Shown in pieces: positions 1-64,000 of a stretch of DNA of 64,000 nt. The first letter of the stretch is position 1. The number at the start of each line of letters is the position of its first letter. The notes under the pieces are model-generated. The model was not told the DNA's origin. It searched no databases and was given only the letters and a program-made list of their open reading frames with translations. The position numbers and the translations under genes were made by a program. The DNA is from a virus (Duplodnaviria; Caudoviricetes), in the IMG/VR virus record IMGVR_UViG_3300037424_001076, positions 17,928 to 81,927 of that record. One strand, 5' to 3'.

Positions 1-8593: not shown

Positions 8594-9113
8594 TTTGAGA
8601 TATAACGGTCATCTCTTTAGTTTCATAATTTATTTTCACTACTATATTTTGGAGAATCAAAGCACCAAATGAATTCTTAGCTCGATAAACCATTTTCACT
8701 CTAATGAATTCATCGTTTGATTTATCAAATGTTGTTTCTTCATGTTCGAAACTTCCCGGGTCATTTAAACTTTTTTTAACTAATTTTACAAGATCCCTAT
8801 TTGATCCATCCCAAGCACTAAAATTATTTTTTAACCATGCTTCTTTCATAGAATCTTTTGTAACTACTGGGTCTATCTTCACTGGAACAGGGGTAGGGAC
8901 TGTAGGTGATTTTTCAACCGTTTTTACTTCTGGCTTTTCTACTTTTACATTTTCAACAGTACTTTTAGATCCATATAATATTAGAACGAATGAACAAACC
9001 AACATCACTACTATAGCCTGTTTCCTGTTCTTGATCTTTAATTCTACCAATTTTCCTCTCACCAATGCCACCAAACTAATTATAAATCCGACTGATGCTA
9101 AAGTATTTAACAT
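8586..9113 (-). CDS. Membrane-anchored hypothetical protein
   Basis: Two N-terminal hydrophobic segments, Pro/Val linker, soluble C-domain (FSAWDGS..LNDPGSFEH..YRAKNSFGA). Confidence 0.7.
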   Translation of the reverse strand: MLNTLASVGFIISLVALVRGKLVELKIKNRKQAIVVMLVCSFVLILYGSKSTVENVKVEKPEVKTVEKSPTVPTPVPVKIDPVVTKDSMKEAWLKNNFSAWDGSNRDLVKLVKKSLNDPGSFEHEETTFDKSNDEFIRVKMVYRAKNSFGALILQNIVVKINYETKEMTVISQNV

Positions 9114-9114
9114 T

Positions 9115-9492
9115 TTATTTTTCCTCCTTATTATTCATGATTACTTCCGCCGGGTTCACATAACATAAACTAAGTCTTGGTCTTAATTCTCTGCAATCCT
9201 TCACCTTTACCGATTCAAAATGCACATCTCTCTCAATTCCTTGAATACCCATCCACCGGACACTATTTAACTCACTCAATAAAAAGTATCCCCATTCTTT
9301 ATCTAATCCATCTACAAGTCCGAAGAATAAATAATCTCCATTGTCTTGCCTTTCTCCTTCTACTGCATACCATGTCCAATTACTCCCTAATGCAAAGAAC
9401 TTGCAAATTATTTTCTTTTCATTAGTTTTAACACCCTCAGTGCTATACAATTTTGGCATTTTATTTTCGATTTCTTTTGTTAATAATTTCAT
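9115..9492 (-). CDS. DUF2958-like protein
   Basis: KFF...WTWY..E....FFGLVDG...EWGYF.LSEL pattern. Confidence 0.75.
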   Translation of the reverse strand: MKLLTKEIENKMPKLYSTEGVKTNEKKIICKFFALGSNWTWYAVEGERQDNGDYLFFGLVDGLDKEWGYFLLSELNSVRWMGIQGIERDVHFESVKVKDCRELRPRLSLCYVNPAEVIMNNKEEK

Positions 9493-9709
9493 CTTAATCT
9501 TCCTCCTTATTACGCTTCACATATTCCTAAAAAAATAATATCTTCCGTTTTAAAATGATTAATTAATTTACTGACCAATATATCCAATGGCTCGACATTA
9601 GCTAATATGCATTTAACTTCACCATCAATTTGAAACATAAATTCTTTTTTCATTGTTTTTTCCTCCTTCATACTTCCCTCAACCTCATGGCTTTATTGTA
9701 CAGGTTTTT

Positions 9710-9724
9710 GTTGACTTTGTCCAC
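9710..9724 (-). promoter_or_regulatory. Palindromic operator overlapping a sigma-A promoter; first of 11 copies (9710, 10721, 11312, 11610, 12832, 14372, 14951, 15320, 15922, 17131, 21117)
   Basis: GTTGAC-TTT-GTCCAC; on the minus strand TGGACA-17 nt-TACAAT. Confidence 0.75.
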
Positions 9725-9764
9725 ACAAATACATAACTTTTATCTCTATTTTACCTAACACTTT

Positions 9765-10115
9765 TTACCATTCATATTCTTTTTGCTCTTGATATCTATA
9801 AACCATAACTGCCATATATTCTAAATAATTTAATAAGACATCATAATCATTCTGGTTTACACTCTTAAAATCTCCCCCCGCATCTGACCTAGTAAAGAAG
9901 ACATCTCCATATATAATTCCAGAATCAGTCCTGAAATTAGGTTTAAGCCCTTCTCTTATTCCATCCTCATTGCATACCATATACATACCATCACCAACAG
10001 GAACGGCTTCTATATATCCCCCAACTATGCCCTGCATAGCCTCTATATCATCCTTGATTTCCTCTATATAAGGATCTTTTCCGATCTTCTTTACTATTAC
10101 TTTAATCATTTTCAT
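9765..10115 (-). CDS. DUF3846-like phage protein
   Basis: MQGIVGGYIEAV....MVCNEDG....PN...IYGDVFF pattern. Confidence 0.7.
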   Translation of the reverse strand: MKMIKVIVKKIGKDPYIEEIKDDIEAMQGIVGGYIEAVPVGDGMYMVCNEDGIREGLKPNFRTDSGIIYGDVFFTRSDAGGDFKSVNQNDYDVLLNYLEYMAVMVYRYQEQKEYEW

Positions 10116-10129
10116 CCATTCATTCCTCC

Positions 10130-10330
10130 TTAATAAACTTTCATGATACGGTATTTTTTATTGAATTTTAAAAAATCATGGCATTCGCTTTTTTGGTCAA
10201 TGCTCAATGTCTGGTTATCCGCATTGAATCCCAATACTGGTTTAAGCCATATTAAATCACTATGATGGTTCTGGTCAGTTACCTCAAACTCAATTCTTAA
10301 TGTCCTTCTATTTACTGCTAATTCCATCAT
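10130..10330 (-). CDS. Hypothetical protein
   Basis: Co-oriented ORF with AGGAGG RBS. Confidence 0.55.
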   Translation of the reverse strand: MMELAVNRRTLRIEFEVTDQNHHSDLIWLKPVLGFNADNQTLSIDQKSECHDFLKFNKKYRIMKVY

Positions 10331-10740
10331 CCTATTTTTCCTCCCTTAATCTTTTGATCACTTTATCTAATACATCGATCTTGTCTCTTGTTTCAGTATA
10401 ATTGCTTTCAAGGCTATACTCTTCACACTTATCTTCCAGCTCTTTGATCATTTCCCTAACGATCTCAATCGCATTTTTCATTTAATCTTCAACCTCCACT
10501 TTGCTTAACTCATCGATCCATTCAACCAATACTGCAACATCATCTTGCTCATCACTTGATAATACACCATTCTTTTGTTCTATGATAACCAATTCCTGCA
10601 ATCTTTCAGTTATGCTTTCCAAGGTTTCTATCAATTCAATTCTACTCATTTTTATTACCTCACTTCATTTTTATTTCTGGGCCACGATCTCTCTCGATCA
10701 TGGCCTAATTATACCATTTTGCAGACATTGTCTACAACGA

Positions 10741-11292
10741 CTACTTTTTTCCATTTTTATATTTTAGCATATATTCATCTCTTTGTTTTTGATTTACGAT
10801 AGGCCATCTTTTTACATTTGGATTACTGAAATCATCATCCATATTATCTTGATGTGTTCCTAATAATAGATGTTCAGGATTAACACATAATTTATTATGG
10901 CATTTGTGTCTAACTAACAAACCTTCTGGGATTTCTCCTTTGAACAAAACATAAGACATTCTATGAGCATAATTATTTTTATTTTTATATGTCGTGAACT
11001 GTCCATAACCATTCTTTGTACTACCAATCCAAATCCAACATTCATTTAATTTGCACACCATTTCCATAAACCTTTCTTTTACATCTTGTTTTTTTCTAAT
11101 TGCTCCTTTTATTGAATATACTCGTTCTCTAGTCCTATAAATTGAATTATTTAAAATATAATGTATCGTTCTTTCCCCAATATGATACATTGTACCCAAT
11201 TCTTTATGGGTGATATTTCCTTTCTTATATAATTTTCTTATTTCTTCTGCTTGGTCAAATGTCAATTTACGTTTTGCCATATTCATTACCAT
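10741..11292 (-). CDS. HNH endonuclease with N-terminal HTH (homing-type)
   Basis: CWIWIG..KNGYG..AHRMSY..GEIPEGLLVRHKCHNKLCVNPEHL...QDN. Confidence 0.9.
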   Translation of the reverse strand: MVMNMAKRKLTFDQAEEIRKLYKKGNITHKELGTMYHIGERTIHYILNNSIYRTRERVYSIKGAIRKKQDVKERFMEMVCKLNECWIWIGSTKNGYGQFTTYKNKNNYAHRMSYVLFKGEIPEGLLVRHKCHNKLCVNPEHLLLGTHQDNMDDDFSNPNVKRWPIVNQKQRDEYMLKYKNGKK

Positions 11293-11338
11293 CCTTTTTA
11301 ATATTTATTTTGTTGACTTTGTCTACATAAATTTATAG

Positions 11339-11551
11339 TTAAGCAGTTTTTTTGATTTCAATCTTCAGCTTCTTAATCATATCCTTGATATCGTCATGGT
11401 CTCTCTCATATGAATCGATTATAGTTTCTAGCGAATCATTATCTTGATCCTTTAATGATAATTCATACAGATCAACAATTTTTACCTCAAGCTTATTTAA
11501 TTCGAAATTTAGTTCCATAAGTTTTCTATTTAACATTTCAATTCTATTCAT
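11339..11551 (-). CDS. Hypothetical coiled-coil protein
   Basis: Co-oriented ORF with GGAGG RBS. Confidence 0.55.
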   Translation of the reverse strand: MNRIEMLNRKLMELNFELNKLEVKIVDLYELSLKDQDNDSLETIIDSYERDHDDIKDMIKKLKIEIKKTA

Positions 11552-11640
11552 TATAATTTACCTCCCAAATTTTATTTTCTCATCCATGTCCTAATAGTAT
11601 CATTCCACTGTATACTTTGTCTACTATAAGATATTTCCAA

Positions 11641-11847
11641 TTAATTAACACATTTATTATCTAATGACCAATTCAATTCCGCACCTTTTGATTCCTTAAC
11701 CATAACATCGTTCTTATTCATTCCTTGGTATCTTGCCCATCCAGATCCTTTATTCTGAGCATCTTTTAGATCTTTTGCCTCGAATACAAATCTTCCATCG
11801 TCATAAATATCATCGAACATCCGAACAAATAATGTGTATTTAATCAT
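11641..11847 (-). CDS. Hypothetical protein
   Basis: Co-oriented ORF with RBS. Confidence 0.55.
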   Translation of the reverse strand: MIKYTLFVRMFDDIYDDGRFVFEAKDLKDAQNKGSGWARYQGMNKNDVMVKESKGAELNWSLDNKCVN

Positions 11848-12154
11848 CTTAATTTCCCTCCCTTACTTCATCACATGAAATTATTTTATATGAATCTCCG
11901 GCACACGGCCTTGCACAAATGAATCCAACTTCAAACTTTATTTTTGTTGTGCTTGTAAATCTTATCCCTTTTAATGTTCCATTTGTGAATTCTCTTGTTA
12001 CTATATATTTCATCTTCATATCCATCCTTTTTTATTTTTAGTAGAATCAGAAGCGATCCCATGCCCAGCGCATTGTGGAACGTCCATCGCTTCCTCATCT
12101 CTATAGCATTATTATACTTTAATTTGTTTACATTGTCCACACTTATCTATGCGA

Positions 12155-12433
12155 TTACACTTCCAATTCTTTCATTTTTTCCTTCAATTTATCCAATTCG
12201 AATCGTTTACCCCTTATCTCATCTTCCAATTCTCCTATCGTTTTCGATCTAGCATACATATCCTTTATTAGAATCATTCCGTGTTTTACATATAATTCAG
12301 CTATATCCCTTTTATCATTGATGCTAGGATAATAATTATATACAGTTTGGATTATCTCGAATTCCTTCTCTGTAAATATCTTATAATCTGGATTTATTTC
12401 TGAGACTAGATCTGTAAATTCAATATTAGTCAC
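12155..12433 (-). CDS. Hypothetical protein
   Basis: Co-oriented ORF with RBS. Confidence 0.55.
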   Translation of the reverse strand: MTNIEFTDLVSEINPDYKIFTEKEFEIIQTVYNYYPSINDKRDIAELYVKHGMILIKDMYARSKTIGELEDEIRGKRFELDKLKEKMKELEV

Positions 12434-12866
12434 TTTGTATTCCCCCCTATATTTCTTACTATTTCAAATTTTTCTATCGTTTTACATGTTAACTGGCGGG
12501 TCGCTCTTTCCTCTTCTGTTTCTATCTCACCTTTATATTCAGAATTACCATCATATTTATATGTTACAACCGATCCATTTTTATAATACGCAATTGCTTT
12601 AGTCATTATAAAATCCTCCTTTTTATTCGCTTATACCATCTATTCGAATGAAATTATCTTTATCTTGAAGTTTAATGATGAATTTATCCATATCTAATCT
12701 TGTCTTGAATTCTTTTACCTTGCCGACCATTTGATCTTTTTTATTAATCTCAATCCATTTTACAGTTACCATTTTATTTTCCTTCTTTCTTTTTTTATTA
12801 TCTCTTCCACTCCCTTTATTATATCATTTTAGTATACTTTGTCCACACGTAAACACACTCCAATTA

Positions 12867-13277
12867 TTAGAAATAGAAGCATCCAATTTCCCTTTCCCAT
12901 GGGCCTTTATGTTTAAACTTATATGATAATTCTCTAAGTTCTTCTATTGTATATTCAAAATGTTTTACTAAGCCCCTTGCAGCGTAATATTTTTCCTTGT
13001 CATAGAATCTCTGGTAAACTCCTTCAAAAAGAATATTTTCCCCAATTTCAACCCATCCATGTCCTATTTTGAGTCCTCCCATGATTGTACATGTTCCATG
13101 AACTAAGACAAGGTTTTCTGGATACGATGAATAAACTATATAATCCCAACTTTTTGCATAACACTCCTTTGGATAAACTCTATTAATAACATTAATTTTA
13201 TATATAGAATCGACATCTATTTCCATATCCCTATACTCTTCTCTATCTCTTTTTACTTTTTGGTACATCGTTAACAT
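12867..13277 (-). CDS. Hypothetical protein, possible transglutaminase-like fold
   Basis: CY..., LVHG..., GHGWVE motif order. Confidence 0.5.
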   Translation of the reverse strand: MLTMYQKVKRDREEYRDMEIDVDSIYKINVINRVYPKECYAKSWDYIVYSSYPENLVLVHGTCTIMGGLKIGHGWVEIGENILFEGVYQRFYDKEKYYAARGLVKHFEYTIEELRELSYKFKHKGPWEREIGCFYF

Positions 13278-13316
13278 TAAATAATCCCCCCTATATACGA
13301 TAAGGGAAAAGGCCGC

Positions 13317-14321
13317 TTACGCGACCAATTCCAAATATGCAAATCTTTCAAGGGCAACTCTTTTATCATCATTCTCCAATAATTGCGCTGCTCTTGTAAA
13401 ACTATTAACTAGATCATAAACTGTTGCCGTATTTTTTTCAATTCTTTCAATTTCGAAACATTCCTGAATCTTGACATTAAAATCCTTCGGCAATGTTAAT
13501 CCCTTAACTCTTTTTAAAAGATCATTTATTGATTTCATCGGATCTGTAATCTTCATGTTCTTAGTATCTACGAACTTCGCCATTTGCTGCTCTCCTTGAG
13601 CTATTGCCCTCTCAAATGCCTGAGCTACCTTTAAGGGCATATCTTCTTTTTGTACTCCCATATGCCTTTGCATGAACCTATCTCCCCTTGCCTCTACAAC
13701 TTGCAAACCATTCTCGCATATTAAACGATGAATGTAAGGGGTTATCGATATCGATCTTTTACCAACTTCACTGTTCATAATATGAAGACCAAACGTCAAT
13801 TCATCCACTTTGCCATCCATTGTCGTTCCAGCATTATAAGATATTTCAGGTAACGTTAATCTTAAATGGAATCCGTCAAATGTATCATCTGCACTAAATC
13901 TTTTGATCTCATATTTCTGATCTCCGACCACATCCCTGACCATTTTCAAAACATCTGTATTATCAAAGATTGAATACTTATCTGTGAGAACCGACCTAAT
14001 ATATTTTTCACCATCTTCTTCAATCGTTCTCAACATCCAATTTTTTTCTTCATATTTGCTATTCTTGAGCCAATAATTAATATTCTCCCCTTGGAGTTCC
14101 GCCGGGCATCTATCCATATAAGTTGTAGGGATAGCTAACTTATGGCATAACTGGCTTTTTCCCCAATCAGTAAAATTATAAAATTCATTTCCAGTTATCA
14201 ACTGACCATTCACACTATACCCTAATAATTTCGGGCTAACAAAAACATCCTTAGCCTTAGCATCTTTCTCCATAGATCTTTCGATTAATTCATTGATATT
14301 AGTCATTTTATTTTCCTCCAA
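13317..14321 (-). CDS. DUF932-family protein
   Basis: RSVLTDKYSIFDN..GLHIMNSEVG...RLICENG..H pattern. Confidence 0.8.
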   Translation of the reverse strand: MEENKMTNINELIERSMEKDAKAKDVFVSPKLLGYSVNGQLITGNEFYNFTDWGKSQLCHKLAIPTTYMDRCPAELQGENINYWLKNSKYEEKNWMLRTIEEDGEKYIRSVLTDKYSIFDNTDVLKMVRDVVGDQKYEIKRFSADDTFDGFHLRLTLPEISYNAGTTMDGKVDELTFGLHIMNSEVGKRSISITPYIHRLICENGLQVVEARGDRFMQRHMGVQKEDMPLKVAQAFERAIAQGEQQMAKFVDTKNMKITDPMKSINDLLKRVKGLTLPKDFNVKIQECFEIERIEKNTATVYDLVNSFTRAAQLLENDDKRVALERFAYLELVA

Positions 14322-14513
14322 TATTTTTTATTTTTTTGAACAACCTTATAGCAGCATTGTATCATTTAACTGTAGACTTTGTCAACATTAAAATAAATTT
14401 ATATTTAATATTTTTTCAAAGCAAATTTTTTTCCCCTGAGTCCAGCAAACTTAATATCAATAAATATGATCTCGAAGATTTCTGATTTTTTCTTCTTCAT
14501 TGTTCTACCTCCA

Positions 14514-14891
14514 TTAAATAACTTTTTTCCACATCAGATATTCAACGATGCAAGTAATAGTCCTGAATGACACATCATACTCTTTAGCCAAATGTGATTT
14601 CCTAGATCCTTTTTTATACTTTTCACGGATCTCTAAGACTTGTTCTATCGCAAGTTTTGGTCTGAATTTATCTGTTCTTTCATCATTTTTAACCTTTGTA
14701 CTATTCCTAATTTTCTTTGGTTTTTGTATCACTATTTCCCCACCCAATTCATACCAACGCTTGATTGTCGATTCAGTTACTTGCTTTTCAGATCCATTTT
14801 CCATATCAACCACGAAGATCTCATTATTGACCATATATTTAACCACATATGATTTTCCATTTCTTTTATGAGTCGCATTGAAACTTTTCAT
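14514..14891 (-). CDS. Hypothetical protein with C-terminal HTH
   Basis: QVLEIREKY..G.RKSHLAKEYDVSFRTITCIV. Confidence 0.65.
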   Translation of the reverse strand: MKSFNATHKRNGKSYVVKYMVNNEIFVVDMENGSEKQVTESTIKRWYELGGEIVIQKPKKIRNSTKVKNDERTDKFRPKLAIEQVLEIREKYKKGSRKSHLAKEYDVSFRTITCIVEYLMWKKVI

Positions 14892-15007
14892 TTATCATCA
14901 ATCTCCTTTTATATTTAATTTCCTTAACCCTTAATATGATAGTAACACTTGCAGACATTGTCCACAACGTCTAATTATTACCATTTTCTCAGGGGATGGG
15001 GAGATTT

Positions 15008-15274
15008 TTAAATCTCCCTCAACCATTCGATTCCATCAAAATTAATCATTCCACCAGCATCCAATATTTCTTGACATGCCTTTCTTCCACCGACCGGAAC
15101 ATAAGGCACATATGTTTCATCACATTCAAATTTTAGATATCCAAGTTCAGGAATATAAAATGCGAATCCTTTAGAAATCTCAGTGTAGCTAATGCTATTT
15201 ATCTTAAATTTTCTACCCTTAACATTGACTATTTTAAGTTTTGAATTAATTTCTGATATTGTCATTTCAATCAC
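15008..15274 (-). CDS. Hypothetical protein
   Basis: Co-oriented ORF downstream of an operator/promoter copy. Confidence 0.55.
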   Translation of the reverse strand: MIEMTISEINSKLKIVNVKGRKFKINSISYTEISKGFAFYIPELGYLKFECDETYVPYVPVGGRKACQEILDAGGMINFDGIEWLREI

Positions 15275-15350
15275 TCCTTAAGTTTCTCTCTCAACCACAC
15301 CTTAATAGTACCTTTTTTTGTTGACTTTGTCCACATGAAAATAATAACTA

Positions 15351-15632
15351 TTAATATAGTTCACTGAAAACGACTGGGAAAAATCCTGTTTTCCATTTGA
15401 TATTATCAACTACGAAATCATAGAATCTTCCACTAAGGAATGTACCTTCATTACCATTGTCAGCCATCTCTTGAACGAATCTAAGAACATCATCCAACAC
15501 AGCATTTGCTCTCTCATTACTATCCACCTTATCAAGATCCACAAACAGCTTATATCCGTCATGAGTCTTATATAAGACAAGGTCTTTAGTGAACTTCATT
15601 ATATTTCCATGTACCATCATTCTATTTTTCAT
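15351..15632 (-). CDS. Hypothetical protein
   Basis: Co-oriented ORF. Confidence 0.55.
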   Translation of the reverse strand: MKNRMMVHGNIMKFTKDLVLYKTHDGYKLFVDLDKVDSNERANAVLDDVLRFVQEMADNGNEGTFLSGRFYDFVVDNIKWKTGFFPVVFSELY

Positions 15633-15633
15633 T

Positions 15634-15864
15634 CTAATTCCCCCACTCTGCTCTCAATATAGGTTGCATCGATCCTTTTCCCATGGGCCAAATGCATTCT
15701 TTATTATCCCAATTTGTTATTCTTCTACTACTGATCGAACTCTGTCCAATTCTTTTTATAGTGATGGATTTATCAGTTCTTTTAACAACCTCATAATTCC
15801 ATACACATTCATAATCGCAAGCCGATCTGCAAGAATACGTTTTGCCTACTTCAAATCTTTGCAT
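15634..15864 (-). CDS. Hypothetical protein
   Basis: Co-oriented ORF with GAGGT RBS. Confidence 0.55.
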   Translation of the reverse strand: MQRFEVGKTYSCRSACDYECVWNYEVVKRTDKSITIKRIGQSSISSRRITNWDNKECIWPMGKGSMQPILRAEWGN

Positions 15865-15980
15865 TTTTATCTACCTCACTTTAATTTCTTCCCCCTCGAC
15901 TTCTTTATTTTATCAAATATTGTAGACTTTGTACACTAGAAAAATTTAGAAATCCCGGTGATTAGCCGGGATCTTAGATT

Positions 15981-16214
15981 CTATTTATATTCTGAACCAC
16001 GTTGGGCAATCCATGTATCAATTTGTTTTTCCGTCCACACTGGTCTATTTCCAATATAGGCTGCAGGATCAGGCATGATTCCTCTTTTCCAGTAAGTATG
16101 AACTTTTCTTCTATCCCATCCTCCTATCCGTTTCCCAACCTCTGTCACTCCAAGTAAAACAGGAATTCCTTCAATCTCTTCCTGTACAATTTTTTCAAAC
16201 ACCAATTCCGCCAT
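15981..16214 (-). CDS. AlpA/excisionase-like winged-HTH protein
   Basis: LLGVTEVGKRIG.WDRRKVHTY..RG.MPDP....GNRPVW....IDTW; followed by hairpin at 15951-15976. Confidence 0.7.
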   Translation of the reverse strand: MAELVFEKIVQEEIEGIPVLLGVTEVGKRIGGWDRRKVHTYWKRGIMPDPAAYIGNRPVWTEKQIDTWIAQRGSEYK

Positions 16215-16521
16215 ATAACTTACCTCCTTTTATATCCCGAATATCTCCAAACATCCTGTCATGTTCTGCCTTATTAACTTCGGCAACATGTTCCAATGCC
16301 TTTAAAATTCTAGTATTTTCAACTACCTGAGTTTTAACTATAATTAAATCATTTTCTATTTTTTCAATTTTTACTTCAATCCTATCAAATCTTTTGTCAA
16401 CTTTATCAAATCTTTGATCCATTTTTTCAAACCTTTGATCCATCTTAATAAATTGCTTATTCATTTGTTCAAACTGTGTTAAAACTAATTCTTGAAATTT
16501 TTTCTCATCCATTTTGTTCAC
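16195..16521 (-). CDS. Coiled-coil protein with DQRFEKM heptad repeats (paralog 1)
   Basis: EKKFQELV..QFE.M...MDQRFEKMDQRFD shared with the adjacent gene. Confidence 0.7.
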   Translation of the reverse strand: MNKMDEKKFQELVLTQFEQMNKQFIKMDQRFEKMDQRFDKVDKRFDRIEVKIEKIENDLIIVKTQVVENTRILKALEHVAEVNKAEHDRMFGDIRDIKGGKLYGGIGV

Positions 16522-16795
16522 GTCCTCCTGAAATACCCATAAGTGATCTTCGGTGTCTTTTTAAATATAAATCTGTAAATTCATCCTCATTGTCTACTAA
16601 TCGCTTTGTCCAACTTGCAACAATATATAAATTTTTATCTAATCCATCAAACCTAGTATCATGTTCGACTTGCTTATTTTTTATTACAATAAGTTCATTA
16701 TCAATTCTATCAAATCGTTGATCCATTTTTTCAAACCTTTGATCCATCTTTTCAAATTGGGCCATGACTAATTCTTGAAATTTTTTCTCTTCCAT
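16505..16795 (-). CDS. Coiled-coil protein with DQRFEKM heptad repeats (paralog 2)
   Basis: As above; tandem duplication. Confidence 0.7.
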   Translation of the reverse strand: MEEKKFQELVMAQFEKMDQRFEKMDQRFDRIDNELIVIKNKQVEHDTRFDGLDKNLYIVASWTKRLVDNEDEFTDLYLKRHRRSLMGISGGREQNG

Positions 16796-16817
16796 TATTA
16801 CATCTCCCTATTCTCAA

Positions 16818-17075
16818 TTATTCACCTTTCACAATTTCTGTGAAGTCGCTCCAATCTGATATCTTAAAAACTCTAATTTCCTTAACATTCTCTTTGAATA
16901 AAATAATTTCCCTAAGTCCATTTATTACCCTATATATTTTAACGATATCATTTTCCCGCGAAAGATGTAAATTATCTTGCACACGATCGAAATTGTTCAC
17001 CTTTAATACTTGTTCGACTTTGCAATATATGATATCCAATTCATCTTGTGGTATATCAAATGCTATTGCATACAA
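16818..17075 (-). CDS. vapD: VapD-like endoribonuclease (Cas2-fold toxin)
   Basis: MYAIAFD... and C-terminal IRVFKISDWSDFTEIVK match the VapD consensus. Confidence 0.85.
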   Translation of the reverse strand: MYAIAFDIPQDELDIIYCKVEQVLKVNNFDRVQDNLHLSRENDIVKIYRVINGLREIILFKENVKEIRVFKISDWSDFTEIVKGE

Positions 17076-17161
17076 AAATCTTACCTCCTTAAAAATATTT
17101 TAATGCCTCTCTTCCATGATAACCTCTATTGTCTACTATGTCAACACAACAGATTATGCCA

Positions 17162-17548
17162 TTATTCATCCCAAACATCTATTCTCTCAAAACCTAAAAT
17201 TTTATCATCTTCAAATCCAACATCTTCCAATAATTTATATTCACCGATTATGTCATCCCCAAATTGCCCTCGAATTTTTTGTAGGCAGAACGTCCTTGCC
17301 ATCCGACTTCTCCCATCACCAATCTCAGAAAGCTTAACTCCTCTTTCCGCCAACTTTACATAAAATCTTTTCCTGTCCTTCGAAAATCCCACATTTATTC
17401 TGAACTCTTCTTGATCATCATCTGCATATTTTAATAATCTCATGACCACATATCCCGGGAGATATCCAATTCTTTTCCGTAGATTAACGACATCCAAGTG
17501 CTTAGCCCATGTTATTAAATCTTTTGTATACGTTTCTATTGGAATCAT
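17162..17548 (-). CDS. Hypothetical protein
   Basis: Co-oriented ORF, ATGA overlap. Confidence 0.6.
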   Translation of the reverse strand: MIPIETYTKDLITWAKHLDVVNLRKRIGYLPGYVVMRLLKYADDDQEEFRINVGFSKDRKRFYVKLAERGVKLSEIGDGRSRMARTFCLQKIRGQFGDDIIGEYKLLEDVGFEDDKILGFERIDVWDE

Positions 17549-17970
17549 CCCTTTCGATCTTCCTTTATAATTTCCATGATCGAGAATAAAGTACCAATGG
17601 TTTTAGATTCTTTTCTATATGAATCTCTATATTTCTTACTAATCTCCGGCTCATCACAATGGAACGTCCTGCATATACTCGGCCTAGTATTATATATCAT
17701 ACAACGATAATTTTTTGAGAACGGACACAACCAATAGATTACACCTTTTTTTAAATAGTCTTTAATTAGTTCTTGTCCTCGGTCAAGAAGCATCCTGCCA
17801 CGCTTATCCTTTTTTAAAAACCTCTTGAGCTTTGCATACTCCTCATCTGTCAACATAGAACCCATAGAACAACACTCATTGCAACTTATACAATCTGGGT
17901 TATTCATTGATATTATTTGATCTTCTCTCATCTCTTCGATCATTGTCTTTACATCTGCTTGCTTTGGCAT
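17545..17970 (-). CDS. YkgJ-family cysteine cluster protein
   Basis: CxxCxxCC ... CPF....C.IY..RP.ICR.F.C. Confidence 0.88.
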   Translation of the reverse strand: MPKQADVKTMIEEMREDQIISMNNPDCISCNECCSMGSMLTDEEYAKLKRFLKKDKRGRMLLDRGQELIKDYLKKGVIYWLCPFSKNYRCMIYNTRPSICRTFHCDEPEISKKYRDSYRKESKTIGTLFSIMEIIKEDRKG

Positions 17971-17983
17971 TCATTTATCACCT

Positions 17984-18556
17984 TCAATCATTTTTCTCAC
18001 CAGTATCTAATTCATAAATCTCATTTTCATAATCATCGATCACATGATATTTTGATTTTATATTTTCAACTATTTTCTTTGTATATGCAATACCATCCGT
18101 CTTTCCATATAAGATAGTTGACTCTATTGCTTCTTTTATTACTTCCATTCCTAATTCAATACCAAAAAATTCAAACCATTCAGCTATTAACTTTCTCATA
18201 TATGATTTTACTGGCAAAATAAACTCTGCTTGATGAAACATTCTAATAATTTCATTTATTGATATATCCAGTTCTGATAATTCTATTTCATCCTGTTTTA
18301 TTCCAGTTATTTTATCATATAATATTTTTACGATTTTTCTTTCACCAACTTTTGTAAATTCCAAATAGCCAAGTTCATGCATTTTTATAATTGATCCATA
18401 TGCTTTATTTTCTGTTATTTTCAATACATCACAAATGCTTTCAATTACTGGCTTGGTTAAGTTAGTGAATGCTGCCATGTAAATGCACATAGACTTCTGT
18501 ACACAATCTAATTTTCTATTTAGGATTATACCTTTTACAATCTCTTCAATGTTCAT
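17984..18556 (-). CDS. Replication-associated protein (wHTH plus DnaD-like domain)
   Basis: Follows initiator; VIKEAIE..YGK...IAYTKKIVEN resembles a DnaD domain. Confidence 0.5.
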   Translation of the reverse strand: MNIEEIVKGIILNRKLDCVQKSMCIYMAAFTNLTKPVIESICDVLKITENKAYGSIIKMHELGYLEFTKVGERKIVKILYDKITGIKQDEIELSELDISINEIIRMFHQAEFILPVKSYMRKLIAEWFEFFGIELGMEVIKEAIESTILYGKTDGIAYTKKIVENIKSKYHVIDDYENEIYELDTGEKND

Positions 18557-18571
18557 CTTTTTACCCCCATC

Positions 18572-19357
18572 TTACAAATAGAATTTATCATACTTATCAG
18601 TTTTAGATTTATTTTCTTGTCCATTAATTTTGCCACAGGATTTTTTTCCAGATAGACGGTCATTAACTTCATTTTGCAAAACAGTTTTAAACCAACTTGA
18701 TGGATGTGTTATTTCTTTGGGCCTAGATGCCAGTTTCCCCATAGCATAATTAAGATCAACTAATGTTGATCCCTGAACCTCTTTCATTATTTTAGAAAAA
18801 TCTATCTCATCCAAAATGGAGATCTCTGCAGTAATCTCTGGATAAGTAATCTCTGTATTAGAAGGACTGACTATTTCGACACTCCCAAGGGGCTGACTAT
18901 TTCGACACTCCCAAGGGGTTGTTGTTTTCGACACTCCCAAATCAAGACTGTTGTTTTCGACACTCCCAGTATCCATGCGTGTTTGATCATCTTTTTCAAG
19001 AAATTCCATAAATGATTCAACGAATTTTTCTATATCAATCCTATAATGAAATGATGTGTTTGAACTTCCTTTTATCTTTCTAACCTTACATTCTAATACA
19101 CCTTTTCCTACTAGGAACTTTCTAGCTTTATCAAGTGCATATCTGGATAAACTTATCTCCTCTTTCCATTCTGGTATCGTTTTGTAGATCCAATCTGGAT
19201 CACTCCCTTTATCAGACCAATATATTAATTGACTCAAAAATAACGCCGTGTCCTTACTTCCTGTGTAATCAATTAATTTTCTAGGAATTGTTAAAATATT
19301 CTCTTGTCCTGTCAAACTTTTCATAACTGCAAATATCTGTTTTTGATTAGAAGCCAT
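18572..19357 (-). CDS. Phage replication initiator (wHTH, lambda O-like)
   Basis: ALFLSQLIYWSDK..WIYKT..EW.EE..LS....KARK.L pattern; internal iterons. Confidence 0.8.
   Translation of the reverse strand: MASNQKQIFAVMKSLTGQENILTIPRKLIDYTGSKDTALFLSQLIYWSDKGSDPDWIYKTIPEWKEEISLSRYALDKARKFLVGKGVLECKVRKIKGSSNTSFHYRIDIEKFVESFMEFLEKDDQTRMDTGSVENNSLDLGVSKTTTPWECRNSQPLGSVEIVSPSNTEITYPEITAEISILDEIDFSKIMKEVQGSTLVDLNYAMGKLASRPKEITHPSSWFKTVLQNEVNDRLSGKKSCGKINGQENKSKTDKYDKFYL
18867..18968. repeat. Iterons / probable replication origin inside the initiator gene
   Basis: Four direct copies of TTCGACACTCCCA; the first two are identical 26-mers (18867-18892, 18893-18918). Confidence 0.8.
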
Positions 19358-19379
19358 TCTTATTTCTCTCCCTCAATCT

Positions 19380-19410
19380 AAAAAAGCTACCCGAGCACAA
19401 GCCAGATAGC
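19380..19410 (-). terminator. Intrinsic terminator-like hairpin just upstream of the initiator RBS (possible attenuator)
   Basis: Minus strand GCTATCTGG-cttgtgc-TCGGGTAGC-TTTTT. Confidence 0.55.
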
Positions 19411-19430
19411 AGAAGATCCATAAAATGTCA

Positions 19431-19460
19431 TTGATACCTTGTACTAATACATGGTATAAT
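19431..19460 (+). promoter_or_regulatory. Sigma-A promoter, antisense to the initiator leader
   Basis: TTGATA-18 nt-TATAAT with an extended TG. Confidence 0.65.
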
Positions 19461-19466
19461 GGGCAT

Positions 19467-19548
19467 AATCATATAGAAACCTTCGCATCGTGGTTTGGTG
19501 CTAAGACTAGAAAACCTTCGAGAACTACCAATTCTCGGAGGTTTTTGC
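19467..19548 (+). ncRNA. Putative ~80-nt antisense RNA
   Basis: Promoter upstream and terminator hairpin AAACCTTCGAGAA...TTCTCGGAGGTTTTT at 19511-19546; no ORF. Confidence 0.45.
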
Positions 19549-19797
19549 TTTATTCATTTATTTTTATTATTATACCATAAGCATAGGACGAGATGACACC
19601 TTTTAGAAAACTATATTTCCTTTGTTATCATACTCAAATCTATTACATCAATAATTTTAACTTTCGTAAGTGATCCCGGCAAGAATGCAGTAGTATCTTT
19701 TTTCCATATATCATTCACCGATGAATTCCACCATAATTTTTTACCACTTTTTACATACTCAGCTAATATTAAAAATCTCATAATTTCACCTTTCTCT

Positions 19798-20013
19798 CTA
19801 ATTTTTTATTTTAATAGCTGCAAAAATCATCGTATTAGTTCCGGTATGTTTCCCTAATATTTTATAATTTTCATCTTCAAAATGGGTAGGTTCTTTGTAT
19901 CCCTGTGCCATAGCAATTTCCATATCCTCAAATACATCCTCAATTTTCACTGTTAGGAATCTAGGAGTTTTAACGTAATCGCCTTTTTTCATTTTTAAGT
20001 TCCTTCCTTTCAC
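19798..20013 (-). CDS. Hypothetical protein
   Basis: Co-oriented ORF. Confidence 0.55.
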   Translation of the reverse strand: MKGRNLKMKKGDYVKTPRFLTVKIEDVFEDMEIAMAQGYKEPTHFEDENYKILGKHTGTNTMIFAAIKIKN

Positions 20014-20279
20014 GGATTATTTAAAACCTCGTCATGGTGTCCACAATTTCTAAATATTATATTTTTTTCATCATCGATACTAAATGTTATTCTGATATCC
20101 ATATTTCCACTAATTTCATAAATTCCTCTGTGCCCTTTTACCTTTTTAAATCTTAGGCTATTTGGCAATGATTCAGAAAATAACTGCCTCATAGCCTTCT
20201 GTACGCAATCTCTGAGTTCACGATCTAATTTTATAAATGCTCTATCAAATCTTTTAAGAGTTTTAGAATTTTTAAACAT
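20010..20279 (-). CDS. RelE/ParE-superfamily toxin
   Basis: F.RAF.KL....SLRFKKVKG..GIYEI......RITF.....FRNCGHHD; coupled to an AbrB-type gene. Confidence 0.8.
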   Translation of the reverse strand: MFKNSKTLKRFDRAFIKLDRELRDCVQKAMRQLFSESLPNSLRFKKVKGHRGIYEISGNMDIRITFSIDDEKNIIFRNCGHHDEVLNNP

Positions 20280-20562
20280 TAGTTTCTTCCTTTAATTTAT
20301 CAAGATGTTCCATGAGTTCATCTAAATTCATTGCTTTTGAAACTCTTCCCATTCTTATATCTTCATCTGCCTCTCGTTCACCATCTTGCCATTCTTTTGT
20401 CCAGAACCATGCCTGACTCTTATCAATAACTAAAACTGGTGTAATAATTATCTTTCCATCTTGAACAACAATTTCTAAATTATCACCTTTTTTTATTTCA
20501 AGTTCATCCACAACCTCCTTTGGCAATGTTATCTGGGATTTCTCCCTCAATGCTGTAATCAT
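20272..20562 (-). CDS. AbrB/MazE-family antitoxin
   Basis: KSQITLPKEV..L.IKKGD.LE..VQDGKIIITP...QAWFWTKEWQ.GE.EADEDI..GR. Confidence 0.88.
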   Translation of the reverse strand: MITALREKSQITLPKEVVDELEIKKGDNLEIVVQDGKIIITPVLVIDKSQAWFWTKEWQDGEREADEDIRMGRVSKAMNLDELMEHLDKLKEETNV

Positions 20563-20634
20563 TTATTTAGCCTCCCATTCCTACATTCTTACTTTCTAAC
20601 TTTATTATACTAGAAAATTTAATGGCTGTATATA

Positions 20635-20832
20635 CTACTCTCGCCTTATCCCATCGCAATTATCGCCTTGAGCAACCATATCATTCGCTTCAACTCTAGA
20701 ATCCAAATACCTACCAATACTAGTGTATTTTACACACATAAAACCCTTTGGGCCGACTGTAATATAACGACAACATTCATTACCTTGACCGATTTTGCAA
20801 ATTTCCTTTACGTGTTTTTCTGGAATTTTCAT
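20635..20832 (-). CDS. Small Cys-rich hypothetical protein
   Basis: CKIGQGNECCRY..C..C. Confidence 0.6.
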   Translation of the reverse strand: MKIPEKHVKEICKIGQGNECCRYITVGPKGFMCVKYTSIGRYLDSRVEANDMVAQGDNCDGIRRE

Positions 20833-20858
20833 TTTTAAATTCTTCCTTTCCCTTCATT

Positions 20859-21056
20859 CTACTCCTTTACATATTTATGCAAGATACTCAATAACTCGCA
20901 ATATTCCCCGCCATGCAACTTATATAATCTGCTTTTCTTAACTTCTTCCCACTCACCAGATTCCATTGCATTCATGATCCTCTTGATGTCGAACCGATTG
21001 GTATAACTTTTATATCTACCAGATTTTATCTCATCTATCGCATGTTGTATATTCAT
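20859..21056 (-). CDS. Hypothetical protein
   Basis: First gene after operator copy 21117. Confidence 0.55.
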   Translation of the reverse strand: MNIQHAIDEIKSGRYKSYTNRFDIKRIMNAMESGEWEEVKKSRLYKLHGGEYCELLSILHKYVKE

Positions 21057-21165
21057 TTCAAACTTCCTCCTTTTTATTTTTCTCTCCCTGACCTAAATCT
21101 ATTTTACCACGAAAATGTATACTTTGTCCACACGTAAACAAAAGAAAAGACGGCCCATGCCGTCA

Positions 21166-21447
21166 TTAATTTTTTCCATTTCTGACTTGTTCGATCGTAT
21201 TTTTACCAGAAGAATATAAACCACTAGCAGATAAACCAGTTATTATCCCGATCAAGATCGCAGTTGGGATACAATCACGACCACTCGGAATAAAGAAATA
21301 TGCTGCAAATATCCCAAAGAATATATTTGATAACGGAAAGAATTTCTTATCTAAACCCAATGCCTTAAATACCTCTGTAATGGACATAATAATTGGAGTA
21401 AAGAATATTATCAATTGCCAATCTGATGCATTTAAAATTAAATCCAT
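21166..21447 (-). CDS. Holin
   Basis: Three hydrophobic segments, G...GL.ASGLYS..K motif, at end of tail module. Confidence 0.8.
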   Translation of the reverse strand: MDLILNASDWQLIIFFTPIIMSITEVFKALGLDKKFFPLSNIFFGIFAAYFFIPSGRDCIPTAILIGIITGLSASGLYSSGKNTIEQVRNGKN

Positions 21448-21461
21448 TTACTGTCCCTCCC

Positions 21462-21812
21462 TTACGGACATAAGGTTGGTTCTACGACATCAAAAGTTCT
21501 ACTCGATGTAAAAACGCTTCCTCCCGGAAATCCTAGACGAACCTCAAATTTATATACACCAGTACTTGCGAGATCACCAGATACTATCATATACGAAACT
21601 TGACCAGCAGTAGCATTGTAGATCGTCATCGAATGGCTTGTCTTTACATTATTACCATCAAGTATACAAAGTGATGGCGAAGTTGCCGTTGCTAAATTAA
21701 CAACCGAGTCCGATGGATCGTTAATAGTAAAAATTAACAATGTTCCGATATCATTAACTTTTATGACAATCACCTCAACTTTGTTCAATGCTAACTTGAT
21801 AATTAATAACAT
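21462..21812 (-). CDS. BppU-N-like baseplate/structural domain protein
   Basis: GQVSY.....DL...GVYKFEV.L.F motif. Confidence 0.6.
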   Translation of the reverse strand: MLLIIKLALNKVEVIVIKVNDIGTLLIFTINDPSDSVVNLATATSPSLCILDGNNVKTSHSMTIYNATAGQVSYMIVSGDLASTGVYKFEVRLGFPGGSVFTSSRTFDVVEPTLCP

Positions 21813-23130
21813 TAAAAATCTTAACTACAAAATTTATAGTAATGAATACAGTTGGAGTATTCGTTACATTTGGATCAGATACACTAAAAATAATTGTCGC
21901 TGGATCTGGATAAATCACATGCGAAAACATAATACCATTAGCAGAAAATGTCGCTGTATTAGGATCAGGATAAATAACTAGATTTGTCTTAACACCATTT
22001 GCCGAAAATGTAGCTATGGCTGCATTAGGGTATATGGTCATTGCTATTGTAGGGGGTGGGATAGATAAGGTTATAACACTAGGTGTCGCATATTGCGTTA
22101 ATCTTATCGTTCCTGCTGAAACTGTAAAATTAGCAATGGCTGGAGTAGGTTTTTGTGTTAATACAATTCTTGAAGTTTCCGCACTGAAATTTGCAATAAC
22201 TGGTGTTGGAAAAATAATATCTCCTACGAAGGCCGGAGATTGTGCCGAAAATGTAGCAACACTTGCTGTAGGCTGAACCGTTACTGTACCTAATACTATA
22301 GTAGGGTTTGGCACGGTAAATGTCGCTGTAACCGAATCAACTATTTGATGTTGACCATTGAATACATCTGCATTCGGGGCCGAAAAATTCGCCACTAAAG
22401 CAGTAGGCTCATAATTTAACGCTAGTCTTCTTGCAGTAGCAGTTCTTGTTCCATCATTTGTATTAGTCGTTGAATCAACTGCAGTCGTTCCACTTGATTC
22501 ATTAAATTTCCAATAACCGATTAATCCACTTTCTGATCCAGTTAATTCTGTCCATTGATTTGTAGAAATTTCTGTTGCATCTCTTGCCGTATCCCACAAT
22601 CTAATTTCATCAATAAATGCAGGAACGTTCGCTGTTGTTGGGTTTGCACTTCCAGAACCAAATGCTCCAAAATTTAGATCTTGAGCAGTATCGTTCTGAA
22701 TTGCTCCAGTAGCAACTGTCTGAGTAACAAAAGATCCATCTAGGTAAATCAAGATATGAGCGCCATCATAGACCATTGCCACGGAATGAAGATCATGGGT
22801 ATTCCAAGTGCTTACACTAGTAGTAACAGTTCTCCGTGTTGCGTCCGTTGCTTCTTTTAAAGAGAAAATAATAACTTGACTAGATCTTACAAAATTGACA
22901 TTCCAACCCAAATCAGCACTACCAGTTAATCCTTTATTAACGACATAACCAGTAGTGAAAGGCATTCCTGAAACTATTGTATTAATCCTTATCCTGAACT
23001 CAATAGTCATAAATGTTGATGGTTCTAAAGTTACATCTCTTGGTATTTTTACATATGAACCACTACCCGAAAAATTATAACCTAAATAAGTTCCTTGAGG
23101 GGCTGGCAATATAATTCCTCCTTTCCTCAA
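21775..23130 (-). CDS. Tail-associated protein with LamG-like jelly-roll domain
   Basis: H.VAMVYDG..I.IYLDG..IDEIRLW....R....GLIGYWKFNE. Confidence 0.8.
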   Translation of the reverse strand: MRKGGIILPAPQGTYLGYNFSGSGSYVKIPRDVTLEPSTFMTIEFRIRINTIVSGMPFTTGYVVNKGLTGSADLGWNVNFVRSSQVIIFSLKEATDATRRTVTTSVSTWNTHDLHSVAMVYDGAHILIYLDGSFVTQTVATGAIQNDTAQDLNFGAFGSGSANPTTANVPAFIDEIRLWDTARDATEISTNQWTELTGSESGLIGYWKFNESSGTTAVDSTTNTNDGTRTATARRLALNYEPTALVANFSAPNADVFNGQHQIVDSVTATFTVPNPTIVLGTVTVQPTASVATFSAQSPAFVGDIIFPTPVIANFSAETSRIVLTQKPTPAIANFTVSAGTIRLTQYATPSVITLSIPPPTIAMTIYPNAAIATFSANGVKTNLVIYPDPNTATFSANGIMFSHVIYPDPATIIFSVSDPNVTNTPTVFITINFVVKIFNVINYQVSIEQS

Positions 23131-23191
23131 AGATAAAAGCTGAGAAACCTGAGTTTTTAGCTCAGGTTAATAAATAGGTGGTATACATAAG

Positions 23192-23689
23192 TTAGGTAAG
23201 ATCAATTATGCCAGCAGTACTCCAAGAAATAGTAAGATCTCCTGAATTTGTCACAATCGGAAATCCGCTATCAATATAACAAATCATCGTTGTTCCAGTA
23301 TCGCTAGTAGTAGTCCCAGCTCCGCCCTCCCTAAGCAAAATAGCTGCTCCAGCAGTACCAGCATTAATGGATGTCCAAGTCACATCCGTGGCATCAAATA
23401 CAGCTCTATTATTGGTATTATCTTGTGTCATAGTTTTTGATGCCAACGTTTTTCTACCTGTAGATCCGCCAATACCTCCAGCATATCCTCCCGTTGTGTT
23501 ATTAAGTTCATAGGATGCTGCATCAGAAGTCGTGCCATCTGAAAATAGATTATCATCGGGATCTACCACATATCCAGTTGTTACTAAAGCAACTTTGATT
23601 GTGTTTGTGAGTAAACTTATTTTCTTAAATGCACCACTTGAAGAACCTACTGAAAACTTTTTAAAGGTATTAAAAACTGTATTTGCCAT
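23192..23689 (-). CDS. Phage tail/structural protein
   Basis: TIKVAL....FDATDVTW....A...L....D..F..VTNSGD.TISW. Confidence 0.7.
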   Translation of the reverse strand: MANTVFNTFKKFSVGSSSGAFKKISLLTNTIKVALVTTGYVVDPDDNLFSDGTTSDAASYELNNTTGGYAGGIGGSTGRKTLASKTMTQDNTNNRAVFDATDVTWTSINAGTAGAAILLREGGAGTTTSDTGTTMICYIDSGFPIVTNSGDLTISWSTAGIIDLT

Positions 23690-23707
23690 TTAATCACAAC
23701 TCCTTTT

Positions 23708-24997
23708 TTATACATTAGTAACCGTTGGCACTGGGATACTAAATTGAACCACGTTTGCATTTGGGTGATATGAAAAAATAACTCTCGTTGCATTGACTAT
23801 TTGACCATCAATATTTGTAGTCGGATTAGTTGCATTATTTGCAATTAGTCCACTATTTTCGTTAAATTTCCAATACCCAACCAAACCTGTAGATGTACTT
23901 GTATCAACTTCTCCTAACATATTTGCTTGAATTTGAGCAAGTGATCTAGCAACATTCCATATTCTAACTTCATCAATAAATCCTTTAAATCGATTATTAG
24001 CTGGAATACTCGATCCTGCTCCACCAGCACCGATATTAAGATAATTAGTGTGATCCTGCACAATTGCACCAACAAAAGCTGCCTGATCTACAAGAACTCC
24101 GTTGATATAAAGAATTAGATTTGCCCCATCATATACACCCGCTATATGATGGATTTCTTCCGTTGATAAACCAGCTACACTCGCAGTAACATTCCTTTGT
24201 GTTCCAGCAATATTACACCTCCAATCAACTCGATTTGTAATTTTTGCTAATGCTAACTGATAATTTAAAAATTTCATTCCCAAGACAGCAGTTACTCCTT
24301 GATCTGCCATATTAAATTTAGTTCTAACTTCAAATGTAATATTAACTGTCGGCTCAATTGTAACATCGGGAGGTATTTGAATATATGCATTAATTCCATT
24401 AAAATCATACCCATAATACGTTTTCTGTGAAATATTAAAAAGATAATTATTTCTTACATTAGCAGATAAATTTATAATACATGGTGTAGCATTAACAGTC
24501 TGGAAAATTATATCCGACTCATACCAATTGAAACAAATATCAAAATTTGTATCGGTTGCTCCTGCCGTAAATTCCAATAAATAACTAGTACTTTTTTTCA
24601 ATATAAATTCCGGTACATCAAGACTGACTTTAATACCAGAAATCATAGAATATGATTCTAATAAATTTCCTGTTGTTGCAACTGTATAATCTGAAATTGT
24701 AAGACTTGAAATCTTATTTGACCTTCTAAAAACATTAAATGTATCATAAGCAACACCAGTTACCCCAGTTGAACCTTCATAAAACTTAAACATAGAACCC
24801 GATACAGTAGGTATTATGTTCCAATTGTTAATATGGATCAGACTTCCATCCAGTGTTTTTAACTCTATTGTCTTAGTGGTTGCTGCAGAAACAGTAATAC
24901 TAGTTTTGAATTCAAATGTTCCTCCACGAAAAATATAATTGAGATCATATGGAGTTGTCCTAAATTCCTTAATTATAATCTTGTCAGGAGTTAACAA
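23708..24997 (-). CDS. Tail-associated protein: ~160-aa paralog domain plus LamG-like domain
   Basis: N-terminus resembles the two upstream genes; C-terminal LamG (IDEVRIWN..GLVGYWKFNE). Confidence 0.75.
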   Translation of the reverse strand: MLTPDKIIIKEFRTTPYDLNYIFRGGTFEFKTSITVSAATTKTIELKTLDGSLIHINNWNIIPTVSGSMFKFYEGSTGVTGVAYDTFNVFRRSNKISSLTISDYTVATTGNLLESYSMISGIKVSLDVPEFILKKSTSYLLEFTAGATDTNFDICFNWYESDIIFQTVNATPCIINLSANVRNNYLFNISQKTYYGYDFNGINAYIQIPPDVTIEPTVNITFEVRTKFNMADQGVTAVLGMKFLNYQLALAKITNRVDWRCNIAGTQRNVTASVAGLSTEEIHHIAGVYDGANLILYINGVLVDQAAFVGAIVQDHTNYLNIGAGGAGSSIPANNRFKGFIDEVRIWNVARSLAQIQANMLGEVDTSTSTGLVGYWKFNENSGLIANNATNPTTNIDGQIVNATRVIFSYHPNANVVQFSIPVPTVTNV

Positions 24998-25042
24998 TTT
25001 AATGATCCACCTCCCTCCGACTAAAATATAAAGAAATAATAT

Positions 25043-25531
25043 TTAATTGGTAGCTTCATACCAAACAAAACTATTTGATACTGTAGTTGCCGCGACACTA
25101 TTCACGAATCTAAAAAGATACTTTGAATTTTTAGGCAATATCATTTCAGGCGCAATTTGATTTGATTTTGAATTAGCAACAAGTGATATTCTATAAATAG
25201 CAACACCAGAACTTCCAGATGTAGTTGGATTAGAAAAAAACCCAGTTTGGGATGTTGTATTTACCACCCTGTTAACATTATAAGGGATTGTACTCAGCGT
25301 TGATCCATCCACATCAATTCCATTTTCAACTAATTCAAAAACACAACCACTACTATTCGTAAATATTGAGTGACCAATAATATGCATATCCCTATCTGTT
25401 GGAGTAACAATTTCATAATTTAATGTCCCAACAATAAGTGCCGTATCTATTACATATTTAAATAGATTACCAGATACTACAAATTGTAAATCATATGGAT
25501 GTTGGCCATCCCTCATAGAAAACGTTTGCAC
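25043..25531 (-). CDS. Tail-region structural protein (paralog family)
   Basis: PYDLQF...YNVNR...PE.IL....Y...WYE. Confidence 0.65.
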   Translation of the reverse strand: MQTFSMRDGQHPYDLQFVVSGNLFKYVIDTALIVGTLNYEIVTPTDRDMHIIGHSIFTNSSGCVFELVENGIDVDGSTLSTIPYNVNRVVNTTSQTGFFSNPTTSGSSGVAIYRISLVANSKSNQIAPEMILPKNSKYLFRFVNSVAATTVSNSFVWYEATN

Positions 25532-25547
25532 TCATGATGACCTCCCA

Positions 25548-26030
25548 TTAATTACCAGATTCATACCATACAAAATTAAAATCTATAGGTATATTAGTAG
25601 AACCAGTATTTGTAATCCGAATGTTATAATATGAATCCGTTTGTAATATTATCTCTGGTGATATTTGTTCCCATATCGTCCCAGATACTAAATTATTGCT
25701 TTCAATAACCGTACCACCAGTAGAAGTAACATTAGATGCAATTACCGTTTTTGATGTTGTGCCACTTCTCCTGTCAACATTATAAGCCAATTGATTAACG
25801 GTTCCAGTTGATGATATTACTGGATTTTCTACCAATTTAACATTCATTCCAGTACTTGATGTAAGAATAGATCTAGCAACAATATGAGTTATTTCCCCAG
25901 TACTCGTCTTAATTTGTAAATTAGTAATACCAGTAATAAACCCAGAATTATATTGCCATTGAAACATTTTTCCAGCAAATGCGAATTGAAGATCATATGG
26001 TGTATCCCGAAATGGAGTGAGTTCAAACAT
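25548..26030 (-). CDS. Tail-region structural protein (paralog family)
   Basis: PYDLQF...YNVDR...PEIIL....Y...WYE. Confidence 0.65.
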   Translation of the reverse strand: MFELTPFRDTPYDLQFAFAGKMFQWQYNSGFITGITNLQIKTSTGEITHIVARSILTSSTGMNVKLVENPVISSTGTVNQLAYNVDRRSGTTSKTVIASNVTSTGGTVIESNNLVSGTIWEQISPEIILQTDSYYNIRITNTGSTNIPIDFNFVWYESGN

Positions 26031-26045
26031 TTTTTATCATCTCCT

Positions 26046-26435
26046 CTAACTCTTCATCTCCATTACCTTAATTAATGCTGTCCCAGTAAAGGAAATAGCC
26101 CAAAGTTTTTGATTTTGATTTTGATCTAACTTTACAGTTGCCGAAACACCTGAATTAACTAGAATTCCATCTGTTGGCGATAATGTAGACGTGCCTTTGA
26201 TATAAAAGAGAATGGAAGAATCATTTGTTACAAATAATGTATGCCTCCCATTAAGCCCAGTTGTACCAACTTTAAGTTCAGTAACACCCGCCGAACTAAC
26301 ACTAACTGTTCCAACTTTAGTGCCAGAACCCCAAGCTGATCCAATTACTTCAGCAATATTTACAGTTAAGCCAGTAGTTGCAGCTAATACACCACTATTT
26401 CGGTGATTCGCTGGTGCTGGAGGAATAAATGGCAT
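26046..26435 (-). CDS. Tail-region structural protein
   Basis: Likely start MPFIPPAPANHRN (RBS GGAGG), shorter than the ORF-track call; N-terminus resembles the next gene. Confidence 0.6.
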   Translation of the reverse strand: MPFIPPAPANHRNSGVLAATTGLTVNIAEVIGSAWGSGTKVGTVSVSSAGVTELKVGTTGLNGRHTLFVTNDSSILFYIKGTSTLSPTDGILVNSGVSATVKLDQNQNQKLWAISFTGTALIKVMEMKS

Positions 26436-26463
26436 TAAAAAAACCTCCTTTTGATCTAATATC

Positions 26464-27708
26464 CTAGAACTTATCCAACCATCGGCATCCAATGCCGATA
26501 GCACTTGCTCCCGATGAAAATGCTGTAAACGAAAGTGTTTCACCCGGTAAGGACAACATGATATAGTCAGACATATCAATACTTTGACTACCAGTCTTTC
26601 CTAATTTAATTGGAAATGTCAAAGTTCCACCACTTACACTGGTGGCTGCAATATCATAGCTCACGACACTATTATTGGCATCAATCGAGTGATAACTTGT
26701 TCCATTTATTGTTGCATTTTTTAAAATTTGAATATCAACATTTTTTGTTCCATCTGCTGAAACTGATATGAATATTGGCTGAAATGGTATCCTGTTTGTC
26801 AATCCTCCAAATACAGTAGAATTTTTCAAGGTAAATATGCTTGTGCGAAGGTTTGCGGATATAGCCTTGGTATTAGTGAATGCAAATCCACGGTTGGAAA
26901 TCAGAGGTGAAGCATTCCCTGTTATCGTACCAGCGCTCCAACTAGATGTCATCATGATAACATTTGTTGCCCCTGCAGTTTTCTCAACCCTACAAGTAAC
27001 TGGTAGAACTGGGTTAGAGATAGATGTATTTGTTGTGCTACCGGGATATTCTACTACATGAAAAGGTGTCCATACACCATCTGATCTTAAAATCTCATAC
27101 ACTATTATTGCAGCTCCCAAGTATCCATAAGATATCTTGAATACATTATTTTTCGAGAAATCTGCAGTAATACCACTCATTCCAGTGCCATCTAATTTAT
27201 CCCTATTGAAACTAGACTGGGTAACAATTGTGTCTACCCCTTCTTTTCTAGTCGCTATGCAGAAATTAATGCCAGTAAATCCTAGATATATCCCATTTTG
27301 GTCATCAAATAGGCCGATCTGTTGGTTTGAATCAGCTATTCCTAATACTCCTCCAGCTTGAGTTGTGAATTCACATGTGAAGAATGAATAACCTTCCCTT
27401 CCAGATCTATATCTTACCGACTGTATGGATTGTAATTGAGCAGTTCCAGCAGCAGCAAGACCACTAGCTATTTTTGCTTGCGGTACGACACTTGTTACCG
27501 CACCTCCTCCAGTTACAGCGTTAATTGTGTCATACGAAGAAACTCCAACTTGAAATGAAATAGTAACTTCATCTAATTTTGATCCAATTATAGTATCTCC
27601 GAATACTGAATATTGGGGGCCTTTCTTGGATGCGTCTCGTAATAATTGTCCACTATAGATAGCTTCTGAAGCATTCCTATGGTTTTGTGGAGGAATAAAA
27701 GCTGCCAT
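26464..27708 (-). CDS. Tail-associated beta-rich protein
   Basis: RYRSGRE..IGLFDDQNG..FNRDKLDGTG.SG pattern seen in phage structural genes. Confidence 0.65.
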   Translation of the reverse strand: MAAFIPPQNHRNASEAIYSGQLLRDASKKGPQYSVFGDTIIGSKLDEVTISFQVGVSSYDTINAVTGGGAVTSVVPQAKIASGLAAAGTAQLQSIQSVRYRSGREGYSFFTCEFTTQAGGVLGIADSNQQIGLFDDQNGIYLGFTGINFCIATRKEGVDTIVTQSSFNRDKLDGTGMSGITADFSKNNVFKISYGYLGAAIIVYEILRSDGVWTPFHVVEYPGSTTNTSISNPVLPVTCRVEKTAGATNVIMMTSSWSAGTITGNASPLISNRGFAFTNTKAISANLRTSIFTLKNSTVFGGLTNRIPFQPIFISVSADGTKNVDIQILKNATINGTSYHSIDANNSVVSYDIAATSVSGGTLTFPIKLGKTGSQSIDMSDYIMLSLPGETLSFTAFSSGASAIGIGCRWLDKF

Positions 27709-27762
27709 CTTAAATAATCACCTCGACATTTCAACTATCCGCGATATGCATAATTTATTAAC

Positions 27763-28125
27763 TTAGGTAAATCTAGTTTTTAATAATCTGCAATTTTTCA
27801 ATTCCGTACTACCAATTTGATAAAATTCATTATTTAATTGGTAATCAAAATCAAATACACCTTCGAATTGTCCCCAATAATTTTCAGCATCTACAAGTGT
27901 GGGGAAATCCATACTAGAATAAATCTTCCACTTGACAGGCATTTTACTTATATCTGTAGTTGGGCTTGATGCAGTACAATACGGACAGTTTCCACACATA
28001 TAACAACTTTCTTCCCTAAAAACAGAATAATCTCCAATCTGTAACTGAGCAACAATTTCATTCATTTCTGAGGTAGAATTAAAATGTTTTTGAGAAGCGA
28101 TAAACCAACTTCCCATTTTTATCAC
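27763..28125 (-). CDS. Hypothetical protein with Cys cluster
   Basis: CYMCGNCPYC. Confidence 0.6.
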   Translation of the reverse strand: MIKMGSWFIASQKHFNSTSEMNEIVAQLQIGDYSVFREESCYMCGNCPYCTASSPTTDISKMPVKWKIYSSMDFPTLVDAENYWGQFEGVFDFDYQLNNEFYQIGSTELKNCRLLKTRFT

Positions 28126-28138
28126 TCCCTTTAATAGC

Positions 28139-29998
28139 TCACGAATCAGCTATCAAAATTAATGGTAGGCTACTGATAACTACATGATTTTTCTCGGGTT
28201 CACTCAAATAACGATCAACCTCATATATTCGTGCCGAAGATCTCAAAACTGGTTCGAATAGAGTATCAATTACTTTTACCGTATCGCCAAGCCTGACTTT
28301 CTGGTGTGCACTACCAGAAATAATTTCCAAGTCAGCAATTTCAATTTCATATGTCGTCCTCGGAAAATTATTTTCCTGAATATAATCCCATGTTTGTTCT
28401 AATAAAGTTGTCGGGTTAGATGTTGTTGATGAGAATGAATTCTCGACTGGTAATATATTAGTAGATCCCCTATATCTTCCATATTGACATGTTGCACTAA
28501 CATCTTCAACATAAATTTGTCCTGTTGATTTAGTAGCTGGATCTCCTAATGCTGTTGACCATGAAACAGTTGAAAATGTTATATTTGTTGTCCCACCATA
28601 CCCAAATGCCTTTGTGACCAATCTAGAATTATCGATCATTCTCTTAATACTTTTTATATCACGACTATACTCAAACCGTCTTCCCCGGTCTTCTCCACGT
28701 TGATCCACGATGTCAATATACTGAGCTGTAATATCTGATCCCACAAATTCAACTCTAAATTTCCATTCCCCACCACATGTTATTACGATTCTTCTTAACG
28801 CTTCCATAACCGTCACTCTGAAAAATCTAAATGTGTGAGTCCCTGTAGGTTCAACAGCTCCAACAATCCATTTTGTTCCTGAAAGGATAGAATTTAAAGC
28901 TGATCCACATGTCACATTTGTCAAGATTAATTCATCTATCCAATCATCAACCAACTCGAAGACCTTATGCTGGCACACAACATCTTTATATAAATTACCT
29001 AGATGGCTTTCCTCAATCCTTAAAATTTCGAATAATTGAATTTGTGCAGGATCATCAAAATCCCTGAAAAATACAAGATTACCTTCTATGACTTGTTCTG
29101 CATCTTCATGATTTGCAGGAACACTAAATGTTAATTTGTTTTCTTGATTAATTTGTTCCATATGGATTGGATTATAAAAAGGGCAAGCAGCACTGGCATT
29201 ACTCAATACTACTTGCAATCTTCTATTTGAATTTAATATATATAATTGTTTAACTGGTGCAAGCCCCTTTGATTCCGCAGTATTATCCTGCAAAAATCTT
29301 AAATTGTCAGGGCCAAAATTAAGATCCGTTGCTGTCGTTATCCCAGTTACTACACCAGTATCCGAATATTGCCATACTCTCCATTGTGTCCATCCTCCGG
29401 CATCCGGCGGGGCACTAGATCCGACATGTAATCTTAACCAATAAGCTGCCCATAACGGCATATCTGATATAGGCCCAGCAGATGTTGGGTAATTGAAATT
29501 GTTCCATGGGTTTTGCATATAATCTACACCAACATAGGCCATAACCGTTCTACCAGTAACTTGTTCAACTCTATTCCTAAATGTTTGAACATAATTTAAT
29601 AGATTCCTAGTCTCTACAGGATCATTTGCAGTTGTTGGCGTGCTTGGAAATTCAACATCCACAACAGGATATATATCCCCAAATTCCCCTCCACCTAATC
29701 CAACTTGCATTTTAGCTATAAAATTATTAGCTTCGACCACTGCCCTACTAGAAGAATACGTTGGATCATTTGGTCTAAGAAAATGATATGCTCCAACCAG
29801 AATATTATTGGCCCTTGCTCCGGCAGCATTAATCGAAAATTTAGTATCAGAATTACTAGTTCCCATGCTGCATCTTAGGTAAGCAAATTTTATATTCCTC
29901 GGATCAGTTGCAACCGTTCCCCAACTGATCGTGCTATTAAAACACGAGCAATCGATCCCGATAGTATTAGAATCTTTTTTTAACTGCATTACAACCAC
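28139..29998 (-). CDS. GH25 muramidase fused to prophage tail endopeptidase (Tal/hub) domain
   Basis: GID.S, GAYHF, DVE, W.A.Y, WQYSD.G (GH25), followed by the minor-structural-protein pattern ..GKRFEY-like..LVTKAFGYG. Confidence 0.82.
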   Translation of the reverse strand: MVVMQLKKDSNTIGIDCSCFNSTISWGTVATDPRNIKFAYLRCSMGTSNSDTKFSINAAGARANNILVGAYHFLRPNDPTYSSSRAVVEANNFIAKMQVGLGGGEFGDIYPVVDVEFPSTPTTANDPVETRNLLNYVQTFRNRVEQVTGRTVMAYVGVDYMQNPWNNFNYPTSAGPISDMPLWAAYWLRLHVGSSAPPDAGGWTQWRVWQYSDTGVVTGITTATDLNFGPDNLRFLQDNTAESKGLAPVKQLYILNSNRRLQVVLSNASAACPFYNPIHMEQINQENKLTFSVPANHEDAEQVIEGNLVFFRDFDDPAQIQLFEILRIEESHLGNLYKDVVCQHKVFELVDDWIDELILTNVTCGSALNSILSGTKWIVGAVEPTGTHTFRFFRVTVMEALRRIVITCGGEWKFRVEFVGSDITAQYIDIVDQRGEDRGRRFEYSRDIKSIKRMIDNSRLVTKAFGYGGTTNITFSTVSWSTALGDPATKSTGQIYVEDVSATCQYGRYRGSTNILPVENSFSSTTSNPTTLLEQTWDYIQENNFPRTTYEIEIADLEIISGSAHQKVRLGDTVKVIDTLFEPVLRSSARIYEVDRYLSEPEKNHVVISSLPLILIADS

Positions 29999-31950
29999 CT
30001 CGGCGTATAATTGACCGTTATATCTGTACTGGTCGTTGGTGCAAAGGTATAAAAATGATCCCCGGTTAAAACGGGGAATTCACTTGCCAACGTTACTTGG
30101 TCATTTATAACTGCACTATTATATGTTACTTTTCTAGTATCAGAATTAATAACTACTTGATCTCCTGAAACAAATGACCCAGTAACTTGTAATGCCTGAA
30201 CTTCTGTAGATCCAGCTTTAAATTGGGTGATTATTGGATCTGTCGTTGCTGAAATGAAAGTAAGTGTTATTGTCGGATCTGCTGGAGCTGTACCTAAATT
30301 TGTAACCAACGTCCCAGCTAAAGTTTCAGCAAATGAATATTTAACTGATGCTTTTGGATCTTTAATCAACGGTCTTCTAAACTGCCATGAATCAGTGATA
30401 TCCGATGATGTCCGAATTATAATTGACATTCTAAAACTATCATAGGTACAATTTGACCAATAACTTCCCCCTCTTAAACTTCCTAAGAATGCTGTACTAA
30501 ATGCCGTCATAGTTGGTGGATTGATCGTTGCACTAGCTATCGTTTTAAATTCTTCATTTGTAATCAAATCCGCAAGTGTGATGATCATTTGCCCATTGGT
30601 TGATCCATCTAGATACCATCGACAGGCTAGATAATATTCCCTGCCAACAACTAGATCTGTTGTCAAGCTAACCGTAATTGTCTTTGATTGAGTTTGTGAC
30701 GAATTAACAATATTAAATTGGATATCATCTTCGCCAGATCCAATTGATGCGCCATGTAAAATGCATATCCTATCCTTAGTAGATCCAGCAGTAAATGCTC
30801 CCCAATCAAACATGCCTCCAAAATCCCCGGCCCGGCCAGTCTTTTTAAAAAAGAAATCCAATGTTCCTTGCTGACCAAACAATCTTGTATTAGTTGCGAT
30901 CTTAAGTAACTCATCTCCCCTAGATGCTCCCCCAAGATGCCAACTTGTAGCATATGCTTTTTGTTCAACTTGGAAAGCATCGGCATAAACTTGTGCAAAA
31001 TTCTGAACAGATGTTAATATTTTTGGAACTAATCTCCCGGTCGTTCCCGATGAAGTAATTGTCAATGAATATCTAACAAATTCATCAAATGATAAGGTTA
31101 TTTCTGCTGAATCAGTGTCAGTTATAAAAACACCAACCCCGGTCTGTTCTTCGATATTTAACTTGACCTTACCACTTCCGATTAGATAAACACTATAGGT
31201 ATAGGTCGTCGTCGCTGCTGCTGCCACAAAAGTAAGCGAAACTCCTTCCTCTACAGTTTGCCCTTGGGTAACAATAACAAGACCAGCCTTACCAACATGA
31301 GCATAAGTGAATTCCTGTCCGATCGTCGCTCCGGTTGTTGCCGTAAACCCTACTGTATTTGTTTCAACACTACTTTGATTTGCCGTAAGCATATTTGTAG
31401 TGCCCTCTTCAATTTGAATAGCTGTCCCGAAAACGCCAGATTCATACCTCGGAATATTAGGCCCAACCAAAGTCCCATCTGATTCATAAGCACCTGAACT
31501 TCTAGAAAAAATTGCATTCTGAGCTGCATTTATATTTTGAATTACTGGTAAAGTTGAATACGAGAACCCATCCGGCACAAGAAAAATAAGAGTTGTCTTA
31601 CCCCAAGCTTTAAGTTGGGGTAAATCCGTGTCATTCGATAAAACAGCATAATATGTCCTATCCAATTCATCATCGAATACTAATGATTGAACACCATTTC
31701 TGGGATCTAAATAAATACTGATATTTTCAACCCTTGACCTAAGAGCCTCTTTTGAGGTTTCAATTAAAGTAATATCAACTTCAATAATTCTTTGCTTAAA
31801 ATCAGTCTTGAAAAAATAAATTCCATCTCTATCTGGTACATCAATAGTTCTAGGATTAATAGGAGGGAGAACACTTCGCCGAACATCATTGACGGTTATT
31901 CCCTTAAATTCAGATCGAACACCACCATATATAAATGAACATATCGACAT
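29989..31950 (-). CDS. Distal tail protein (evolved Dit with inserted carbohydrate-binding domains)
   Basis: Dit N-terminus (LVFDDE.DRTYYA...F..PD.F.YS), inserts, C-terminal N.GTAP.DP.I..L..G..Y.PRWL. Confidence 0.8.
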   Translation of the reverse strand: MSICSFIYGGVRSEFKGITVNDVRRSVLPPINPRTIDVPDRDGIYFFKTDFKQRIIEVDITLIETSKEALRSRVENISIYLDPRNGVQSLVFDDELDRTYYAVLSNDTDLPQLKAWGKTTLIFLVPDGFSYSTLPVIQNINAAQNAIFSRSSGAYESDGTLVGPNIPRYESGVFGTAIQIEEGTTNMLTANQSSVETNTVGFTATTGATIGQEFTYAHVGKAGLVIVTQGQTVEEGVSLTFVAAAATTTYTYSVYLIGSGKVKLNIEEQTGVGVFITDTDSAEITLSFDEFVRYSLTITSSGTTGRLVPKILTSVQNFAQVYADAFQVEQKAYATSWHLGGASRGDELLKIATNTRLFGQQGTLDFFFKKTGRAGDFGGMFDWGAFTAGSTKDRICILHGASIGSGEDDIQFNIVNSSQTQSKTITVSLTTDLVVGREYYLACRWYLDGSTNGQMIITLADLITNEEFKTIASATINPPTMTAFSTAFLGSLRGGSYWSNCTYDSFRMSIIIRTSSDITDSWQFRRPLIKDPKASVKYSFAETLAGTLVTNLGTAPADPTITLTFISATTDPIITQFKAGSTEVQALQVTGSFVSGDQVVINSDTRKVTYNSAVINDQVTLASEFPVLTGDHFYTFAPTTSTDITVNYTPRWL

Positions 31951-34839
31951 TTAACGTGTCCCCCTCCCTCTAGTCCTATCTTTTTGTAATCTATACAATT
32001 GTTGGGCTACCTTTAAAACATCTGCCTCTTCTCTTACCACTAATTGAGCCACACTGACTTGAACCCCACCCCAATTTCCTTGTCCTCCCCCTTCTGAATA
32101 TGATGTTGGAGCAGTAGTTGTCGTTGGTACTGCCATTGTTGTTGCTGTCATAGGTGACGTAACACCCATTCCTAACCCCCCGGGAGTTCCCGCAGCCATT
32201 AAACCAGTTTGGGGTTGAAATGCATCCATTATTTTTCTTCCCGTTGCAGCATATCCCGGAGTTAAACTTTTGATATCTTGTAATGTAGCAAATGCTTGAT
32301 TACCCATATTTATAAATTCATATTCCATTTTAGTTTTCGGAGATCCCCTTAGGCCAGATTTAAATCCTTCCCAAAAATTACTAGCTATATTTCTTGCTTT
32401 AGTATAAAGAATTCCCGGTAAGCCATTAACATAATCGATAACTCTTTGAAATTCTACCCTAAAATTTGGAAGTAAACCAGATAACCAAGTTGATATTTGT
32501 CCGGGAATTTGACTAATCGCCCTGCCTACATTACTTACAATAATTCCGAACCATGCTACTGTATTATTACTGACATCACGCCATTTGTTAGATATTGTTT
32601 GCCATATACTTTGTAATCCTCCCACTATCCTTCCGGGGATTGATTCAATGTAATTTACTACTTGACCTACAATTATGTCCCACCATGCCACTGTATTAGT
32701 ACGAACATCACGCCATTTATCAGAGATGGTTTGCCAAGTTTTTTGAAGTCCTCCTGTTATTCTTCCGGGGAGTGATTCAATGTAATTTACTATTTGACTT
32801 ACAATTATGTCCCACCATGCCACTGTATTAGTACGAACATCACGCCATTTATCAGAGATGGTTTGCCAAGTTTTTTGAAGTGCAATATCAATTTTATCCG
32901 GCAAATCTATAAAATATTTAACAACTTTTCCAACTGTTTCTCCAGCCATGAATGCCCAATTAGCCATATCTTCATCGGAAGTATTTAAAAAAGATTCAAT
33001 ACTTGAACCTACATCCGGCATAGTCTTAGCAAAATCTTCATCTGTTTTCCTTAACCAATTCTCAAAAGTTGTTCCCCATGATGTTGTTTTCTCTAAAATA
33101 ACTTTATCTGAAGCAATAAGGCTATCCTCAATAAATTTACCAATCTTAGGCATAATTTCCGATATTTTAGTATCAATAGATATTAACCAATTTTCAAAAG
33201 ACTTTCTAAATGAATTAGTATTATCTAAAATAACTTTATCCGAAGCAGTAAGAGCATCACTTATTGATGTTTGTACATCTTTGAAATCTTGGCTAGTTTT
33301 ATCCTTGATATTTTTTAACCATGCATCCCAACTAGCAAATGAATTATTATTAAACGTATTCATGTCTTCATCTGCTCCGCCTAGTATGCTTTCAAGGCTT
33401 TTCTTCATATCTTCCCAATCTTTGGTGATCTTAGAAGTAACCTCTGTAGTTTTCTTTTTAACGTCTTCAAAACTAATTCCCAACATTCCCGCTATCGCAA
33501 TTACAGCTGCAATTGCCGCTGGGACTGCTAAGAAACCCAAAGTGAGTCCACCAACCGTAACTCCCAATAATGCAGCAACTGGTGTTAATATTCCAATAGC
33601 AGCCGAAACTCCGGCAAATAAAAGCAACAACGGCCCGATAGCCGCAGTCAATCCAAGGAAAACTAAAATACCATTTTGAATATTAGGATCTAATTTTATA
33701 AACCAATCAGTAACACCTTTAACTGCTTTCCCTAATCCCTCTAATATTGGAATCAATTTTTGACCAATTATTATCCCAGCAGTTTCTAGAGAACCTTTCA
33801 ATTCTTCAATTGATCCCCTAAAACTATCCATTCTTTCTTTAGCAACTTGTTCCGCACTAACGTTTCCAATTTGTTCCTTTAATTTATTAACACCTTCTGC
33901 TCCTTCTTTGTAGAGAATATTAGCCGCCCTAATAGCATCTGACCCGAATAGAGTTTCTAAAGTCGCTAATCTCTGTGCATCAGTCATTCCAGAAAGCGAG
34001 CTTTTTAAAAGACCAGATATTTCTGCCAAACTCTTAACTTTACCTTCTTGATCAAAAAACGCACTCGTTCCTTTTGCTGTTGTTAATCCTAATTCCTTGA
34101 ACAATGCAATTTGTTCTTTTGTTCTTGGCTGCAGATTAAGAAACATCGTCTTAAGAGAAGTTCCAGCATCACTACCCTTTAATCCATTATTAGCAAAAAG
34201 TGCCAATGCTGCAGAAGTATCTGCAAATGAAAATCCAACCCCCGAAGCAACAGCCGATACTTGCGATAATCCCAATTGGAGAGAACTAACTGATGCTGCC
34301 GATGCATTTGCTGAACCAGCCAATATATCTGCTGCATCAGATACACTTAGCCCATCTTTTCGAAAGGCATTAAGAGCTGTTGATGCAACAATTGCCGCTT
34401 CGCTCAATTCAATCCCGCCCGCAGCAGCTAGATCTAATGCACCCTTTAAACCTCCACCCATAACTTCTTCAACGCTTAATCCAGCCTTTAATAATTCGAG
34501 CATTCCATCTGACGCTTCACTTGCCGAGAACGTTGTACTTGCTCCCATTTCTAATGCTAATTTTGATAGCGATTTCATCTGATCTCCTGTTGCTCCTGTT
34601 ATCGCTCTAATATTAGCCATAGATTGGTCAAATTCTGCTGCAGCATCAACAGATGCTTTTCCCATTGCAAGAATAGGTAATGTTAATCCTAATGTTAAAT
34701 TTCTACCCGCAGAAGTCATGAATCCTTGTAATCTCTGCACCGTTGATGTTGCATTATTCATGTTATTTTGGAAAGCAGTGATATTTGCGCTTAGAATTAC
34801 TTGAATATCAGCAATGGTGAGTGCCATAATTTTCACCAA
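31951..34839 (-). CDS. Tape measure protein (TP901 family)
   Basis: FDQSMANIRA.TGATG..T.FSASEA..M.EL.KAG; Trp-periodic C-terminus. Confidence 0.93.
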   Translation of the reverse strand: MVKIMALTIADIQVILSANITAFQNNMNNATSTVQRLQGFMTSAGRNLTLGLTLPILAMGKASVDAAAEFDQSMANIRAITGATGDQMKSLSKLALEMGASTTFSASEASDGMLELLKAGLSVEEVMGGGLKGALDLAAAGGIELSEAAIVASTALNAFRKDGLSVSDAADILAGSANASAASVSSLQLGLSQVSAVASGVGFSFADTSAALALFANNGLKGSDAGTSLKTMFLNLQPRTKEQIALFKELGLTTAKGTSAFFDQEGKVKSLAEISGLLKSSLSGMTDAQRLATLETLFGSDAIRAANILYKEGAEGVNKLKEQIGNVSAEQVAKERMDSFRGSIEELKGSLETAGIIIGQKLIPILEGLGKAVKGVTDWFIKLDPNIQNGILVFLGLTAAIGPLLLLFAGVSAAIGILTPVAALLGVTVGGLTLGFLAVPAAIAAVIAIAGMLGISFEDVKKKTTEVTSKITKDWEDMKKSLESILGGADEDMNTFNNNSFASWDAWLKNIKDKTSQDFKDVQTSISDALTASDKVILDNTNSFRKSFENWLISIDTKISEIMPKIGKFIEDSLIASDKVILEKTTSWGTTFENWLRKTDEDFAKTMPDVGSSIESFLNTSDEDMANWAFMAGETVGKVVKYFIDLPDKIDIALQKTWQTISDKWRDVRTNTVAWWDIIVSQIVNYIESLPGRITGGLQKTWQTISDKWRDVRTNTVAWWDIIVGQVVNYIESIPGRIVGGLQSIWQTISNKWRDVSNNTVAWFGIIVSNVGRAISQIPGQISTWLSGLLPNFRVEFQRVIDYVNGLPGILYTKARNIASNFWEGFKSGLRGSPKTKMEYEFINMGNQAFATLQDIKSLTPGYAATGRKIMDAFQPQTGLMAAGTPGGLGMGVTSPMTATTMAVPTTTTAPTSYSEGGGQGNWGGVQVSVAQLVVREEADVLKVAQQLYRLQKDRTRGRGTR

Positions 34840-34900
34840 CTTCCTTTATCTAAGATTAAAAATTAAAAAAATAAACTCTCGGTCAATAACGACTAAGAGT

Positions 34901-35068
34901 TTATTTCCTTTTAGATTTCGCTTTCGCTTCCTCAGCCTTCCTCATCTTCTCTTGGTAAGAATAGAAAGCCATCCATTCATAGAATTCTTTTGTTCCCATT
35001 TGTTTTATTTCACTTACAGTCTTACATAAATCTTTTGCTAATATAAATTGGAATCTGAAATCTACATC
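34901..35068 (-). CDS. Tail assembly chaperone C-terminal extension (frameshift product, lambda G-T-like)
   Basis: Open +1 frame after the TAC stop: DVDFRFQFILAKDLCKTVSEIKQMGTKEFYEWMAFYSYQEK...*. Confidence 0.65.
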   Translation of the reverse strand, partial: DVDFRFQFILAKDLCKTVSEIKQMGTKEFYEWMAFYSYQEKMRKAEEAKAKSKRK

Positions 35069-35417
35069 AAGGGCGAAATTTCTTCTCCGTTTCTTTTATG
35101 GCTGTTTCATTTAGTCCAGATATTGCCATAATTTCTTTTAAAACTGTATCAATTGCCACGGCAGACTTTTCACGCAAAGAAAAATAATCCTGCTCCGAGA
35201 ATATAGGATCAATAACCCCATGAATAAACATTAATAATTCCAATTTATCAACATCCACGACATCTGCCATCGTTGCCTCTTTCCTAATCTGTTGCTGTGT
35301 TCCTTTACTGAATTCTCGGATCATGACACTTCCGCCCCATTGTGAAACTTCAATTTCTTTTTCCTGCAAATTAGAAGATGCCAAGATTTCTTGTGCCGAT
35401 AATCTTTTATTAGTCAT
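35067..35417 (-). CDS. Tail assembly chaperone
   Basis: Position between tail tube and TMP; EV.QWGG.V.IRE pattern. Confidence 0.8.
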   Translation of the reverse strand: MTNKRLSAQEILASSNLQEKEIEVSQWGGSVMIREFSKGTQQQIRKEATMADVVDVDKLELLMFIHGVIDPIFSEQDYFSLREKSAVAIDTVLKEIMAISGLNETAIKETEKKFRP

Positions 35418-35452
35418 CCTAAATATCCCCCCACCAATTTTTTAAAAATATT

Positions 35453-35866
35453 TTATGCTACCGTTGACCTAGTCACTACCCCTGTTACTTGAAATTCAGC
35501 CGTGAATGTGGCTGCAGCATCGATCGCAGTCGGTACTTCATAACTTGTCTCAAAGCAATTTCCAGTATATTTTGCATACTTACCAGCGACTGGCGCAGTA
35601 GTACCCGGATAATATACAAATGCTGCAGACGTTCCAAGTATTCCACTCAAATACTTATCTGGCGTTGTTGCCCATATTCCCTCAATAGATATAGTCGCAT
35701 CTCTAAGCCCAGCAACATATTCTTTTGCCGAACTACAGAAAACCGAAGTTTCAACCGTGTCATTTGTACGAGGAAATGAAACGCTCGTAATCCAACAATT
35801 CAACAATCTGGGAGTTCCGCCAGTATCAGTAATTGAAAATCCCGCGTTTTTACCATGAACAGCCAA
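35453..35866 (-). CDS. Major tail (tube) protein
   Basis: DTVETS.F....EYVAGLRDATISIEG..Y.G....YEV......TFTAEFQVTG. Confidence 0.85.
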   Translation of the reverse strand: MAVHGKNAGFSITDTGGTPRLLNCWITSVSFPRTNDTVETSVFCSSAKEYVAGLRDATISIEGIWATTPDKYLSGILGTSAAFVYYPGTTAPVAGKYAKYTGNCFETSYEVPTAIDAAATFTAEFQVTGVVTRSTVA

Positions 35867-35886
35867 TTAAAACAACTCCTTCCAAT

Positions 35887-36594
35887 TTATCTTCTCTTCA
35901 TACCTACATTGAATGTGGCTGATCCAGCCGTCGATGATAATGTCCATTGTGATCTAGTAAATCTCTTTACAGTCCCACTTGAGGAAATAACCCTTTGGGC
36001 ACTTTTTCCAGTTGTTGCTACAAATGATATAAGAGTTGCCCATGCTGTCCCGGCAGAAGAATCCTCGATGGTAACTGTTATATTTCCAGTAGAAACACTG
36101 GTAACTTGCAAATATCCTGTTGCACCTTTAGTACTTGATGCCGTTGCATCGATCGAAGTTTCACTTCCTGTTGTACTCTCTGCAATAAGATCATGATGTG
36201 ATAGAATTCTATCTGCCCCTAATATTGCTTGACCTTCAACAGTAATAGAAACAACCCCATCGATAGGACTCATTATTTCATATGAATTTTCAATTGATTT
36301 AACCCCATATCCAGCATTACTAAGGGCTGGCCCACCCGGATAATATGACCAGATAACCGTAGATCCTAAAACTTGATCAAAGACATAATCTGATTCAAAT
36401 GTACTCCCTGCAAAAAATCCTTCTGCAGATACAGTAGCATCTCTCAATCCAACAACATAAGTTTTATCGCTAGAACTAAATACACTTGTCTCTGCTGTAT
36501 CTGCCGTTTGCGCTACTCCAAAACTATTCAAATAACCACTTAGATCGAAACCATTAATATATGTCCTTGCATGTTTACCATGAGTTCCTGACAA
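35887..36594 (-). CDS. Tail tube-like protein with C-terminal extension
   Basis: Paralogous to the tube protein (TAETSVF..YVVGLRDATVSAEG). Confidence 0.75.
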   Translation of the reverse strand: MSGTHGKHARTYINGFDLSGYLNSFGVAQTADTAETSVFSSSDKTYVVGLRDATVSAEGFFAGSTFESDYVFDQVLGSTVIWSYYPGGPALSNAGYGVKSIENSYEIMSPIDGVVSITVEGQAILGADRILSHHDLIAESTTGSETSIDATASSTKGATGYLQVTSVSTGNITVTIEDSSAGTAWATLISFVATTGKSAQRVISSSGTVKRFTRSQWTLSSTAGSATFNVGMKRR

Positions 36595-36609
36595 GTTCCT
36601 CCCTCCTTT

Positions 36610-37026
36610 CTATGTCGATAAGGTTTTCATAACATCAAAATTACAGGCCACTAGATGTCTTTCATTTTCATCCACACCTAACCTGAATGGGGATTGTGTT
36701 GCCCAAATTCTCAAATAAAAACTCCCAGCATCAGAACTAGAAGTCTTTAATGTTTCATTAGTTACGCTTATGAGTGATCGGTATGCATTTTCTGCTGTCC
36801 TTCTAGCAATTTCATAATCCGTCGATCTTGACACAATTTGAATCGAAGGATTTTCCCATGCCACTTCGCATGTTGATCCAAATGTATCTTGTGGCCTGAA
36901 ACCTCCTGTTTCATAAACGATTAAAAGAGTATTTGGTGCATTAGGCGAATAAGACTTAAATATATTTGTCCCGATCGTCCCTACTGAATCGTCTTGAAGG
37001 TGTTTTGCTACTTCATCTAATATCAA
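36610..37026 (-). CDS. Tail terminator (minor-capsid-like family)
   Basis: P.....VYETGG.P...PSIQI..R...Y..A....LG.DENERH...NF. Confidence 0.75.
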   Translation of the reverse strand: MILDEVAKHLQDDSVGTIGTNIFKSYSPNAPNTLLIVYETGGFRPQDTFGSTCEVAWENPSIQIVSRSTDYEIARRTAENAYRSLISVTNETLKTSSSDAGSFYLRIWATQSPFRLGVDENERHLVACNFDVMKTLST

Positions 37027-37041
37027 TTAACAATACACCTC

Positions 37042-37431
37042 CTATCTAGAAATCGAAACGAGATATCCTCGAACCGCATTTCTAATTGCCGGAGCTATCT
37101 TTGATGTTCTTTCCTGAACTGCACTTTGATAATATTTCGCTCTCCCTACTCTATGAAATGCTGCAAGATTTTCATGAACAACTACTGCATATGGTGCTGC
37201 AGTTCCACCAAAAGCACCAATACTTTGTATAGATCTTGCTACGATTCTAGGTGGAACAACATGACCAGATGCTCTTAATGCTCCTGTATCAACTGGTGTT
37301 CTTTCTTTCGCTAACGTCATAATCTCTTCATGCTGTTCGTTTAATGCCGCCGCAATGATTGGTAGAAGATCCACACCCATCCGGCTCAATGCTCTTATTG
37401 TTTCGGTAACTCCAATAACAACAACATCCAT
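37042..37431 (-). CDS. HK97 gp10-like neck/tail completion protein
   Basis: PVDTGALRASG..APYA..VHE...AKY. Confidence 0.8.
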   Translation of the reverse strand: MDVVVIGVTETIRALSRMGVDLLPIIAAALNEQHEEIMTLAKERTPVDTGALRASGHVVPPRIVARSIQSIGAFGGTAAPYAVVVHENLAAFHRVGRAKYYQSAVQERTSKIAPAIRNAVRGYLVSISR

Positions 37432-37775
37432 TAAACCCTCCCCGATCTATTACCAAATTTCAATTGAACATGATGATATGCCCCATCTTCGTCAGGATAA
37501 GCGCTCATAGCTTGCAATATGGGCTTAGATCCATCTGGAAAAGTAAATAAATCTTGCGAATCAAAAGATTCGGTTGATGCTACATAAACAATTGATTCAA
37601 TTAATTTTTCTGCTCCATCATCACCTGTTATTGTGTCATGAACTCTAACTATCCGACATGCATAACTAGAAGATGCTGTTGAATGAGTTGGTGATCCATA
37701 CGCTGTATATCCTGTTAATTGATTTCGGATGATTGTATCTCGCATAAAGTCAAGGAATTCAACTTCAAAACTCAT
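37431..37775 (-). CDS. Head-closure (stopper) protein
   Basis: Position and size in head-tail joining block. Confidence 0.65.
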   Translation of the reverse strand: MSFEVEFLDFMRDTIIRNQLTGYTAYGSPTHSTASSSYACRIVRVHDTITGDDGAEKLIESIVYVASTESFDSQDLFTFPDGSKPILQAMSAYPDEDGAYHHVQLKFGNRSGRV

Positions 37776-37788
37776 GCTTATCTCTCCC

Positions 37789-38283
37789 TTAACTAGATGA
37801 ACCTGTTTGAGTACCCGGGAAATCGTTCATGTGACGGTAGAAATCTGGTGTAACACGATCACTATTTTGTTCCTGACTTCTCTTATCTGCTACAGAAATT
37901 CCACCCGCATACACTTGTGGTCTTCCTCTATACAATTTTGATAAAATCCATAATCTTGATGCTTGATCACTAAATGCTTTTCCCTTTTCAACTAAATTAA
38001 TTTTTAGATCTCCAACTGCCTTTTCTGATGCATCTCTTGCAAATTTACTAGCAAGTGTTTCACATGCCATAGCTGCCGATGCTAAAGGATTCGGGAAAAT
38101 CGTAAGCAAATAATAAATTTCTTCATCACTTAACAATTGGTCACTTGAATTTGTATCCCTTACGAGGAATCTGACCTCATCCTTGAGGTTATCAGCCGGA
38201 TAGCCTTGGTAACTCCATGTAATGTGAAACACCTCCCCAAACCAAGGAAAACGGCTATTTAGCCGTCTTCCTCTTTGACTCAA
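37789..38283 (-). CDS. Head-tail adaptor
   Basis: DEVRFLV.DT....LLSDEEI.Y..AA..CE.LA.KFA. Confidence 0.75.
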   Translation of the reverse strand: MSQRGRRLNSRFPWFGEVFHITWSYQGYPADNLKDEVRFLVRDTNSSDQLLSDEEIYYLLTIFPNPLASAAMACETLASKFARDASEKAVGDLKINLVEKGKAFSDQASRLWILSKLYRGRPQVYAGGISVADKRSQEQNSDRVTPDFYRHMNDFPGTQTGSSS

Positions 38284-38509
38284 TTTTTTGTTCTACTTCT
38301 GGAATTTCTATGATCCCAAACAGCTTTTCTTTCTTGGATTTAACATCTTCCAATGACCCCCGATAAATAATTCTGCCAAGAACTAAAGCGACTTTTCTTT
38401 GCTCATGAACTTCTTCGAAATCAGCCGATGTATAAATTTCCCCGGCTTTCAAAACAAGATCGTTAAATCTATATCCATTTCTTAATACTAGATAATATAA
38501 ATCACTCAT
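38255..38509 (-). CDS. Hypothetical protein
   Basis: Co-oriented ORF. Confidence 0.55.
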   Translation of the reverse strand: MSDLYYLVLRNGYRFNDLVLKAGEIYTSADFEEVHEQRKVALVLGRIIYRGSLEDVKSKKEKLFGIIEIPEVEQKIESKRKTAK

Positions 38510-38515
38510 AGGTGA

Positions 38516-39421
38516 TCACCCCTTTGGTTTGGAAAATTCATCTAATTTGACCGGATTTCCAAGTCTCATAATATATTCCACATCATGCAATGCTCCCAAT
38601 AAATTCTGTTCTGCTTGTAACTGGTGGTTCGATTGTTCTTGGAATGAAATCCTTTGTCTTCTTGTACCCTCAACTCTTTCTATGAGTTCAATTCGCCGGG
38701 CCTCTAGCTTTTGCATGTATGCTGTCGCATCATCATAGCCATATAAATAAGGAGTCAATAATAAATCTGAAACTGGTGGTTTATAAATCTTGATTCCTTT
38801 TCCTCTTGCCCAGCCTAAAAAGAATTCACAACTTGGTCTTTGATGCTGAAATTCTTGATCTTGTGCCATATTAACCCCATAGACTTGAATATCTTTATAT
38901 CCCATCTTGATCGCAAGAGCTATCATCCAAGAAATAGTATTTGTGAAATAAACTCTAGTTCTAACATCAGGTTGATCAAGTGCCATATCATCCCCGAAAA
39001 TATCAAATTCCTCAAGCACTTCCTTTAATGGATATTCAATAGAATTCGGTATATTTGGATGCTTGCGCCACATTACTATTGGGCATTTTAAATATGATAA
39101 ATTCCTAACTTGTTGTGTGTCTCTGATCGTAGGTGGTTCATACCCATGAAGTTGAAACCATGCAGTAGCTCGGATAGCAATTTTCGGTTTATCCATATAC
39201 AATTCATTAAGCGCCCAGATATCAATATTATTAGCATCTAATGGGGCATATTTTAAACTATCTGGCGCAAATCCCAGAATCATAACACTATCTGAATATC
39301 TTTTGAATTCCAATATTTCTTCTTTAATAGCTACATATTTTGACACATCACATGGTGGTTCTACTGCCACATTAGAAATTTCTACCGTCTCGATATTTTC
39401 TTTAACTTGGTTTTCACTCAT
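38516..39421 (-). CDS. Hypothetical protein, possible glycosyltransferase-like Rossmann fold
   Basis: ILGFA..W.LN..TISWMIALAI..GY..I.VYGV.M; weak resemblance to sialyltransferase/MptE-like domains. Confidence 0.45.
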   Translation of the reverse strand: MSENQVKENIETVEISNVAVEPPCDVSKYVAIKEEILEFKRYSDSVMILGFAPDSLKYAPLDANNIDIWALNELYMDKPKIAIRATAWFQLHGYEPPTIRDTQQVRNLSYLKCPIVMWRKHPNIPNSIEYPLKEVLEEFDIFGDDMALDQPDVRTRVYFTNTISWMIALAIKMGYKDIQVYGVNMAQDQEFQHQRPSCEFFLGWARGKGIKIYKPPVSDLLLTPYLYGYDDATAYMQKLEARRIELIERVEGTRRQRISFQEQSNHQLQAEQNLLGALHDVEYIMRLGNPVKLDEFSKPKG

Positions 39422-39507
39422 AAATTAATTGGGCATCTCCCCCCTAAGGATTGCCCTGTCCCTCCCTTTATTATCTTTTTAAACTAACCAGAATACCAAA
39501 CCACGGA

Positions 39508-40641
39508 TTAAGATGACCCGAATGCTGCAAATTGACTGTTATAAACTAACCATGTAGTCGTCGATGCACTTACCATCGAAACTGCTTCTCTTGCAGTATT
39601 GAATGTGATTTTTCTGCCTGTTGATCCTTGGGATGAAGAGAAAACTGTCTTTGTCGATGCTGGCACTATAAAAGTTCTTGCAGTAGTACCAACTTGACTG
39701 AGTACAAAGATTGTTTTAACAAATCCGGCTGCTGTCGGATCTGCTAAAGTCCATGTTACTTGGGTTGTATTTGCTTGGGCCAATGACGTAAAACCCTTAT
39801 TTGTTATAGCAGTCCCAACTGTAGTCGTTGTTTTAGCAAGATAAGAATCAATAAATCCTCCACCTTGTACAAAACCAGTAGCTACGAAATTAGAACTTGC
39901 TGTCACATGAGCACCCGAAAGATTACTAGATGCACTCACTGACTGACCAGAAATATCACTAGTTGCTGTCAATTTAATGACTGTAGCCGTACCATCTGAA
40001 TCAATCGTTGCCACCGTGCTATTCGCTGAGTCCTTAATAAAGAATTTTTTAACACCTAAGGCATCACCTAAAGTGATCTTTACATTCCCACCAGTAGGGA
40101 TCATTTTTATATCTGATGTTCCAGATACTACAAAATCATCCGTGTTAATTGTCAAGTTCACACTAGAAAGATTACTTGTCGCACTTACCGATTGACCAGA
40201 AATGTCACTACTTGCTGTTAGCTTAATGACTGTAGCTGTACCATCAGAATCAATCGTTGCCACCGTACTATTAGCTGAATCTTTGATGAAGAATTTTCTC
40301 GCCCCGGCTGCATCCCCTAATGTAATCTTCACATCTCCACCAGTTGGTTTCATGGTTATATCAGACGTTGCAGTAACGACAAAATCATCCGTATTAACAG
40401 CAAAGCTTCCAGTTACATCAAAATCACTTGTGGCAGCAAGACCAGTAAAACTTGCAACTCCAAGAGAATTAATACTAGCAACTTCGACTGTTGAAGCATT
40501 TAATATGCTTACTTTTGTAACCCCAGCCGTGGAACGCAATTGCAAATTAATATCTCCATCTGAAAACAAATAGCTATCAGTTGATGGAAGATTTCTGAGC
40601 ATATTCGAATAGATTGGTCTTTTAATATACTCATTACCCAC
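39508..40641 (-). CDS. Ser/Thr-rich virion structural (head fibre-like) protein with 83-aa tandem duplication
   Basis: 249-bp internal repeat (e.g. 40132 vs 40381); C-terminal domain paralogous to 40686..41072. Confidence 0.65.
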   Translation of the reverse strand: MGNEYIKRPIYSNMLRNLPSTDSYLFSDGDINLQLRSTAGVTKVSILNASTVEVASINSLGVASFTGLAATSDFDVTGSFAVNTDDFVVTATSDITMKPTGGDVKITLGDAAGARKFFIKDSANSTVATIDSDGTATVIKLTASSDISGQSVSATSNLSSVNLTINTDDFVVSGTSDIKMIPTGGNVKITLGDALGVKKFFIKDSANSTVATIDSDGTATVIKLTATSDISGQSVSASSNLSGAHVTASSNFVATGFVQGGGFIDSYLAKTTTTVGTAITNKGFTSLAQANTTQVTWTLADPTAAGFVKTIFVLSQVGTTARTFIVPASTKTVFSSSQGSTGRKITFNTAREAVSMVSASTTTWLVYNSQFAAFGSS

Positions 40642-40685
40642 GTTATATTTCTCCTCCTTTCCTCAATATTAGTAAATAAATTTTA

Positions 40686-41072
40686 TTACGTCGTACCAAA
40701 TGTGCTTGATAAATTCGAAACGACTTGGTACTTTGTCGCTGATACAGCAATTAATTGAACAACCTCACCCGGCGCACTAAATGCTATAACTCTTCCTGTG
40801 CTGGATGACGTTGATCCATAGAAAATCGTCGTGGTATTCGGAATCACTTTATAGATCGAAGACGAACCAGATTGCACTAATGCGATAATAGTCTTGTCTG
40901 CTCCAGGAAAGAGTGGTGGATCAATATTAAATGTTAATGTCCCCGGTTTAGTAGATGACAAAGTAGTAACACCATATCCAAGAATAGTTGTCGCTGTGCT
41001 TGTTATCGCCTGAATTCTATATCTCTCATCGAATGTTTTCATAGCCGGACGTTGTTCTTTTTCAAACCCCAT
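40686..41072 (-). CDS. Head-associated structural protein
   Basis: Follows MCP; similar to C-terminus of 39508..40641. Confidence 0.6.
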   Translation of the reverse strand: MGFEKEQRPAMKTFDERYRIQAITSTATTILGYGVTTLSSTKPGTLTFNIDPPLFPGADKTIIALVQSGSSSIYKVIPNTTTIFYGSTSSSTGRVIAFSAPGEVVQLIAVSATKYQVVSNLSSTFGTT

Positions 41073-41103
41073 CTTCGGATTTCACCTCCCTTAGAAATAA
41101 ACA

Positions 41104-41149
41104 TGGAAACAAAAATGACCCTAACTTATTATGGTTCGGGTCATTTCCA
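41104..41149 (-). terminator. Hairpin after the major capsid gene
   Basis: AAATGACCC...GGGTCATTT inverted repeat. Confidence 0.55.
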
Positions 41150-41166
41150 TTTCTCTTAATATATGC

Positions 41167-42150
41167 TTAAGCTATAGCTGCCGAGAAGAAAACACCGAGA
41201 TCCGCTCCAATAACTTTCATAGACCATGCAGATTCACCCTCAATACGATTAGCTGCATTTACTTCTACACGGAAATTCTTGATTCTTACGCCTTCCGCTC
41301 CTGCTCCGAATAGACCCTGCCAAGTAAACAAATATCCAGCCGAAGGTTGATAAAGGCCCGGCGCTGGTGCTGAATACCCAAGGAAAGCATTCTTCCCATA
41401 GACAAACGCATAACTTGCTGTAGCATTTTCATTAGCTGTATTCTGCACAGCTCTTGGTACAAGCACACGCTCAACATCAAATAAAACTGCCAAGATATCT
41501 TCCGTGATAACTCCTTTTTGGGTATATTTAACACGGTCAAGAATATCTGGGTGATTCTTTAATGTGGTGTAAACTTCTGGCCCAAGAACTAAACAATTAG
41601 GTCTATATCCAGTTTTCCTAGAAATACTATCAGCTTGATTAGTGATATCCTCGATAGGAGTACTAACAATATTATCCCATTGGGTAAAATCTACAGTACC
41701 GACTAAATCCGTACCCGTGGTAGATCCAGTCCATAAACCAGTTGTGAAGAAATGACTGACCCATTCAACCTCTCGTTTAAGAAGGAGTTGCTGGGTTACA
41801 TAAACTGTGTGGGATCTTTCAAGTTGAAGAGGCTGATCGGCATTAGCACGAGTCTGATCATCAAGATCCGCATGGTATCCTAATACATCGCAGTTATAAT
41901 TGTCCGTACTCAATCTATAACCACCACCCGCAGTTTCAGCACCCGGCGCTCTTACCTGAGCCTCATTTCTGAAAAAATCAGCCTGTGAAAAAATAAAATA
42001 CCTATCACTCTTATTGGTAACAGGTACGATCGGGAATACCTTATTTGCGACAAAATTTCGCTCTGTGTCCTGAATATACGCAATTGAAATGTTAGTTAAT
42101 GCTCTGTCAACATGAACGTCACTAAGCGTTGGGTTCGGCAAAGCGCTCAC
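41167..42150 (-). CDS. Major capsid protein (HK97 fold, lambda E-like family)
   Basis: VD..LTNISIAY..FVA.KVFP.VPV..RPN.LVLG..V...LK.HP.I..R..Y. Confidence 0.9.
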   Translation of the reverse strand: MSALPNPTLSDVHVDRALTNISIAYIQDTERNFVANKVFPIVPVTNKSDRYFIFSQADFFRNEAQVRAPGAETAGGGYRLSTDNYNCDVLGYHADLDDQTRANADQPLQLERSHTVYVTQQLLLKREVEWVSHFFTTGLWTGSTTGTDLVGTVDFTQWDNIVSTPIEDITNQADSISRKTGYRPNCLVLGPEVYTTLKNHPDILDRVKYTQKGVITEDILAVLFDVERVLVPRAVQNTANENATASYAFVYGKNAFLGYSAPAPGLYQPSAGYLFTWQGLFGAGAEGVRIKNFRVEVNAANRIEGESAWSMKVIGADLGVFFSAAIA

Positions 42151-42357
42151 TCCTTTTTTAGTTATTTACTTTGAATTACTTCCAATTACTCATATTTGCT
42201 ACCAAATACAATAATTGATGTTCATGTGGGAAAATAGAAAAATCCCCCTAAAAATTGACATGCAAAAAGCACGGTCTTTACTGGGGGGGATTCAGTAATT
42301 TTAAGGCTCACACCCTAGACCGTGCTAAATCTTTAAATTTTAAAGCGACATAAAAAA

Positions 42358-42756
42358 TTAGGTTGTTATTCCAAGCGAAGCAAAACTTACAGTAATAATA
42401 TCCGATGAAGATGCTGCAGTTTCTAATACTGGCCCATACATAATAGATCTTGCAGAAGGAATCGTTTGAGTACTATACGCTAAACCATTCCCTCTAATAA
42501 AGAAGTTCTTTCCAACATTTATAGAACTTCCAGCAATAATTTTAGAAATACAACCTTGAGGCCAAATTTCTCCTGCATCACCATTACCCGGATTATTTTG
42601 AAGAATTCCAACCGCATTTCTATGCCCAATAGTTGTCCCGAGAATTACGAAATTGCCTTCCGTAGCAGTTGAAGCGAATACAGCTTTATACTGACTTGTG
42701 GTGTAACTGCTAGATGCAATAAGAGAAAAGCTCAAATTCTTGATATCATAAGCCAT
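42358..42756 (-). CDS. Capsid cement/decoration protein
   Basis: AVGILQN.P..G..G...LE.A....D.ITV; located upstream of MCP. Confidence 0.7.
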   Translation of the reverse strand: MAYDIKNLSFSLIASSSYTTSQYKAVFASTATEGNFVILGTTIGHRNAVGILQNNPGNGDAGEIWPQGCISKIIAGSSINVGKNFFIRGNGLAYSTQTIPSARSIMYGPVLETAASSSDIITVSFASLGITT

Positions 42757-43649
42757 TATTTTCCGCTCCTTTCTCTAATATACTCTTCATAGAGTTGTGG
42801 ATTTTCAGCAAGGACTCTATCGATTGCTTGTGCCATCGTTCTCCCATCACCTTTAGCAACATAACTCTTGGCTAATTCTTCAATCTTAGCCCAAGAACTA
42901 TCGTTGTTACTAACTGCATCAGATCCAATTTCCTTAAACAAATCCGACTTTTCAATCTTAGCATTGGCATCTTTTAATGATGTTTCGACTTGTAAACCAT
43001 ACTCTGCCGAAACTTCATATGCTTTCTTCAAAATGCCACCTACTGCTTCGGCAGTTCCAATGTTAGGGAAATTTGCTCCTCGTTCTTGATACTCTTTAGT
43101 GATTCTGATTTCTCGCTCTGCCTTGAGTATAGCTTCCAATTCATCAGCTTTCTTGATCGCAGATTCATGCTCTTTCCAAAGCATCTGAACAAGTTCGCGG
43201 GATTCTTCTGGAATAGCATCAATGTCCAAAGAACCATCTTCCTTCTTCATCCTCTTTTTCTCTGCAACGAGAGGTTGTTTAGGCATTTCTTTTCCTCCTT
43301 TTGGATTTGCTGGTTTTTCCATTTCTTCATCTTCCATTTCACCATAACCAGCCATACTAATTAATTTTTCCATGAAACCCTTCGGCATCTCTTCCTTATA
43401 TGCCGTCATTAATTTGAGTGCTCCCTTTGCAGCATCACATGCTTTTTCACTCAATTTCATTTTTTTTAGGATATTCTCAATACCCTCAGAATTATCTAGG
43501 TCAATATCCAATTCATTGAGTGATTTTAAAACATCATTTAAGACTTCCAAGGTATTACCTCCTTCTTGTTTTAAGAGTAAAAACATACGTTCGTTAGCTG
43601 GTTTATTAACCAGCGATACTTCCTCGACATTTAACCCTTTGAGTTCCAT
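42756..43649 (-). CDS. Prohead scaffold / protease-associated protein
   Basis: L.VEEVSLV.KPAN...F motif then charged coiled coil. Confidence 0.7.
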   Translation of the reverse strand: MELKGLNVEEVSLVNKPANERMFLLLKQEGGNTLEVLNDVLKSLNELDIDLDNSEGIENILKKMKLSEKACDAAKGALKLMTAYKEEMPKGFMEKLISMAGYGEMEDEEMEKPANPKGGKEMPKQPLVAEKKRMKKEDGSLDIDAIPEESRELVQMLWKEHESAIKKADELEAILKAEREIRITKEYQERGANFPNIGTAEAVGGILKKAYEVSAEYGLQVETSLKDANAKIEKSDLFKEIGSDAVSNNDSSWAKIEELAKSYVAKGDGRTMAQAIDRVLAENPQLYEEYIRERSGK

Positions 43650-43672
43650 GATGTTAATTTTGTGTCACCACC

Positions 43673-45133
43673 TTAATTGACTGGTTTATCTACAGGGATT
43701 CTTTTAGAAAATCCTCCTATTGAAAAACCAGTTAATTTTTTTTCTTTCACACCTTGCCACATTTTTTCATCATTGATTTTGACGACCATTATCCATGTAC
43801 CCTTTGTTACATTTTGACTACCAAATGTAAAATCTAAAGGTGCAAGATAACTTTCAACGACATTCGCCTTAGCCTTAGCTTTGTGTGATTCCCCAATAAC
43901 TCTAGAATCCTGTAAATAAACGTGTGCAGCTTTCTCTATTTCTTCGGCTCCTATCGTGTCATTTTGGGCATCGACACTTCCCGGTTCTAAAACTATGCCA
44001 TATACAAGTTGCTTTTCTACATCAGCCTTGATTATATCGGCATAGATTACTTCATCTTTTTGATCATTAGGCTTAACCTTCTTCGGCCTCTTCCAATTAG
44101 TAGAATTTATATGGACATCACCCACACTTGGCAATCCCTTATTAATTTCCTCAAGTTTAATTTTGATCTGTTTAAGTTTTCTTCCAACTTCACCAGAATC
44201 ACTGAACCTTCGGATTGCCATAGGATGAGGTAAAACAAAATCAACATCTTCGCCAAGACCTTTTTTTGCTCTCTGTCCTAATGCAACAATAACTTTTGGA
44301 TTTGCTCTTTCTAATTCCTTTTCTAACCACTCATTCCAATCATCAACCTCAATATCTGTCGGCTCCCTAACATTACCCAATTTGTCAATTAACAACATCG
44401 GGACAGCATTAGTTAAAAATACATCCTCCCGGCTCAACCCTAATGGTTTAATATATAATTCATTAAAGGTTTCTCCGCACGGCCCAACGAATGCCTCTCC
44501 TCTCAAATATTCAATTTTACCCGGTGAAGCACCGACAAAAGCTATTTCAGAATTTGCCTTGCCCGAACTTTTAACCATCGGCACGAATTTATCATTTTTC
44601 TCAACTACCGGAATTCCCTTCTGGAATGGACTGATTAACTTTTCATCATCCCACATTTCCCTCATCTTCGCATAATATCTGTCAATGTGATCCTTCATTC
44701 CTTGTAAATCTTCCTTTGGAACATTTATTTGTGATGCTCCTCCAGCCAATCTAGCCCCACTAAGTACTCCTGCTGCAGCAAATATTCCCCTCGGTATTGC
44801 CATTAATTTCCCATCAATCACATTTGCAATTGGGAATTTATATCCACCAAAAGTTTCCTTATTTTCATCATCAACCCATAAGAATCCTTGGCTAAATTTA
44901 CCCCAATTTATATCTTCCTTATCATCTCCCCCCGCCCACTCCCTAATATTTTTTTCCGCCTCTGATCCATCCCACTCCATTTTCCTATCTGCAAGAGGTA
45001 AATCCTTGAATGGTGTTACACCCTTAATTATTTCTTCTGGAACTGCTATTTCATGAATCTTATCAAACGTTTCTTTTGGTATAAATTTTTTGAGAGTATC
45101 CAAAACTACATCCAAATACTCCTGAACTTGCAT
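43673..45133 (-). CDS. Fusion: head-morphogenesis domain + uracil-DNA glycosylase-like domain + XkdF-like putative prohead serine protease
   Basis: FVGASPG..E..GEAFVG..G..VFLTNAV..P..IVALG..HP (UDG family 4-like); QLVYGIVLEP...DAQND...EIEKAAH..GTW...TGFSIGG (XkdF). Confidence 0.8.
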   Translation of the reverse strand: MQVQEYLDVVLDTLKKFIPKETFDKIHEIAVPEEIIKGVTPFKDLPLADRKMEWDGSEAEKNIREWAGGDDKEDINWGKFSQGFLWVDDENKETFGGYKFPIANVIDGKLMAIPRGIFAAAGVLSGARLAGGASQINVPKEDLQGMKDHIDRYYAKMREMWDDEKLISPFQKGIPVVEKNDKFVPMVKSSGKANSEIAFVGASPGKIEYLRGEAFVGPCGETFNELYIKPLGLSREDVFLTNAVPMLLIDKLGNVREPTDIEVDDWNEWLEKELERANPKVIVALGQRAKKGLGEDVDFVLPHPMAIRRFSDSGEVGRKLKQIKIKLEEINKGLPSVGDVHINSTNWKRPKKVKPNDQKDEVIYADIIKADVEKQLVYGIVLEPGSVDAQNDTIGAEEIEKAAHVYLQDSRVIGESHKAKAKANVVESYLAPLDFTFGSQNVTKGTWIMVVKINDEKMWQGVKEKKLTGFSIGGFSKRIPVDKPVN

Positions 45134-45195
45134 TTCATAAATCTCTCCTTCCTCTCAAAAACAATAAAAAGCGCCGACGATCCCAATACATTTTT

Positions 45196-45447
45196 TTAAA
45201 TTAATGCACTGGTCGTCGGCGCGACTCTCAATTCCGCAAGATGGATATACTTGCACTTATTACATTTTATCTGGGCCTTACCCTCAATAAACCCTAACAG
45301 ATGATTGCATATTGGACACCTAACTGGCACTAAATTAATTGTGCTAGGATGTATGATTGGTTTTCTTAACAATTCCTCTACCGTCATTAAAATCTCAAAT
45401 CTACTAAATGAAGAATTACATACTACATTATTTTCTGGGCTACTCAT
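45196..45447 (-). CDS. Com-like zinc-ribbon protein
   Basis: VRCPICNHLL.....QIKCNKC. Confidence 0.65.
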   Translation of the reverse strand: MSSPENNVVCNSSFSRFEILMTVEELLRKPIIHPSTINLVPVRCPICNHLLGFIEGKAQIKCNKCKYIHLAELRVAPTTSALI

Positions 45448-45731
45448 GCATTTTTCTCTTCTTCCATCATCCTTCTCTCATTGGCTCTTAATCTATTCGC
45501 CTCTCCTCCACGCATATGTCTCTCATTACGATTCAAATCAATGATTTTATAAACTTCCTCATAAAGTTCCAAATCAATATCCTTTAGATATTTATGAATA
45601 TCTCGATGCACCGTACTCTTACTTACTCCAAATTCATCTGCTGCTCTCCTAATAGTTGTTTCATTCTTGATAATATACCGTGCTACATCCACGGCTCTTT
45701 TCTGAATTAAATCATGTAATATCGTACTCAT
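45444..45731 (-). CDS. spoIIID: Sporulation transcription regulator SpoIIID homolog
   Basis: RAV..A.YII....T.R.AA.EFGVSKSTVH.D....L...N..ERH.RGGEA. Confidence 0.9.
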   Translation of the reverse strand: MSTILHDLIQKRAVDVARYIIKNETTIRRAADEFGVSKSTVHRDIHKYLKDIDLELYEEVYKIIDLNRNERHMRGGEANRLRANERRMMEEEKNA

Positions 45732-45766
45732 TAGAAATTGGCTCCCCCCTAATTTCTAAATATTTT

Positions 45767-46696
45767 TTAATCGAAAACTAGACCCAAGGCACAACGGCAA
45801 GAAGGGTGAAGTGTTGGCGTTAAGGATGTATAACTTTTACCACCGATTGATGCTGTCCCAAACTCTTCCTCTAGCCCAACTAATTGACCATTAAGACTTT
45901 TACACCATTGACACAATCGATCGTCAGGAGTCGTAATCCATCTCCTTCTAGCTGTGACTCTACTAATCAAACCCTTATCTGCCGTTTGCACCCATAACGA
46001 CTGTTGACCCCTATTTGCTGCTGTTATCGTTTCAGTTCTGCTTATATTCTTCGACCGATAAACCAATAAACGTTTTGTATATGATTTTAACTGCTTTTCA
46101 ATTACATTCGCTGATGCTCCTTGTTTGATAAGCAACTTCCTTAAATTATCCACTGCAAGACCTTGTCGCTCAGTTAACCCAACTATTTGTCTAATGTATT
46201 TTGCAGATTCATATGGGTGCATCCCTTCGACAAACGCCCGATTAATAATTGCCCTAACCGCTTTCCTAGACTCCTCCGTTATCTCTACAATCAATTTCCC
46301 TGTATGATCTTTGATATAATCTAATGATTTAGGATTCAAAGTATTAAAACTTGCTTGAAGTTCTATCTTTTTCGGCAGAAAAGTAATTGACTTCTTACCC
46401 GCTCTATCGAAAATCTGCTTAAACACTACTGCCAATTGACCGAGTTCAATTGAAAAATTATCCCATGGTATCAATTCAACCGCACCATTAATATCTCCCA
46501 TAGTTATGGCTTGTTCCACATTCTTTAAAACGATCGCTCCCTGTGTTCTAGCTACAGCTTTTAAAAATGCATCCACCATTTCATGTTTCGCTTGATCCGC
46601 TATACCATGAATTGATCTCCATTCAAGTTCATGAGGTAACGCCTCTTTATAAAGATCTATGATTTTTGGTTCTCTGACTCTAAACATGGCAATCAA
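45767..46696 (-). CDS. Minor head protein (MuF/SPP1 gp7-like)
   Basis: R.KNISRTET..A.N.G..W....D.R.C..C..LNG..HP.CRC. Confidence 0.88.
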   Translation of the reverse strand: MIAMFRVREPKIIDLYKEALPHELEWRSIHGIADQAKHEMVDAFLKAVARTQGAIVLKNVEQAITMGDINGAVELIPWDNFSIELGQLAVVFKQIFDRAGKKSITFLPKKIELQASFNTLNPKSLDYIKDHTGKLIVEITEESRKAVRAIINRAFVEGMHPYESAKYIRQIVGLTERQGLAVDNLRKLLIKQGASANVIEKQLKSYTKRLLVYRSKNISRTETITAANRGQQSLWVQTADKGLISRVTARRRWITTPDDRLCQWCKSLNGQLVGLEEEFGTASIGGKSYTSLTPTLHPSCRCALGLVFD

Positions 46697-48015
46697 TCCT
46701 TAGCCGATACTGGTAATCCTGCTGTCTTTTTCAAGAAATCTTCAAGTTCATTGTCAGGGAATAACGGTGCTCCTGCCCCTGCAAGTTTTGAAATATATTC
46801 CCCTAACTCCTTCAAATCTGCGCTCTCAATATCCCCATGTTCTAAAGTGGGCAATTTTTCTACATCGAAATTATTCAACGCAAATAATCTCGGGATTGCA
46901 TAACGATTAAATGTCGCAGCAATAGAATCCAGCCATGTTCCCAAAGCAGTACTAAATAATTTTGTTTTATCAGAACTGAGTGCATAAGATCCATTAGGCG
47001 TAGCAGTACCTAATAATATGAAGTCCGCCATAACCGTCATTGCTAATCTTTGGTCAAGACGAGTTATAATTTGATTGGTATCAAAATTTCTTCGACCACC
47101 ACTTGTCAATAACTCAAGTCTCACCAATTGATTATTCTGCTCATCATAAATAGCAGGGAGCACAGCACCCTCTTGCTCATCTCTACGAATATTTGTGACG
47201 AGTTTTTTCATAGCTGCATATGCAGCCTTTTCCCCAGCCGTGGCATTTACATCCGTCCACTCCACCGGAACATAAACCACTGGATAACCCGCCAGTTCTC
47301 TTTCCACTCCGATCGCCTCATAAGTTTCAATACGCTTTTTGATATACCATGTCCTATATGCGACCCTCAGAATGGATCTTCCTTCTGGGTTATTCTTATG
47401 AATACCAGTTCTGAATAATAATGCCTTTTCGATAGGTATTGTTCGGTACTGATAATCGGGCGGGGGAAGTTGAATCATCCCTTGAATTCCACCACCCTCA
47501 TCAAATAACCAACGCCACAAAGTTTCTTGCGCTCTGATCGGCATCTTTCTCCAACCGATTCTGCCATCTGTGAATCTACTTTTCTTAGTAGGATCTCTGT
47601 TTTCACCGAATCTTCTTTTATATACAATCTCATGATAAGAAAAACCATAAATCAGAAATGACATGATCTCAGAAATCGTATCTTCCCATGTACTCGACAT
47701 ATCAAGTAAACATGATTCAAGGAAAACTTTTGCTTCCTCATCTTTTAGTTCTGAACCTCCGGCCTGAACTCTCCACGGAACTTGTCTAATAAGCATGTCG
47801 ATAACGAACAAAATAGCGCCAATAACGCTATCATTTTCTGACATCTCTTTATAAACTCTAACTCTCGTATCAAAACTAGAAAGCTGTTTTAATTGTTCCT
47901 CATATACATATCCTGAATACTCTATTAAGCCAGTTCTTCCGAGTTCCCTTGTTGCAATTTGCGGAGTGATTATTTGTTTCTCCTTTACTTCATTTGGGTC
48001 TTTGGCTGATGCCAT
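46693..48015 (-). CDS. Portal protein (DUF935/Mu gp29-like)
   Basis: ELG.TG..YGFS.HEIVY..NPEG.SILR.AY..W..K. Confidence 0.88.
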   Translation of the reverse strand: MASAKDPNEVKEKQIITPQIATRELGRTGLIEYSGYVYEEQLKQLSSFDTRVRVYKEMSENDSVIGAILFVIDMLIRQVPWRVQAGGSELKDEEAKVFLESCLLDMSSTWEDTISEIMSFLIYGFSYHEIVYKRRFGENRDPTKKSRFTDGRIGWRKMPIRAQETLWRWLFDEGGGIQGMIQLPPPDYQYRTIPIEKALLFRTGIHKNNPEGRSILRVAYRTWYIKKRIETYEAIGVERELAGYPVVYVPVEWTDVNATAGEKAAYAAMKKLVTNIRRDEQEGAVLPAIYDEQNNQLVRLELLTSGGRRNFDTNQIITRLDQRLAMTVMADFILLGTATPNGSYALSSDKTKLFSTALGTWLDSIAATFNRYAIPRLFALNNFDVEKLPTLEHGDIESADLKELGEYISKLAGAGAPLFPDNELEDFLKKTAGLPVSAKD

Positions 48016-48209
48016 CCATTATTCGCCTCCTTCTTCCGAAGGCAGAAATTAAATGATTCTCTTAGAGTCCAAGGTATAGATTCAGCTATTCGCTTAACGA
48101 CCCAAAATTCTAGACCGTTTTGCCGACACTCTGCTTCTATATTTTGCTCTTCCCATACTTTCTTTGCCATTGCTTCATAGTGTTCTGCAAGCCTACCCAT
48201 TACTATCAC
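47985..48209 (-). CDS. Hypothetical protein
   Basis: Co-oriented ORF between terL and portal. Confidence 0.5.
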   Translation of the reverse strand: MIVMGRLAEHYEAMAKKVWEEQNIEAECRQNGLEFWVVKRIAESIPWTLRESFNFCLRKKEANNGWHQPKTQMK

Positions 48210-48247
48210 CCCTCTCTAATAAAATAAAATAATCTCATTAGCCTTTT

Positions 48248-49593
48248 TTAAAATTTATGAGGACTCTCACGGGTAAAATCTTCGATCCCCGCAGGATTAT
48301 AACTAGCAATCTTTTTAAGTCCACCCATGAGTTCAGTTATAGCGATTGTTAATGCATCGATCCGATCCGGTGAATCTGGATCATTTTCTGCATCCCATTC
48401 AATCATTTGAGTTTCCAAATCCGGGAAAGTCCCAAGATGATGGACACGATTTTGTTCATATAAGGCTGCAATAGGCTCTGCCCTTATCTTCTTTCCCCTA
48501 CTTGCATGAATTCCCTTGAAACTAATATTCGGTTCAATCGTCTTTATAACGTGCTCAACCATGTCCCCACCTTGATTAATTTCTGCAACGATCCTATCCG
48601 CCTTCAATTTATTGTAAAGTGATACCACTGCATTTCCCCATCCATTCGGACTCTCAATACAAGACTTATCATCAAGGACATAAAATTGACCGTCATTACC
48701 TTTTCCAACAGCAATAATTCCAGTCTCATCCGAATTTTTATTAGCTGTGATAGCCGGATCAACCCCGACGACAACCCTAACCAATGTCGGATGCTTATTC
48801 ACCCGAGTATCTTCAATATTTTGACTCTTCCATAATGCTTTCGGGTTATCATCAAGAACTTCCGCATAAATTTCCTGTCTTCCCAATCTGGTATTTTCCA
48901 ATCTATCGATTATGGCATCAAAAAAAACAGGGGATAAATTCTCCCTGTTCTCAAAAGTAGATCCTCTTGTTATATGAACATTCTTAGCTATCACCAATTC
49001 CTTAATCGTTTTTGTCGGTCTTGGCGTTGTTGTTATTATGCATCGTGGGTTTTTCCCTACTCTCAAGCAAAAGGAAACCATATCCATTATTTCCTTTTGC
49101 TTCCTAGTGCTCGCTAATTCGTCGATCCACGCCGTGTCTATGTTAGGGCCACGTAACTGATCTGGTTCATCCCCTGAATACGTTATCGCCATCGCCCCAG
49201 TATGAAATGTGATTCTCCTTTTTGATGGTTCATATAAAGGTCTTTGATGGGCAGGAAACACACTTAATATTCCACTAATTCCCTCAACCATTACATCCCT
49301 TACATCTGCTGCTCTAGGGGCAACTAAAGCAATCTGCATTGCTTCACCACTATCCACTCTTTTTCTGATCCATTCACTTCCTGTTCTTGTCTTACCTAAC
49401 CCCAGCCGCGACCCGCAAGGATCAACCAATAAAACCAATTTCCCAACGGTTCGAGCTGATTTTTTCTTCCCCACACCTCCCAGCTATAAATCAAATAGTT
49501 TATTTCATCTATCTCAAGTTCATTTATGAATTTACATAACCCCTCTTTTCCTAAAGCAAGCAAATTCTTTTTGGATAATTTAGCTCTAAGCAT
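48248..49593 (-). pseudogene. terL: Terminase large subunit, frameshifted inside Walker A
   Basis: ORF 49396..49593 ends ILAGRGWG*; ORF 48248..49474 continues GKTRTG..WIDE..VGVDP..DRIDA. Removing 5 nt at 49394-49398 restores AGRGWGKTRTG. Confidence 0.88.
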
Positions 49594-49732
49594 TCATCTA
49601 TCACCTATAGCCTATAAATAATGTGCGTACCTTCGCCCGACTTATTACGCTGCAGTCCCCCTAGCATCACTCAAGAAATCCGTGCGGAACACAACAAGAT
49701 TCCTTTAGAACCGCCCCCATTAATTCACTAAA

Positions 49733-50452
49733 TCATATCAAACACCTAACGACTTCAAACCCTTCTGCCGACCCCATCCCTACAGCAGAACCCATAAAAC
49801 ACGACATTACTTGGATGAGTTCTACCGATCTAGGATGAGGAAACTTTCTTACCTCTGTATCATAACATTTTAACGCCCTTATTTTTAACTCCGTAAATGT
49901 CGCAATATCAAAGAATACATTTGGTGAGAAATTCCCGAATGACGAAAATGCCCATTCCGTACTAGATGGAATAGGAAATGTATATATAGCAGATACCCTA
50001 TGTTTATCCTTCATGGGTCTAGTTGCCGTCAATACAGCTCTATGGGTAGTCACATGGTCAATATTTAAATCTTTCTGAGAATGTGTAAATATGCAATCTG
50101 GTTGAAGTTCATCGATTAACTCTTCTATCGATCGAACAATATTTATAAGTGGTACTGTATCAAACTGATTATCTGGAAAGTCTGCAAATCTTAAATGTTT
50201 TTTTACATCTGATTTAGAAACACCCATTAACACCGATATCGCAGCCCTAGATTTATCTTTGATCTTTTCCTTTTCGATATCATCCATCATTTCACCCGGT
50301 CTTCTCGCCATCGTACCATAACTCAAATATGCGATATATACATCTTGTCTATCAACCCTTGTTGCCCGCGCAATTACTCCACCACAACCCAAAACTTCAT
50401 CATCTGGATGGGCAGAGATGATTAGAATATCTGCCATTCTATTCCCTCCCAT
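49733..50452 (-). CDS. PIG-L/LmbE-family N-deacetylase
   Basis: SAHPDDEVLGCGG..THS..D...DH. Confidence 0.9.
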   Translation of the reverse strand: MGGNRMADILIISAHPDDEVLGCGGVIARATRVDRQDVYIAYLSYGTMARRPGEMMDDIEKEKIKDKSRAAISVLMGVSKSDVKKHLRFADFPDNQFDTVPLINIVRSIEELIDELQPDCIFTHSQKDLNIDHVTTHRAVLTATRPMKDKHRVSAIYTFPIPSSTEWAFSSFGNFSPNVFFDIATFTELKIRALKCYDTEVRKFPHPRSVELIQVMSCFMGSAVGMGSAEGFEVVRCLI

Positions 50453-51179
50453 ACTCTCCCATCAGAAATCTTGCTATCTTTAAATCATGAGGAGTATTGA
50501 TATCTATTGATCTTTCCTCACTGATATAATACGGCATTATCTTAGGCATATAAAAATCCTCATACTGCATAAAACTTTTCGTTCTTGCAAATATAATAGA
50601 TCCATCATGTATATATCCCTTCTCCAATTCCGAATGTTGAGTATCGATATCCTTTGGAAACATAGGTTCAACTAATCCTGTCACCTTATCTATCCTAAGT
50701 GAATGTCTTGGTGGATATCTTATGCTACTGATACTCATCACACCATTTATTTCTTTATGTTTTTCCAATAGGGCTGATGCCATTCTAAGATCATTAGCAT
50801 TTCTTAAAGGTGATGTCGGAATGACCAATGCAACATTTTCAAATCCATTTCCTTCTGCATAATATATTTCCAATAGGTAGGCAACTAGTGTCCTTAATTT
50901 ACAAAAATCACCACTTAAACTAGGTGGTCTTAAATGGAGAACTACTCCATATTGTGAAGCAATCTCAAGATATTTGCGATCATCACTAGTAACCAGAATT
51001 TCCGAGAAGACACCACTATCTATAGATGTTTGAATCGCATGTTCTAATAAAGTTTTTCCATTGATAGTCTGAATATTTTTATTTATCAACCGCTTTGATC
51101 CGGCCCTTGCCGGAATGATAGCCAATGTTCCCATAAGTTCTCCCCCATCACTCATACTAACATTGCCACTAAATTCCAT
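50439..51179 (-). CDS. neuA: Acylneuraminate (CMP-nonulosonate) cytidylyltransferase, NeuA/PseF family
   Basis: AIIPARAGSKR..NKN..PTSPLR..SIDI.T..D. Confidence 0.92.
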   Translation of the reverse strand: MEFSGNVSMSDGGELMGTLAIIPARAGSKRLINKNIQTINGKTLLEHAIQTSIDSGVFSEILVTSDDRKYLEIASQYGVVLHLRPPSLSGDFCKLRTLVAYLLEIYYAEGNGFENVALVIPTSPLRNANDLRMASALLEKHKEINGVMSISSIRYPPRHSLRIDKVTGLVEPMFPKDIDTQHSELEKGYIHDGSIIFARTKSFMQYEDFYMPKIMPYYISEERSIDINTPHDLKIARFLMGEYGRE

Positions 51180-51850
51180 ACTGCCTCTGTATTTCCCACA
51201 TTTGGTTTTATATTTTGACTTATTTTATGTTCGAGCAATTCTATTTCAAATCCCGACTCTCCGAAAACTGTAGAGATATGTGTCTCTGTGCTAAAATGAA
51301 CCTTTCCACATTTTATAAATTTGCCTTGTTCAAACGTAAATGTATATGGATCTTGGCCTTGACTCCCCAACCTTCTCTGTCCATGTTCCCAAGAAAACCA
51401 ATCAATTCCAATAAACTTTCCTTCCGGCGTTAATTTATCAGAAATAAATGTCAACGAATCCATAATGCTTGCGGTATCATTATGTGTCAAAGAACTTCTA
51501 TCGATGACAAGATTAAATCTGACATCAAAAGGTATGTTTTTTGTAAAATCTCCATTAACAACCTTACCCGCTAATTCCGGGTACTTATCTCTGATCATCT
51601 TTACTGCTGTAGGACTTCCTTCAATAGCATAATAATCAACGCCAATAGATAAGAAATATGGAATATTTGCACCGATACCCGGCCCTAATTCTAAGACCTT
51701 ATCACCAGCAACTAAATTCCCATATCTATTTACATATTTAATTAGATCCGTCCACGGCCAAAGCGAATGACTCATACCCTGACTATACCTTTCTTCCCAT
51801 TCATTAGAAAACATCATTGCACCACCATATAACTCATAGTCGGACACCAA
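51152..51850 (-). CDS. Class I SAM-dependent methyltransferase
   Basis: VLELGPGIGAN..GDF..IDR.SL.H. Confidence 0.88.
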   Translation of the reverse strand: MVSDYELYGGAMMFSNEWEERYSQGMSHSLWPWTDLIKYVNRYGNLVAGDKVLELGPGIGANIPYFLSIGVDYYAIEGSPTAVKMIRDKYPELAGKVVNGDFTKNIPFDVRFNLVIDRSSLTHNDTASIMDSLTFISDKLTPEGKFIGIDWFSWEHGQRRLGSQGQDPYTFTFEQGKFIKCGKVHFSTETHISTVFGESGFEIELLEHKISQNIKPNVGNTEAVWNLVAMLV

Positions 51851-52497
51851 GCGAACCTTTCTAATTTTATATTCCTAATTCCTAGAACTTCCTGAATAGC
51901 AACCGTTTCACCGGGCCAATTCACATTATTAGCTTCATCAAAAGCAATTACTGCCCCTTTAACAAACCTGTCTTTGCATAAATCCAAGCAAATTTTTGTT
52001 GGTTCATATATATCAAAATCAAAATATGCCAAAGAAATTATTGTTTCAGGATGTCTAAAAAGATATTCCGGCATAGTCTCTACGACATCACCTTTTACTA
52101 ACTCATGTTTCGTTATCGAAGTTATCGGACTAGCTTTCTCTTGTTCCGCCAATACTTTTCCCAAATAATATCGATATCCTTCTGTAACTCCCATATCTCC
52201 TACTTTAGCATCCATATCATGATCCGATACATTCGGAAACCCTTTAAAAGTATCAAAACCAATAATTTTCCTAGTATAATTAAACGGTTCTAGCATACCT
52301 CTAAAGCATTCGAAGATAGCCATGTCCTGACCCCATCTAACGCCAAATTCTAGAATATTACCATGAATATTAAGGATTTTTTTATATATCTCATACAAGA
52401 AAATAACTCTCGTTAAAGGTTGTCTTTTGATAAATAAATTTAGATTAGATAATATTTCTTTTTCCGGTATCGGACACTCTTTAAATAAATTTATCAT
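51814..52497 (-). CDS. TylF/MycF-like sugar O-methyltransferase
   Basis: EFGV.WG..GFDTF.GF..KGD..ET...Y.DFD.YEPT..FDE. Confidence 0.8.
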   Translation of the reverse strand: MINLFKECPIPEKEILSNLNLFIKRQPLTRVIFLYEIYKKILNIHGNILEFGVRWGQDMAIFECFRGMLEPFNYTRKIIGFDTFKGFPNVSDHDMDAKVGDMGVTEGYRYYLGKVLAEQEKASPITSITKHELVKGDVVETMPEYLFRHPETIISLAYFDFDIYEPTKICLDLCKDRFVKGAVIAFDEANNVNWPGETVAIQEVLGIRNIKLERFAWCPTMSYMVVQ

Positions 52498-53240
52498 ATT
52501 ACTACTCCATCCAAAATTATTTTCTTGACATTATTGCTCATGATTATTTCTAACGACTTCGGCCCTTCATTAAACAATAAATCAATAATTCCCATATATG
52601 GAATGAATTCACCATGAAGCTGATTATATCTTGGGTGAATATATTCTTGAAAATAAGGTGCTATATTACATTCCCTAAATGCCGATCTGTTAGCATAATT
52701 CTGACCCTGTCCACCAAATATATAAATGTCAGCCTCCAACTTTTTACACATGTCCAATACAAGATCATTTTTCGATCCTTCGAATTTATAATTGGCTGCA
52801 TAATCAATTTCTGTCTTTATCCCTAATGTTTTCAAATACCACTCAAACATAAAATTATTTAGTTCAATAAGATATTGCCAATCTCGTCTATAAACATCTT
52901 CGAAGAATTCTGCATAATCATTGAAATATCTGGCTTTTTTGTATGCCAGATAAATTGATTTCCAATGTTTTTCTTTCCACCTAGTTTGATTATTGATTTC
53001 AATATCAGCAATTTTTTTACTTCGATGATCTTTATTTAATACCGGAACACTCAACCATATATATCCTCGATCTGTCTTGATCTTATTTCGATTAATCCAA
53101 TCCTTGCTGCAATACTGAACTTGGTCAAAGTGTACGAACTTATCTGCAATTGCTATTTTATGAAACAGCCCCAACCAAGGCATATATCCGCTCTGGTGTG
53201 CCGTAAGAACCATCTTTTTGCTCGGGGTTAATACAGGCAT
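52494..53240 (-). CDS. WbqC-family protein
   Basis: HQ..Y.PW.G.F.KI...D..Q...W..RN.I..IDLLFNEG. Confidence 0.9.
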   Translation of the reverse strand: MPVLTPSKKMVLTAHQSGYMPWLGLFHKIAIADKFVHFDQVQYCSKDWINRNKIKTDRGYIWLSVPVLNKDHRSKKIADIEINNQTRWKEKHWKSIYLAYKKARYFNDYAEFFEDVYRRDWQYLIELNNFMFEWYLKTLGIKTEIDYAANYKFEGSKNDLVLDMCKKLEADIYIFGGQGQNYANRSAFRECNIAPYFQEYIHPRYNQLHGEFIPYMGIIDLLFNEGPKSLEIIMSNNVKKIILDGVVI

Positions 53241-54184
53241 TTTTTCACCACCAAAATAATTAAATCGACTTCTTTATCAGTCATACTTGGATAAATTGGC
53301 AACGAAACTGTTGTCCTAGCCATCTCAACAGCATTAGGATAAAGATATTTATCACCCAATAATTCGAACTCTTCAATCGGCACTATTGCCTTGATTCCAT
53401 AATTGTACAAGGTATCAATTATTTTTCTTGCCCTATCCGTTTTTAAAATCGCCCGATACCGAACATCTATTATAGATTTATCGGAACTCTTGACCATTGT
53501 AAAACCAGCAAGAACATATTCATTGAATATCTCTTCCCGGCGTTGAATGAACTTATTTATTTTAGTTAGTTGAACCCTTCCGATCGCTGCCTGTAGGTCT
53601 GACATTTGAAAATTAAACCTTGGCAATAAATCACTTCTCATATCAAATTCCCTATAATCCCGAATCTCATCAATCCTTGCCTTATCCCTAGAAACTATTG
53701 CCCCACCTTGCCCACCACTTGTTATAATCTTCGTCGCAGAAAACGAGAATATTCCATAGTCACAAAATGTACCAACATATTGATTGTTTATTTTAGCACC
53801 AAACGCTTGGGCTGCATCCTCGATAATAGGTTTATGATTCATTCTTTCCGGTATCCCGAACATATGGACAACTATATCTGAATCAATTCCAATGTCCTTT
53901 GCTTCCGGCATAGACCCTGCTTCTATTACAGCATTTCTAACTGCCGAACACGTATATATCGGATATGAAATATTTAATTTACGAGAATGTTTAATCGCCA
54001 TAAATAGAGCTGCCGTTCCACTGCTTACTGCTATTGCATGACCTTCTGGAAGTTCTAGATATTTGCATAATTCATTCTCGAATCTTTCAACTTCTTTTCC
54101 CGGCCCAACCCATCCAGATCCAATGATTCGGTTCGCCGCTCTTTGTTCATCAGATCCTAATGTTGGATAATTATGATTTATCAT
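53228..54184 (-). CDS. DegT/DnrJ/EryC1/StrS aminotransferase
   Basis: SSGTAAL..EDAAQAFG..FSF.ATK..T.G.GG. Confidence 0.9.
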   Translation of the reverse strand: MINHNYPTLGSDEQRAANRIIGSGWVGPGKEVERFENELCKYLELPEGHAIAVSSGTAALFMAIKHSRKLNISYPIYTCSAVRNAVIEAGSMPEAKDIGIDSDIVVHMFGIPERMNHKPIIEDAAQAFGAKINNQYVGTFCDYGIFSFSATKIITSGGQGGAIVSRDKARIDEIRDYREFDMRSDLLPRFNFQMSDLQAAIGRVQLTKINKFIQRREEIFNEYVLAGFTMVKSSDKSIIDVRYRAILKTDRARKIIDTLYNYGIKAIVPIEEFELLGDKYLYPNAVEMARTTVSLPIYPSMTDKEVDLIILVVKKCLY

Positions 54185-54617
54185 AATATCCCGCCCTAAT
54201 ATTCATTGGATTCCCCCAAACCAAAGAATATGGAGGTATTTTCCCCGGCCCAACGATCGAACCCGCAGCGATTACCGAATGATGCCCTATCGTCGTTCCA
54301 CCTTTTATTACTGAATGCGACCCAATAAAGACATTATTTCCAATCCAAATTCCCTTCCTTTCCACTTTATCAATCACTCCAAGGCACAACTTATGGGAAT
54401 CTGCAGCATTTATCGCAACGAATGAAGCGATATCACAATCATTCTGGATAATCACATTGGTATTCTTGGCATTAACTTCTGAAAATGCACCAATATAAAC
54501 ATTTTTTCCAATTATTGGTCTTCCTGTGATTATAACAAGTGGATGAAAATCATTCTCCTCAAGTCCCATCACATCAAATATTATTTTTTTCGCCTTCGCC
54601 ATCATCGATATCTTCAT
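54171..54617 (-). CDS. Hexapeptide-repeat acyltransferase
   Basis: IGNNVFIGSHSVIKGGTTIG..SVIAAGS.V...GNP. Confidence 0.88.
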   Translation of the reverse strand: MKISMMAKAKKIIFDVMGLEENDFHPLVIITGRPIIGKNVYIGAFSEVNAKNTNVIIQNDCDIASFVAINAADSHKLCLGVIDKVERKGIWIGNNVFIGSHSVIKGGTTIGHHSVIAAGSIVGPGKIPPYSLVWGNPMNIRAGYYDKS

Positions 54618-55614
54618 CTAGAAGTTTCTCACCTCTCAAAATATCCCTTGTGGCTTCTTGACCCAAGAATAAAATTATTTTCTCAGGTTGTAATCCATCC
54701 CCCGGCCTCATCATCCCTATGTTTTCATTCGTTAATTTATCGCCCTTCTTTATATCTAGTATTGCTGTCAAACTTCGTCTTGCAATTTTTCTCATATTTT
54801 CTTCATTCCTAGTCGGTTTTAATCCAGCATGACCCATCATTTTATCTGCTCTATGGATTGCATCTATCCAACTTTTCAGATCACTTGGATTCTTACTAAA
54901 CTTTTGATCCGGCCCGGGTATAGTATTCGACATAGTGAAATGTGTTTCGAACACTCTAGCCCCAAATCCCACACCCAAAACTGCAGCAATATTTCCAATC
55001 GTATGATCCGAATAACCCAAAATAATATTCGTATATATCTTCCTTAATTTATCCATCTTTTTCATATTCACTTCATCCGGCATCGTCGGATATAGAGATG
55101 TACAATGCAATAATATAATTGGATACTCTTTCTCATCTCCCCTTATAGTAAAGACCGCTTTATCAATTTCATCTTGGTAAGCCATACCACAACCAACTAT
55201 AATCGGTAATCTTGTTTCTGCATATTTTTTTAAGAGGGGAAGATTAGTAAGATCATCTGACCCGACCTTAATTGCCTTTACTCCCAATTTTAAAAGTATT
55301 TCTAGGTCAGTATAATTTTGTGGTGTCGAAAGAAATGTAAGATTCAACTGATCACATAACCTTTTGATCGTTTTCCAATCTTCTTCTTTTATCTCACATT
55401 GTTTAAATGTCTGATACAATTCGGCTTTTGGATCACAAAATTCATCAGCTTTAAATGTCTGAAATTTTATCGCATCTGCTCCCGCTCTCTTGGCAGTTCC
55501 GACCATTTCCAAAGCCATTTTTAAACTGCCATTATGATTTATGCCAGCTTCCGCGATTGTGTACGGTCTATGATATCTACTTATAGTTCTTCCTCTAATT
55601 TGTATCTCTTTCAT
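54574..55614 (-). CDS. neuB: N-acetylneuraminate/nonulosonate synthase (NeuB/PseI family) with SAF domain, copy A
   Basis: AEAGINHNG..ADAIKFQTF..LHCTSLYP..GYSDHT..RRS..RPG.G. Confidence 0.92.
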   Translation of the reverse strand: MKEIQIRGRTISRYHRPYTIAEAGINHNGSLKMALEMVGTAKRAGADAIKFQTFKADEFCDPKAELYQTFKQCEIKEEDWKTIKRLCDQLNLTFLSTPQNYTDLEILLKLGVKAIKVGSDDLTNLPLLKKYAETRLPIIVGCGMAYQDEIDKAVFTIRGDEKEYPIILLHCTSLYPTMPDEVNMKKMDKLRKIYTNIILGYSDHTIGNIAAVLGVGFGARVFETHFTMSNTIPGPDQKFSKNPSDLKSWIDAIHRADKMMGHAGLKPTRNEENMRKIARRSLTAILDIKKGDKLTNENIGMMRPGDGLQPEKIILFLGQEATRDILRGEKLLDEDIDDGEGEKNNI

Positions 55615-56690
55615 ATAAAATTACACCAATCTGACCAAGTAACCACTTCGTCTTTCTTGATATCCCTATTCGCCCTTTTCCCAATCAATTGATCTGCATA
55701 TAAGGGTGAAACACCAGTTCCCGGCCTTTTTGCACTTATCATATTTTTAGTTATAATTTCACCTTCCACTATGTCCAGACTAGCAACAATACTAGTAAAA
55801 TATAAACTCTTCATCGATAAATCTTCGATCGACGGTTTTAGATTTTTTTCCCCTAACGCCTTTTCTGCTTGTCTAACTGATAAAATCCATTTTCTGAATT
55901 CAACTGGATCAAGTGCTTTTATATGGTGATGGCCAATAATATTTCTATCCAACGTCAATCTTTTTTCAATTAGATTAGCACCCAAAGCTATCGCCATAGT
56001 ATCAGCAACAATATCCCTTGTATCTGCAGCATATCCGATTGGAATATTTAACATCTCTTTGAGATAAGGAATTCCCTTTAAATTTATTTTCTCGATCGAA
56101 CTCGCATGACTACAATAAACGAGCATGACCTCCCTAGCCCCATTTTTCTCTAAGAACTCTATGATCTGGACAACCTCGCCCATGATCGCCGGGCCTAGAT
56201 CTATTTGAATAGGTTTACCCGTCCTCGCAACTGCCTCAAGGAGAGGGTAATTCCTTAGATCCCATGATCCTATTTTATAAGCAGAAACATTTGCATCTTC
56301 TGCCCACTCCACACTCCGAATCGAATCGACAGATAAATAAAAAGTGATTCCTATTTTTTTAGCATACTGAGATAATTCAATAAGTTCATACGGTTGAAAT
56401 TGATGCTTTTTAAGCATTTCAAACATATTTTCTTCCTTAGTTCCTTCGCTAGTTTCATATATATAATTAACTGTCTTGTCAGACATAAATTCTTCACAAT
56501 CAATAGTTTGAAACTTTACTGCATCTGCTCCCGCTTCCTTCGCCTCATATATAAGTTCCTTAGCAACTTCTAATGAACCATAAGCAGTAACACCAGTTTC
56601 GACGACAATAAAAACTGGCTTTCCATCTCCAATTTTATTTTTATCTATCTCAATACACGATTTTAGATTACTCTTAATTTGCATCTTCAA
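55611..56690 (-). CDS. neuB: NeuB/PseI-family synthase with SAF domain, copy B (divergent active-site motifs)
   Basis: ADAVKFQT..KIGS.D..EKRLTLDR..KRPGTG; the usual INHNG, HC and SDHT motifs are altered (VTAYG, YC, AADT). Confidence 0.85.
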   Translation of the reverse strand: MKMQIKSNLKSCIEIDKNKIGDGKPVFIVVETGVTAYGSLEVAKELIYEAKEAGADAVKFQTIDCEEFMSDKTVNYIYETSEGTKEENMFEMLKKHQFQPYELIELSQYAKKIGITFYLSVDSIRSVEWAEDANVSAYKIGSWDLRNYPLLEAVARTGKPIQIDLGPAIMGEVVQIIEFLEKNGAREVMLVYCSHASSIEKINLKGIPYLKEMLNIPIGYAADTRDIVADTMAIALGANLIEKRLTLDRNIIGHHHIKALDPVEFRKWILSVRQAEKALGEKNLKPSIEDLSMKSLYFTSIVASLDIVEGEIITKNMISAKRPGTGVSPLYADQLIGKRANRDIKKDEVVTWSDWCNFI

Positions 56691-57229
56691 ATTTCCCCCA
56701 ATTTGAGTTTAGCAATTTTTTTCCTAGTTTTTTTCGCCAACTTACTCACATATGCACGCGATATTTTCAAAACATCTGCTACATCTTTTTGTGGTAATTC
56801 ATAATAGAATAGCATCTCAATAATTGTTTTCTCATAATCTTCCAACGATGTAAAGATATCTTTGAGCACTATCAAATCTAATACTCGTTCATATTCTCTT
56901 GGGTAAGATTCATCTAGAATTAGATTATCCATGATTTCGAGATTTTCATAAGATACCGGCCTTTTTCTCATTAACATCTTAATTTCATTTTCTATGCATC
57001 GCCCTGCATATGTCGTAAACTTTGCTCCCTTGTCAGGATTAAATGTCAATCCCGCTTTACATAAGCCATATGCTGCATTACAAAAAACCTCATCATATGA
57101 ATACTCTATATTTTTAGCTACATATCTTTTAGTTATATATCCGGCAAGACAAATATTATCTTCAACAAGTTTCCTCTGCTCCTCCGTCATCTTTTTCATC
57201 TCTTTGCCTCCCGACAAAGTAAAAACCAA
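56687..57229 (-). CDS. Sigma-70 family sigma factor (sporulation SigK/SigE-like)
   Basis: LVEDN..LA..YGLCKA..F.PDKG.KF.TYA.RCIENEI.M..QK.VA..L.ISR.YVS. Confidence 0.9.
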   Translation of the reverse strand: MVFTLSGGKEMKKMTEEQRKLVEDNICLAGYITKRYVAKNIEYSYDEVFCNAAYGLCKAGLTFNPDKGAKFTTYAGRCIENEIKMLMRKRPVSYENLEIMDNLILDESYPREYERVLDLIVLKDIFTSLEDYEKTIIEMLFYYELPQKDVADVLKISRAYVSKLAKKTRKKIAKLKLGEI

Positions 57230-57238
57230 GAGATAAAA

Positions 57239-57835
57239 CTATGATACCTCTTGTCTATCAGACTTTTCACTGAAATCTTTTAATTTTTGAATTATCCTTT
57301 TTTCCAATCTACTTATATATGATTGGGATATTTTTAACTCATCTGCGATTATCTTCTGGGATTTCATATGGAAATACCTCGAAATAATTATTTGTATCTC
57401 CCTATCCTTCAACATCCCAAGTGCTTCTTTTGCACACATGATGTCCAATATCTCATTGTATTTTAGATGATCATCATTACTAAGTACTCCTTCTAAACTA
57501 GCTTGATTTCCTTCTTTATCCTCCGTCAAGATTTCATTTAGATAAATATCAGACCCATTTCTCGACTGATTCCCTCTTTTCCTGAAAGCCATCTTAATTT
57601 CATTTTCCATGCATCTCCCAGCATATGTCGCAAACTTTGCTCCTTTATTAGGGTCAAATGTCCGCGCAGCTTTACAAAGTGCAAATGAAAACATTGAAAA
57701 TATTTCATCATAATCAAAGTTCCTAACCCCACCTTTGAGCCATTTGTTAGTCATATATCTAGCTAGATTGATATTATCCTCAACCAACTTTTGTTGATCT
57801 TTCGTCATCTTCCTTTGCATTCCCAACATAGCCAT
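57239..57835 (-). CDS. Sigma-70 family sigma factor (sporulation SigK/SigE-like)
   Basis: FATYAGRCMENEIKM..SQK.IA..L.ISQSYISRLEKRII..L. Confidence 0.92.
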   Translation of the reverse strand: MAMLGMQRKMTKDQQKLVEDNINLARYMTNKWLKGGVRNFDYDEIFSMFSFALCKAARTFDPNKGAKFATYAGRCMENEIKMAFRKRGNQSRNGSDIYLNEILTEDKEGNQASLEGVLSNDDHLKYNEILDIMCAKEALGMLKDREIQIIISRYFHMKSQKIIADELKISQSYISRLEKRIIQKLKDFSEKSDRQEVS

Positions 57836-57871
57836 TTCCCCCCAAAAATAAAAAAGGAAATGATTTTGTTT

Positions 57872-58087
57872 TCATTTCTCTAAACTCTTATTCTGCTCTT
57901 TGAATCTTTCCTTACTCGGATTCGTATCTAATTTATGATCCCCACACCAATCATGGTCTGGATAAACTGCCGGGTATCCATTCATAGTTGGTGCTTTTCT
58001 CCTGCATCTTCCGATCTCCAATGTTTTAGGTGCATAAAATGCACACGTCGAACAAGAAAATCCAGTCTTGCGATCCCATTTATCCAT
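57872..58087 (-). CDS. Small Cys-rich protein
   Basis: CSTCAFY..G.CRR.AP..YP.V...WCG.H. Confidence 0.65.
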   Translation of the reverse strand: MDKWDRKTGFSCSTCAFYAPKTLEIGRCRRKAPTMNGYPAVYPDHDWCGDHKLDTNPSKERFKEQNKSLEK

Positions 58088-59156
58088 TTTCTACCTCCTC
58101 TCCAACTTCCCTCAATGCTGCAATAACCACCTTTTGTTCTGCATCGGTAAGGCCCGGGAATAACGGAATAGTCAATAAATACTGCCACATTCTTTCTGCT
58201 ACTGGCGTTTGACCGGGCAGATTATAGAAACTTTGAAGTGTAACTGGCCTATAATGAATTTGGGTTTTCACTCGATACTCTAGAAGTTTTTCAATATATT
58301 TATCACGATGCTTTGTAGCGATAATATAAATGTGTCTCGCATTTGTTCGATCTCTTTTCTGGATGATCCTGCCAAGATTCATGTCATCAATTGCTTCATC
58401 ATATACCTCTGCCAATTTTTGTCTTTCCCATACTAATTCTGGAATTCTCTTTATCTGGTTTAAGCACAATCCCGCATGGATATCTGACATTCTATAATTA
58501 TATCCAAGGAAAACCATGTCCCCAAACACCCGACCATGATTTCTAAATGCTTTCATTCGGGCATAGGTATGTAAATTATCTGTTGTTATGACTCCACCTT
58601 CACCACTCGTTATGAGTTTTGAAGCATGTAAACTGAAACAATTTAGATCCGCAAGAGTCCCAACTTTCTGATCTTTATACGTTGCTCCCAATGAATGACA
58701 TGCATCAGCTATTATTTTAAGTCCATGTTTTTCCGCAATTTCTTTGAGTTCACTATAATCTGCTGGCTGACCAGCAAAATCAACAGGAATAATTGCCTTT
58801 GTTCTATCAGTTATCTTTCTTTCAACATCCTCTGGATCAATTAAGAGTGTCTTTTCGGATACATCTGCGAATATGGGACTTGCATTCATATACCTAACGG
58901 CATTCGCCGTTGCCACAAACGTCATAGATGGCACGATCACTTCATCCCCCGGCCCGATCCCTGCTGCCATTAATGCCATATGAAGTGCTGCCGTCCCACT
59001 CGAAACTGCTACAGCATACTTTGATCCTACTGACCTCTTGAATTCATCTTCGAATGCTTCAATGATCTCACCTTGGGTTATCGATTTACTTCTTAGCACT
59101 CGGACAACTTCTTCGACGTCCTCTTCTTCAAGATGGTGTTTAGCATAGGGAATCAA
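58080..59156 (-). CDS. pseC: UDP-4-amino-4,6-dideoxy-HexNAc transaminase (PseC-like DegT family)
   Basis: MIPYAKH..TQG..SSGTAALH..TFVATAN..DACHSLGA..SLH.SK.IT.GEGG..LGYNYRMSD. Confidence 0.88.
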   Translation of the reverse strand: MIPYAKHHLEEEDVEEVVRVLRSKSITQGEIIEAFEDEFKRSVGSKYAVAVSSGTAALHMALMAAGIGPGDEVIVPSMTFVATANAVRYMNASPIFADVSEKTLLIDPEDVERKITDRTKAIIPVDFAGQPADYSELKEIAEKHGLKIIADACHSLGATYKDQKVGTLADLNCFSLHASKLITSGEGGVITTDNLHTYARMKAFRNHGRVFGDMVFLGYNYRMSDIHAGLCLNQIKRIPELVWERQKLAEVYDEAIDDMNLGRIIQKRDRTNARHIYIIATKHRDKYIEKLLEYRVKTQIHYRPVTLQSFYNLPGQTPVAERMWQYLLTIPLFPGLTDAEQKVVIAALREVGEEVENG

Positions 59157-59240
59157 TGTTCCTCAACTCTCTTTCTATCAAGTCCTCCATAAAATAATTA
59201 AAGCACTCACGTAGTGAATGCCATTTCATAACACATATTC

Positions 59241-59504
59241 CTATGAAAATGTTATCCCTTTTTTCTTACAAGCCGAGACTACATATGTTTCGTCTTCTGT
59301 CTTTTCAACAATAATGAGATATTCAGGTGGGCATTCACCTTGTTCTACCTCATCGAATAGATCCGATACAGCTATGTATTCTACTGAATCCCTATGGAAC
59401 ATCATTTCTGCCCTATATATCAACATTCTCCCAGTGATTGCCATTACTAACTCTGGCGATTCTAAAATATCTGTCCTTGAAATATTGAACGTTCCTAATC
59501 TCAA
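59241..59504 (-). CDS. Hypothetical phage protein
   Basis: EY.A.S..FDEV..GE..PEY motif; RBS present. Confidence 0.6.
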   Translation of the reverse strand: MRLGTFNISRTDILESPELVMAITGRMLIYRAEMMFHRDSVEYIAVSDLFDEVEQGECPPEYLIIVEKTEDETYVVSACKKKGITFS

Positions 59505-59540
59505 AGATTATCTTCCCTCTTTCTGGTCAGATTTAATAAC

Positions 59541-60026
59541 TGATCGCTCAAACATCATGCTTGAAATCGTTTGTTTTGGCTCACTCATGGAATTTGTTCT
59601 TCATCGGATAATTTGGTTCACTCGCGTTATTTGGGTTACTCATGGCAACTGATTCACTCGCAAGGACTGGAACTCTCCTCCCCTGTGGTTCACTCCTGTT
59701 CTCTGGGCATCTCTTCTGACCCGGTTCATTCGTTTTCTTTGCTTTTTTCACACATTATAATTCTCTCCGTTGATATGATTGAACTCAAATTCTGGATCGT
59801 TCAGGTGTTATGACACTATCCCTTTCCACTGGCTCACTCATCTTATGTGCTTCTATCTCTTATCTTGATTCACTCCGTTTTTTTGGCATTCTCATTCTTA
59901 TTGATTCGTTCAGGTGACATGATGCTATCCCTTTCTCTGACTCACTCCTTCATGATGGGGTTTCTCAACACTTCTGGTTCACTCCCACACAATGCTTAAA
60001 TCTTTTTCCATGGTTCGCTCATTTAC
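59541..60026 (-). ncRNA. TIGR-like dual-repeat array 2 (~14 edge repeats, ~36-nt period), orphan, interrupted by IS608-like element
   Basis: Same TG(G/A)(T/C)TC(A/G)CT motif at 59541, 59577, 59614, 59650, 59686, 59722, (59758 degenerate), 59793, 59830, 59866, 59902, 59938, 59975, 60011. Confidence 0.85.
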
Positions 60027-60360
60027 CACTTGTTGCCGTAAAGCCCCTTGTTTTAACTATGGGGGTATAAGGCAAATCCATAAACTACCTGTCCAGAACA
60101 TACCTGAATGATGTTATAATTGATCTAATATGATCTTTGAAAATTGAACATATGAGGTTGTGGTAGAAAGTCTGCCACGTAAAATGTTCAACGAGCAATG
60201 CATATTAAATGGCGAAATGCGATAACCAAGCAGTAGCCAATGCGGTAAAAGGTAAATTAATTTTTAAACGATGGGACACATCGGGTTAGCTTGGTTAATA
60301 AACTGTCATCAAGACGGTCTTTCCCAAGAATCCCCTAGCTTTAGCTATGGGGAGTGTCAA
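60027..60360 (+). mobile_element. Non-autonomous IS200/IS605 (IS608-like) element, copy 2, 334 bp
   Basis: After TTAC (60023-60026), ends TCAA (60357-60360); near-identical to 2618-2951 with different flanks. Confidence 0.9.
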
Positions 60361-60388
60361 GAATGGTCTAACCTCTATGGTAATGGGC

Positions 60389-61387
60389 CTACATAATACC
60401 TTTTGCAATATCATTTATGCTCAAAAAATCATCATTTTCATTACTTACATACTGTGCTTTCTTAAAAGGTTCTCCATTAATTGTTCCTCTTTGAAACCAA
60501 TTTTGAGGACTTTCTATGATAAAAAAATCACCAGCATCAATTGTCATAGGGGCTTCTTGCTCACTGATAAGAGCCTCATGAAGTTTTTCCCCTTCTCTTA
60601 TGCCGATAAATTTATTATCCGACTTCGGAGCTATAGCCCTTTTTAGATCTAGAATTCTAACACTCGGAATCTTAGGGATGAATATCTCCCCACCACGCAT
60701 CACTTTAATTGCACTCGCTACAATCTCACATGCTTTTTCTGGTTTTAACCAGAATCTAGTCATTCTAGGATCAGTAATTGTGATCGGCTGACCTTCATCT
60801 CTTTGGCTAATCATAAGTGGTACAACACTGCCACGCGATCCAATCACATTTCCATATCGAACACAACTAAATCTGGTTTTCGTTCCACTTGCATAAGCAT
60901 TCCCATTAATGAATAATCTTTCAGATAAAAACTTTGTTCCTCCATATGTGTTGCTCGGACTACACGCCTTATCTGTGCTTATGCCCATGACACGTTCAAC
61001 ATTTTCGTCGATCGCAGATTCAATCAAATTTTGGACCCCTATCACGTTTGTCTTAACTGCCTCGTAAGGGTTATATTCACAAGCAGGAACTTGTTTCAAG
61101 GCTGCTGCATGTATTACTATATCAACGCCATGCAGCGCTCTCCTTAGACGTTCTCTATCCCTTACATCACCAATAAAAAAACGAATACGTTCATCATCGT
61201 ATCCATTCATTCTCATCTCATGTTGCTTTAATTCATCTCTTGAGAAGATAATAATTCTCTTTGGCTTTTCTTTTTCTAAAATCCACTTCACAAAAAAATG
61301 GCCGAACGTACCAGTTCCCCCGGTAATTAGAATCTGCTTATCAAGAAAACAATAAGGCACTTGTCCGCTTCCCCCTCTAATTTCCAT
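60389..61387 (-). CDS. pseB: UDP-N-acetylglucosamine 4,6-dehydratase (inverting), PseB/FlaA1 family
   Basis: LITGGTGTFG..FSRDELKQ..HAAALKQVPACEYNP..STDKA..YGGTK..RYGNVIGSRGSV..MTRFW. Confidence 0.93.
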   Translation of the reverse strand: MEIRGGSGQVPYCFLDKQILITGGTGTFGHFFVKWILEKEKPKRIIIFSRDELKQHEMRMNGYDDERIRFFIGDVRDRERLRRALHGVDIVIHAAALKQVPACEYNPYEAVKTNVIGVQNLIESAIDENVERVMGISTDKACSPSNTYGGTKFLSERLFINGNAYASGTKTRFSCVRYGNVIGSRGSVVPLMISQRDEGQPITITDPRMTRFWLKPEKACEIVASAIKVMRGGEIFIPKIPSVRILDLKRAIAPKSDNKFIGIREGEKLHEALISEQEAPMTIDAGDFFIIESPQNWFQRGTINGEPFKKAQYVSNENDDFLSINDIAKGIM

Positions 61388-61393
61388 CCATTT

Positions 61394-61597
61394 TTATTCC
61401 CTCGCTATCGCCGCATTTGCCCACATTACGACTTCTTCCAATTTTGTATTCGCCAAAGATTTTTCTCGACTGTTTGGACATAAACTATTGATCATATATG
61501 CAAGTTCTTTTGCCTTTTCTCTAATTTCGAAATACTTTTCAGGTTGTCCGGGTTTTGGTGGATGGTATTTATAATTATGTTCAATCATTGGATTCAA
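61394..61597 (-). CDS. Acb2/Tad1-like hairpin protein (possible immune-signal sponge)
   Basis: YH.P...Q.E.Y..IR.KAKELA..I..LCP.SREKSLA.TKLEE..MWANAAIAR. Confidence 0.6.
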   Translation of the reverse strand: MNPMIEHNYKYHPPKPGQPEKYFEIREKAKELAYMINSLCPNSREKSLANTKLEEVVMWANAAIARE

Positions 61598-61612
61598 ATT
61601 AATTCAACCCCC

Positions 61613-62356
61613 CTAGATACCTTTTAATGGTACATTCACCCTTGGGTCAATATCTTTTGATATATCAAACTTAACAATTCTGTTTCCCCACTTTTTTTCT
61701 AGCAATATCAAATGTTCTAATTCTTTTTGTTTAGTCCTATACGAAACAACCCCACCAACTTTATTGATGTGATTGACTAGATAATAGAATTTATTAAATC
61801 TGAGAATTTTATGGTAACGATACAAGACTTGGAGGCACATATCATAGTCCTCTTTAAGGTAAATTCTCTCGTCATATCTAAACTCATTATTACAGAATGC
61901 CTGAAATGGCCCCAAGCACACCGACAACATAGAAAACGGGGAATACTCTCGATAAAATTTTGGGTCAGATTGCACATTTAATCCCCACATAACCGTTCCT
62001 AAATCACGGCACATCTGAAAACCATTTTTCAATAAATCTTCCACTTGTTCACAATTCAATTTGATTTGTTTTCTATTTTCGATCATTCCCACATGTTCAT
62101 AATCATCATCAACTATAGCTATATTTCCTTTTCCCATATCGCTAAAATGATTCATGATATAATTTCTTTTCCTGACTATATTCCCATCACCCTCATCCGG
62201 GATTACCAATAACTCGCAACCATTACTATATTGATACTTTTCATATTCATCTCTTTGGCTTTCAGGGATAACAATCTTCGCATTCCTAAATACCTTATCA
62301 CTGCTGACTCCACCAGCTCGCTTATAAGAGATAATAAACACTTGATAATTTGCCAT
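61613..62356 (-). CDS. GREB1/TAGT-like GT-A glycosyltransferase
   Basis: IISYKR..RKRNYI..VDDD (DxD)..KEDYD..LQ..GG. Confidence 0.72.
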   Translation of the reverse strand: MANYQVFIISYKRAGGVSSDKVFRNAKIVIPESQRDEYEKYQYSNGCELLVIPDEGDGNIVRKRNYIMNHFSDMGKGNIAIVDDDYEHVGMIENRKQIKLNCEQVEDLLKNGFQMCRDLGTVMWGLNVQSDPKFYREYSPFSMLSVCLGPFQAFCNNEFRYDERIYLKEDYDMCLQVLYRYHKILRFNKFYYLVNHINKVGGVVSYRTKQKELEHLILLEKKWGNRIVKFDISKDIDPRVNVPLKGI

Positions 62357-62359
62357 GAT

Positions 62360-63013
62360 TCACACAATCCTATCTAAGATATCAGCACCACGAATTACCC
62401 TTCCAATTCCCTTTCTTATATAACCCTCTTTGCTATCGATGGCATGTTTTGATCTTATATTAAATTTATCTTGGGCAACTTGCCAATCTAATGTGTTATC
62501 AAAATAGAGCACAATATAATTGTGTTCCTCAAGAAGTTCCTCAGTAAATTCAAATTCAGGCGCTTCACTTTCCATAGGTGAAAACTTATCCATAATTTTA
62601 TCTACTTCTTTTTCATCGAAACCAATGGACTCAAAATCTACCGGGTCAATCTCACCAAGCAATAAATGTAATTTTTCAAGATCCCAATCCCCACTTATTT
62701 TATTTAAGGCTATATTTAATTTCTTTTCCTTTTTCTCATCGACACTTATAACAGAAACTTGGATCTCTTCGTAACCAAGTTCCTTCATGACTTTCACCCT
62801 TTGATGTCCACCCACGATCCTATTTGTTTTTTCATTCCAGATAATAGGTTCAACATAATCATAAGATTGTAGCGATTTTTTTAACTTTTTATACTCCGGG
62901 TCACTAGGTTTAAGATCAGCCCTTGGGTTATAATCAGCAGGAATGAGGAGATCAATATTCATCATCCTTAATTGAATATTAGTAACCTTGACTGGTTTTA
63001 TATCTCCATCCAT
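62360..63013 (-). CDS. ParB/Srx N-terminal domain protein
   Basis: PADYNPR..L..SL..Y.YVEPIIWN..IVGGHQR..LNIALNKISG.WD. Confidence 0.9.
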   Translation of the reverse strand: MDGDIKPVKVTNIQLRMMNIDLLIPADYNPRADLKPSDPEYKKLKKSLQSYDYVEPIIWNEKTNRIVGGHQRVKVMKELGYEEIQVSVISVDEKKEKKLNIALNKISGDWDLEKLHLLLGEIDPVDFESIGFDEKEVDKIMDKFSPMESEAPEFEFTEELLEEHNYIVLYFDNTLDWQVAQDKFNIRSKHAIDSKEGYIRKGIGRVIRGADILDRIV

Positions 63014-63544
63014 TTAATCAATTTCCCCCTCGTTCATTGGGTTATTTGAAATTATATTTAATGAGTTGAATTTTTCAATTAATTTTTGTTTTACATCTTC
63101 AACTTGAACTGGACTACCACCGGGCCCACTAATTTCATGACTTTCCCTTTTACCCCAACGATCTGGATATTTTCTTTCTAATCTCCAAGCTGCAGCTTGC
63201 CATGATAATAAAGAAGCACGTCCAATAGTATTCACATCACGAATTTCTGCATCAGCCTGAGCCTTTCTTATTGCCACTGAAAATTCCATAAATGGTGTTT
63301 CCGATTTTATAGGTCTTGCATCTTGGTCTTTATTAAGTCTTTCTTCTTCCCTCGATCCTCTTCTCATCCAATCTCTAATCGTGGATTGGGCTAAACCAAC
63401 ATAAGATGCAGCAGTTTCCATATAATTTCCAGCTTTTATTAACATAATTATTTTATCTTGGATTTCCTTTGTTATCTTGGTAGGTCTGCCTACACTTTTA
63501 GGCATAACACTCACTCCCCATAAAAATAGCAAAAACGACCTCAA
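63014..63544 (-). CDS. Terminase small subunit-like HTH protein
   Basis: GRPTK..I..G...ETAA..G....T..W..G..WQAAAW.LER.YP..WG. Confidence 0.78.
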   Translation of the reverse strand: MRSFLLFLWGVSVMPKSVGRPTKITKEIQDKIIMLIKAGNYMETAASYVGLAQSTIRDWMRRGSREEERLNKDQDARPIKSETPFMEFSVAIRKAQADAEIRDVNTIGRASLLSWQAAAWRLERKYPDRWGKRESHEISGPGGSPVQVEDVKQKLIEKFNSLNIISNNPMNEGEID

Positions 63545-63655
63545 AAGAAGCCGTTTTGTATACTTGTCTAACTATTACACCTTAAATATAGCATAGTTCA
63601 TACAGATTGTATACGGACAAAACCCTGCCAAAACTCTGCCAATTTTCTGCCACAA

Positions 63656-63976
63656 CTAAAAAATGATTCTTTTTCCATAATATATAGTCCTTTCCAACTT
63701 GACCAACGCCCTCGCCTTAGTTCTTCTTGCATTTCTTTCGCTAATTTTCATGTCTCCACATATACGATAAAACGGTTCGCCATCTATCACTTTTCTTTTT
63801 ATGATCTCATATTCAAAACGAGTTAATGCCTTTAATGCACCATCTAATATTTCTAATCTCTGATATATCACAGTTATTTTTTCTTCCAGCTCTTTTCTTC
63901 TCCCAATTAAATTAAGAGCATCCATCTCAGTTGGTTTAGATATATTATAACTTGTACCAACCTTTTCCAAGTTCAT
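63656..63976 (-). CDS. RinA/ArpU-like late transcriptional activator (C-terminal part; may start beyond window)
   Basis: L.AL...E..II......G......C....ISER...R....AL..L; upstream of terS. Confidence 0.65.
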   Translation of the reverse strand: MNLEKVGTSYNISKPTEMDALNLIGRRKELEEKITVIYQRLEILDGALKALTRFEYEIIKRKVIDGEPFYRICGDMKISERNARRTKARALVKLERTIYYGKRIIF

Positions 63977-64000
63977 CGCAGATATACCAGTCGCTTCCAG

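Follow-up and report, generated by a model that had tools for sequence, protein, structure and literature searches.

Anatomy of array 2 between pseB and orf87

The DNA analysed here (the window, 64,000 nt) covers positions 17928–81927 of an 81,927-nt linear viral contig, which is 76% complete according to CheckV. Nearly all genes of the window are on the minus strand. A repeat array, designated TIGR array 2 (59541–60020, minus strand), is located between terS (63014–63544) and terL (48248–49474), where an earlier note on this DNA had placed it. In the RNA sense, the array is preceded by terS, a gene for a ParB-N protein, a TAGT-like glycosyltransferase gene and pseB. The pseB-like gene (60389–61387, minus strand) encodes a UDP-sugar 4,6-dehydratase (Polysacc_synt_2, E 1.5e-95) and lies directly upstream of the array. 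On the other side, orf87 (59241–59504, minus strand) starts 36 nt past the last edge repeat and encodes a small conserved protein that matched neither a Pfam nor a PHROG family. A terminator-like hairpin with a T-rich tail (59202–59222, minus strand) is present just past the orf87 stop, and the next gene is a pseC-like DegT aminotransferase (58080–59156, minus strand; DegT_DnrJ_EryC1, E 8.7e-111), followed by two sigma-70-like genes, two NeuB genes, more sugar genes and terL. The description of this region as 'late' is an assumption made from gene content.

The array contains 14 edge repeats and 13 full dual-repeat units, as defined by unit parsing, repeat consensus and periodicity. The edges start at plus-strand positions 59541, 59578, 59615, 59651, 59687, 59723, 59759, 59794, 59831, 59867, 59903, 59939, 59976 and 60012 with an edge-to-edge spacing of 35–37 nt, in agreement with the 14 motifs at about 36-nt spacing that had been noticed before. 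In the minus-strand reading the edge consensus is GAGTGAACCA; its plus-strand counterpart, GGTTCACTC with variants, occurs 14 times in 59541–60020. Each unit is laid out on the minus strand as an edge of 10 nt, spacer A of 8 nt, a loop of 10 nt and spacer B of 8 nt, and the unit length is exactly 36 nt in 8 of the 13 units and 35–37 nt in the remainder. The loop repeat has the form GA-N6-CA, with GA at the start and CA at the end of all 13 loops. Edge and loop have these terminal motifs in common (the edge ending in ...CCA) in every one of the 13 units, and edge positions 1, 2, 5 and 6 (G, A, G and A) are constant in 13 of 13 parsed edges. Several edges within the array are degenerate, for example GAGAGAATTA and GAACGATCCA. 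The terminal edge in the RNA sense, GAGCGATCA at 59541–59549, is also degenerate and is followed by orf87, with the terminator-like site only past this gene.

A strict form of the edge pattern is matched 11 times in 480 nt, against a mean of 0.27 and a maximum of 3 in 2000 shuffles. Autocorrelation, which the earlier note had named as a check of the periodicity, supports it, the top lags of array 2 being 18 (strongest), 72, 109, 36 and 54 nt. Such lags are to be expected where edge and loop resemble one another. When the whole 82-kb contig was scanned without any motif at lags of 18, 36 and 72 nt, the array blocks alone were flagged, array 2 with a robust z of 6.7. No Rfam family matched anywhere in the window at gathering thresholds, only chance-level matches appeared around array 2 and the adjoining insert at E up to 5, and a tRNA search found none.

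At one mismatch or fewer, the edge has 33 matches in the minus-strand gene sense and 0 in the opposite sense. Because of this strand specificity, and because both repeats end in CA like the CCA of box C, the RNA strand of array 2 is, as judged from its repeats, the minus strand. The same observations bear on a reading in which the repeats are either DNA iterons (those of the neighbouring ParB-N protein, for instance) or a coding repeat that has degenerated, and do not form an RNA array at all. A DNA periodicity of 18/36 nt and a ParB_N gene at a distance of 2.3 kb would suit iterons. However, the edge motif is strongly strand-specific and the repeats are those of the array directly after tasA, while a coding repeat is contradicted by stops in every frame (4–15 per frame across array 2; longest open stretch 57 codons on the minus and 82 on the plus strand). 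We therefore regard this reading as extremely improbable.

Dual-repeat TIGR arrays consist of alternating edge and loop repeats of 8–12 nt and spacers of ~9 nt in units of ~36 nt (Faure et al. 2025, PMC12045711). Edge and loop share box D-like and box C-like terminal motifs, which provides pseudo-symmetry for the Tas dimer; published TasR motifs are UG...CCA, and the motifs vary between loci (PMC12045711). Array 2 resembles the arrays of dual-repeat TIGR-TasA systems such as Flavonifractor plautii FpTasA (PMC12045711) in its 36-nt edge/loop units with shared terminal motifs. Its spacers are 8 nt long, as in SpTasH, and not 9 nt as in the systems of PMC12045711. Apart from its end, where a degenerate last edge is followed by orf87, array 2 fits every sequence feature of dual-repeat TIGR arrays that was tested, except adjacency to a tas gene. 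By these features, the minus strand of 59541–60020 is a genuine dual-repeat TIGR array.

An IS608-like element in the leading half-unit

The whole interval 59541–60388 had previously been described as array. This description is correct for 59541–60020, but not for the 368 nt of 60021–60388, which hold a mini-element and short array remnants. Similarly, the array had been said to begin right after the pseB stop, which is true only of a vestigial leading half-unit (60361–60375, minus strand) and not of the contiguous array, whose end is at 60020. The half-unit comprises a loop-like repeat, GAGGTTAGACCA (60364–60375), and the first 3 nt of a spacer B, while the other 6 nt of this spacer, GTAAAT (60021–60026), are found on the far side of the inserted element.

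The insert (copy B, 60027–60360, plus strand) is a 334-nt IS608-like element of the IS200/IS605 family, with TTAC before it (60023–60026) and TCAA at its end (60357–60360), and it lacks the array periodicity in autocorrelation. A second copy (copy A, 2618–2951, plus strand) is located after TTAC at 2614–2617, ~440 nt downstream, in the RNA sense, of array 1. The two copies are ~97% identical and their flanks are otherwise unrelated. Both have TTAC on the 5' side and TCAA at the right end, with no target duplication and no terminal inverted repeats. Their subterminal hairpins are in direct orientation, with the guide tetranucleotide AAAG before the left one (AAAG-CCCCTAG...CTATGGG) and GAAT before the right one (GAAT-CCCCTAGC...GCTATGGGG).

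The cleavage and guide signals at the ends of IS608 have been described (PMC3201880), and the mini-element is like IS608 of Helicobacter pylori in its TTAC site, TCAA end, direct hairpins and AAAG/GAAT guides. The distance from the cleavage site to the hairpin foot is 17 and 8 nt by our own count, as compared with 19 and 10 nt in IS608 (PMC3201880). Unlike IS608, the element is just 334 nt long and without tnpA and tnpB (PMC3201880). A search of the contig for Y1_Tnp (TnpA) and the TnpB zinc ribbon gave no match; the mini-element is therefore non-autonomous and would need a helper. IS605-type ends in Helicobacter, Clostridioides and Geobacillus phages are matched by the ends of the element, whose rightmost 78 nt correspond to sequence directly 3' of an 'ORFB IS605-like transposase' gene in Geobacillus virus E3. 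No copy of the element is present in the three closest relatives of this phage (G001–G003, described below).

When copy B is removed in silico, TTC joins GTAAAT to give a 9-nt spacer B after the loop-like repeat, and array 2 then starts in the same register as its counterparts in G001 and G002. Since its removal restores the register, we conclude that the leading half-unit of array 2 was the insertion site of copy B. Before the insertion, the pseB stop codon and the array start were ~13 nt apart, a distance which is 368 nt at present. The insert is found in this phage alone and may have altered the expression of array 2; its two G+C-rich hairpins now separate pseB from the array and could lower read-through into it.

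We also considered the 342-nt duplicated stretch as an array leader or promoter. This was rejected, as it holds no minus-strand sigma-70-like site and its ends are IS608 signals; its predicted fold is of no more than moderate stability (z −2.5). TIGR loops such as GTAACA hold TTAC on the plus strand (seen by eye and uncounted), and it is therefore possible that TIGR arrays are simply rich in IS608-like target sites.

TasA, the other arrays and related phages

The tasA gene (4834–5775, minus strand) encodes a protein of 313 amino acids with a coiled coil and a Nop domain. In phmmer searches the Nop domain gave matches to the solved TaTasR 9mty (331 aa, E 3.9e-12) and to SpTasH (E 3.6e-7), and the matches to both TasR and TasH start past their nuclease domains. 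Pfam searches with the protein found no HNH or RuvC domain, only weak sub-threshold matches to Glutaminase and Transposase_20. This Nop-domain protein without a nuclease domain is therefore a TasA. Near its C-terminus, Y284 and H291 are spaced as the SpTasH dyad Y289/H296 for autonomous pre-tigRNA processing (Tyr-x6-His; compared by eye). H291 is invariant, and the Tyr is replaced by Phe in homologues of 56% identity. Among prokaryote assemblies, the closest TasA homologues (57–58% identical) come from Eubacterium and Eubacteriales MAG contigs, which are too distant for naming a host or for a target search.

The tasA gene is the sole tas gene of the contig and is situated 53.8 kb from array 2, so that the earlier observation of no Tas gene close to the array is confirmed. 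A second tas candidate (contig positions 5091–6038, 315 aa) proved to be a DnaB_2/DnaD-like replication protein and was rejected. Only by analogy with relatives that are complete can another tas gene be excluded from the part of the genome that this contig (76% complete by CheckV) lacks. A ParA gene is located at 6769–7530, and tasA belongs to a ParA-linked, partition-type operon. The tasA start is overlapped by 8 nt by a gene for a 243-aa protein (5768–6499, minus strand), which occupies the TasParB position of published TasA operons; searches of Pfam, PHROG and PDB sequences gave no match to this protein.

Array 1 (3395–4792, minus strand; ~38 units) is directly downstream of tasA. The earlier statement that arrays 1 and 2 have the same consensus stands, the edge GAGTGAACCA being found in both and the loops being alike. 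Outside the window, by replication genes, a further TIGR array with repeats as in array 2 is present as two blocks at contig positions 6960–8076 (31 units) and 8460–9300 (23 units). The two blocks are separated by a 383-nt non-coding insert (8077–8459) which has no blastn similarity to the IS608-like element. An extended −10-like sequence, TGATATAAT, lies ~45 nt upstream of the array end at contig position 9300. In total, the contig carries one tasA and four array blocks at three loci with ~105 units. The description of array 2 as the second of two arrays is therefore not upheld. This is a phage genome of ~88 kb with a single nuclease-free TasA and three array loci.

Related TasA proteins are encoded in six IMG/VR contigs. 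Three of these, G001 (88.0 kb, with terminal repeats), G002 (86.7 kb, 99% complete) and G003 (88.0 kb, 100% complete), have one tasA each, with a product 72–79% identical in tblastn, and pseB orthologues that are 73–83% identical. The three-locus array layout is common to all three. In G001 and G002 the pseB-side array begins at the pseB stop. In G003 an additional small ORF lies between pseB and the array, which is short there and falls under the periodicity threshold of the motif-free scan. The degenerate last edge GAGCGATCA also ends the pseB-side array in G000, G002 and G003. An orf87 homologue follows this array in the same three genomes and is missing after the G001 array; T-runs after orf87 could be read by eye in G002 and G003. 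The more distant G005 (TasA 56%, complete, without pseB) has only a tas-adjacent array, and the satellite arrays are therefore a feature of this lineage.

Comparison of position and content in related phages, as the earlier note had proposed, shows that the position is kept in G001–G003 and that the content is mostly different. Two units of array 2 can still be recognised. Unit 12 (AATTATCC / AATTCCAT) recurs at the matching position in G002 with 2 of 16 spacer nucleotides differing, and unit 1 corresponds to the first full unit of the G001 array with 3 of 16 differing. Over all arrays, when an adjacent edge is required, 17 units recur across phages at two or fewer differences, as against 2 expected from shuffles. 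A cross-phage spacer search without array context gave real counts equal to the null.

Within this contig, none of the 13 spacer pairs of array 2 recurs among the other 92 units. The earlier claim that most of its spacers differ from those of array 1 thus proves to be an understatement. Three single spacers repeat, each inside its own array. A recent duplication of another array as the origin of array 2 was rejected, as no spacer pair is common to any two arrays.

Targets were searched with 16-nt guides in two geometries, rcA+B and B+rcA. For self-targets, the 105 guides were compared with the 82-kb contig with the arrays masked, and at two or fewer mismatches the counts equalled those of shuffled spacers. 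The 79 units with 8+8-nt spacers likewise gave no excess of targets in G000–G003 over shuffled controls in both geometries. A target of the array 2 guides would most likely lie outside this phage.

These comparisons also bear on whether the array is a relic, either of an ancestral tas locus or of an old rearrangement, that is unexpressed, decaying and further disabled by the insertion. Some edges of array 2 are degenerate, its G003 orthologue is short and below the periodicity threshold, a mini-element separates it from its upstream gene and no promoter is predicted for it, all of which would fit such a view. However, the array keeps its position across four phages with a TasA divergence of 21–28%, and this conservation of position argues against a dead relic. 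Moreover, the GA...CA ends of all 13 loops and the constant G, A, G and A of the edges are retained, and spacers have been turned over while repeats have stayed intact, a pattern unlike neutral decay. We therefore consider a relic unlikely.

Proposed transcription of array 2 and its proposed use in trans

The arrangement of genes suggests that array 2 is co-transcribed as part of a pseB – array – orf87 – terminator unit. Three observations lead to this suggestion: there was no room for a promoter between pseB and the array before the insertion, the minus strand there has no predicted sigma-70-like promoter today, and no terminator is predicted on this strand between pseB and the hairpin at 59222–59202, past orf87. 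A typical TIGR array ends with a 3' truncated edge and then a rho-independent terminator (PMC12045711).

It is conceivable that the array serves mainly as a cis-acting RNA-processing or regulatory module, in which TasA, by binding and cutting the pseB – array – orf87 message, would uncouple or adjust the expression of the genes on either side, the guides being a by-product. Its location inside an operon, with a conserved ORF next to it instead of a terminator, unlike the typical array end (PMC12045711), is in favour of such a role. However, the sequence of the spacers would then not matter and they need not be unique, the anatomy of array 2 is that of the guide array beside tasA, and the G001 array has no orf87 after it. 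A mainly cis-acting role thus appears less probable even than a relic.

We instead favour the use of array 2 in trans by the single TasA, as had been proposed before from the sequence. This is the simplest reading of the locus, since the repeat consensus is common to the arrays, there is one tasA, and the relatives also combine one tasA with a pseB-side array. According to this proposal, array 2 would be transcribed within the pseB – array – orf87 message. TasA, produced from the distant partition-type operon, would bind this transcript in trans via the shared GA...CA repeat ends, and the transcript would be cut into 36-nt tigRNAs. Tas proteins are known to be required for processing and to bind 36-nt tigRNAs (PMC12045711). 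A TasA dimer, with two 8-nt spacers per guide, would then bind a 16-bp DNA site without cutting it. As TasA has no nuclease domain, DNA binding with repression is to be expected; binding without cleavage has been shown for another TasA (bioRxiv 10.64898/2026.09.09.750476). The most likely outcome would be that a target outside this phage is no longer transcribed or replicated. We consider it probable that this explanation as a whole is correct, namely that a real TIGR array is carried on a pseB–orf87 co-transcript and bound in trans by a distant, nuclease-free TasA.

A wider proposal is that one TasA and ~105 guides form a multi-locus programme with three differently wired units and staged guide sets, in which cutting by TasA also couples the expression of pseB and orf87. 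The three units may be the tasA/ParA operon, the stand-alone array by the replication genes and the pseB–orf87 message. Stage-specific expression of the arrays, suggested for infection in the earlier note and here extended to lysogeny, would fit their three differing genomic contexts. We put this proposal forward tentatively, and as a whole it is rather doubtful.

The partner of array 2 is like that of described TIGR-TasA systems in being a nuclease-free Nop-domain protein in a phage setting (PMC12045711). TasA has been reported to be a guide-dependent transcription repressor (Xu et al. 2026, bioRxiv 10.64898/2026.09.09.750476). The MbTasA of that study, like the TasA found here, is without a nuclease domain; however, it is of the stem-loop type and was used with engineered guides, and the study describes neither a natural target nor a supply of guides from several loci (bioRxiv 10.64898/2026.09.09.750476). 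In position, array 2 differs from the arrays described so far. These are found upstream, downstream or inside tas (PMC12045711), whereas array 2 is 53.8 kb from tasA. Unlike them, it is located between two genes of another module, has an ORF after it and is one of three loci for one tasA (PMC12045711).

Two published surveys sought TIGR arrays within 5 kb of tas or 'surrounding tas loci', and the words orphan or multiple arrays were not found in their texts. In the papers searched, 'TIGR array' and 'orphan' occurred together only in an unrelated 2007 cyanobacterial study. Because the surveys were confined to the surroundings of tas, they would have overlooked arrays that work at a distance and counted too few guides. 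Orphan CRISPR arrays can be served in trans by a distant cas locus. By analogy, array 2 may be compared with them, as it has no adjoining effector and its repeats match those of the effector-linked array in the same genome. It is unlike them in belonging to another RNA-guided family, in having no leader or adaptation machinery and in guides that would be split over two spacers.

The lineage provides four orthologous copies of one satellite array, in which the repeats and the position are kept, two units are recognisable and the rest have been replaced. These copies are comparative material on the origin and turnover of TIGR spacers, a question raised by the discoverers of the system. An array inside an mRNA between two genes offers a simple test of trans processing by TasA and of operon-timed guide supply. 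With the host known, a phage with ~105 natural guides is also a good place to seek natural targets of TasA.

Several other features of the window were observed. The sugar-biosynthesis module includes a pair of neighbouring sigma-70-like genes (regions 2 and 4; 56687–57229 and 57239–57835, minus strand), which have a 112-nt stretch in common at 78% identity, and a third, sigma region-4-like ORF is present at 63656–63976. The TET-associated-glycosyltransferase-like gene and the ParB-N gene between terS and pseB together occupy 61613–63013 (minus strand), a pair that may point to DNA hypermodification; ParB-N-like genes also adjoin the pseB-side array in G001 and G003. In a 486-aa protein (43673–45133, minus strand), a uracil-DNA-glycosylase-superfamily domain is joined to an XkdF-type prohead protease domain. 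Tandem repeats at 32526–32921 (132 nt, 3 copies) and 39901–40397 (249 nt, 2 copies) lie within large minus-strand structural ORFs. Finally, a 35-nt motif that ends in TTGTTGACTTTGTCCACA occurs six times between 9691 and 15937 before small minus-strand genes, and resembles a repeated promoter or operator.
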